Of a stretch of DNA of 64,000 bases, positions 1 through 64,000 are shown piece after piece (positions within the stretch are counted from its first letter, which is position 1; each line of letters starts with the position of its first letter). Both the position numbers and the translations under genes were made by a program. The notes beneath the pieces were generated by a model. The model saw only the letters and a program-made list of their open reading frames with translations, made no database searches and was not told the origin of the DNA. Source of the DNA: Saccostrea echinata. Lineage: Eukaryota. Where the stretch lies: contig NW_026889771.1 of the NCBI RefSeq assembly GCF_033153115.1, positions 7,936,001 to 8,000,000 of the forward strand, in the 5' to 3' direction.

Positions 1-13675: not shown

Positions 13676-14471
13676 ACAGATTCACTATATTATCAATAGA
13701 GCCCCCTACCCACCCTCCCCAACGAGAAACACCAGAGCCTCTCACCCTGGGATCAGAAGTTTGCTCATCATAAGTAATCACTTTGTTTATCTGCTTAACA
13801 CTAAGGAGCAGACAGTATTATTTCATAGAATTAATGCATTTTTACTATATTATCAAGAGCCCCACCCTTACACCAGCACATCTGACCCAGGGGTCATGCA
13901 ATTCACTACTCTGGAAGATGCACTCTTGCTCATCATATCTATATACTTAGCTTCTTTGCTTTTTAACCAGAAGCAGAAAAGAATACTTTCAAAGAAATTT
14001 TGCTTTTTCACTATATAATCAATAGAGCCCCCCACCTTTTCACCAGAACCCTTGACGCTGGGGCCATGGAATTCACATTTTGGAAGAGGCATCCTTGCAT
14101 ATCATAACAATGTACTTAGTTTGTTTAAATAATACCCAGGGGCAGAGAAGAAGATTTTCAAATAAATAATTCACCTTCACTATAGGATCTATATAGCCCC
14201 ACCCTAGCACCAGAACCCCTGTCCCTGAGGCCACGAATTTCACAATTTTGGAAGAGGCATCCTTGCTTATCATAACAATGTACTTAGTTTGTTTAAATAA
14301 TACCCAGGAGCAGAGAAGAAGATTTTTAAAGCATTAATGCATTATCACTATATAATAAATAGAGCCCCACCCTAACATCAGAACCCCTGATCCAGGGGCC
14401 ATGAAATTCACAATTTTGGTAAGGTCATCATATCATAAATATGCATTTAATTTGTTTCAATAATACCCAAC

Positions 14472-14504
<33 letters not shown>

Positions 14505-14817
14505 CTTTTACTATATGATCTATATAGCCCCACCCTAGCACCAGAACCCCTGACCCTGGGGTCATGAATTTCACAATTTTGGTAAAGTCACCCTTGCTTA
14601 TCATAACTATGTACATGTATTCAATTTGTTTTAATAATACCCAGGAGTAAAGAAGAAGATTTTCAGAGAAATAATGCACTTTTACTATATGATCTACCGG
14701 TATGTAGCCCCGCCCTAGCACCAGAACCCCTGACCCTGGGGCCATCAATTTCACAATTTTGGCGGAGTCACCCTTGCTTTTCATAACTATGTATTCAATT
14801 TGTTTCAATAATACCCA

Positions 14818-14852
<35 letters not shown>

Positions 14853-15257
14853 CTTTCACTATATGATCTATATAGCCCTGCCCTAGCACCAGAACCCCTG
14901 ACTCCGGGGCCATGAATTTCACAATTTTGGTAGAGGGCTCAATGCTTATTACAATCATGCCAACAGATTGACCGCTTGATGTCCAGGAGTAAAGAAGAAG
15001 ATTTTTAAAGATTGCATTAATTTTGGTGGTTTTAGCCCCACCCCTCAGGCCCCAGGGGGCAGGGACCATGAAATTCACAAATTTTGTTCCCCTTTACACA
15101 TAGATAACATATGCTAAAATTGGCTGAAATTGGTTCAGTGGTTTCAGAGAAAAAGCTGAAAATGTTCAAATGTTAACACACGACGCACGATGCACGACGC
15201 ACGACGACGGACGAAAACAAATAGCAAAAGGTCACCTGAGTGACTCAGGTGACCTAA
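12998..15257 (+). mobile_element. Helentron/HINE-type element carrying an about 165-bp satellite array (Cg170/HindIII-like)
   Basis: 5' ACAAGAGGCCCAAGGGCCTTAACGGTCACCTGAG. About 8-9 units of AGAAGAAGATTTT...CCAGAACCCCTGACCC.GGGG.CATGAATTTCACAATTTTGG at about 13640-15090. (GAC)n-like microsatellite and terminal palindrome AGGTCACCTGAGT.ACTCAGGTGACCT. Confidence 0.85.
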
Positions 15258-15419
15258 TAAAATAGAGTGAAATATAATAAAAAATCGGCTTAGTTTAAAA
15301 TGACTGCTGTCACATTGTGGAGGTGCCCAACTATAAATCAAGACTCGGGATCCTTTAAAAGCTTCTTGTCGAGAGAAATATCCGCCATAGTCTCAGATCC
15401 TAAATCAATTTATGTCATT

Positions 15420-16640
15420 AGTGAAATATGATAACGATAACGAACAGTATTTAATCTCGAAAGTCCAATGAAACGATACAAATTTCGAGCAGACCGGTGG
15501 GATCAGGTGCCATGGAGGAGTGCGCATCCCCTGCCGACCGGTCATACTCGCCGTGTGCTCCTTGTCATGATTGGAAAAAAAACGGAAAAATCCGTAGACA
15601 GTTCAGTGTATAAATAATGGCCTAACAATTAATATGAAAAACTTTAGCCAGCATTCGACTCAATGATAGGTTGTATGTGCTGACAAGATCATTGTATCGA
15701 CCATAAAACTTGCAAAATGATGACTTCAAACGAGACTGTTGATATTCTTGTTTCATCAACTTGTTCGTCAATAGCTTGCCTCGTTTGAGAAATTGTTCAT
15801 ACGTAGAGCATGCTCTTGCATATCGAATCAACTGAGAGACATACATGTAAACCCCATATGCAAGTGAAACTTGCTACATAAGTAAGGGAAGTTGAAGTCA
15901 TCACGTTTATCATAAAGCTTTGTTGTTATGTTACCATTAAAGTCTTTTTCTGGTAAAATATCTAAATATGAAACAGATGTGTCAGACTCTGTGGTATCTT
16001 TTATTTCAAGCTCACTGGGATATATCGAGTCGACATATGAATGGAAGTAACTATTGTTAATTGATAATACGTCGTCGATATATCGAAATGTCGAGTTGAA
16101 GGCCACAGCAAGTATTTTCTTCTTCTCATGTAGAAGTTTTTGAATAAATTATGCTTCATATGAATACAAAAATGGTTTTTATTTTAGTGAGGAGTAAAGA
16201 AAGAGCTTGGTAGTATATTTACTGGAAATCCGCTATGTATCTTTGTTTCTAAGGAATTTTATGAAGTTTAGGAATCAACTAAGGGTATGGTAATTCAAAT
16301 TCATTTTGATTGTTGGGAATACTAAAAATATCTAAAACGGACACATGATTTTGAAGAATTTCCTCCTTAGAAAGGGGGCTAATGGTGTAAGTAGGATTGC
16401 CACCTGCAGAATTAAATCCTAGTTCCTCTAAAATACAATTCAAATCATGAGCCTTACAAACAAAGACTATATTGTTACCAGCTTTGTCAGCTTGGACCAG
16501 TATATACTGATATTCTGAATTATTAAAGACAGAAGGATAAATAGTTTGAATTATTAAAGACGGAAGGACAAGTATTTTTCATACAGCCCCTCCATCGCTT
16601 AATGCGAGATTTCCACGAGTTATTTTCAGTTTTCTTTTCA
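15420..16640 (-). mobile_element. Naiad PLE, deleted copy with RT C-terminus and 3' tail
   Basis: ORFs 15828-16106 (FRYIDDVLSINN, LYDKRDDF) and 15622-15846 (YVSQLIRYARAC...KFYGRY); hairpin at 15496-15552. Confidence 0.85.
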
Positions 16641-18029
16641 TAAAAAGTCTTACATTTGAAAAACATATACATGTACATTATTTATGAATTCAAAGGGATG
16701 CATTCGGATCTGTTCGTGTGTTTTATGGTCTGGGGGTCTCTGGGTGAACTATATACATGTACTAGTATTATTGACTGAATAGATATATGACGTATTTTTC
16801 CTCCGAGTTATTCCCCTTGGTCACCATCGCAGAGGTAAATCTTGTGAATTTTCCTCTTTGAGCAACCAAATTTAAACACGTATGGCAGAAATATGAGAAA
16901 ATTCTTTATAATATTAGAATTTTGAATGAACAAACATATATTCGTCAGAGAGATGTACGACTGATAGCTGAAGATCGCACTTTTGGTACAACTCTTTTTG
17001 TCTATATTAGCCATGGTTCGTGTTGTGGGATTTTCTAATTCTAGTTCAAAGCACATGCATTGCCTATTCTATACATGTAGCTTGTCATAAGAGTTAGTTG
17101 GGGAACGTCAGGAATAATAAGTTACCATACATGTTACTCGTATTATGTGAAATTCAAGTCTTCTGACAATTCCCTCGAAACATTTTTACTTTGATATGAA
17201 TTTATGATTAAGCAAGAATGTTAACCTATGGGGCTGTTTTCTGGAACGAAAAAAAGTTCACCGAGATCTCCTCATTTCTGTGAGTGATATTGTAAAGACT
17301 TTTCAGCACATTTCATATCAAATTATCGTTTATTTGAGAGTAATTTTTGAAAGAAAAGAACCCACTTGAATTGCAACATAATCATTGAGAGGAGACACAG
17401 TCTAATCTAGTTCCAACAAAGCATTAATATGAATACACTCTCTGAATTCTTGCGTGGACCATTTATAATGCATTAAAACTTCAGATTTCCTGCATCATAT
17501 TTATTTTGCTACTACAAAACATAACAGATATTTTATATCCTATTACATGTATATCTAAAGACCGATTGCAGAAGTACATGAGTTTAGCAACAACATAGGC
17601 AATCATTGTGGTATGGAGTTTCTGTGTACGTTCTGTGAATCCATAATCTATATAAATATAACTCGTTAGGCCAATTTGTACATCACAGAAAAAGGATAGG
17701 GAGACAAGATATCTCATTATCGCGCCCCCCTTCAGTTAATGTTCTTAACAAATAGGCAATGCGATATATGGACTCTTGTAGAGCAAGAAGCCTTATGGGG
17801 TTTTAGGTCTCCAAAGATCGGTCGGGGCAATTTTATTCTTTTCCGAGATATTTTAACATTTTTTTCTAATACATAAATACGTATGTATATTTGGAAATTT
17901 CTTCCTGGTCATTTAAAATCAGAGATATATTTTTAAAAACGACATGGATCAAAGAAAAAAAACCTTTGGGGAGGAGGGTTGAAACAGATACTACATGTAT
18001 TTCGGAAAACATTTTACCAACATAATGTG

Positions 18030-18077
18030 TTTTTTTGTTTTGTTTCGTTTTGTTTTGTTTTGTTTTGTTTTTTTTTG
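18030..18077. repeat. (GTTTT)n microsatellite
   Basis: Seen directly. Confidence 0.85.
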
Positions 18078-21000
18078 ATAGCTTAACTTAATGTGCTCTA
18101 TGACTTTTTAACATGGAGTAAAAGAAAAAGGATATCCTTCATTAATTCTCATAATCGAGTTTGGCTTTTTGTAAAATACGCCATGCAGGCGTCAAAATTC
18201 GGTTTATGTGTAATAACTTTAATATCTTGAAATACTTTCAAGACCCTCTTTGGTTTTACCATATTTTTATGAATTAATAGTGGAGTAAAATTTGTACATA
18301 AAACTCTCTGTAATCCACGTCCATTTTAGACAAGCCTTTTTCTTCCATTTACTATTCTTATAAACTTCTATTTCAATCGAGACACGAGTATATAGATCTC
18401 TTGGGCGTCTTATATCTGCGCTCTGTTGCAGAAACCGTTAAATTAAACACTGAAAATTGCGACATATACCGTTATTTACGATATTTATTTTATTTTTCCA
18501 CAATTTAAACTGTTGAATATATGACTGAATTTAAAATAAATCACCCTCTTTTTTAAATATTTCCCCCTTTTTATAAACATTATAAATATACGTCATTCTT
18601 AGTATAATTTTACTCATACTATACTGCAAAATTTTGATCGATTTCCCTTGACTGTAGAGTAATTCTTAAAAATTTAACTGAAACCGTTTCTGTTGTTCAA
18701 ATACAGGATGTTGTGTTGACGTCATATGGCTCTCTAAGGGCACCTTGCAGACAAACAACGCTGTTCTCACGTAGCAAAATCTTTTTATTTGGAAAAGTAC
18801 CATTTTAAATAGCCTATCAGATGTCTTTGTACTTGTAAATTAGTTACTTTACCATAATTAGCACAGATTTTTTTCTCTAGGCATTTCTGTAAATAGATTT
18901 TCAGTACAACTCCAGACTGCATCCATTTGTACACAAAATATCTTATTTTATCGACACAAGTGAAATGGAAAAATACCAAATCGACTGCTCTTTTTCTCCT
19001 TCCCACCTATGAAGAAGTTCTAAATGTTGGTTGTAAAAGCAACTTCACTTAAAATAAATGAAAGAAGGACGCACTCGACATGGCAGAAAATGAATTCGTC
19101 ATCCATAAGTCATTTCTACACATCCAAGAATCATAATCTAATAAATTTTCCACAAAAGCTGAAACAAATGACAGAAAATCCGTTTAGTACCCTTTAATGG
19201 TTCCATTATTATATCAAATATGGACATGACAAAAGCAATCATTTTAAAAATCAAATTATAAAAGTTTGCCGGCATCCTGTTTTCAACAGCTAATTCAACA
19301 AATCTGCAAATTATGTAATCTGTGACAGTTAGAAGATGCATTTTGTTTTAATTCAAGCAGTTCTGTATTAAAACATTTGTCATCACTTTGTTGTTTTCTC
19401 TTTAGCATGTTAATAAGCTGTAAAATAAAATCAAATGGTCCTCCTCAGAGGCAGCGCTGCATGCAGGATCAAAGACAGTTGTTTACCCAGTACTGTCCTC
19501 AAGAGTAATCTAGCATATATTTTTAACAATCGAAATTATGAAAATGACAGATACAATCAGTTTAATATGGTTTTATTCCCCTGAAGTAAAAACAGTCATT
19601 TAATTTTTAATTTGCTTTAGTTTGTACTAAGTGCTGGTTATGTTAATGCAGCTTGTGAAGAACAGCAACACAAATTTAAACCTTAGATATATTCAATGTT
19701 TATTTGAATTTCATTCAAACACATCAGTTAACTTGATGCAAATAAATTCAAGAGTTCATGTGATTAAGATTACAGGTCTTATTTAACTAAATGATATTTT
19801 TACTTTTAAAATTGGGTTTAAACCCATTCACCTTTTCTACTTTGTGTTAATAAAATTGAAAATGAATTATGAATAAATTAACATGTAATCCAATGACAAA
19901 AAAATATGACCATGTTACATTTTTCCAACAATCATCCTCAATTGATTAGCATTCTAAATGGAAATGGTGAAATACCTACTGCATTATTATAAATAAAATC
20001 AAACACAGTCAATATACATTTAATATCCAATAACTATGAAATGTGATCAAAAATGTTAACAAATTGATTATAATATTGCACTACAAAACTACAGAAAATC
20101 AAAATTGAAATAAACATTTAATTAAGCAATTAAATGATGATCACAAAAATACTTACCCATTATACAAGTGTATACCTTAATCAGAATGTAATACATGTAC
20201 ATGTAAAACAGAGTGACTAGTCTATTGATAGAGGTCCTAACTGTGTGCAATATATTTCAAATAAAAATATGCTTTCCATATTTCACAACAACTGTTCTGT
20301 ATATAAACTTCCTTTTGCATATATTTCAGGTACTGCAACCTCATTATATCAGTAATACTAGCAGTTTTTAAAACGATTTCTAAATGATAAAGAAATCACG
20401 AAAAAAAATCCAAAGCCTACAAAAAAATTAGCAGAGATGATTGGAACAAAGTTCATGTGGAAGAACTTTTATATAAAGTTCTATTTCTCAATACTTTTAT
20501 TTTTAAACATTACATTGTGAAACTCAAATAACTTTATTTTTCAAGTACATACTGGTATTATTTTAAAATAATTATGTTCAAAGTTTCATTGAATTTGATC
20601 ATAAATCAACTATTTGATATCAACATCAATGATTACAAACCTAACCTTGCAATAATGCAGCCTGAACTTACATAAGCATCGCAAGAACTTACAATAATAC
20701 TTATATATAGCATGGTAATAACACAGTATACAAGGATTCAAGGCATCAAACATGCTACATGACTATATACATAACAGAAAAACTCAACAATATAGGTTTG
20801 GCTTTATACATGTTTGATTGACAATCATTAATTTGGCAGTAAATATAGAGGCTCAGGAAGCAGTATGCTGATGATTTGGAAATTGGCATTAAACTCTTAA
20901 ATTTCATTTTCAGTTAAGATAAATTAAAAGACAGTACAAGAAAGAAAGAACACACAGTGGAATTTTATACATACACCTAGAAAATATCGCATTATGACTT

Positions 21001-21629
21001 TGAATAATAATAAAGAGTAAAAATTTGGTTTCAACAGGAAAATAGAATTATGTATTGTACTTCAAGGAAGAACAAAGGACAAGGGAAACTTGAGATAAAA
21101 ATAAATATATACAGAGATGTCTGGAGAGTGATAAACCTTTGTGACCTCAATGTATGTACTGTAGGACCTTATAACACAAAAAGATGCAAGGCCACTTAGT
21201 ATATGGTCATATTCATCAGTGTATTTATTTGTTAAAGTACCCCAAAAATTAACTTCGTTGCACATTAATGGCTTTTGAGGCAAATATGGCATGAAAAAAA
21301 TAAACAGTTCAAAAATGAAAATATAAAAATACGTCCAATATTATCTTTGATTTTTGAGGTTACACATATAAATTTGTGAATGTTTGCTCTCTCTTATGAT
21401 CATGAAAACAGAAAAAAATGGTGTCATGAAAAGCTGGTGAGCTACAGAAGAATTGAGTGATTTACCATACTTCATGTAAATTTAACCTCCCGCATACACC
21501 AAACTAGACAGTTACTTTTTAAATAAACTTGTTTCTTTAAAATAAGGATTCCAAATTTTGAATGAACTCTAAATTTCCCTCAGTAATATACTGGAAGAAG
21601 TTATACAAAATTAAAACAAAGGTACATGT

Positions 21630-23410
21630 AATCAAAGAGTACAAAGCTCACCTCAAGGAATGTTGTCTTTAAGTAAGTCAAAGTCCTAAACTGAACAAAT
21701 ATTCTGGTAGTGTGCATCCCTAGATGCAAAATTTATGCTAGTTTGGTCTGATCAGGATTTTCAGTTACTTAGGAATTGACTTGCTCCAAAAACTTTTTTC
21801 TGTTCCATCATTTGTAAAATGTAAGATTCAGCTTCCAAGCAAAGCCTGGAGTGTGCATACCTAGATACACCATCCATGCAAGTTTGCAGGTCAGCATATA
21901 TAGGGCTCAAAGTAGCCTGGGAATGAACCTCTTTAAATACTCACGTAAGTTTGCAAAAGGAAGGCTTATAGTAACTAAAGAATGGACATGCTCAAAAAAA
22001 CTTTAACTATTGAATCATTTGTAGAGTGTAGGTCAGATCCAGTATCTGAAGCAAGTCTGGTAGTGTTTATCCCTCGATGCATCATCCATGCGAGTTTAGT
22101 CACCATGTTTATAGTTAATTAGGTCCTGCTCTAAAAACTTTAACATGGTCATTCCTCTGGAAAATATAGGTCAAATCCAGCATCTGAAGCAGATATGGTA
22201 TTGTGATTCCCTAGATGCATCATACATTCAAGACTGGTCCAGGTAGGACTTACTTTAGATTGAACTGCTCCAAAAACTTTAACTTTACCACTCCTCTGGA
22301 AAATGTAGGTCAGATCCAAAATCAGAAGCAAGTCTGTAGTGTGCATCCCTGGATGTATCATCCCTGCAAGTTTGGTCACAACAGGGCTTACAGTTACTTA
22401 AGAATGAACCTGTTTCAAAAACTTTATCTGGCCATTCATCCAAAAAATGTAGTCAGATCTAACAACTGAAGCAAATCTGGTAGTGTGCAGCACCAGATGT
22501 GTTATCCATGCAATTTTGTCACCATAGGGCTTATAGTTACTTGGGAAAGAGACCTACTCCAAAAACAACAAGAAAACATTGATGTAACCATCAATTGTCG
22601 CCCGGGAAATAAATAAAGTAAACAATGGAAATAAGTCTTTATCATCAAACCGCTTCGATATGTGTGAAAAAGGCATGCGTCTAAATGATGGAGACAATAG
22701 TCGAGAATATTTTGAAAACTTATAGTCGGATGAAAATCGAACAAAAACGATACCCTTTTAAACTTTATCAATTCCTCAAGTAAATGTTGGCTGCATAAAA
22801 TATAATTTGAAACCAGACGCATGCATCACCTATTTTCAAAAATATCTTTCACTTTAAGAATATAAAACACGAACTGTGTAAAGTACATTTTTACGTTTTT
22901 ATGCGATAAATAAAATTCGATGTTCTAAAAAAAGGAACCTGTCGTTTTTTCGATAGTAAATGATAAGCAACTTTATATATTAAATATGAAAAACATATAT
23001 ATTTTTACAGATTCACTTTATGGAAGTAAATATATTGTGTATCTCGTAATTTATAAAGGGAAAGAACATTCTGATTAACAATCTTTTTAATGTTTAGAAA
23101 ACCTTTAATTCTGAATAACTTCTCCCACCTCAATCCCCATATACCAACACTTAAACTTATATGTATAGAGCAGCCCGGTCCTCCGGGCTGCAATAACTGG
23201 GTCATTTTTTTTTTGGCTCAAATGCAGAAAACAAAACCTGATTGATACAATAAAACATGCTAAATGCATCCTCCATGCATCTCTGATCAACATAGGGTAT
23301 AGAAGTTCTTGGAAAGAAATCTGCTCCAAAAAAGTTTAACCTGGGACACTGAAGCAGACACCAAAGGTATTACATTAGCTACCCAAACTTTGTAGAGGTG
23401 AGCTAAAAAT
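21630..23410 (+). mobile_element. Degenerate HINE-type element with about 140-bp tandem units, interrupted by a second element
   Basis: GTAGTGTGCATCCCT.GATG recurs at about 21708, 21850, 22060, 22198, 22336 and 22480; terminal TAGCT...GAGCTAAAAA at about 23376-23409. Confidence 0.55.
22567..23200 (+). mobile_element. Helitron/Helentron-like non-autonomous element
   Basis: 5' AACAAG start; 3' GC hairpin GCAGCCCGG-TCCT-CCGGGCTGC (23170-23191) just before a CTRR-type end (CTGG). Confidence 0.5.
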
Positions 23411-24097
23411 AAGATATTGTTGGCAATAAATGGATGTGGAAAATTATATAGTACCTCACTATCAGTGCCACACTGTAAATGGCATTTTTTGTTTGAATAC
23501 ATTGATACACCTTTTACAAACACAAACAATTTCACAATATTTAAAAAGTCTAGAGCATTAGCACATAGTGAACAAAATGAATACATAAACACATACATGT
23601 ATATCATAGAACATACTCACTATCACAAAATATACATATATTTTTAAAATAAAACAGATTAATTGTAACAATGTATTTGCTAAAATTCAGCCCTTTATAC
23701 CATTAATATTGCCTTCTTTCTTAACAAAAAGAAAATATGGCTTAAGTGCACATACTTCTAAATATTAACATCACTGTAAAAAGCATAATTATTTCATATT
23801 TATTAATTTTGAGCTTTGAACAAATTTTTTTTCTTTTGTTTGCAGTTTTCCTTCAATACCTATGTCATTAATTTGAGACCTTAACTACATTATATTTGAA
23901 GTCACTATCCTACTTAAAAAAGGGGGTGAAAATAAAGCTGCATGTAGTATTTTATCTCTACTCATCTGACAGTTTCTAATTCCATTCAAAATCAAAAGCA
24001 ATTAAAAGGGACTTTCCATATTGTAAATGTATATGTAGAACAAAAAGTTACCAGGTACTTGAATGACCTAAACCATATACCTATAAGAATAATACAA

Positions 24098-24542
24098 TCA
24101 TAATTCATCATGTTTTACTTGGTACTGCTTCAAGTCCCTGTCTTTCAGAATGTCTACAAAGTGTTTCTTCAGCACAGACTGAGAGAGTCTCTCATGTGTG
24201 TGAGAAAACAACAGTTTCTGAAGAAGACTAGCTTTCCAGACCTTTCTTTGTACAGTCCTGTACCTCACCCACAGGGACCTTAGGCCCCCCTCTACCACAA
24301 CCCTCCCTTGAGCTCTCCTCTGAAGCAGAAGGTTAAGCCTTCTCTTGATGTTGCGTTTCCTCGCTCTAAGGTGCGTCATGGCACGTACGACCTGCCTCCT
24401 GTTATGACTGACACAAGTTTTACTGCAAATGTCCACTACTGTGTCCGTTTTGACTTCACTAGTGGCATGAGATAAAATGAACTTGATCAGGTTGGGTAGT
24501 GTCCTGGAGACATTGGATGGAAATATCACACTGTCTTCCTTC
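24098..24542 (-). CDS. TXNDC11: TXNDC11 exon 14 (terminal; coiled-coil-like region and HDEL)
   Basis: RKEDSVIFPSNVSRTLPNLIKFILSHA...QVKHDEL-stop. Confidence 0.93.
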
Positions 24543-27500
24543 CTGCAAGAGAAAATGCAACGTTAACCAAATCATCTAAAAGCATGTGTAAATACTTCTT
24601 TGTATAAGAGTTCAACTTTGTATTGAATCAGGACTGATCCACTTTCAGCAGAATTCTATGATACATGTCTGTACCACAAGTACTGGTTAGTAGAAAAGAA
24701 AGACCATGCATCTTCTATACAAACTTTTCTGATCAATCTTACAACTATCAGTCATTACGTGTAATTGTATTTTTTTCTTCTTCGAACAATTGAAAATTCA
24801 TATGAAAAATAGCTTTATTACATCTATGGTAACAGCTACAATGTTGCCTCAGGAAAAACATCTGATATAAACATCTGACAATAATATTGTCCACAGTCTG
24901 AACTTTCCCAAGCCCTTATCTACTGAATTCAAGCAATGTTCTGTGACATGACCTCATAAAAACTTATCCCTTTATGAAACATCTATCATACTTATGTACA
25001 GATGAAGGATAGCACCAGATCGGATTATAGTCCAATCTTTGCTAAACCCAAATTTAATTGTTCCAAGGGGATGTGGATGATGGAAGAACTTGACTGAGAT
25101 ATATGCTGTTTACTGATGTATAAGTGTGTCTCGCGACTCCCCTTAATGGCTTTCTCTTGCTAAAGGAGAGCCTGTTGTGTTATTCCCGACCTTTCATTGG
25201 ACAACATTAAACTTTTACGTAAAATAGACCAAATATTTTAATTACTTTTCTGGCTTAAGGAAGAGTACAAACTAGAGATTGGTGCTTGTAAATTAACTGC
25301 TCAGAGAGAAAACAAGAACTTACATTGCATCATTTTCCATGCTAAATTGATACATACATTTCCTTGACAATTGATTTGTTGCACTAGCGATTACATTGCT
25401 TACTAGATAAGCATACAGTAAAACATTTAAAGTGACCTAAAGAGTGTAAACTAGGTGAAATACTGTGTGTTAAAATTGTCTAGAGCAAGTCCTACTTCAT
25501 CTCTAAATGAAGAAAATGAGAGTTCCTATGAATATGAAATATTTGCAGGAAGAGTATATTTAGACATGATCAAGTTTTTCTGAGTTTGAAATATTTGCAG
25601 GAAGGGGATACTGGGCTGCAGAAAGCAAATGAGACTAAACCATAACTGACTCCCCTTTACACCAAATCATTGATATGTATATGAATGCTACAGGCTGTAT
25701 TAATAAAGCACCTCAAATACCAATTACTTCAAAATATCACCAGACTTTTATGCCTCTATGTAATTTTCTTGGGGAAAAACAAAGCCATCAAGCATTTTAA
25801 TTTAAAAAGGACCTCCACTATCAAGCAATTGGGGGTTACGATGATGCATCTCTCTTCAATGCAAGATAAAATCAAGGAATATTTCAATCTAGCATTCAGT
25901 TGGGAAAAGGGGATAGGAAAAGTGCAGATGACAACTGGAAGCAGTGACAAACACTAGGCTTCAAGCAGACCCAGATATATCTCCTCACATTTTTCAGTCA
26001 TTCCCAATTAAATGCAGTTTGGAATGACAAGACCGATTCTAGGTAATCTTCCTCTGGGAATTGAAAAGATTTGAAATTAAATTTCAGTGGTAATTTAGAG
26101 ATCAGTTCTCCATTGGCTGGCATCACACTGGTGGATTTGTTTTGTGATATCAGAGGATTTAAACATAACTGATCACTAATCAAGACTTCTTACTTAATCC
26201 ATTGCTTTAGTGCAACAATCAACATTAAACTCTACTACAACACAATACAAAAGTACACAGACTGCAAAATACCTATGAGACTGTACAAAACTTTATATTT
26301 TACTATTGGTGAACATAAATAACAGAATTAGCACCAATCATTTTGCCAAGTTTTATTTCAATTTGTATTCCAGTCAATTCATGCATGGTCTCAAAATGGC
26401 AACAGAAAATTTTGCACTGACTGGCATATCTACTTGCAAATTATGGCTTGGCTATAGAACTGAAAGCAATTTCATCTGCACAGAAACTTAATTCTCTTAA
26501 GAATATTGTGTATTTAATTCTCTAAGCTCTCTCATCTATATATCTAAACATTTACCAAACATCCATTTGAGAAATATGTACACAGATAATGGGTTTATCA
26601 CTTTGAATACAATTTTTAATAACTCAGAAATCCAATTATATGAAAAGTGATGAAGCTAGAGACAATGAAATAGATCTGCAGGCTTAAAACACTAGGCAAA
26701 TTCTAGTCTGTCATGTGTATAGTAATTGACTTGTCAAAAATGAAGATGAGATCAGCACAAACCAATATTGTGGAGCAAGAGTCACTGAGTAAAACACAGC
26801 TATACATGACAATTTTTATCAAAACCATGCTACAGAATATAATTATTTAAAAAGTACAAATTCCTTGTCTCAAAGACTTAATAAAAGAATACATATTCTT
26901 GTACCAGTGATGGACAGATTAAATAATTTTTTTTTGCCTGTTTTGCACAGTGAGGAAACCATTTGTGACCCTTGTTACATTTAAATACTTTCCCCCATTT
27001 TATCATTATCTTGATATCTGGACAAAACCCAATAATTTTATTACAGAACCTATTTACATAAATTCACCTCCTCCATTCCACAAATACATCTCTAATATCT
27101 AGCTGGTGAGAATGCATACACATCATTTTACTGCCAAGAATATTTTCTAGCTATTGCCCTCTTTAATCATGCTTTACTAGGAACCCATTTCTCATTTCTG
27201 CTAGGGAGTCCTCTTAATATACAGCTTAAGCATTCATAAGGCCCCCTGAGACAGAGGCATTGTGGCAACACAAAATTTAACACCACCATTTTTGACAAGG
27301 CTGCATATCTTGAAGTTCCCCATGGTAACTAATCATAATTTTTTATCAGTCTTTCCTTATACTGAAATAATGTTGATAAGATTTTGTTGTGGTGGTGAAG
27401 ACAATGAAATGTCTCAGCTTATCCTCTCAGTTTTTGACAGTGACGTTAGTGATGATAATGTGAAGGCTAATTTATATTCAATTTGGTTTTGAGGTGAATC

Positions 27501-30500
27501 AAGAAAATAAACAATTTAAGTTGCACAAAATACACTAAAAATAAAGCTATTAAGTGCAATATAACAGCACATAAATCATTTTGTGCATATTTCCTCAAAT
27601 TAAAAAACTATGTCTACCAAATATTTTTGCATTTTTACCTTAAAACACATGTGTAGCTTCAAGGTTTTTGTTGCTTTTCTTCAACGATCAAAACAGATAC
27701 AAAGGCCTAAAGTACTCACCTAATTACTGTAGATTCCTTATTTTACGTGAGTACTTTATATTGCGAAATGGCCATTAGACATCAATCGCGAGAACAATAA
27801 TTTGCGAGTAGACACTTGATCTAAATATTTTACACGCATTTCAGCACCATAATAATAAAAGCGAGTAATTATTTTGTGATCGGTGCTTCTCGCGAAATTA
27901 CACGACAATTAATTCCTCTGATATATCTGGGAATCTACAGTAATTACAGAATAGTTTCAAGTATGAAAGGTTCTAATATACATCACATGACAAGGTCTAA
28001 TGATCATAGACCTCATAGTCTGCTAAATGTCTATATCATACACACTATAAAGGCTGTAGCCTAGCTACAGAACTGTAGCTCTCTATCTGAGAAAATTTGG
28101 ACAGACAAACCAGAGAGCCACAGATCCAAGCATTGAAAAAACCTTCGATAAAGGCGATGCTTTTTGTCGCTTGCTCCAGGTATTATTTCTTGTATTACTG
28201 TATATTATGTGCGTTCCCCTGCTTAAGTATGGTATGTGTTAATTTACCATATATTTTACACTTATATATTCCTGATACTTTATTTACCTTTAGGGCGTAT
28301 TATTTTATATGGATGTCGGAATGCGAATTTTGAATGCTGACATTCCAGGGCTATATAGGGCTGTTTGTAACTGTTGAAAGATAAATAAAGTATCAGAAAT
28401 ACAAGAAAAATATGGTTAATTAAATAATATCATATTTTAAGTGAGGAAAGGCATATAATACAAGAAATCATACCTGAAGCAAGCGACAAAAAAGCGTTGC
28501 CGTAAATCGAAGGTTTTTACAATGCTTGGATCTGTAGCTTTCTGGTTTGTCTGTCCAAATTTTCTCAGCCAGAGAACTACAGTTCTGCAGCTAGCTGTAG
28601 CCATAATGAATTTTAAAACGAGATTGCATCTATAGGTAGTTATCTCACTTGAGCCTTCAATTCAGGTAATCAAGTTAAAGAAGAAAACTAATTTCATGCA
28701 GCATATGAATGAAAACAAAAGTCTGTTGTGAATATATACACTTGCTTAACAGCATTTACGAAAACTTGGTCAAATATGCTGCATGAATTAAACAGTGCTG
28801 ATTTTGTAAAACAAGCGTACCGAATAGTGCATCAGAAATGGTTTACATGATGATAATGCCATTATGCAATTGCTCCAGAGTTTTAAACATGAACCATGGC
28901 AGTTTTGTCTCTCCCAAAGTAAACATATCCCCTCATTTCACCATTCATAAATCATACAATTACTCTTTCTGACTTGTGATCAATATTTCCGATTCCCTCT
29001 TTATTCCCCAAGTCCTCCCTCAGCCATTTTGCCTACATTCCCCACCAGATGTCTCCCAGAGCACTCCTCTTAATAGCCATTTCCTGTCAGGCAGAAGTGT
29101 TTATCCACCATTCTTTATTAAGATTATGGTCTTTATCTTATAAATTATGTCAATGAAAAAGTGTCTTGCTAATGCAGTTTGACACAAGTTTATGCCTCCA
29201 TCACTCTCTGACCATTACATTCATCTATAACTGCCATCCGACACTACAGTTAGTGTCCATCATGTGTAAGTATCAAAGTCATAAAATATGTGCTCGATGA
29301 CAATGTGAATCACACACATCTTGTTGCATTGAATTGGAGGTGTGTGTTACTAATGAAGGCTATGAATTAAGCCTGTACAACTCAAACAAAACAATGTGTG
29401 ATGGAATGTGTCATTGGGCACTCCTTCTCCATTATGTTATTTTATGAATCCCTACACACTGAAAGATTTATCTAATTTTTTTCACAACCTTTAATTTCAT
29501 TAAAATAGATCAATAAAATAGCTAACCTCAATATCTCAAATATCATGGATATCTGACTGGACAGGGATTAAGTCCCAACCACTATTTCTTTATGTATTTT
29601 GATTTCAGTATCTTGAATCCTTGAATATCTCTTAGTTTTCTTCTTAGGCCCATTGGGTTCAAGATATCAAGGTTTGACTGTATATGTATTACATTACTTT
29701 ATACTGCACTTTACAGCTTTGTTTATATAAAATATCTAAACATTTGCATGAACTTTAAATTTGTTCACCAAACTATAGCATTTTACAGGTCTATACTCTT
29801 GTATTAAAGAAAGCATTTTTATGTAGGTATAAAAGGTAAGAGAAGTTTATAAAACTACAATTATGCCCTTCACTTCAGTTAAAGAAAACGTTAGTGAAAC
29901 AAATACTTCCTGGAAATCTTTTCTGACCATTAATCTTTGGGTATCACTTTAACTTTGTCCAAAGCCTTTGCTTTTAAACATAATGCATCAGCATTTAGGC
30001 AGTTTGAAAGTGATACAGTGACAGTTACAGTTGTAAAACAATGTTCAGTGACATAAAATCATCAAAAGCTTCAGACCATTGATGAATAGATATTAGAAAC
30101 TGGGTTCAAAATTATATGGCCAACCTTTATTCTGATCTCATGGGACACAGGGCATAAAAACAGGAAAAGCTTTTAATCTGTTAACACAATCTCTTGTGGC
30201 ACATGAATGGCCTATTTCAAATCTGGTTCAATGATAATCATGACAGGATGGATTCTACAAGCTTATAGTGAATTGTCTCAAAATTCTCGGTGTTGTTTCT
30301 AATGGCTCCTCATAACAGTTTCTCTTACTTTCTGAGATACGTGTCACGCTATCTTTTATTCTTTATCAACAGTCAATGACCTAAATTGAGTTCAGACTTT
30401 AATATCATATGAGGAACAATCCATGTAGCCAATCATTGATGATAATCCATCACTTCAACCATTCACAACAGTTAATGTTAAATGTTGCATGCCTTAGTGC

Positions 30501-33500
30501 CATCACACTGTTATTACAAAATGCATTCACTGCTGATATTATCATAATAAAAAACAGTGTTTCACATCAAAAAAGACAAGGCGCTTTTCTTGTTTTTGGC
30601 AAGTATACTCGGCGACTGGTATTGAAAGGACCAATTTTAAAATTTATTATCTTTCAATTTTCAGACAGTTTGGTGGCAACTATCATTGCTCCCGCAAAGT
30701 CTGGTACATATATGTAACCAAACTAAAAGCAAGGGCAACTCAAAGTGGAGCATCCCCTAAAGGGCACATTGATCCCAATATAAATAATTTTTTGTGTAAC
30801 TTCCATTATGCATGCACTTACTCACCCAAACACACACACAATTGTGTTACTATATCCCCCTCCAACTTTGTTGCAAGGGGATAAAAAAAACCATAGTGTC
30901 AATGAAAGCCATCATGGCTAGAATTAAGGAAGCTCTGAAAACTAATGAAATTTTTTTTTTTTTGAATTTGAGAATTTTCAACATAGGATACCTACATGAT
31001 TTCTTCAGAAAAAATGTTCAAAGATAGCGAAGTATTAATGAGCAGAAAAACCATATATGCAAGTAATGTTTTCAATTATTTTATCTTGATTTAATATAAC
31101 GCTAAGAATACTTCAATCTATTTCAAATCATGCCATTTCATGAAGATTTCAGTTTATGCCATTTTTTGTCAAAGGGCAGATCACTCAGATTACATAAAAC
31201 TATCATGGAATTAGAACTCTTCAGTGAGTAGTGTTTAGAGCTTCCTTAAGAACACATCACTATTGTATTTCAGACTTGAGAGTAATAAATCACTAAAACT
31301 GGAATGTTGTATGTTAGATGTATGTTAGATAACTTACCTATATGCAGGGAAGAAGAGAATTGTGGGATACGAATCCAAGGTAAACTCCCACCTGAGATCG
31401 TTCTTATCTGCATCAATTCTGAAATAAAAGAAAGCTTACATTAACCAGAGGCTTTGAATCTACAATACAAATTGGATGAATCATTATTTACTATTATAAA
31501 AGAATTTTCAAGCATAAACACTTTTATGTTCAAGTTAGAGTGACCTTGACTTACCTTGCAAACAGGAGGTCTTTGGCTAAGGAGAAATATTTTGCTAATT
31601 GGAGATATATATGTGAAAAACTTATACAAAATCCACACCACTTGGCTGTGATCAATAATACAACATCCTGTAATGGAATTAAAACAAAACTTTGAAATCC
31701 AATTCGACATAAAATACTCAAGTCTGGCTGTATTAATTTAGGTGGTTTTTTTTAACTTAATATGCAGTAAGAAAATTAATGCACAGTTGAACTTCGATAT
31801 GTCGAACACTGATATCTCAAATACCATGGATATGTAAAAGTGATTTGGAAGTCCCAACCCCTTATTCTTTAAGTATTGTACCCTGGATATCTTGAACCCT
31901 AAAATATCTCAAAGTTTTATCTCTATCCCATTGAGTTTGAGATAACAAGGTTTGACTGTACATTATTGTATACATGTAGATAAAAATTCAGTACCACACA
32001 ACCCGTCAAAAGATGACTTAATTATTAACAGGTACAATTCATCAACTGATCAAAAGTAAAACTTGTCGAAGTGACCAGTAATAGAAAGACAACCGGTAAC
32101 AGAAAGACAACTTGTAGATAATGAACTCATTGATACTACTTGTAATGAAAAAATAATTTGTTTTTCAGATTCTTTCGCTGTACTTTATCCATTTCACAGT
32201 CTGGGTGCCTGTAGGATAATGATACCTTTGAAGAGTGCCTTAATTCACTATTCTATCAGTTATACAAAACACCAGTACATGCACTTTACTTGGGAATTAT
32301 TGTTCCTTTAGTGTATTGCTTGCTCCCAAAGTGTGCAAAAGTCTCTCAAGAAATAAAGGAGAAACTGAATGAATTTGATCTTCGACCTCATCATATAGTT
32401 ACCCAAGATGACTGAAAAATTCGCACTAAATGCTGCGCCTGTCAGGTTTTTCCTAGTTTTCAGTGGATTGTTTTTACTTTTATTTTTATTTTTGTCAATT
32501 GGAAGCCAATTGGAAAAAAAACTAATTTAAATATACTGAAATATGTTCATTCTAAGTTAATACAACTATTTGAGTATTTCTTTACATAGTTTCAATGAAT
32601 GATACATGTAATATCTTGTCATATACATGAGTTGTCCATTATATGACTTGGCATGTCAATGAGTTGCCATTTCGATGGAATGGTTTGTTGATTGAAAGTG
32701 TCAAGTTGTCTTTTGATGAGTAGTCATAGACCCATAAACATTTCTTTTTAGAAAATTTAAAATCTAAAATCTCAAGTCTTAATTTGCAAGACCCAACACA
32801 ATCTTAGCACTGTATCACCAATATCCATTGCAAGAAGCAGTGCATCCCAAAAAAAATTACAAATTGATGTGATACTGTATGTTGCAAATTAAACTGTAAA
32901 CAATCAAATTGTCTGGATCTCGATGCTTGAAACATTTTATATTTCATACAAATCTAATTTTATAAAGTTTTGTGGGACAGAAATTACAGTGAAACAGGCA
33001 CTTTGATTTTTATAAATTTCTTGTTATATTGTCCAAATGAATGTTATACATGTACTGCTATCACACAATATTGAGGAATCAAATTTGATGAGACTTGAGA
33101 TGTTCTAAATCTGTCATACATTTTGCTGATTTCATTGAATCAACATGGCAAAAAATTATGCATTAATTGCTACTACAAAATAAAAATGAGATATTAAATA
33201 CAGACTCTTAAACCACTAAAAATGTGTAAGCAATACAATAAAGGAGATACAGTGTATTAATAAAGTTAGACTGAAGAATATTGGCACTCATTGGTTTTGC
33301 CATGTGCTTGAAGCTCAGGCATTTAAAAATTCAACTTGTGCCAATATCCATCTATTGAAAAAAAAAGTTGTAATTACATGTATTTAGTGATGTTTATCTA
33401 AGATACACTGAGAGATATCCATATCTAACACTTTGCTTACTTTTTCTTGCTGCATGACTACAGAATGGAATGTCTGAGAAGTGACTTCCTGTACACAAAT

Positions 33501-36500
33501 ATCATCATGTGACCTCGTATCACAGGACTGCTTGGGACTTTCTGAACGCAGGTGGCGCTCTAATGCACTCTCTGTATAATTCTGAATAAAATTTGCTGCA
33601 AAATAATAAAATATACTGTATGTTTCATAAATGGCACTGTCATAGTATAAGTTGAGTAAATTCAAAGTGAGATTTATAGTAATTATAGGGTACTTTTGGA
33701 AGGGGAAATGATGAGTAAAACTAATGCAAGTAACCTTCAAAATTACAAATGCAATAAAACAAAACTACTAATTAAATTACTAAATAATAGACTTACCTAA
33801 GTTTTTTCTAGAGAAAGATTCCCTGAGAATAAAATTAGCTTCATTCTGAAAGTGAGGGATTTACACATTACAACCTCTGAACACAATTGTTATTTCTTAC
33901 ATAAAATCATGAACATCCAGCAAAGTCATTAATTAAAACTTAAAAATGACATATATGTTTATATTTACCTTTTTATCAATAATTATCACAAAAGGCTTCT
34001 GTATTGCAACAGATCTGAGAACATTTAGTTTCTCTAATAAAGCTGAATTTAATGACGTGTCTAAGAAATACAGACTTAAGGTTCTGTTTGTCCTGCAAGC
34101 AGAACCAGTAAAATTCACAGGGATAAAACTGGCCTCAAAGTCTCGGATAAACTGGCTTGGCTTTAATAAATTCTGAGTCTTTTGCAGAGTCAATTTCCTG
34201 CATATATTTTTCTTCAGTGAGGATTTACTTTGGCGAACAAAATTGTCATTGCTTCTTCTTGATGAAATGGAAGCACACGATTTATAAGATATATCTATTT
34301 TGCATTCTCTGCAACACAATGTTCTGTATTCGTTGGTATTATAATTATCTAAAGCATCTAAACAGAATGGCGCCTGGATGCGGCTACCAAACACTGCATC
34401 CTCTGCAAACAACAAAGATGGCCCCAGGTTACAAGACTGGGGCAAAGCTGGAGTCAATTTTTTCTCCATGTATCGGCAGAAATCACAAATTTTCTTGGAA
34501 TTATGTAGGTTGTTGTCTGCTCCTACAAGTGACACACAACAGTTCCTGTCAGGATAAGAAAACTGCTTTTCCTGGACCTCGTAGAAGTTTTTACAGAGTT
34601 TCTGTTGGTCTGCGTAACTCTGGAAAACATGGGCTCTGTCCCTCATACTCTGTCGTAGAAAGAACTCCAGGTAGGGTACCTCATGACAATAATGGTACAG
34701 CAGGCCTACTTCCCTCACCTGTAAAAAGGATCTACCATTTAGAAAGAAACTTACAATGATGTAATAGAATAACAATACTACAGTGTATCTCTTTCATAAT
34801 AAGATTCATTCCTTAATCAAACAAAATCATTTAAGACCTAATTCAGAAAACATATTATGGATATATGTATTAAACTGAGAACAAATTCAGAGAATTTAGT
34901 TTACCATATTCAGGTAGTAGTTGGTAGGGTGTACATGATTAACAGGAGCAAACACCAATAAAGCTGGTCTCTTATCAATGGCTGTGGACAGCTCTAGACT
35001 TTTGTGTCCAGGCAAATTCAGCCACTGGACAATAGGCTGTAAAGACACACGAATAGAAATCATAATAAAGTCTTCCTCTTCCTTAAATATTATTTAGGAA
35101 TGACTCTAATTCTTGGCCAAATTATTCGAGTATAACCTGGTTTGGGTCAGTTTACGCTTTATAATCTGCAAAGCGAATTATAAAACAGCGTAAACTGACC
35201 CAAACCAGGTTATACTCGAATAATTTGGCCAAGAATTTGAGTCATTCCTTATAATTTAATTTTAAAATCATTAAATAACTATGGGTGTAAAATTTCGTTG
35301 TTTTTTATTAGTTCAAATTTGCTGCTCAATAATACAAACGTAGTAACGGAAGTAACGGAAGTGATGGGAAGCAAGGGGAGGTAAAAACTGATACATAGGC
35401 CTAGCAGCCTTGTTGTTTGTTTACATGTGGTAAGATCGAATTATTGTTTGAAGTTAAAGGTACATTTATTAAATCTGGAATTTTCCATGAATCCCGAGGA
35501 CTGGAAATGAGAGGATTGTATGGATACAGATGATTCAGCTGGTTGTCAGGGGGGTGTGTCCCCATACCAAACCAGGTTATACAGAAATAATTTGTGTTCC
35601 TTTTTGGATATTAACCAATCAGGGGCTAGAATACAAACAAAATTAAATTATTTTAAAATAGCAAGCATTTCTCTAATTAATAATTGTACATCTCAAGCTT
35701 GTATACTTAAATATTATGAGACTGACATATATAGCTTACAAATATTTCTATCACATAAAATTTTGATACAGATTTAGTATATTTTAAAGTAATAAATTCT
35801 AGAGATAATCTTAAAGATGATTACAATTTAAGCAATCTGTATTGTGAATCAGCTTTGAAAAAAATCCTTTCTGACTTTGACCTTTAACATGTGTTAAGCA
35901 ATGGACCTAAGCTTCTGAGCATACAAATACTCACTGAAAGGCAATTAATGTATTTCAAAGTTCAGCAGACTTATTAATAAATACATGTGTTAGATGAAAA
36001 TGGTAATCATGCATTACTTTCAAACTCATATTTATGTTTAAGTGCATAAATTCAAGGTGCATGTTTTTTCACCTTCTAATAATTCTGCAAATTAATAATT
36101 ACAAAATAACAAACATTTAAATTTCCTTAATAGTAGCTATTAAAGCTTTAGAAATGTTTGAATAAATTTTCTGGTGAAGATGTGATGGTGAAATGATTTG
36201 ATACTGTTTTCATTTCTAACATTTGCAGAGATTTAAAAACTATATGTACCAGTATTCATAGAATTCATGACTGCTCAATTTGAATGCTTTCATCATAAAA
36301 TTTTATGCAACTTCATTAAGGCAATTTTAAGGAAAGTGAATTCAATTTTCATAGTATAAAAATTCATAAAATATGGCTAATGGGTGTAATAACCAGCAAT
36401 CTAACAATGTTATGCTACTGAAACCTAACTCCTTTGAGAATCCATTTACGTGGCATACATAATACCCTGGTGATTATCAGTACTGAACAACACTAACAGC

Positions 36501-39500
36501 ACCTTTAACGTGCCATGAAGAATTTATTTCTATGGTAGTAAAACTTTATATGGCATCAGCTGCATTAAATTTCTAATAACTAGATCTCATCTGAGTGAAA
36601 AATCTTAGAAATGATAGAGTCATAAAAGTTTTCATGCTTCTGATACACATCTATAAGAAAAACAGGGGTCCATGGGCCACAATGCTAGCCCGAGTCATAA
36701 ATTCTACAGTGACTTGAAACTTTTGACCTCAGTTGTGCTTACTATTGCCCTTGTAATTACATGTATGACTTCAACAAATATTAAATCTACATTCTAACTC
36801 ACTATAGAATATTTGCCTATAAATATGATCTTAATCTTACTAAATTTTTAATTTCAAATTATAACCTGGTATATAATATACCTGATAAAAAAACTATTCT
36901 CTTATTTTCCCTATATTAACCAAAGGGATCATTACAGTAAAACATACCAAATAAAAGTTATTGTTAAGTTACATTTAAATGTATATATCTCTTAGTACAC
37001 AGAGACCACTGGTCTTTGTTTGATACATGATACTGTAAACACCATCTTGTCAGCTGTCAAAATCAAACTTTTAAGACAAAAGTGGAATGGTATGTTGAAT
37101 ATTAAAGTGATCAGAATCAAAAAGTAGAACTGTTGAAATATCTGGATTTTATTGTATTTAAAAATATAAATTAAATTAATCTTATTAAGAGGCAGTCTAC
37201 GAGAAAACCATGCAGAGAGCTATTCATGTTAGGTTCTCAATTTCACAACCCATTATCATATTTATTCATTTCAATGTATTGTAAGACTTTTCTGCAAATT
37301 TGGTCAAAATCTGGTAATTAGCACAGTGTACATGAGTGCCATCTATGTTTGTCATTGGCAAATTGCTATAATGTTATAAAACACATGAAAAAATACCAGT
37401 TTCCTTTATAGCTTTACTTCATAATAAACAAATTTCAGGGAAAATATATGGGATATTTGTACATATATGAACAGTGTTAATCATTTCCATTATAAAAATT
37501 CTAAATTTATTAAACTTTTAATGAGAGACAACTCTAACAATCTCATGATGTTCTAAAAATAGATTTTTCTTGCCTTAATTCTAAGAGCCATAATACCTGA
37601 TAGACAGTTGAGAGAGAAATTTCTTTTTGTTCCTTAAAAGGTCATTACATAGTGTTTCTATCAGAAATTGGAATTTGTCGGATAATAAAATATAACGAAG
37701 TTATGATGAAAACAAACTTACACCATTTTTTAAAATCAACAAGGCCAATTTTAGCCCATATTGGACCTAGTTCTTTTATTTTACAAATCTAAATATTTGC
37801 TACATATTTTGTAAAATGAACATAATAATCTACACTTAGTATAAAAATATCAATTTTGCCTCAATTACGACATTCTGCAAAGATTATACCATTCATACAT
37901 TTATTTTCAAACCTCATAGGGGTGGGAGGGAGTTTTTTCCCATTATAACATAATGTAGACATCTGTATTTACATGTACCTCACACAATATCTTCAGGAAG
38001 TAGAGTTCAAGGAGAGAAGGAGAGTATGATAAAATAATGAGCTCCATAGGCATGTATGTTATGGGGAAATTTGGGTTGAAGTCTACTTATGAGACCAATA
38101 ATCCTTTGAGGTGCATAGCAACATGGTGGCTAAAGCATAGCAACAATTTACTTGCTAAAAATTTAAAACAAGAATAAGTACAAGTTCCTTACCATAAAAC
38201 TACTAGTATTGTTTGCATCCTCAAAGACAACATGACTTTATATGTGAATGGATTGACTTAACCACCATGTTATAAATTCAAGTAATACTATATGTAATAT
38301 GACTGTACATCTATGAAATCTGTAAAGAGAGCTTTATAAAGAGAAAAAAAAAATACATTCAAAATTCTACACTAAAATTCTGCAAAGTTATTTTACCCCA
38401 GTACATGTACCATGTTTCTGAAGAAATAAAATATCCAGAAAAATGTACTTTCATTCTTTTGAAAAAATTACAGTATATCAATGAAATAACATCTCAACAA
38501 AATGATATATTCTGTGGAAACCCTAGAAGTTCATCCCAACAAAAATGAATGTAATGAAGTACATGTAATTACATATGGGGAATACACATCTGAGTATTAT
38601 TATAAAAACATTATTCAAGTAAATCTAAAAAAAACATTGAACTCAAACAATGAGTTCCTGTGACAGCCATTTATTCCGCTAGTTCATTGGCTATTGCTTG
38701 GACACTATCAAATTGTTCCGCTGCCTGAAGACTATTTATGATATTTTCTAGTATTTCGACATCCTGCTCATCGTTGACCTCCTCCAACTTCAAGCGCTTT
38801 GTTTGGAAAGTACAGCTTAGCATTCTTTGTTTTTTTTAAAACAAAACCTGCAAAAACACCTCTGATTTGTTGGTGTGTCAACCATTCACTTGGGCTAAAA
38901 CGTCTCTCCCCATCAAAGTCTTTTTCAGATCGGATCTGTCTGCTTACAGTGTATGGATTGGCTTTTCGGCCGGTTTTCTCTCCTTCATCATAAATCTCAA
39001 GCAAATACTTTTTCACCTTACTTGAAAACCTTGTATTTTTCTTCCGCTGCTTCAGTGCATATGCCAGTGTCTCATACGAGACTTCTTCAGCAGGGTTCAT
39101 ATCACATGTTTCCACACTGACACTGGGCTGAGTAGATCTGATTTTGGTGCATTCTTCTGCCCACATTCTCTTTGAAGTGTCCAGTATGTTGTCGGTCTTT
39201 TCATTGTCATAAACATGATTACCAACTGCTAGGTGGTTAAGCAGTTGATTCTCCTTTCTGAACTCTTTTACACAGTCAGGATCACAACATGACAGTAAAC
39301 GACTTGTAGATTTTCTTTGTCTTGTCTTCTCAGAGGGTGGCTTTGGGTTTGCAACAATCTGTGTGCATAAAAAAAATGAACTAAAGTAAGAAAAAAAAAC
39401 ATATGTGTTAAATTCATTAATAGAATAATACCAAGATTGTGCTATATGAAGCAAATGAAAATTACAACATACCACAGCTTCTGGGATGTCCACCATATTT

Positions 39501-42500
39501 TTTGTAACTGCTTCAAGCTTTTCAGATGAAATAAATTGCTCTCCAAAACCATAAGACTTGAATGCCAAAATACCATAGTCTTTAAAGATGAAGTTGTTGT
39601 ACTGACTTATGGCAATCTTCAGTTGACCAGATAGTATAGGCTGGGCGTTCATGTCCACATCAATTATGGAAGTTAATGTATTCCGGACTCCCCCATGACT
39701 CTCAAGTGCATCTTTCATCTCGTACACATTTGTAACATCATTGCCTTCATTGATGTAATTCAAGATGTGCATTCTACAACTTCCTGTGCGAGAGTCGCAC
39801 AAAACCTTTTCTGACTGGGCTTCACTGAAATTATATTCTCTGATTGTTACATGCATGTTGTTCCTTAATTTCCAGAGGCATGTCAGAAGGGGAAGACAGT
39901 GATAGCATCCTGCATTATCAGAGCGCAAATAAACTTCTTTCAAATGTGGGTGACTCTCATGAAGCATCTGCAAAATGTGGATCAGGATTTTTGAAACTGT
40001 GAACCAACCCTGTGTGCCATGTTGAAGAAGGTGCACATAAGAAAGGATGTCCACTGATTCATCATCTTCTGCATCATTTCTTCGTAAGAGTACACATGAA
40101 ACATGCCAACTGATCCCTTGCTTTCCATACCATTCACTCCGAGTTTCTCTAAATGTCTGTGGCAAATATTTCATAGCCCAGTCAATAATTATGAGTCCTT
40201 GATCATCTTTAAGATTGTTCAGAATATCACTTTTACAGGCATCCTGATTAACAGTTCGTATGCAGTGATCTCGTCAGTTCACAATTTTCTCACACGATAA
40301 CTCTACATCATGTTGAATTTCCTCTTTAACACTTGCATCACAGTGAACATCTTCAAGGCACTGAGCAATGTCAGTGGTGACATTTTTTATTTGTCGGCAA
40401 GATATGCAGGTCTCTGAATGTTGATGGTCACATGGCAAATCAGATAGAGCATATTGCATGCAATGTTCAATGCATGTGCTTTTTGTGCTGAGGTGTGTTT
40501 TGAATTCGTTCTTCAGATGCAGTTTTACAGCTTGTAATTGATTCTTGAAGTCTTTCACTTTTCCGTCATGAAGTCCTACTTCAGATAACTTTTCTAATGC
40601 TTTTTCAATGGTGGAAATTCCCAATTCCCCTTCACTCGCAAGGTTGTCAATACCATGTAATGACTTCAACTGTGAAGCTGCACAAACTTTCACTATCTTG
40701 TATAGAGTTGCCCTTGATGGTGGTGCAATTTCATTGTTTTGACAATATGCCATGTATGCATTGATGAGTCTTGATGCAATCATTGTGCGAATTACTTTAG
40801 GTACTTTGACCTCCAATCCTGATGAGAGTTTCAAGTGTTTGGAACCAAAACTCACTGTGTGGAGGTACATAGGAGCTGATATGAATTCTACGAAGTGCTG
40901 GATTCTCCCTTTTGAAATTCTTATCCGTACAATTTTAGGTGGTGCAACATAATGTCCAGGCCAGAAGGTTGCTGCATGTTTTCTTGCCACATCTATATGG
41001 TGGATTGTCAAACCCTCAATCATCCTCAACAGTATGGATTTGCTATATTTACTTGCAATTAGGGATAGAATCTGAGTGCGAGTTGTATGATCTGTAGCCT
41101 TCTTGTATGCCTCAATTACTGTGTCTGTCATTGAATCTTGATGGAATATGGCTGAGCCTTTGTAGCTGTTGATCACTTCATCAAGGAGTTGTTGACTCTG
41201 GCCAGGAGCAATGATGTCACAAATATATTCAAAAGCAGCTTTTGCATGACGCACATAATATGCTCTTGTTGAGTACTGCAAGTCCTGCAGAGGTTGGCTT
41301 ACTTGGGAGCGTAGGCATTCCAAGTGGCCGTTTGTCAACATTTGCATTGCATCATTGTACTTCTCCCTTAAAGACTTTTGCATATCTGACCAATTTGATG
41401 CTGCAGTGGACTGAGACAAATGCAGAGATTCACTATCTGACATCATGATATCTGTAAAAAATAAAAATATAATTATTTACATACAACTGATGAAGGGTGA
41501 TGAGTATAAGAGAAAAAGAAATACTAGTAGCACTTATTTGGGGATCAAGTTTGTAAAACTTTGCAGTACGTTTTTTGCATAAATTTCTTTGACATATATG
41601 AAATGATGTTAACAGTTCTTACTAGGAATGTCTAAATTTTTTTTTCATTCTTGCACCATTGTACAGATATGAAAACAGACATAATCAGTCAGTAAATTAT
41701 AAATATATTGATATCCAAACATTCTAATATTGTGTGGATTTATTTTTTTTTTCTCTCAAATTTTTATGGTTTCTTTGGTTGGACCAGGGCTAAATTGGGT
41801 ATCAAATTTTGCATATTAAGGCATGTATAAAGGAGTAAAATATTCTTTAAAACTTTTTTTTTCCAGAACATCAAGGCCTTTTTAGTCATATTCATTTTGA
41901 AGCATCCCATTATGTATGGATTCTTATTTAATCACAAACTGTTTGAGACTAAGGTGTGGTCACAATCTGGGGGTCAAAATTGGTAAATGGGGATAAAGAA
42001 GGAAATACATGTACAAGTATTTAAACACCTTCAGAACATGGCCAAAGGTAAATCAGGTGTCTTGTGGACTATGGGCTTTATTCTTAGTAGTAGCTCAGAA
42101 AAATTCGCTTGAGCTTTAGAGCTTTTCATCATAAGGATTTCAAATAAATTTATTTTAATAAGGTCACTTAAAATGGTTTCAGTATAGGAGAAATTTCATT
42201 ACAATGTCCATTGTAAAATAAACCCGGTTATTTGTATATGCTGACCTTGGTCAAGTTCATTTGTCTGAGAGACACGTGATACTACATCAGTTTCTTCAGC
42301 AGGGTTAACATTATTGTTAACATCTGAAAATGTAGAGCATTCATCTTATGAAGTATTTAAATTTTATATATAATTAATAATGATTACAAAAACAAGTAGC
42401 CCATGGGCCTTAACGGTCACCTGAATATAATACAAAATTGCAAATGATCCATAGAAGTATAGAGTAAAAGAAAATAAACATAAAGATGAAACTATCTTGT

Positions 42501-45500
42501 CAAAATGGAAGACAATTAGGATGACCAGGAATCAACAAAATAATTAATCTGGTGCTCAGTAACAAATCTGAAGTAGATCTATTTTCTTGCCTGTACTTGC
42601 TCCCACGTTACAATCACCATTCTGACTAAACAAAACAGTAGTGCTTAAGCACTTTCAGAAAACTAATCACTCTTTCTCATCATAACCATGTACTAAATAT
42701 GTTTGCTTAATACTCATGGGCAAAAAAATATGAGCTATGAATTTCATAATTTTGGAAGAGGTATCCTTGCTCATCATAACCATGCAAGGTTTACCATTTG
42801 ATAAATTTCAATGTATGACAAATTTAGCCCCTCTCTGGGCCTTGTACTTTGACCTGGGATACATGAATTTCATAATTTTTGTAGTGTGCTAACTATTCAT
42901 TATTATCATACAAACAATATGCCTGCTAGAAAAAGATTTTTGTTCCCACTTTTGTGAAAGCAAGGAGAAATTAAATCTCAATCTTTTGTGTGTCTGTCAA
43001 AAGAGAAGCTGAAAATACTTGAAAACTAGAAATATGTCCATAGGACATGAATGCCCCGCCGAGGGTATATTAATAATGCAACATTTTAACACAATTTGAG
43101 AAAAGTAAGGTCAAGGTCAAAGGAAAGGTCAAGGTGAAAAAATATTGATGCAGTTAAATAGCTTACATCAGTATGTATCAGCATATGAAGTTTGACACTA
43201 ATTTAAGAAAAGTGAGGTCAAGGTCAAAAGAAAGGTCAAGGTCAATAATTGTTGTTGCAGTTGAAAAGGTTACATCAGTATGTATTAGCATATGAAGTTT
43301 GATAAAAATATTATGAATGGTTTCTTTAAAACTGAGCTAAACACTTATTTAAGAAAAGTGAGGTCAAGGTCAAAGGAAAGGTCAAGGTCAAAATATATTG
43401 ATGCAGTTGAATAGCTATCATCAGTATGTATGAGCATATGAAGTATGACACTAATTTAAGAAAAGTGAGGTCAAAGGAAAGGTCAAGGTCAAAAATGTTG
43501 ATGCAGTTGAATAGCTCTCATCAGTATGTATCAGCATATGAAGTTTGATAACACTATCTTGAATGACATCTTTAAAACTGAGCTAAAAACTTATTTAGGA
43601 AAAGTGAAGTCAAGGTCAAAGGAAAGGTCAAGGTAAAAAAAAACTGATGCAGTTGAATAGCTCTCATCAGTATGTATCAGCATATGAAGTTTGTTAAAAA
43701 TATCTTGAATGGTTTCATTAAAACTGAGCTAAACACTAATTTAAGAAAAGTGAGGTCAAGGTCTAAAGAAAGGTCAAGGTCAAAAAATGTTGATGCAGTT
43801 GAATAGCTTACATCAGTATGTATCAACATATGAAGTTTGATTACACCATCTTGAATGGTATTTTTAAAACTGAGCTAAACACTAATTTAAGAAAAGTGAG
43901 ATCAAGGTCAAAGGAAAGGTCAAGGTCAAAAAATGTTGATGCAGTTGCATAGCTCTCATCAATATCCATCAGCATATGAAGGTTGATAAAAATATCTTGG
44001 ACAGTTTCTTTGAAAGTGTGACGGAAGGACAGAAGGACAGAAGACGGACATGACAAACACTATATGCCCCGGCCATATTCATTGCGGGGCATAAAAATTG
44101 CCAATGCAATACAAAGGAAGGACAACAGACAAAAATTGATAGCAAAATGTCACCTGAAAAACTCAGGTGACCTAAAGATATAAATGTTTTTTAATTAAAA
44201 ATTTTGTATAAATAGTCTGAAAGTTTAAGGAAACTATTCACAAACAACATACCATTGACTTCAGTGCAGTCTCTCAGATTAGGTGAAGGTAATGAGGCAC
44301 TAGTTGACATGGTCAGCTGCTCAACTCTGTCTAAGTGAAAAGGAAATATATGGAGATAACAAACAGTATTCAAGCTCAAAAGTCCATTCAAACAATACAA
44401 ATCAGGAGCGGTGCAAACATGGACCTGTATATAATGAGGGACACATCCCATATTACTTGTCTTGTTTGGAATGCATAATTTGGTCAATCCATAACCCCCC
44501 AACTCCAACCACCAAAAACAGAAAAAAAAACATGGATCCATCCCTAATGCCAATAAACTGGAAATATTTATGATATACTAATAAAAGTAATTACCTTTTA
44601 TTTCTTCCACAACTTGTTCACCAAGACCGAGATCTGCTTTGTGTTTAGAAACACATGTTCTGCATACAGCTTAAAATAAGACATTTAAAAAGAATTATTA
44701 ATATGTGTCCTCATGAATAAGGTTTTCTGTTTTCTTTATGAATACTTGGTCAGTTTTGCTATGGTTTCTAGCTAATTAAGACCTAGCTTCATGACTGATT
44801 TACATACATGGGTGCTATTACAAAAGAAATCATGATCAGTAAATGTAAGTGTTTCTAACATCTTGCTTATACTTCTGAAAAGTTTAATGTACACAATAAT
44901 TTGCAAAAAAACATATCTGGGTCTTAGTCGTTAAACATATTTTGGTCTCAGTTTTAAATTCTTTTGTAAAATGGGGTCTTGGCTCAGTATGTGCTTTTGG
45001 TACAAAATATCTTATCAACCTGACCTCATACATGTATTCACAAGACCTTACATGTACATGTACTTCAACATCATGACTTACTAGACTTGGCTGACCTCAG
45101 TAACATTTCACATATAATTAATATGAATCAAATAAATACATACATGGTTAGGCCATCTTTAAAAAATTGTTTGGTTGCCCTCTCCCAACCGACTGACTAA
45201 AAATAGCCTCCTTAAATTACGTTTTCAACCTGAGCCAAAATATTGTTTATCTATCGATCAAGACAGTAACCATATATTTTGTTTATCCTGCAATGTATTT
45301 TTACATCTGACCTCCAAAACGAGCTTCATTAAACCGATTTAGGCACGTTTTTACAGTTGAAACTAAAACGCCACATGGCATAAACATTGCAATATTTTTG
45401 ACGTCACAATGCTTTTAAAATGTGGGAATACATGTAAAAGGCTTTTTTAGGGCATTGACCGAATATTGTTTTACTTTACTAGGTTACCTTGATTAGGTCA

Positions 45501-48500
45501 ATGCAAGCGGCGTACCAGGGCTCTCATACCCACTTTTCTGTCCTGGGGTCTGGGTCATTAAAACTTGGAAAATTAGTGACAATTCGGGGAATACTAATCT
45601 ATGTGTTCATTCTACGTTCTACAGTAAAACACATCATATTTTGTGTTTCTGGCGTTGAGTTGTTTTCAGCTGGTTTTGTTGCCATAAATTTTCAACTAAA
45701 CAGGTCCAGCACAATCTCTTGATTAAGCTATATAGCTTGAAATAGCTATATAGCTTTATTAAGCTATTCAAAATAGCTTGATAAAGCTATTTATATGCAG
45801 GTTTTCACAAAAATGTTATTTGTACAAAATAGACAAAAAGTCGCAAGTATTTGACTATTCATATATGTAATATGGGTTATCAAATCAACAACCCAAATCA
45901 AAGATAGTTCTAACATTGCAGCATTTGAATACTTTAAAGCAAAAGATGAATTTCCATTGTCTGGGTAACTGTACACTACCTTGTGTGCGTTGAGGCATGG
46001 ATAAGTATGATTGCTTCTCATTGTACTGAATTATTACCAATCAATTATCTTGTTGACCATAATTGGCCTCCTTTATAATTTCATTGAAGAGGTAACTGTA
46101 TCAATTGCTTTATATAGCCCCCAAAACTTTTAGAACTTTGAGTACAAAGTCTCTTAAGGAGACGCAATTTGATGAGTGATTTTTACATGCATTATTTTCA
46201 TAAGAGTTCAAGGTTGAATATCATCACTGCACCAAGGTGCGACTTTTTGTGCATACTTGGAAAATAACACATTTGAGAAAAAAGTGTGATAAAATAGCTA
46301 AATCAAGCTATTCTGAATAGCTTAATAAAGCTATATAGCTAAATCAAGCTATATAGCTTAATCAAGAGATTGTGCCGGACCTGCTAAATAAGTAGCAAGT
46401 TTAGGTATATATATTCAATATTTGTCCTTGGGAAAATTTAAAACATAAATGTAATAATAATAATAATAATTCAAGGACATTCAGTACATGTGACATTTGA
46501 AAAAAATGTAGATTTGGACAAATTTCTTACTTACCTTCGCCTATCGGGACTGACAGCTGTAGACGCAACCAAAGTTCCCGACTCAAAACTGGTGTGATGC
46601 CTCTGTCTGGTTTTGTTTTAGATTTTCCATGAAAGGGATGTACACAAGATCGCTTGCTCCGTTTCCAGTACAGGCCAAGCGCGTCTCTGTGTTTATGGCA
46701 AATTTTCTTGTCTAGTTGTGCTAACGTGATCACATTAACACCTGCTCTGCATAGTATTAGATAACTTTCGGGCAGATCTATACCCTTAGAGTTCGAATTT
46801 AGGTATCTGAGATGGTGAAAGGTTTGTTTTACACAGTCTTTCAAATAATATATCGCCTTTTTTTCACAACCTTCACCAAAATCACACACCCCAGACGACA
46901 TCGCTGCCATTTTCCCTCCATGTAAACAATGGCTTTTTTCCCTTCATGCACTGAAGAGTTCGAAAAGATCGATAATTCCGAAAAAAAATTAAAGAGTTTC
47001 AAAGGTGTATTTCTTGAGACTTATCGTAAATCCAAGAAATTCCTTGAAAGATAATGTGTAAAAATTCACGTTAAATCAGATAAATGAATGTAAACAAAAG
47101 TTCACCCGTTGTATCAAACACAGCACTGTGTCTCCCATAGACAAATAAATAGTCAAGTAGATTTTCTTTAATAAAACCTTTTAAAGGATGACTGCACTTA
47201 ACGCCGGGTTTTGGGTCTTTTTCGATCGCTTCTGTTGCTTTTATATCATTATCTTATTTCATTTCTATATATTTATGAAAGAATCCTGTCAATTTCGAGC
47301 CGAATTTAAATATTAAAATGATCTTGGACTGTGATACAATAAAATGATTCTATGTTTTCTGTCCTTACTCTTTCCAAATATAGAAAATTTACACTTACCT
47401 GCCCTTGATTAAACATTAGGTATGCATGAGAGGTGGAGCTAATATTGTAAGAATGGGTCTAAAATTAGACTAGATAAATAACAATGACATGTATTAAAAA
47501 AAATACGAGATCACTCTTTCCCATTCCCTCTTTATTCTGTATGGCACAAGTACACTATGTTCAGAGGTTTCAAAAACGAAATTAACAATATGAGCGAGGT
47601 CCATGTAAGTAAAGAATCTTTTAAATCAATGCCTAACAATTTAACGTGTTCGAGCACTTTGTCCTAGTTAGCACAAAACATGCTACTTTACAAGTCACGT
47701 GACGGAATTTAGTATTCACAGACTTACCTGAGGTAAGAAATCACGTGGTGAATTATAATATTCAACATGATACAGCCCTTGGTTACAATAGAGAGAGCGA
47801 ATGTAAGAAGAAGCAGTTTTTTCTCGTTTAAACCATGAGCGCATGTTTGTCTATTAATCTCCTTTTGACACAACATTGTTAATACAAATATACAACTACT
47901 GTTAAACGGAGAACAATAGACAAACATGCGCTGACTATGTATAAAGTCAGTGAAAAAGTGGGCGTCCTCATTATCGAACGGAGATTCAAGATATTGTGAT
48001 GACCCCCGCCTTAGAAAACAGCTTCGTACTTCGTAAATACGCACTTTTATTTAATGTAATTACATAAAGTTGTAGATTAGATGTTGACCATTCGTGCAAT
48101 TAAAAGAAAAATGCTTGTTTTGAAAGTTTATTTTGTCACAATTTTCGCATGTCCTTAAGTGCAGTCATCCTTTCCCAAATGAATAAGATCTGGTAAATAA
48201 AATTTAACTTCATACAAAAACTATACTTATTAATTCTACATAGAAAACAAAAATATCCAAAATCATTGTTTTATTTGACATTTTAAAGGGCTTATAAAAG
48301 TGCTTAATTTTCCTTGAAATCCCAGCCCACCAGAGAGCTATAAATAGATTCAGGGCTATCTCAAATAGGAGAAAGCATTTGTTGAAAATTTTTTCACAAC
48401 AGATAATAAGGTCCATTTTCTTTAAAATGATGTAGTTAAAATAATCTTTTTTTAATGTGACTTGTGTAACATATTTTTATTTTTGCATGATTTTCTCGTA

Positions 48501-51500
48501 GACTCGCTCTTAAGAAATAAGGTATCATCTTTAAACATCTATCGGGATATAAATACGGGTTGGTCACGAGATCAAATTCCATGAAGCCCAAAGGGCTTTA
48601 TGGTAAATTTGATATCATACCAACCCGTATTTATATCCCGATAGATGTTTTAAAATGATACCTTATTACTTACATTTACCTTTGTGATCTATTCATATTT
48701 TAGCCTGATTATAACCTTTAACACATGAAATGTTTTATTTTTTCAAATTCAACCGCACAAGTTTGATCTATCAATTGCACGTCAACCCTTTATGACGTCA
48801 CTGAGAAATTACGTCGAACGTTTATGATGAGAGGAACTGATGTTTATACGGAAATAGATACACATCGCTTTCAATAGTGTTATTTAAAGGAAAACATTTG
48901 CAAATGTAAATATATGGGGATAAAACTCAGGGTGGGCAGACTGTGAAGCTAGAAATTCTTATGCTTCTGTAATCTTGGATTCAGGGACTTACTAAGTACA
49001 TGTACTTGTATAGTTTTTCATCTGTCTGTCTGTTTGTTGATCTCTTTGTTGGCAAACACTTTAACCTTGCCTGTAACATTTGAATAGTTGGTGCCAGGAC
49101 TTTCATATTTCACATGTGTATTTGAAAACAAGTCTTAACCATGTTAACATCTTGACATCGGTGTTTAGGACTACTAGGTCAACTATAAACTACAACATGA
49201 CCACTCTTGCTCATTTTGATAATTATCCCATCCTTTCCTGACAAGTGTTTTGTCATGGATGAAGTAAATTTCAGTTGTGATGTTTACATGGTTTACTGTT
49301 ATCATTGTCATTCTTTTGATTTTGATGCCATTTTTTGTATAAAACCCTTTCTTACATACATGTACATGTATATTAACCAGACCCGAACCAAAATCTGGAA
49401 AAATAGAACTGAAACCGAACTGAACAACTTGGACCATGGTTTTCAGTTATTTCGGGGAACTGTGATAGCCCTAGCACCAAAATTTCTGACTTCAAGACCT
49501 TGTCCTACAAGTTTGACCTATTTTTGTGCAACTTCAACCAACTTAACCTTGCATGGCCATAATTTCTGAACAGTTGGTGCTAGGGCTTTCATACTTCATA
49601 TATCTATTCTTTGTGACAACACCTTTCTTTGGGTACAAACATTTTTGACCTTGTGGCCTTGACCCTGGAGTTTGACCTACTATTGAAAAACAAATCTTGG
49701 ACAAAACTTCTGAATGGTTGGTGTTAGGATTTCCATATTTTACAAAAGTATTTATAATGACAAGATCTTTCTTTGGGCATCATTATTTTTGACCTCATGA
49801 CTTTGATCTTGGAGTTTGAACTACTTTTGAAAAAACTTTTACCCTTTTACCACTGCCATATATGGGCATCAGTATTTCACAGACATTCTTGTTTTCTTGC
49901 AGCCTATTTATGACATTCCCCCATCCCTGCCTATGTCAAAGGGGACACCAGAGAGTAATTGTAAATTGTTTATAGTCCAAGACAAAACAAAAGCAGTTCA
50001 ATCACCATAAAACAGGTCCCTTGAAACATTGTGTCAAACAACTCCCAGAAACCACAGGCAGAAGTAGAACTATAATTTGGGGGTGTAATGGCTACACTGA
50101 AGCTTGGGTAAATCAATTATCAGAGCCGATGTTGAATCACTGTTATTATCCAAGGAAATATTATTTCCCATTTGTCTACCCCCATCAAGAACATTATGTA
50201 TCCGAAATAAGTTACATGGAAGATTTTATTGAACATTTATATCCACAAATCTCATCAATGATCAATCATGCATTATGATTTCAAAAAGTAAACAATGGTT
50301 AAGATATTAGTTAATTTTGGCTAAATTTGCTTTTTTTTTTATATGACAAACAACATATATAGTAAATTGGAAGCTTTTATAGGGACAGCTGGTGTTTCTT
50401 TGATAAAATCATACTCAATGGTTCTATCTGCATCCATACAGGTTAACTGTTCCACTACAGGGTTCAACATCAACGGTTGTCCTATTGCCCGGGCAAGTAA
50501 ATTCTCAGTTTCAGCAAGTGAAACTGCTGATGTACTTGTCTGATCAGACAAGTGAAATTTTCTCTTAGAAAGTATATTGTTATTTAGCTTACATTAGTTA
50601 ATAAATAAAAAATAAATTTAATTCTTGATTTCTGATGGGTATGTGACTGACATTGGTTTTGCATAGGGATGGGTATCGCCAAAAATTTCATATCGCGATA
50701 TATCAATATTTTTTCCCAAAAATATCATGATATTTTTACAAGCAATTTTTACAATGATTTTATATATTATATATATCATATTCGTAATTTTTCCAAAAAA
50801 TATGCTGCAAAAACATAATTTCACTTTTTTCATTATTTTTCATTTGCATAATATCAAGTAATTTTGGATGCTAGGATGCCGTTCTTTTACATTTTTCAAC
50901 ATTTTTTTACACTACCTGTAATTTGAAAGATTGAACAAATAAATGAATAATTTCTGGAATTTATAACTATGTACCTAAATATTGGTATTTTAGTCTCCGT
51001 ATCACGATACATATCACGCAATTAAAAATCACAATATACCGGTATACCTATAAAATTGCACATCCCTAGTTTTGCATTCAGAATTCCTAGAGCTTCTAGA
51101 TTATACTGTTCATTTAAAAATAAATTTTATTCTATTTTCTTTTGTGGTAAATTCTGTCAATTTTTAAAAACTTTGTTCCCTACTTATAAGGAGATAAGAT
51201 TATCATTTATTTACTCACAGAATGTAAGTAAACACAAGTATCCTGATCAAGATATGTATGTTTTGTAGCAGATGTCTTTGTTTAGCATTGCTTCACAGTT
51301 ATCTCTGAAAATCAATATTTGCAAAAGGATCCTTCCAAAAATAATTTTTAAAAAATATGTACTTCATGATAAAGGAAACATGTGGTTATTACTGCATGGC
51401 AGTTTATGTTTACAGTTAAATTGACGACAGTGGTATACATTTATGTACAAATGTAGCATCAAATTTTTTTAAGGTACCCCAACTTGCCAAATAGACAGTA

Positions 51501-54500
51501 GTGTATCTGGTCCCACTTTTTACATTTAGAAATGAAGTTTTCTTCTTCCTTTCTGGTAATTTTGGGCAACCAAGTTTTGGCATTGGGACAAGTCAAAGTT
51601 TGAGATCACTTGTCTTTTGGGCAAGTGAATCTGAAAGTGAATGATATCCCTTCACTACTGTAACCAGTGATAATTACCAAGTATATGTTGATCTCCTGAG
51701 TTTCATAAGTTTCTTTGCCTATAACCAAATTGACCTCACCAGGAACTGGAACTCTGGACTCATGATGCCAATTTTTTTTTTCAATTTTAAGCATACCTCT
51801 TTCCAGCATTGTTCATAAGGGCATATGATGATGAATTTGCCACTGGGTTTAACAAACACAAATTTTCTCATACCTATGTAGTACAGGAGAAGTTTTGAGT
51901 AAATACCAGGTGAGTTGTTGCGACAACAAAAAGCAGACACAGCTAGAAGGACAGAATTTTTAATTTTGAAACACGAGGATTTTTTGCAAGGCATGTTGGC
52001 TCTTTTGTTAATTGACTATCAATGATTAGTACAATGATTATGTGTGATTCATGACCCCAAATGACAAGTTGCTAGAGCACACCAGCATACCACAAGAACC
52101 CGAAGCACTAACCTGCTCTTTGTGAAGAAGTGCCCACTTCCAAATATTGGAACTTGTCAGATTACTGGTCCTTGGATACAACTAGAAATGAAAAACAGGA
52201 AATAATTTCAATACTTAACAATAAAATGAAAGTAGTTCTTATTGGGAAAATAAATATCTCATCTTGAAATGCAAGCACCAAGTACTGATATATTTTAAGC
52301 ATACTTTAGTTGTTAAAATGTAGTAAAACTAGTAAATGAAAACTTGCTTTAATAGCCAAAAAATTCCATATTCTGGTGATCGTCTTCCAATATGTGATTC
52401 AATGAGAGTCACTCACAAANNNNNNNNNNNNNNNNNNNNNNNNNNNNNNNNNNNNNNNNNNNNNNNNNNNNNNNNNNNNNNNNNNNNNNNNNNNNNNNNN
52501 NNNNNNNNNNNNNNNNNNNNNNNNNNNNNNNNNNNNNNNNNNNNNNNNNNNNNNNNNNNNNNNNNNNNNNACAAATCCTATTACGAGTACCCCCACTCAG
52601 GGACTGTTAATGAAAGTGATTTTATGTGACGGGTGATCTTTAAATTTACAAATATTTCTCATTTAAATTTGTTTTCAGTTTTAAAAGTAGTCATCCCCCC
52701 TCCTCCAAATTTTGGTTCTAGAATGAAGATAGAGTTATCTCTCTTTGACTGTGATACTAATCGAGACAATATGATATGCTATATTTTGACTGTGATACTG
52801 ATATGCTATATTTTGACTGTGATACTGATATGCTATATTTTGACTGTGATACTGATATGCTATATTCACCAGTGATTCATTGAAGGTCCTGATCATGATA
52901 ATCTCCTCTTTATCTGTCAAACCAAGCTCATCTGCCAAGTACTGCTGGGTTATTACACCACATCTAATTGGCTGGAGTGGGTCTGGAATCAAAAGAGTTT
53001 TTAAAAAGTTTTTTTTTTTAACTTATGCTTTTTTTCATTTTCCATAGGGATTTGAAAAACACAAATGACAAATGTACTGATACATCAGTAAATGGATGCA
53101 TCCTCTGACAGGGTTCACATTCTGATAAAATTACTGCATAAAAATGTTAAATAATGGAACACATTAAGATTTTAATGTCTGAGGGTTGTCCCAGAATTCT
53201 GTAGACAAGCGTTGTTTTATAGTAACCCAGTGTCATATGCATGTATTAATGAAACTTTAGAAATAAATATACTAAGAAAAACTAACAAATTTATTTAAAT
53301 TCTGAATAATGACACAGATTTAACCTATTTAAATGAGTTAATCTAATGTCTGATGTAAAGATGTGGCCCAGTCCCAAATATCGCTACAAAAAAATCAGTA
53401 TATGAATTAAAAAACCTTGCAAAAAAGTTATTTCTAATACAGAATTTAGATTTTTTCAAATGAAACAGTTTCACAGCTTTAATCCAATTTAATGGCATAT
53501 GGCCCATATGCCTAAAAAAAAAGAATTTTAAAACATTTTATATGCAACAGTTTGACACCGTAATTGTTGAAAAATGGCAGATGCATTGATACAGGTGGCA
53601 CACTTGTAATTAATAAAATGTTGTTCGGACCTTGAATTCATTTCAACAGGAACACTCACAATGCCACTAATGTCCGGAACACATAAAAATGAAATTCAGT
53701 CCTAAGTGTTTATATTACAAGAGTTTTTAGTAGTAAATGAAGGAAAAAAGCTAAAAAACAGACCAGTTGAAAGAAATGGAAATCGCTTTGTCAAAGCGAC
53801 AATGTCTATAAGGAAGACAAACAAAAACAAAATCAGTAATATAAGAGAAGGTTTTTTTATGAATTATTTCGTCTATCGAATACAGGTTTATATTTTGTTT
53901 ATATATTTAAATATTTTATCTTATCATAACAATTAAAATATTTCACATATATATTAAAACTCATTTTGATAAATAAAGAAATGTCAATCTAGTAACTGGC
54001 GTATTTTCCAAAAAAAATCACCACTAGTAAAGTTTATGTATCTTTTGACATAGGAGATTGTGCCTAGTTGTAGGACAGGGTAACACTTAAATTCTAATTA
54101 CTCAAGGATTTTCTACGTAATCAAGTTAAAACTTTACAATTCATCAACCAAGAACACCCTGAATACATCTAGAAAATTACATAAAGATACATTAATTTTT
54201 GTAAAAGATATGAGTTCAGTCTACGTAATTTTGGGACAACCCTCATACATAGTTTAGCATTTTTGATAAAGCACCATCTATTCTTCATATCAAATAATAA
54301 TTTTTGATTTCTGGATAATGACACAGATTTATCCTATTTAAATGAATTAGTCTAATGTAGCATTTTAGTTACAATTCAAATGCCAATCAAATCATTCTTA
54401 ATAAGTTAGAAGCATTAATTATACAACTGGCAGGGCTGTTACAGCTTTTTCAAACTGAAGGATCAATCATCTAAAACTTGAGGAAAGGGACAGCAAAACA

Positions 54501-57500
54501 TGTCACCAAAGTGTGTGTGTATAGGGAAGGGGAAGGTTTATTTTTCTATTAAATGGCTCTGTTATTTGTATAGTATGATCATTTATAGTTACATGAACAT
54601 TCTAGACCTCCCAATCACTAAATGTTTGGTTGTAAAAAGTTTTATTATTGTAATTATATAATGATAATTTCTGGAAAGTTGTTGTAATTACTTACTTTTT
54701 TCCATTAATCTTATTGCAGCATAGAAAAACTGAATAAATCCAGGTGGCTGTGGTGATGAATTGAATTCAAAAAATCCAATGATTGAATTCTGTAAAGTAA
54801 ATTTACCTTTACCAAATGTGAATATTACAGAAAGGGTTATCTATACTGAAAGATATTTCTGCAAGTTTGATGTAACTACGTAAATTGTTTCATACCAAAC
54901 TGTGATAAGAATACCTTTCCTTGCCTTTTTTATTTGGGAAGAACATTATACCTTTAGTGCTTGACAAACTGCAGTTACTCAAAATTTATTTATTTAATTA
55001 TCTAATGGAACTAAAAATAAAAGTTACTGGAGTGAAAGTTTAAATATAATATGTAAATCCACTCTGTATATGTTCATAAAAACAACATTCCTAAGAATAG
55101 TTAAATGAATTTTTAAAGAGCTATATACGGTAAGGGCATATTCCTGCCCCCATAATAGTCAAATTTTGAAAATATCTTGAAATGAGAAAAAGTGCATATA
55201 TTGTATAAAATAATCCAAATTAAGACAATATATTATGAAATTGGAATATTTAGTTGGCATTTCTTGTCTCTGTGACGTCACAAACTATTTGGATTTCCGT
55301 TATTTCTAAAATAGAGGCCAAAATGCACAGAGTTTGTTCAATTTTGACTAAAGTATTTATAGAGCGCAAGCTTGCTCAGGTACCATATTCACATATTTCA
55401 TTGATATTATCATTCTACACATTATATCAAAAGATCTAGTCTGAGCAGACCTGCGCTCGATAATTTCCAATCAAAATACTGACGTAAAATACGCTATTTT
55501 CTCTCAAAATCATTGCAATTTGGAATTTACGTCATTTTATTGACGTCATATCTAACTAATGATGTCATAGTTGATAAAAATATTTAATGCTATGAAGTCT
55601 GCAAATATCCACCTGGTTTAGAACATAATTAAAGATTTCTCCATCAAAGTTTTATTCTGGGGGCAGATACTGGCCACTACAGAATATAGTCCTTTATTTA
55701 CATTAAATATAATATCTATCACTCATTTTAATTGATCTTGAGAAATACTTACATCTTGTTTTGAAACAAAATTCAAAATCATATCTTCTGAGTACAGAAA
55801 GGTCAGGGGATACATAAGTTCTTCCACAAAACGGATTATGTATTCTGCTAATATAGGGCCTACAGGAAAGAAGAAATGTAATTAATAATTGTCTGATATA
55901 ATCAGATCATAAAACACTGCATGGGGTCTTATAACTTATAGAAAAATCAATAACATATTCTAAAAAGCTGCATTTAGCTATGATTAATTTTTTAAGCATT
56001 GAATTCAATGTGACAGTGAGTCCTGAAAAAAAGTTGTAATCATAATTCACTGAAATTTTTTTTGATTTATTATTTATCACTTCACAGTATGCTTTCTTTT
56101 TTTTTGTTCATCCTGATAAAGCATAAAGAAATTAATTACTGAAACTGTTTCAAAAATTACTAGGAACATATGTTTTTGTTAAATATGAATCTATATAACA
56201 GTGCCTCTTTGTATCTCAAAGGCATAATTGTAACAATGCATAATATGCATAAATTATAAGCTGTTTAAACTGAATCAATAAGCAATACAATATGGTGCAC
56301 ATTAACATATTTCTAAAAAAGTTTTCCTTAAACATGAACATGATGAGGTTCTATCACATACATGTTTAATTATAATATTTCTATAATACTGTGTGGAGGA
56401 AGAAACAAATGTAGCATTAATGTAATGCTGAATTTTCATTTGTTTTGCATTGTCTTTCAAGATTTTGACAATTAACAAACCTGAGTAACGAATTCCATCA
56501 ATGGTGGTGTGATATACAAAGATCTCTGGGAATCTATGGAACTTGTAGTTGGTCTTGCATGCTCCTTGAGGCCACCAACAGTTAATAGCTACAAACAGCA
56601 CCTGAGACAAAAAATGACTTTAATAAAAAATATCATTCTGAAATTCTTGTATGGAAGTCTCTCGTTCTTTTAGAAAGAAAATGCAATGGAATTAAGAAAA
56701 TCTCTCAAAATATATTCTGTCACTTTTCATGAACAGTTTTTCACCGACAAACTCATTCTTTAGAATTCATTAAGGTCTAGAAAAATGGCCAATTTCCTAC
56801 CATATATCAATCATAACACAGACATAAGTGTCCATTCATTTAAAATAAATTTCCTGCTATTCATTTTTATAGTGAACTAGTTTTTATAATACTGCATGGT
56901 GTCTTACTTTGTCCTGCAGGAACCTGGCTGCTTTTGAGTACTCTGCTCTTGCTCGCATGGACTCGTCACACCAGGGAGCATAATACAGGACAACAAGCAG
57001 TTCTCTCTTCATTAAAAGGTCTGCCACTGGCATTAAGTCACCCCAGGGGTAATCCAGAACTGATGAACCAGGAGGGAAAAATGGTTTGGGGTGTTTTGGT
57101 GGATGTAATACATTTTTTTCAAGGACACTGAAATGCAAAAGAAGATTTTTAAGATTTTCTTTGTATGGTTGATCTTCAAGTCATAATTATATTTCATTTT
57201 TGGGTTGATAAATTCCCAAAACATCAGATACTATTAGAATAACATTTAAAGCTCTGCATTAGTTTGAAAGGGGGGGGGGGCATAGCAAAATAGTAGCAGG
57301 AAGGGAGGAAATACAATGGAGCCTGGATTGACCCCCCCCCCCCCATACACACACACAAACACACAACAGTGTTCTTCCAACTGAGCTACCTGGTTACAGC
57401 AAACAGATCTCTTCAGCATTTGTAGTTACTAATGATTATTTCAAAAACAAATAATTAAGGGTGTAATGACACAGCTTAATCTTACCTTGAAATAACATGA

Positions 57501-58926
57501 TACACTGGAACTTTATCATGATACATGTATAACGAGATATTTCACCTTTCATAATTTTTTTTTGTATAATTTGTGTTTCTCTGTTTTTGAATGATAAACT
57601 CTCTATCTCATTGTGAAAGCATACATAAAAAAAAATTAACCTACTGTGATGAAAAACAGGAGATTCAGACCTCAAAAGAGATAGCACTGCATGAGGTGTT
57701 TTATCAGGGTTTTCCAAAAGAACCGGAGGCCAGGGAATTTCCCCACCCATAATGACATTATCACCCGGTTACTTTGGTATCCCCCCTCAATACCCTGTCA
57801 GGGAAGGAACCTCTAAACCCTAGTCTACTTTTTAAAAGTCCCCTGTTATTTCAATTCTTAGGGACAACCCTGTTTATGCTTTCATTTTGAGTAGTTATAT
57901 ATGTAAATATAGCCTTAAATGACCACAACAATAATTAAAATCAAATTTAAACTGCAAGGAAGTGGACAGAAACACCATTTACATAACTTATATAAATAAA
58001 TATTTTGTAATGTGATACAGTACATTTTTTTGTGTATTGCAGTATACCTGTAAGAAATATGTAGAAAAATTTGTACTATTTCGCATACATATGCCTACAG
58101 AAAGCATAAAGTAAATATACAATTGCAGTTGTTGCAATTTATTTTGGTAGAAACTTTCTTTGAATTTGATTTATTGTGTAAAGTTAAATTTTATTTTAAA
58201 CAACATTATCACATCTTATTCTTTTTTATAGCCATGCAAAGACTTTATTTCAAGAAAATGTAATGCTAGAACAGAAATACCACTGGCTAGGTGAAATATG
58301 ACAAATACATTCTCTTCTATTTCTTATTCAGTATTAAAAATCGATTCCTGAAGATTACAGATCAACAGTTTCCAAATTTTGTACAGCAACATCAACGATA
58401 GAAATAACATTTTCTAATTAAGTATGCGTGTGCAAACCTTGATCTCACATAAATAATCATGTCAACTTTTGAATATTTGAATATCAAACAAATGGAGTTA
58501 AATACAATGTCACTCATGCAGTTTTAATTTATTGACGTGTCATCAGTATTCGAGGAAATTCGAACTTAATCTGTTCTTAAAATCTGCGATTGTTTCTTAA
58601 AGCAAATGTAAAATATATATGGATAAATAATGCACAACTTAAAAAAGTAAAAACAACGAGAACATGTCAACCAATTTTATTATAACCATATGGCATACCG
58701 ATTTTGAAAGTGCAAGTTGAAAATGAAAGTTCCTCACAGTCTTGTTTTGTATAAAATTGACTCTAATCAGCATTTTCTCTCCTTACCTTGAACTGTAATT
58801 AGAAATTATGGAAGTGATAATCACAAATATTCCGAAACATAGCTCTGGATGCTTCGCCATCAACGTTAAAACAGTAATGGCAACGAGTCGTAATCCCTTT
58901 GGCTTCTCTTGTTTTGGTTCCGCCAT
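24098..58926 (-). CDS. TXNDC11: Thioredoxin domain-containing protein 11 (ER PDI-family oxidoreductase), 14 coding exons, about 862 aa
   Basis: Manually spliced exons: 58926-58787, 57127-56908, 56601-56481, 55859-55753, 54789-54696, 52982-52870, 52181-52113, 35036-34905, 34718-33969, 33845-33797, 33595-33441, 31667-31555, 31418-31338, 24542-24098. All introns are GT-AG with matching phases, total 2589 nt. Peptides LMAKHPELCFG, YYAPWCDES, VLFVAINCWW, GFFEFNSSPQPPGF, WCGFC, RIDADKNDLRWEF and TLPNLIKFILSH match vertebrate TXNDC11 as recalled. Confidence 0.95.
27727..27940. mobile_element. Tc1/mariner-type MITE
   Basis: TA|CTGTAGATTCC ... GGAATCTACAG|TA. Confidence 0.8.
28052..28602. mobile_element. 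MITE with about 145-bp imperfect TIRs
   Basis: 28052-28197 is the reverse complement of about 28457-28602; GGC...GCC ends; no clear target duplication. Confidence 0.85.
29525..29682. mobile_element. Partial pogo/Tc1-type MITE, related to 31784-31958
   Basis: Shares ATATCTCAAATA.CATGGATAT, AAGTCCCAACC and AAGGTTTGACTGTA end. Confidence 0.65.
30928..31245. mobile_element. Kolobok-like MITE
   Basis: TTAA|GGAAGCTCT...AGAGCTTCC|TTAA. Confidence 0.8.
31338..31418 (-). CDS. TXNDC11: TXNDC11 exon 13
   Basis: RIDADKNDLRWEFTLDSYPTILFFPAY (Trx cis-Pro loop). Confidence 0.94.
31555..31667 (-). CDS. TXNDC11: TXNDC11 exon 12 (Trx domain with WCGFC CxxC site)
   Basis: DVVLLITAKWCGFCISFSHIYLQLAKYFSLAKDLLFA; ttacag| and |gtaagt. 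Confidence 0.94.
31784..31958. mobile_element. pogo/Tc1-type MITE
   Basis: CAGTTGAAC...GTTTGACTG|TA. Confidence 0.7.
33441..33595 (-). CDS. TXNDC11: TXNDC11 exon 11
   Basis: ANFIQNYTESALERHLRSE...VQEVTSQTFHSVVMQQEK. Confidence 0.9.
33797..33845 (-). CDS. TXNDC11: TXNDC11 exon 10
   Basis: NEANFILRESFSRKNL; ctttcag| and |gtaagt; supplies the phase 0 to 1 link. Confidence 0.82.
33969..34718 (-). CDS. TXNDC11: TXNDC11 exon 9 (large Cys-rich central exon)
   Basis: 750-nt phase-0 exon inside ORF 33933-34775; VREVGLLYHYC...NFTGSACRTNRTLSLYFLD... Confidence 0.9.
34905..35036 (-). CDS. TXNDC11: TXNDC11 exon 8
   Basis: PIVQWLNLPGHKSLELSTAIDKRPALLVFAPVNHVHPTNYYLNM; tttacag| and |gtaaac. Confidence 0.9.
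35096..35249. repeat. Long near-perfect inverted repeat, core of a foldback (possibly Crypton-type) element running to about 35650
   Basis: AGGAATGACTC.AATTCTTGGCCAAATTATTCGAGTATAACCTGGTTTGGGTCAGTTTACGCT and its reverse complement; part of one arm (CCAAACCAGGTTATAC) recurs at about 35567. Confidence 0.85.
42392..44175 (+). mobile_element. HINE-type element (same family as 12998-15257) in transposase intron 3
   Basis: 5' ACAAGTAGCCCATGGGCCTTAACGGTCACCTGAA; 3' GTCACCTGA...TCAGGTGACCTAA; degenerate satellite units. Confidence 0.8.
43024..44095 (+). mobile_element. Second HINE-type element nested in the first, with an about 146-bp tandem array
   Basis: AACTAGAAATATGTCC...ATGCCCC start; units at about 43205, 43351, 43458, 43598, 43743 and 43889; GGACAGAA microsatellite; terminal ATGCCCCG...CGGGGCAT hairpin. 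Confidence 0.8.
45701..46383. mobile_element. MITE with about 80-bp TIRs and a 5-bp target duplication (hAT5-like)
   Basis: CTAAA|CAGGTCC.GCACAATCTCTTGATTAAGCTATATAGCT ... AGCTATATAGCTTAATCAAGAGATTGTGC.GGACCTG|CTAAA. Confidence 0.88.
47185..48171. mobile_element. Kolobok-like non-autonomous element nested in the Sola3 5' region
   Basis: Perfect 19-bp inverted repeat AAAGGATGACTGCACTTAA at 47183-47201 and 48155-48173; left TTAA intact, right flank degraded. Confidence 0.7.
48516..48667. repeat. Long inverted repeat (foldback/Crypton-type core) abutting the Sola3 end
   Basis: AATAAGGTATCAT...AACATCTATCGGGATATAAATACGGGTTGGT arm and its reverse complement, with central GCCC-AAA-GGGC. Confidence 0.85.
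48960..49893 (-). mobile_element. HINE-type element, reverse orientation
   Basis: Reverse complement begins AACAAGAATGTCTGTGAAATACTGATGCCC (compare 5108); (TCTG)n near 49021; degenerate TTGACCT repeats. Confidence 0.6.
50664..51068. mobile_element. hAT MITE
   Basis: GTTTTGCA|TAGGGATG ... CATCCCTA|GTTTTGCA, a perfect 8-bp target duplication. Confidence 0.92.
52113..52181 (-). CDS. TXNDC11: TXNDC11 exon 7
   Basis: LYPRTSNLTSSNIWKWALLHKEQ; tttctag| and |gttagt. Confidence 0.88.
52420..52570. other. Assembly gap (TXNDC11 intron 6)
   Basis: N run. Confidence 1.
52744..52866. repeat. 27-bp minisatellite at the 5' end of TXNDC11 intron 6
   Basis: TTTGACTGTGATACTGATATGCTATAT, 3 copies plus a partial copy. 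Confidence 0.9.
52870..52982 (-). CDS. TXNDC11: TXNDC11 exon 6
   Basis: NPLQPIRCGVITQQYLADELGLTDKEEIIMIRTFNESL; ttccag| and |gtgaat. Confidence 0.88.
53181..54244. mobile_element. mariner-like non-autonomous element
   Basis: GAGGGTTGTCCCAGAATT...GTAGAC versus GTCTAC...AATTTTGGGACAACCCTC TIRs. Confidence 0.78.
54696..54789 (-). CDS. TXNDC11: TXNDC11 exon 5
   Basis: NSIIGFFEFNSSPQPPGFIQFFYAAIRLMEK; tttacag| and |gtaagt. Confidence 0.92.
55117..55693. mobile_element. Kolobok-like MITE (degenerate TIRs)
   Basis: TTAA|AGAGCTATAT...CTGCCCCCA versus TGGGGGCAG...ATATAGTCCT|TTAT. Confidence 0.6.
55753..55859 (-). CDS. TXNDC11: TXNDC11 exon 4
   Basis: GPILAEYIIRFVEELMYPLTFLYSEDMILNFVSKQD; cctgtag| and |gtaagt. 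Confidence 0.9.
56481..56601 (-). CDS. TXNDC11: TXNDC11 exon 3
   Basis: VLFVAINCWWPQGACKTNYKFHRFPEIFVYH...; phase 0 to 1. Confidence 0.92.
56908..57127 (-). CDS. TXNDC11: TXNDC11 exon 2 (first Trx domain, CxxS motif WCDES)
   Basis: atttcag| acceptor, |gtaaga donor; encodes ...LLVVLYYAPWCDESMRARAEYSKAARFLQDK. Confidence 0.93.
57705..57872. mobile_element. Short MITE with CAGG termini and a 5-bp target duplication
   Basis: TTTAT|CAGGGTTTTCC ... GGACAACCCTG|TTTAT. Confidence 0.72.
58787..58926 (-). CDS. TXNDC11: TXNDC11 exon 1 (start; hydrophobic signal/anchor segment)
   Basis: MAEPKQEKPKGLRLVAITVLTLMAKHPELCFGIFVIITSIISNYSS; donor AG|gtaagg, phase 2. Confidence 0.85.
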
Positions 58927-58936
58927 TGACTGTAAA

Positions 58937-58944
58937 CCACGTCA
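58937..58944 (-). promoter_or_regulatory. UPRE (XBP1/ATF6-type unfolded-protein-response element) TGACGTGG
   Basis: Minus strand reads TGACGTGG-tttacagtca-ATG, an exact UPRE consensus beside the start of an ER-quality-control gene. Confidence 0.6.
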
Positions 58945-58988
58945 GTTTTACTAAATCTCACTGGCGACGAGAGTAAAATTTGACAAAC

Positions 58989-59005
58989 TGGCGCGAAATT
59001 TCAAA
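58989..59005. promoter_or_regulatory. E2F/CDE plus CHR-like composite (TGGCGCGAAATTTCAAA) in the TXNDC11 promoter
   Basis: TTTCGCGCCA E2F-type site next to TTTGAA on the minus strand, in a small CpG-richer patch upstream of the ATG. Confidence 0.4.
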
Positions 59006-59584
59006 CTTAGAACACGTTTTGTAAGTTATTTCTGGTGACATGAATAAAGTCATGTGCCTAACATGTATATTCTCATTATATCGCGGGTTCAATATTGTAT
59101 CGCGGTATTTTCCCAGTGTCTGTTTGAATCAAAATTCTAAATTTCAAAACTATTCTAAAACATTTTGAAAGTTGAAATTGAAATGTTTGAAGTAAATTTA
59201 AAAAAAAATTAAAAGACAAGAAATAGTACTGATTTAACATTGTTAAGTATAAACTCCCTGAATTAAAAACTCAAAGATCCTATTCGGAAATTTGAATATT
59301 GAATATTTAATTAAGGTAAATATTTTTTTTTAAAATAAAATTTCAAAAATTGTTTTGAAGATTTTTGAACGTACATATTTAATTTCAAAATACGAAATCA
59401 GTTATTTTTGAAATTTAGAAAATTTGAACTACATGTAATACATTAAAATTCTCAGTAAATCATTTCAGAAATCTGAGTTCTTAAGTGTTACACGAACCCT
59501 TTTTGATGAAAAAGGTGAATGTAACGGACATGCAGAAATCAATCTCATAAATTCTCTGAGAATACATACGACTCTTGGAAATGG

Positions 59585-59588
59585 CAAA

Positions 59589-59619
<31 letters not shown>

Positions 59620-59790
59620 CAAACAAACAAACAAACAAAAACAAACACAAAAAACAAACAAACAAAACACGCACTCCTGGAAAAACCAGAAGTGGAATCG
59701 GGCGTCGACGAAGAGTAAGTAAGCACCTTGCATCTTCCGTCGACTGGTCACACCCGCCGTGAGCCCTCTGTACTGATTACGTTAACCGAG
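59585..59790 (-). mobile_element. Naiad 3'-tail fragment abutting an (AAAAC/AAAC)n microsatellite
   Basis: Reverse complement GGGCTCACGGCGGGTGTGACCAGTCGAC... then GTTT repeats at about 59587-59669. Confidence 0.7.
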
Positions 59791-60039
59791 TAATCTGACT
59801 AGACAAAATTAGTGTATGAAAATGATAGCTATCGCGATACTAAGTATTGGAATGAAAATCATTTTATCAGAAAATGCGAGTACTAGTAGTAACATGCATA
59901 TAGACCTAACGTTAATTATTGCTTCCCAAGATGTCTGCCAGTCTTAAAATCAAATGATGGACTTGATAGCCTTGTGTTTTTATTTTACATGCCCGCAGTG
60001 TAGTCTATAATTTCCAAGTAAGTATAGAAACCTCCTTAA

Positions 60040-60969
60040 GGTATGTCACTCGTCAGCCTTTTAGAAAAGTTCAGTCAGAACCTCTTACTTAAAAACTATT
60101 TATTACAATTCAATCTTTATAACATATTTAAATTAAACAATATGAAATGTTCAACATTCAATTAAAAAACTGCTCAAATATTCATAAAGAATTAAGCAAG
60201 ATTTATAAGGGACTATTTCTTGTGGTGGAAGGATATTTAACAGAAAATTCTGCAAATCTACACATTTATTAAATTTAATATCTTGGAACTTTAGCCTCAC
60301 ATACTTTTACTCAGAGAATATTTTCCCTTATGATATGCCTGGAATATTAAATATAGGTCTCAATTATTATTTTTATAACAAAATTTACACCTTCGCTCAA
60401 CAAACTTTGCCAAGAAATGAAGATATATTAAAGAAGTCAAGAAAGAATTTACACTGTTTTTTCCTGAAAATCGCATATTTTGACCAATATTTCAAAATTT
60501 ACATCACTGACCCCTTCTTTTTCTTTCATTATTTTAAACTACTCGATACTTTTGACCCATCAGCACTTAAGTCGTAAAAAGTTTGATACAAGAAAATATT
60601 CTATTGCCTATTGAGATTTTTAATACCACAAATGTGAGACTTTTTTAGTGCAAAAAGGTCACACAATAATTTACGCGCATTAATTTGCATGATTTGTTCA
60701 ATGATAAATATTATTCAAACTATTTTACGTAAAATAAGATTACGTTTATTGCCATGGTTACATCTGATAAAATATGATAACGTTTAAAGTGATCAACCAA
60801 AGAGTTACAATTTAAGTGCAAAAAGGTCAACTTAATTGTACCGTAGCTCAGTTAGATGCACACTGACCCCCCATTTTCTCTGCGATTTTGAGTCATACTA
60901 TATGAGTACTTATCCAAAATATACTTCTCAAAAAATCCTTGATATAACAATTTTCACGAGTGACATACC
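60040..60969. mobile_element. Kolobok-like MITE
   Basis: TTAA|GGTATGTCACTCGT ... ACGAGTGACATACC|TTAA, a perfect 14-bp TIR. Confidence 0.9.
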
Positions 60970-61239
60970 TTAAATTGTATGAAAAAAAATCGAGAAATTC
61001 TCAACCCCTTAGAAAATTCTAGATTCCAACTACATGTTTTAATAGTAGAAACAAATATCATACTTTATTTAATGTATTCAGTATACAAGAATGTTATATA
61101 AGGTCTCCCTTTTCTTAAAAAAAAGTTAAGTCAATAAATCTCCATTCATGTAAAAAAGAAAAAAAAATCTACACTCTTGACTGGCCACTTACCTCTTTAT
61201 TACACTAAACAAAGAACAACCTGAAAAATAGCGGATTAC

Positions 61240-61430
61240 TTTTGATAAAATGCTAAAAGGTGACGAACAGTGATCCATCTCACAAATCTAGTAAAGAAAA
61301 ATAAATTCGAATCGTGGACAGCAAAAAATACACGGACCCCTGGAAACACCAAAGGTGGGATCAGGTGCCTAAGAGGAGCTAGCACCCCCTGTCGACCGAT
61401 CACATCCAACGTGAGCCCTGTGTATTTGAC
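61240..61430 (-). mobile_element. Naiad 3'-tail fragment
   Basis: GGTGGGATCAGGTGCCTAAGAGGAG...CCCCCTGTCGACCGATCAC. Confidence 0.78.
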
Positions 61431-62127
61431 AAATTGTCTTCTTTTTTTTTGAAAATACAATTTTACTTGCGAGGGGGTATAAATAATTTTTTTTAAAAAC
61501 TTCATAGCAGTATATATATAAATAGATATCAAAAGTTGATTTTTTTAATATTAAAAATCCAGCAGAATATTTGATATCACAATTCAGGAATTTTTTTTTA
61601 TTGTTTTTTAAATTTAAGATCTTTTTCCATTGATTTTGTGCAGTCTTAGGAGGTTTGGAAGACTTATTTGAAAATCTGAGCATTCATTTACTTGTCAGTA
61701 TTGCAAATGCAAGGTGTAAATGCGCATATCTTATTTAGTAATTCTTTGCATTATTCAAAATCCCTAACACAAGGGTTTAGGTTACTTATCCAGCCATCTA
61801 TTCAGTCTAAATATATGACGTGGTGATGAGAGGAACATTCCGGGAGGAATTAAATAAACTTTGTTTTACTAGTATTTATGTCATTCACTTTTTGATATTC
61901 AAAAATGAATTTTTGATATAAAAAATTTTAAAGCATTTTTTGATATTACAAACAATTTTCCCGATATCCATTTTCTGAATTAATAAATCTATCATTTAGA
62001 ATTTTAAAAAAAAAAGGTAGTTGACAAGAGAAACTCACTATACTTGTGGGTTAATAATATGTATACATGTAAGTTTAATAGCACACGCTTCCTCATGACC
62101 CTTTTAACCTCCACCCCCACCCCGGGC

Positions 62128-62262
62128 AATGATTTCAACAGTTTACATGCATGTAACTTTTGACGGCTCACCAAAACTACTGTTTGCTGCTCTTGAAACC
62201 ATTGACTTTTACTCTAGATTATCTGGATTAAAAATAAATAGTTCGAAGACAAAAATTGTAAG
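62128..62262 (+). mobile_element. L1/Tx1-type LINE RT fragment
   Basis: Encodes FDGSPKLLFAALETIDFYSRLSGLKINSSKTKIV, the region after the YADD motif. Confidence 0.6.
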
Positions 62263-62644
62263 AATAGACCCTACGTACGAACAATTTCTAAAACGAGGGG
62301 GAAAAAAACTTCTTATCATTTTATGTCAGATTTGGGCTAGTACCACAATCATAATATTTTTGTATAGCCTCATAGAGGATGTAGACAGGTAGTCTCGGTT
62401 ACATGCTAAAAAAATATATAAATAAATAATTTAATTAATTAAAAAAAAAGAGAGAGAGAAAAGTCAAATAAAACGGAAATCTAAATTAATTTCTGATATC
62501 AAAATTTTTAATTCTTGATAAATTTGTATGTAAATAAAAATACTGAGATCAGAAAATAAATTTAATTTTGTTTATATCGGAAAATGATTTTGAAAAAATC
62601 AAATCTAGCTTTATAAATGTCTTTTTTTTTTTTGTATATGAGGA

Positions 62645-63075
62645 ATTTCAGGTGACTTTCAAATATAGATTCAAGTTTCTTATATTTGCTAACAAGATCA
62701 TTATAACGACCATGAATTTACGAAATGCTGACTTTAACGGTTATTGAAATCCCTGTAACATGAACTTATCTGTCAGTGGTCTGCCTCTGTTTAAAAATTA
62801 ATCGTCCTCGGAGCATGCTCTTGAGTATCGAATAAGTTGGGAGATGTTAACATCATAATCAGCTGATAGCGGGATATAAATGAAAAAAAATTGACTTTGG
62901 AAAGTTGAATTTATCGCGTTTGTCATGCAATTTAGTTGTTAGTTGGCCTTTATCGTCCATAGTTAGTAAAACATCCCAATATGAAACAGGTGTAGCAGAC
63001 TCTGTGGTGTCTTTTATTTGAAGTTCACTGCAATATATTGAATCGACATACATTGTATGAATGAAAGTAACTAAT
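62645..63075 (-). mobile_element. Naiad RT C-terminal fragment
   Basis: ORF 62859-63053 YVDSIYCSELQIKDTTES...LTTKLHDKRD. Confidence 0.8.
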
Positions 63076-63096
63076 GTTAATCTCCATGATCGGAGA

Positions 63097-63340
63097 ATCT
63101 TCGGATCAAACTGCGGCCGCGACTGACCTCCGCCAAGCGGTCGGCACTTTGTAGTGAATGTTGCGGGTCTTTCGGATGAGACCTTAAAAACCGATGCCTC
63201 GTGTCAGGCGTTGGCACGATAAAGATCCTTCGGTGCTCAATGGCCCTGAGTGCCGAGTAAAGGTCTAAATTTGATGCCCTTCACCTTTATATGGTGACGT
63301 CTCTACATGTATTTATGAGTGAAAAAATCTCGAACAGGAC
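63097..63340 (+). mobile_element. Bivalve SINE body with Deu/Nin- and Meta-like central domains (BivaMD-like)
   Basis: GTCTTTCGGATGAGACCTTAAAAACCGA..., TGGCACGATAAAGATCC, and 3' GAGTGAAAAAATCTCGA. Confidence 0.65.
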
Positions 63341-63341
63341 C

Positions 63342-63395
63342 AGTGGCGGATTCAGGGGGGTTTGGGGGGGTTCGGGACCCCCCCCCCGGCCAATC
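63342..63395. mobile_element. hAT-like terminal sequence, partner end not seen
   Basis: CAGTGGCGGATTCAGGGGG...GGACCCCCC. Confidence 0.4.
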
Positions 63396-64000
63396 AAAAA
63401 AAAATTTTTTTACAAGTGTCATTTTAACAATATATTGCATAAATGAGACTCTATCCAAGCCCATTGTTTTACACAAAGAGGTGAAATATACAGACCCATG
63501 CGAAATCCCTTTCCGCTTTCAAGAGCGCACACAATACACAGGTATATAATCAACAGTACAGAGATCATGATAGTCCGTGCAGCTAGTGATGACACAACGT
63601 CATACACTAACAAACCAAAACTGCACATAGTTATTACAGCTGGTATTGTTTTGGTATTGCCAAAGTAATATTCTTCGAAAATTGAATCTTACTTTATTGA
63701 ACTATGTGAATAAACTGTGATTATTATTATTATTCAGAAAAAAAATTAATTAATACACCATGCAGGGACGTATACTAGATATACATGTAGTTGTTTACGT
63801 TGTGACCTGTATCAAAAAGCACACTTGTGGATAGAAGTTACAATGCAATTTAAAAAGCAAATGGTCTGCATTTTTTTAAAATTACAGTTGAATGATGTTT
63901 AATAAAACCCAACTAACGGTTACAACTTTGTATAATGAATCGTGGTAAAACTTTTATGTATATAATAGAGATCCTGTCAAAACAAGAATTGGCCACTTTT

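Follow-up and report, generated by a model that had tools for sequence, protein, structure and literature searches.

An intron of a TXNDC11-like gene of Saccostrea echinata holds a long segment with short inverted repeats at its ends and a spliced reading frame inside, which raises the question of what kind of element it is and whether it can still move. The segment lies in the 64,000-nucleotide stretch analyzed here (the window). An earlier note, made from the letters of the window, had read it as a complete Sola3-like transposon. It is very probably a complete but inactivated TTAA-specific Sola3-like transposon. Its six-exon gene would code for a DDD transposase of roughly 1090 residues, and cut-and-paste with the enzyme of another element likely brought this copy to its place.

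Ends, insertion site and dispersed copies

The element occupies positions 37189–48509 of the window (11.3 kb), with GAG...CTC ends and a TTAA duplication on both sides (Table 1). The two terminal inverted repeats (TIRs) are 26 bp long with 23/26 matches, and there is no meaningful similarity inward of them, as the earlier note had described. The location in a host intron is likewise borne out: the codons for residues 288 and 289 of the TXNDC11-like protein P0121 lie at 52113 and 35036, with the intron between them.

The pattern of TTAA plus TIR is not a chance one, because it has 12 matches in the genome against none for the reversed control. Six copies have both ends, all at unrelated TTAA sites and with TTAA on both sides (6/6); there are besides one end-less duplicate (C5a) and one fragment. 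Identity among the copies of this family (family A) is 97.7–99.6%, and TTAA stands directly outside 28 of 30 sampled TIR ends. Empty sites with a single TTAA, which are paralogous repeats 82–99% alike and not alleles, occur for three family copies: C47, C5b (L107) and C27 (L146, in 1 of 19 paralogues). That of C27 is a junction between two copies of another repeat, and the other 18 paralogues run into other DNA. Family C9 and L125 give no clean single-TTAA empty site, and a search with the left flank of the window element found no empty allele of its own site. The earlier note had staked its reading on sister copies with TIRs or an empty single-TTAA site being found. Both are present in the genome, the sisters as six complete copies at dispersed sites, the empty sites for three of the sisters and not for the window site.

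Table 1. Features of the element and of its host intron (window coordinates)
Feature	Positions	Strand	Support or remark
Host intron, TXNDC11-like gene, ~17 kb, same strand as transposase	35037..52112	-	limits to nearest codon
TTAA target-site duplication, 3′ side of gene	37185..37188	.	end comparison; single-TTAA empty sites of sister copies
26-bp TIR, starts GAGGCA	37189..37214	+	same end in 6/6 complete copies
Exon 6, coding part: C2H2-like motif, helix-turn-helix-like domain, acidic tail	38671..39358	-	contigs stop/join at 39358; fold of homologous region
Exon 5, 1979 bp, Cys/His cluster and DDD core (DWAMK, SDNAGCYH, SEAQS..CD)	39473..41451	-	reading frame, homologue alignment
Premature TGA at codon 595, 5′ of the codons for the three catalytic aspartates	40274..40276	-	also in C47, C30
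Exon 4, 78 bp, low complexity	42246..42323	-	splice signals and phase only
Nested 1067-bp repeat, internal 100–146-bp tandem array, T-rich site	43026..44092	.	absent in C1, C30
Exon 3, 78 bp, low complexity	44253..44330	-	splice signals and phase only
Exon 2, 75 bp, CxxC	44595..44669	-	matches Mytilus P0008 residues 117–150
Nested MITE, CAGG...CCTG ends, 5-bp duplication CTAAA	45701..46383	.	common only to window and C47
Exon 1, 376 bp, Cys/His-rich N-terminal domain	46535..46910	-	match of two contigs ends at 46535
Nested 985-bp Spy-like element, GG...CC ends	47186..48170	.	private to window copy; Spy likeness after PMC4122938
26-bp TIR, starts GAGCGA, 5′ end of gene	48484..48509	-	end comparison
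TTAA target-site duplication; also start of unrelated high-copy repeat	48510..48513	.	sequence comparison

A six-exon gene for a DDD transposase

The gene lies on the minus strand in six exons, with AG/GT at all five introns and phases that are consistent. A contig of run X5 joins 39358 to 39473, the exact removal of intron 5, and four further contigs (runs X1, X2) end their match exactly at 39358, 39473 or 46535; the three runs are contigs only guessed to be RNA, and introns 1–4 are without listed joints. Exons, splice sites and phases are thus as proposed earlier, but the frame is not uninterrupted (TGA at codon 595 and an extra A). With read-through it has 1058 codons in the window against 1090 in a sister, which explains the 1060–1090 codons first given.

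The three catalytic aspartates are near-invariant among aligned homologues (D644 in 107/107, D738 and D779 in 106/107). In the model of the homologue P0008, which is at the 52% level and stands in for the window copy, the protein folds as an RNase H DDE/D core around them. This model aligns with integrase cores (Z 11.1, rmsd 7.3, 148 aligned; Z 10.1, rmsd 3.0, 139 aligned). Its alignment with Mos1 has Z 9.1, rmsd 3.2 and 165 aligned, and its similarity to helix-turn-helix domains is weak (Z 7.2, rmsd 2.0, 61 aligned). Foldseek gave no match at E <= 0.001, with argonautes ranked above integrases. Pfam gave nothing above cut-off for four exons and, for 21 aligned proteins, nothing except one weak SAP match. 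Among the Atlas neighbours are clusters in which 12% of members carry DUF7869, a lead only.

Homologues are present in cnidarians and Branchiostoma. With P0008 (Mytilus trossulus LOC134698600) and P0007 (Saccostrea cucullata LOC134276582) there is 55% identity over the core, and P0008 matches exons 1, 2 and 6 as well; both are annotated as uncharacterised proteins. The RefSeq proteins P0091 and P0082 map at 97–100% onto related elements on C49 and C8, and for these relatives the expectation that such a gene would be annotated as an uncharacterised host gene proved right.

The spliced transposase would bind the inner bases of both 26-bp TIRs, with the C-terminal helix-turn-helix, the N-terminal Cys/His domain or both as the probable site of contact. 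By the chemistry of the DDE/D family, the three aspartates would hold metal ions and cut the element ends. The ends would be joined to TTAA with a 4-base stagger, and host repair would leave the TTAA duplication. This would be ordinary cut-and-paste, with the window copy, now dead, having presumably moved in trans with enzyme from another element.

Lesions and nested inserts

The window copy is inactivated by the TGA, by a +1 frameshift near the end and by damage to a conserved motif. Codon 595 is TGG in C27, C5a and C5b. The extra A near 38837 (+1) shifts the last codons, and the window frame ends early at 38768; this A is absent from C27, C30, C1, C5a and C5b. All seven family-A copies examined carry inactivating lesions; none of the seven is intact, so that family A offers no source of enzyme among them. 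Coding changes between the window copy and C27 are 12 synonymous and 20 non-synonymous; changes between copies are mostly non-synonymous, as for decaying copies.

Three nested inserts (about 688, 985 and 1067 bp, together ~2.7 kb) are missing from some sisters. Both ends of the element are real, as claimed for a complete 11.3-kb transposon, but this length includes the inserts. The Spy-like one sits between AAA and TTT, without duplication.

The window copy and C47 agree in four kinds of change, namely TGA, frameshift, motif damage and MITE, and their flanks differ; therefore at least one of them moved after the damage. The window copy could instead have been autonomous at insertion, the common lesions having come from later gene conversion or assembly errors, and the TGA in C30, which is otherwise closer to C1, suggests some exchange between copies. 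We consider this improbable: the four kinds of change extend over about 7.5 kb, on two contigs, at 99.6% overall identity. Still far less credible is a host gene that arose by domestication and has kept remnants of the terminal repeats. The gene is spliced and apparently transcribed, relatives carry host-gene annotations, and the C8a/C47b locus pair has no TTAA-bounded TIR pair within 20 kb; against this stand the six dispersed TIR-bounded copies, the empty sites and the lesions in 7/7 copies. For the window copy, the dispersed copies and the lesions refute domestication.

Related short-TIR families and the place among Sola elements

The Sola3 group of the Sola superfamily was reportedly described by Bao and colleagues in 2009. 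Its members are TTAA-specific, with GAG...CTC termini and TIRs of about 400–1100 bp (with an exception in Phytophthora), and their hosts include cnidarians and Branchiostoma. The window element is Sola3-like by this general description. The likeness lies in the TTAA target, the GAG...CTC ends of family A (and of C65/C6), the DDD triad, the large transposase and the aquatic-invertebrate hosts. Unlike Sola3 as described, the element has 26-bp TIRs and a gene with five introns, and families related to it end otherwise. What stands of the first reading is that a bivalve carries a mobile, intron-bearing DDD transposon of Sola type, with short TIRs and specificity for TTAA; what does not is an intact copy.

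Six related families, family A included, have TIRs of 26–29 bp with a common inner motif (C54, with one end seen, and C8b, C8a and C47b, with no TIR pair, are left out of this count). The termini are GAG in family A and C65/C6, and ATG, GTG or GTA in the other four. Short TIRs are not special to the window element, and GAG/CTC termini, taken as a mark of the lineage, are not fixed. The GTT terminus first read for C33 does not hold; C33 is a member of the C49 family and has a GTA 5′ end but no 3′ end. The homologue tree comes from a quick search, with no reference Sola proteins in it, and its label for C33 is wrong.

For the Sola superfamily as a whole, PMC10741241 gives a DDD transposase, a 4-bp duplication, TIRs of 11–1124 bp and a usual length of 2–9 kb. 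The window element agrees in triad, TTAA duplication and TIR length but is longer, though the nested inserts make up about 2.7 kb of it. Sola2 transposases have the motifs DF(S/A)ENY, SDG...QYKN and HGK..CDG.GG (PMC3627910). Compared by eye, the motifs follow one another in the same order (D, SD, GK..CD), but the window protein has DWAMK, SDNAGCYH and SGKD.CD, and the Sola2 motifs themselves are not found. The Sola2 DFa families duplicate AWWT, not TTAA. A bivalve survey that required ORFs of >300 residues counts 64 Sola3 ORFs in molluscs and, in its available part, has no Sola3 among curated full-length families (PMC10294476). Searches of the open literature brought up neither an account of Sola3 TIRs nor one of how Sola3 elements of bivalves are built, and there is no Sola3 match in the supplement files covered (2/3 of PMC3985635, 12/33 of PMC10294476).

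Kolobok and piggyBac are other TTAA-specific groups, and the GA ends of family A agree with the 5′-RR rule given for Kolobok in PMC9587614. This agreement is lost in the ATG-, GTG- and GTA-ended relatives, which end AT or GT. The catalytic triad ends in the D of GK..CD. Kolobok elements have a C/DxxH signature and a second protein; here no such signature follows the second D, and there is a single gene, with no second one among the ORFs. The piggyBac domain, DDE_Tnp_1_7 (PMC5751038), has no Pfam match in the exons or in the 21 aligned proteins, and either assignment is most improbable. A separate TTAA-specific DDD subgroup of Sola, related to Sola2 and Sola3 and not Sola3 proper, deserves more weight but is unlikely. 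It would accommodate the short TIRs of all six families in place of long ones, the ATG, GTG or GTA termini of four, and a stretch 'ILS...A.KH...GPG' that by eye is similar in the dictyostelid Sola2 proteins DFa-2 and PPa-1. TTAA together with GAG in family A and C65/C6 fits Sola3 itself, as do the homologues in cnidarians and Branchiostoma and the molluscan Sola3 ORFs of PMC10294476.

Within the Sola3-like reading, the six families may, quite tentatively, represent an undescribed bivalve clade of intron-bearing Sola3-type transposons with 26–29-bp TIRs, in which the three terminal bases vary. Transposases only 33–55% identical would then have the inner motif, presumably the one bound, in common, which could let a single enzyme move several families. 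The ATG-ended element on C1 is apparently intact and may act as helper both for the dead window family and for dozens of young 6–8-kb non-autonomous elements; if so, oysters would have in it a native tool for TTAA-specific gene transfer. Sola3 has been little studied. Spliced elements of 8–17 kb with 26-bp ends are easy to miss in surveys, and they swell gene sets with entries for uncharacterised proteins. Should the group be Sola3, long TIRs and GAG ends would be too narrow as rules, and a classifier based on TIRs would misfile the ATG-, GTG- and GTA-ended families.

The window element: ends, host intron and copies

The window element is flanked on both sides by TTAA and has inverted repeats of 26 bp (23 matches), inward of which the similarity between its ends stops, as the earlier note had described. 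In every complete copy, the left and right ends are consistently distinct (GAGGCA vs. GAGCGA). Across the 923-Mb genome, the combination of TTAA and terminal inverted repeat (TIR) gave 12 matches, against 0 for the reversed pattern used as control. The location proposed, inside a host intron, is borne out: the element sits between residues 288 and 289 of the TXNDC11-like protein P0121 (labelled Saccostrea echinata, 100% identity to one window exon). The transposase gene and the host gene are on the same strand.

A genome search with the TIR retrieved the expected sister copies, with six copies having both ends, unrelated flanks and 97.7–99.6% identity. The copy C5a has a flank in common with C5b and lacks its other end, and one further locus of the family is a 1.8-kb fragment. 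The copies C47, C5b, and C27 are inserted into other repeats, the paralogues of which carry one TTAA at the site (for C27, 1 of 19 paralogues, corresponding to a junction of two repeat copies). The window copy occupies the TTAA with which a high-copy repeat begins; all 11 paralogues inspected present a single TTAA and no element at this point. The C27 copy, similarly, inserted at the terminal TTAA of a different repeat. Lesions and a MITE are common to the window and C47 copies, but their flanks differ; one of the two was therefore probably moved when already inactive, by implication with a helper enzyme. Such an enzyme, supplied by another element, would move the non-autonomous copy.

The transposase gene and its lesions

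Features in the window (window coordinates)
Feature	Position	Strand	Evidence or character
Exon 1	46910-46535	minus	contig match stops exactly at 46535; Mytilus P0008 match
Exon 2	44669-44595	minus	Mytilus P0008 match
Exon 3	44330-44253	minus	splice signals and phase only
Exon 4	42323-42246	minus	splice signals and phase only
Exon 5	41451-39473	minus	P0008 match; contig joint at 39473
Exon 6	39358 onward	minus	P0008 match; contig joint at 39358
Window element	37189-48509		
Nested MITE	45701-46383		CAG ends, 5-bp duplication; resembles hAT5 type
Nested Spy-like element	47186-48170		non-autonomous; upstream of exon 1
Nested repeat	43026-44092		T-rich site, internal tandem array, terminal hairpin; resembles oyster Helentron non-autonomous elements
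Hairpin start of a high-copy repeat	48511-48672		first TTAA of the repeat is the insertion point of the window element
TXNDC11-like host gene	24101-58926	minus	14 coding blocks mapped, HDEL at end
Penelope-like reverse transcriptase fragments	15622-16578, 62859-63203		candidates, by motif resemblance

The six-exon gene of the earlier note holds in its AG/GT signals and phase, kept at 5 of 5 introns, but its frame is broken. Codon 595 is TGA, before the entire catalytic triad (TGG in three sisters), and an additional A near 38837 shortens the tail (1058 codons vs. 1090). Around the third catalytic aspartate, the window copy has SEKVLCD vs. the conserved SGKDLCD, and the glycine lost is present in 106 of 107 homologues. 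The window copy is dead; stops, frameshifts, deletions or inserts occur in all seven copies examined.

The Mytilus trossulus homologue P0008 (LOC134698600, 1119 aa) gives collinear matches to exons 1, 2, 5, and 6. Intron 5 is spliced, with 39358 and 39473 joined by one contig; in four further contigs, matching ends exactly at 39358, 39473 or 46535 (the runs are presumed to be RNA). The 269 extra letters on one of these four would fit in length exons 2–4 plus 38 bases.

The catalytic triad is likely D644, D738, and D779. For P0008, the AlphaFold model reaches a mean pLDDT of 71 and leaves the N-terminal 240 residues unresolved. Its RNase H core is matched by integrases and Mos1 (Z 9–11), and residues 997–1076 give a weak homeodomain-like match; Foldseek returned no match at E ≤ 0.001. 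In exon 1, Cys/His residues are invariant in 7 of 7 aligned copies of related families, all of which terminate at a common PIG/PVG motif. The DNA-binding domain and the chemistry of the transposase are putative. The core search yielded 199 homologues among 4884 candidates, those named coming from oysters, mussels, pearl oyster, cnidarians, and Branchiostoma, and the profile search 2433 cluster representatives at E ≤ 1e-30. We did not observe the name "transposase" among the 120 homologues listed.

Three nested elements together occupy ~2.7 kb of the window copy. The Spy-like element, of high copy number in the sequencing runs, sits between AAA and TTT without duplication, and five sister copies have a clean AAATTT empty site. 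Such insertion is the rule for Spy elements (PMC4122938).

Classification

The window element is real and well defined, but broken. Sola3 elements are characterized by a TTAA target, GAG termini, and long TIRs. Because TTAA and GAG are matched and long TIRs are not, we use "Sola3-like" rather than Sola3. The element has the Sola superfamily features taken from PMC10741241; the motifs of Sola2 (PMC3627910, supplementary alignment) are absent from it. Of the Kolobok features, the TTAA duplication and 5′-RR termini are present in the window element, but no C/DxxH signature follows the second D and the ORFs include no second gene; the piggyBac domain DDE_Tnp_1_7 was not found. An ordinary DDD cut-and-paste transposon, TTAA-specific and with the window copy now non-autonomous, is very probable. 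Sola3 ORFs have been reported from bivalves (PMC10294476), and similar oyster families may already be present in Repbase.

Related families and a common TIR core

Among 11 more distant loci examined, six carry their own pair of TIRs bounded by TTAA and constitute five further families, with termini ATG (C1), GAG (C65/C6), GTG (C9), and GTA (C1c and C49). Their elements are 8–17 kb long and spliced, with TIRs of 26–29 bp and an inner motif near AAA(A/T/C)CATGCA in common. A quick tree places the window family as sister to a group of C1-family and Mytilus proteins (SH-aLRT 99); terminus types in it do not track a single clade. The TIR core occurs 174 times in the genome with ≤1 mismatch (control 0). 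Among 30 ends read, the triplets are ATG (22), GAG (6), and GTG (2), with TTAA outside in 28.

The 19 elements fetched from such ends are mostly 6–8.5 kb with mere scraps of gene, and 15 have TTAA on both sides. In 18 of the 19, the ends are 98.4% alike, yet only 81% like the C1 element. A young non-autonomous ATG-ended family, mostly 6–8.5 kb long, with ends 98.4% alike and dozens of copies, is present at loci L110–L129 (e.g., G000:C9:10404279-10410903); a closely matching autonomous partner for it was not found. The ATG-ended C1 element itself (L058–L059, G000:C1:52306328-52318592, 12.3 kb) has exons that, where inspected, keep their frames open, intact catalytic motifs, and a near-identical copy on C84; on its sequence, it is a candidate active element. 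The lead of greatest interest is, rather than the window copy, the short TIR core in common with variable termini, together with this possibly intact helper.

At L090–L093 (G000:C8:11847072, C47:39606), a related transposase gene, close to Saccostrea cucullata P0015, lies within a duplicated block of >18 kb, and 20 kb of sequence contains no TIR pair bounded by TTAA; the gene is possibly domesticated, or part of a larger element.
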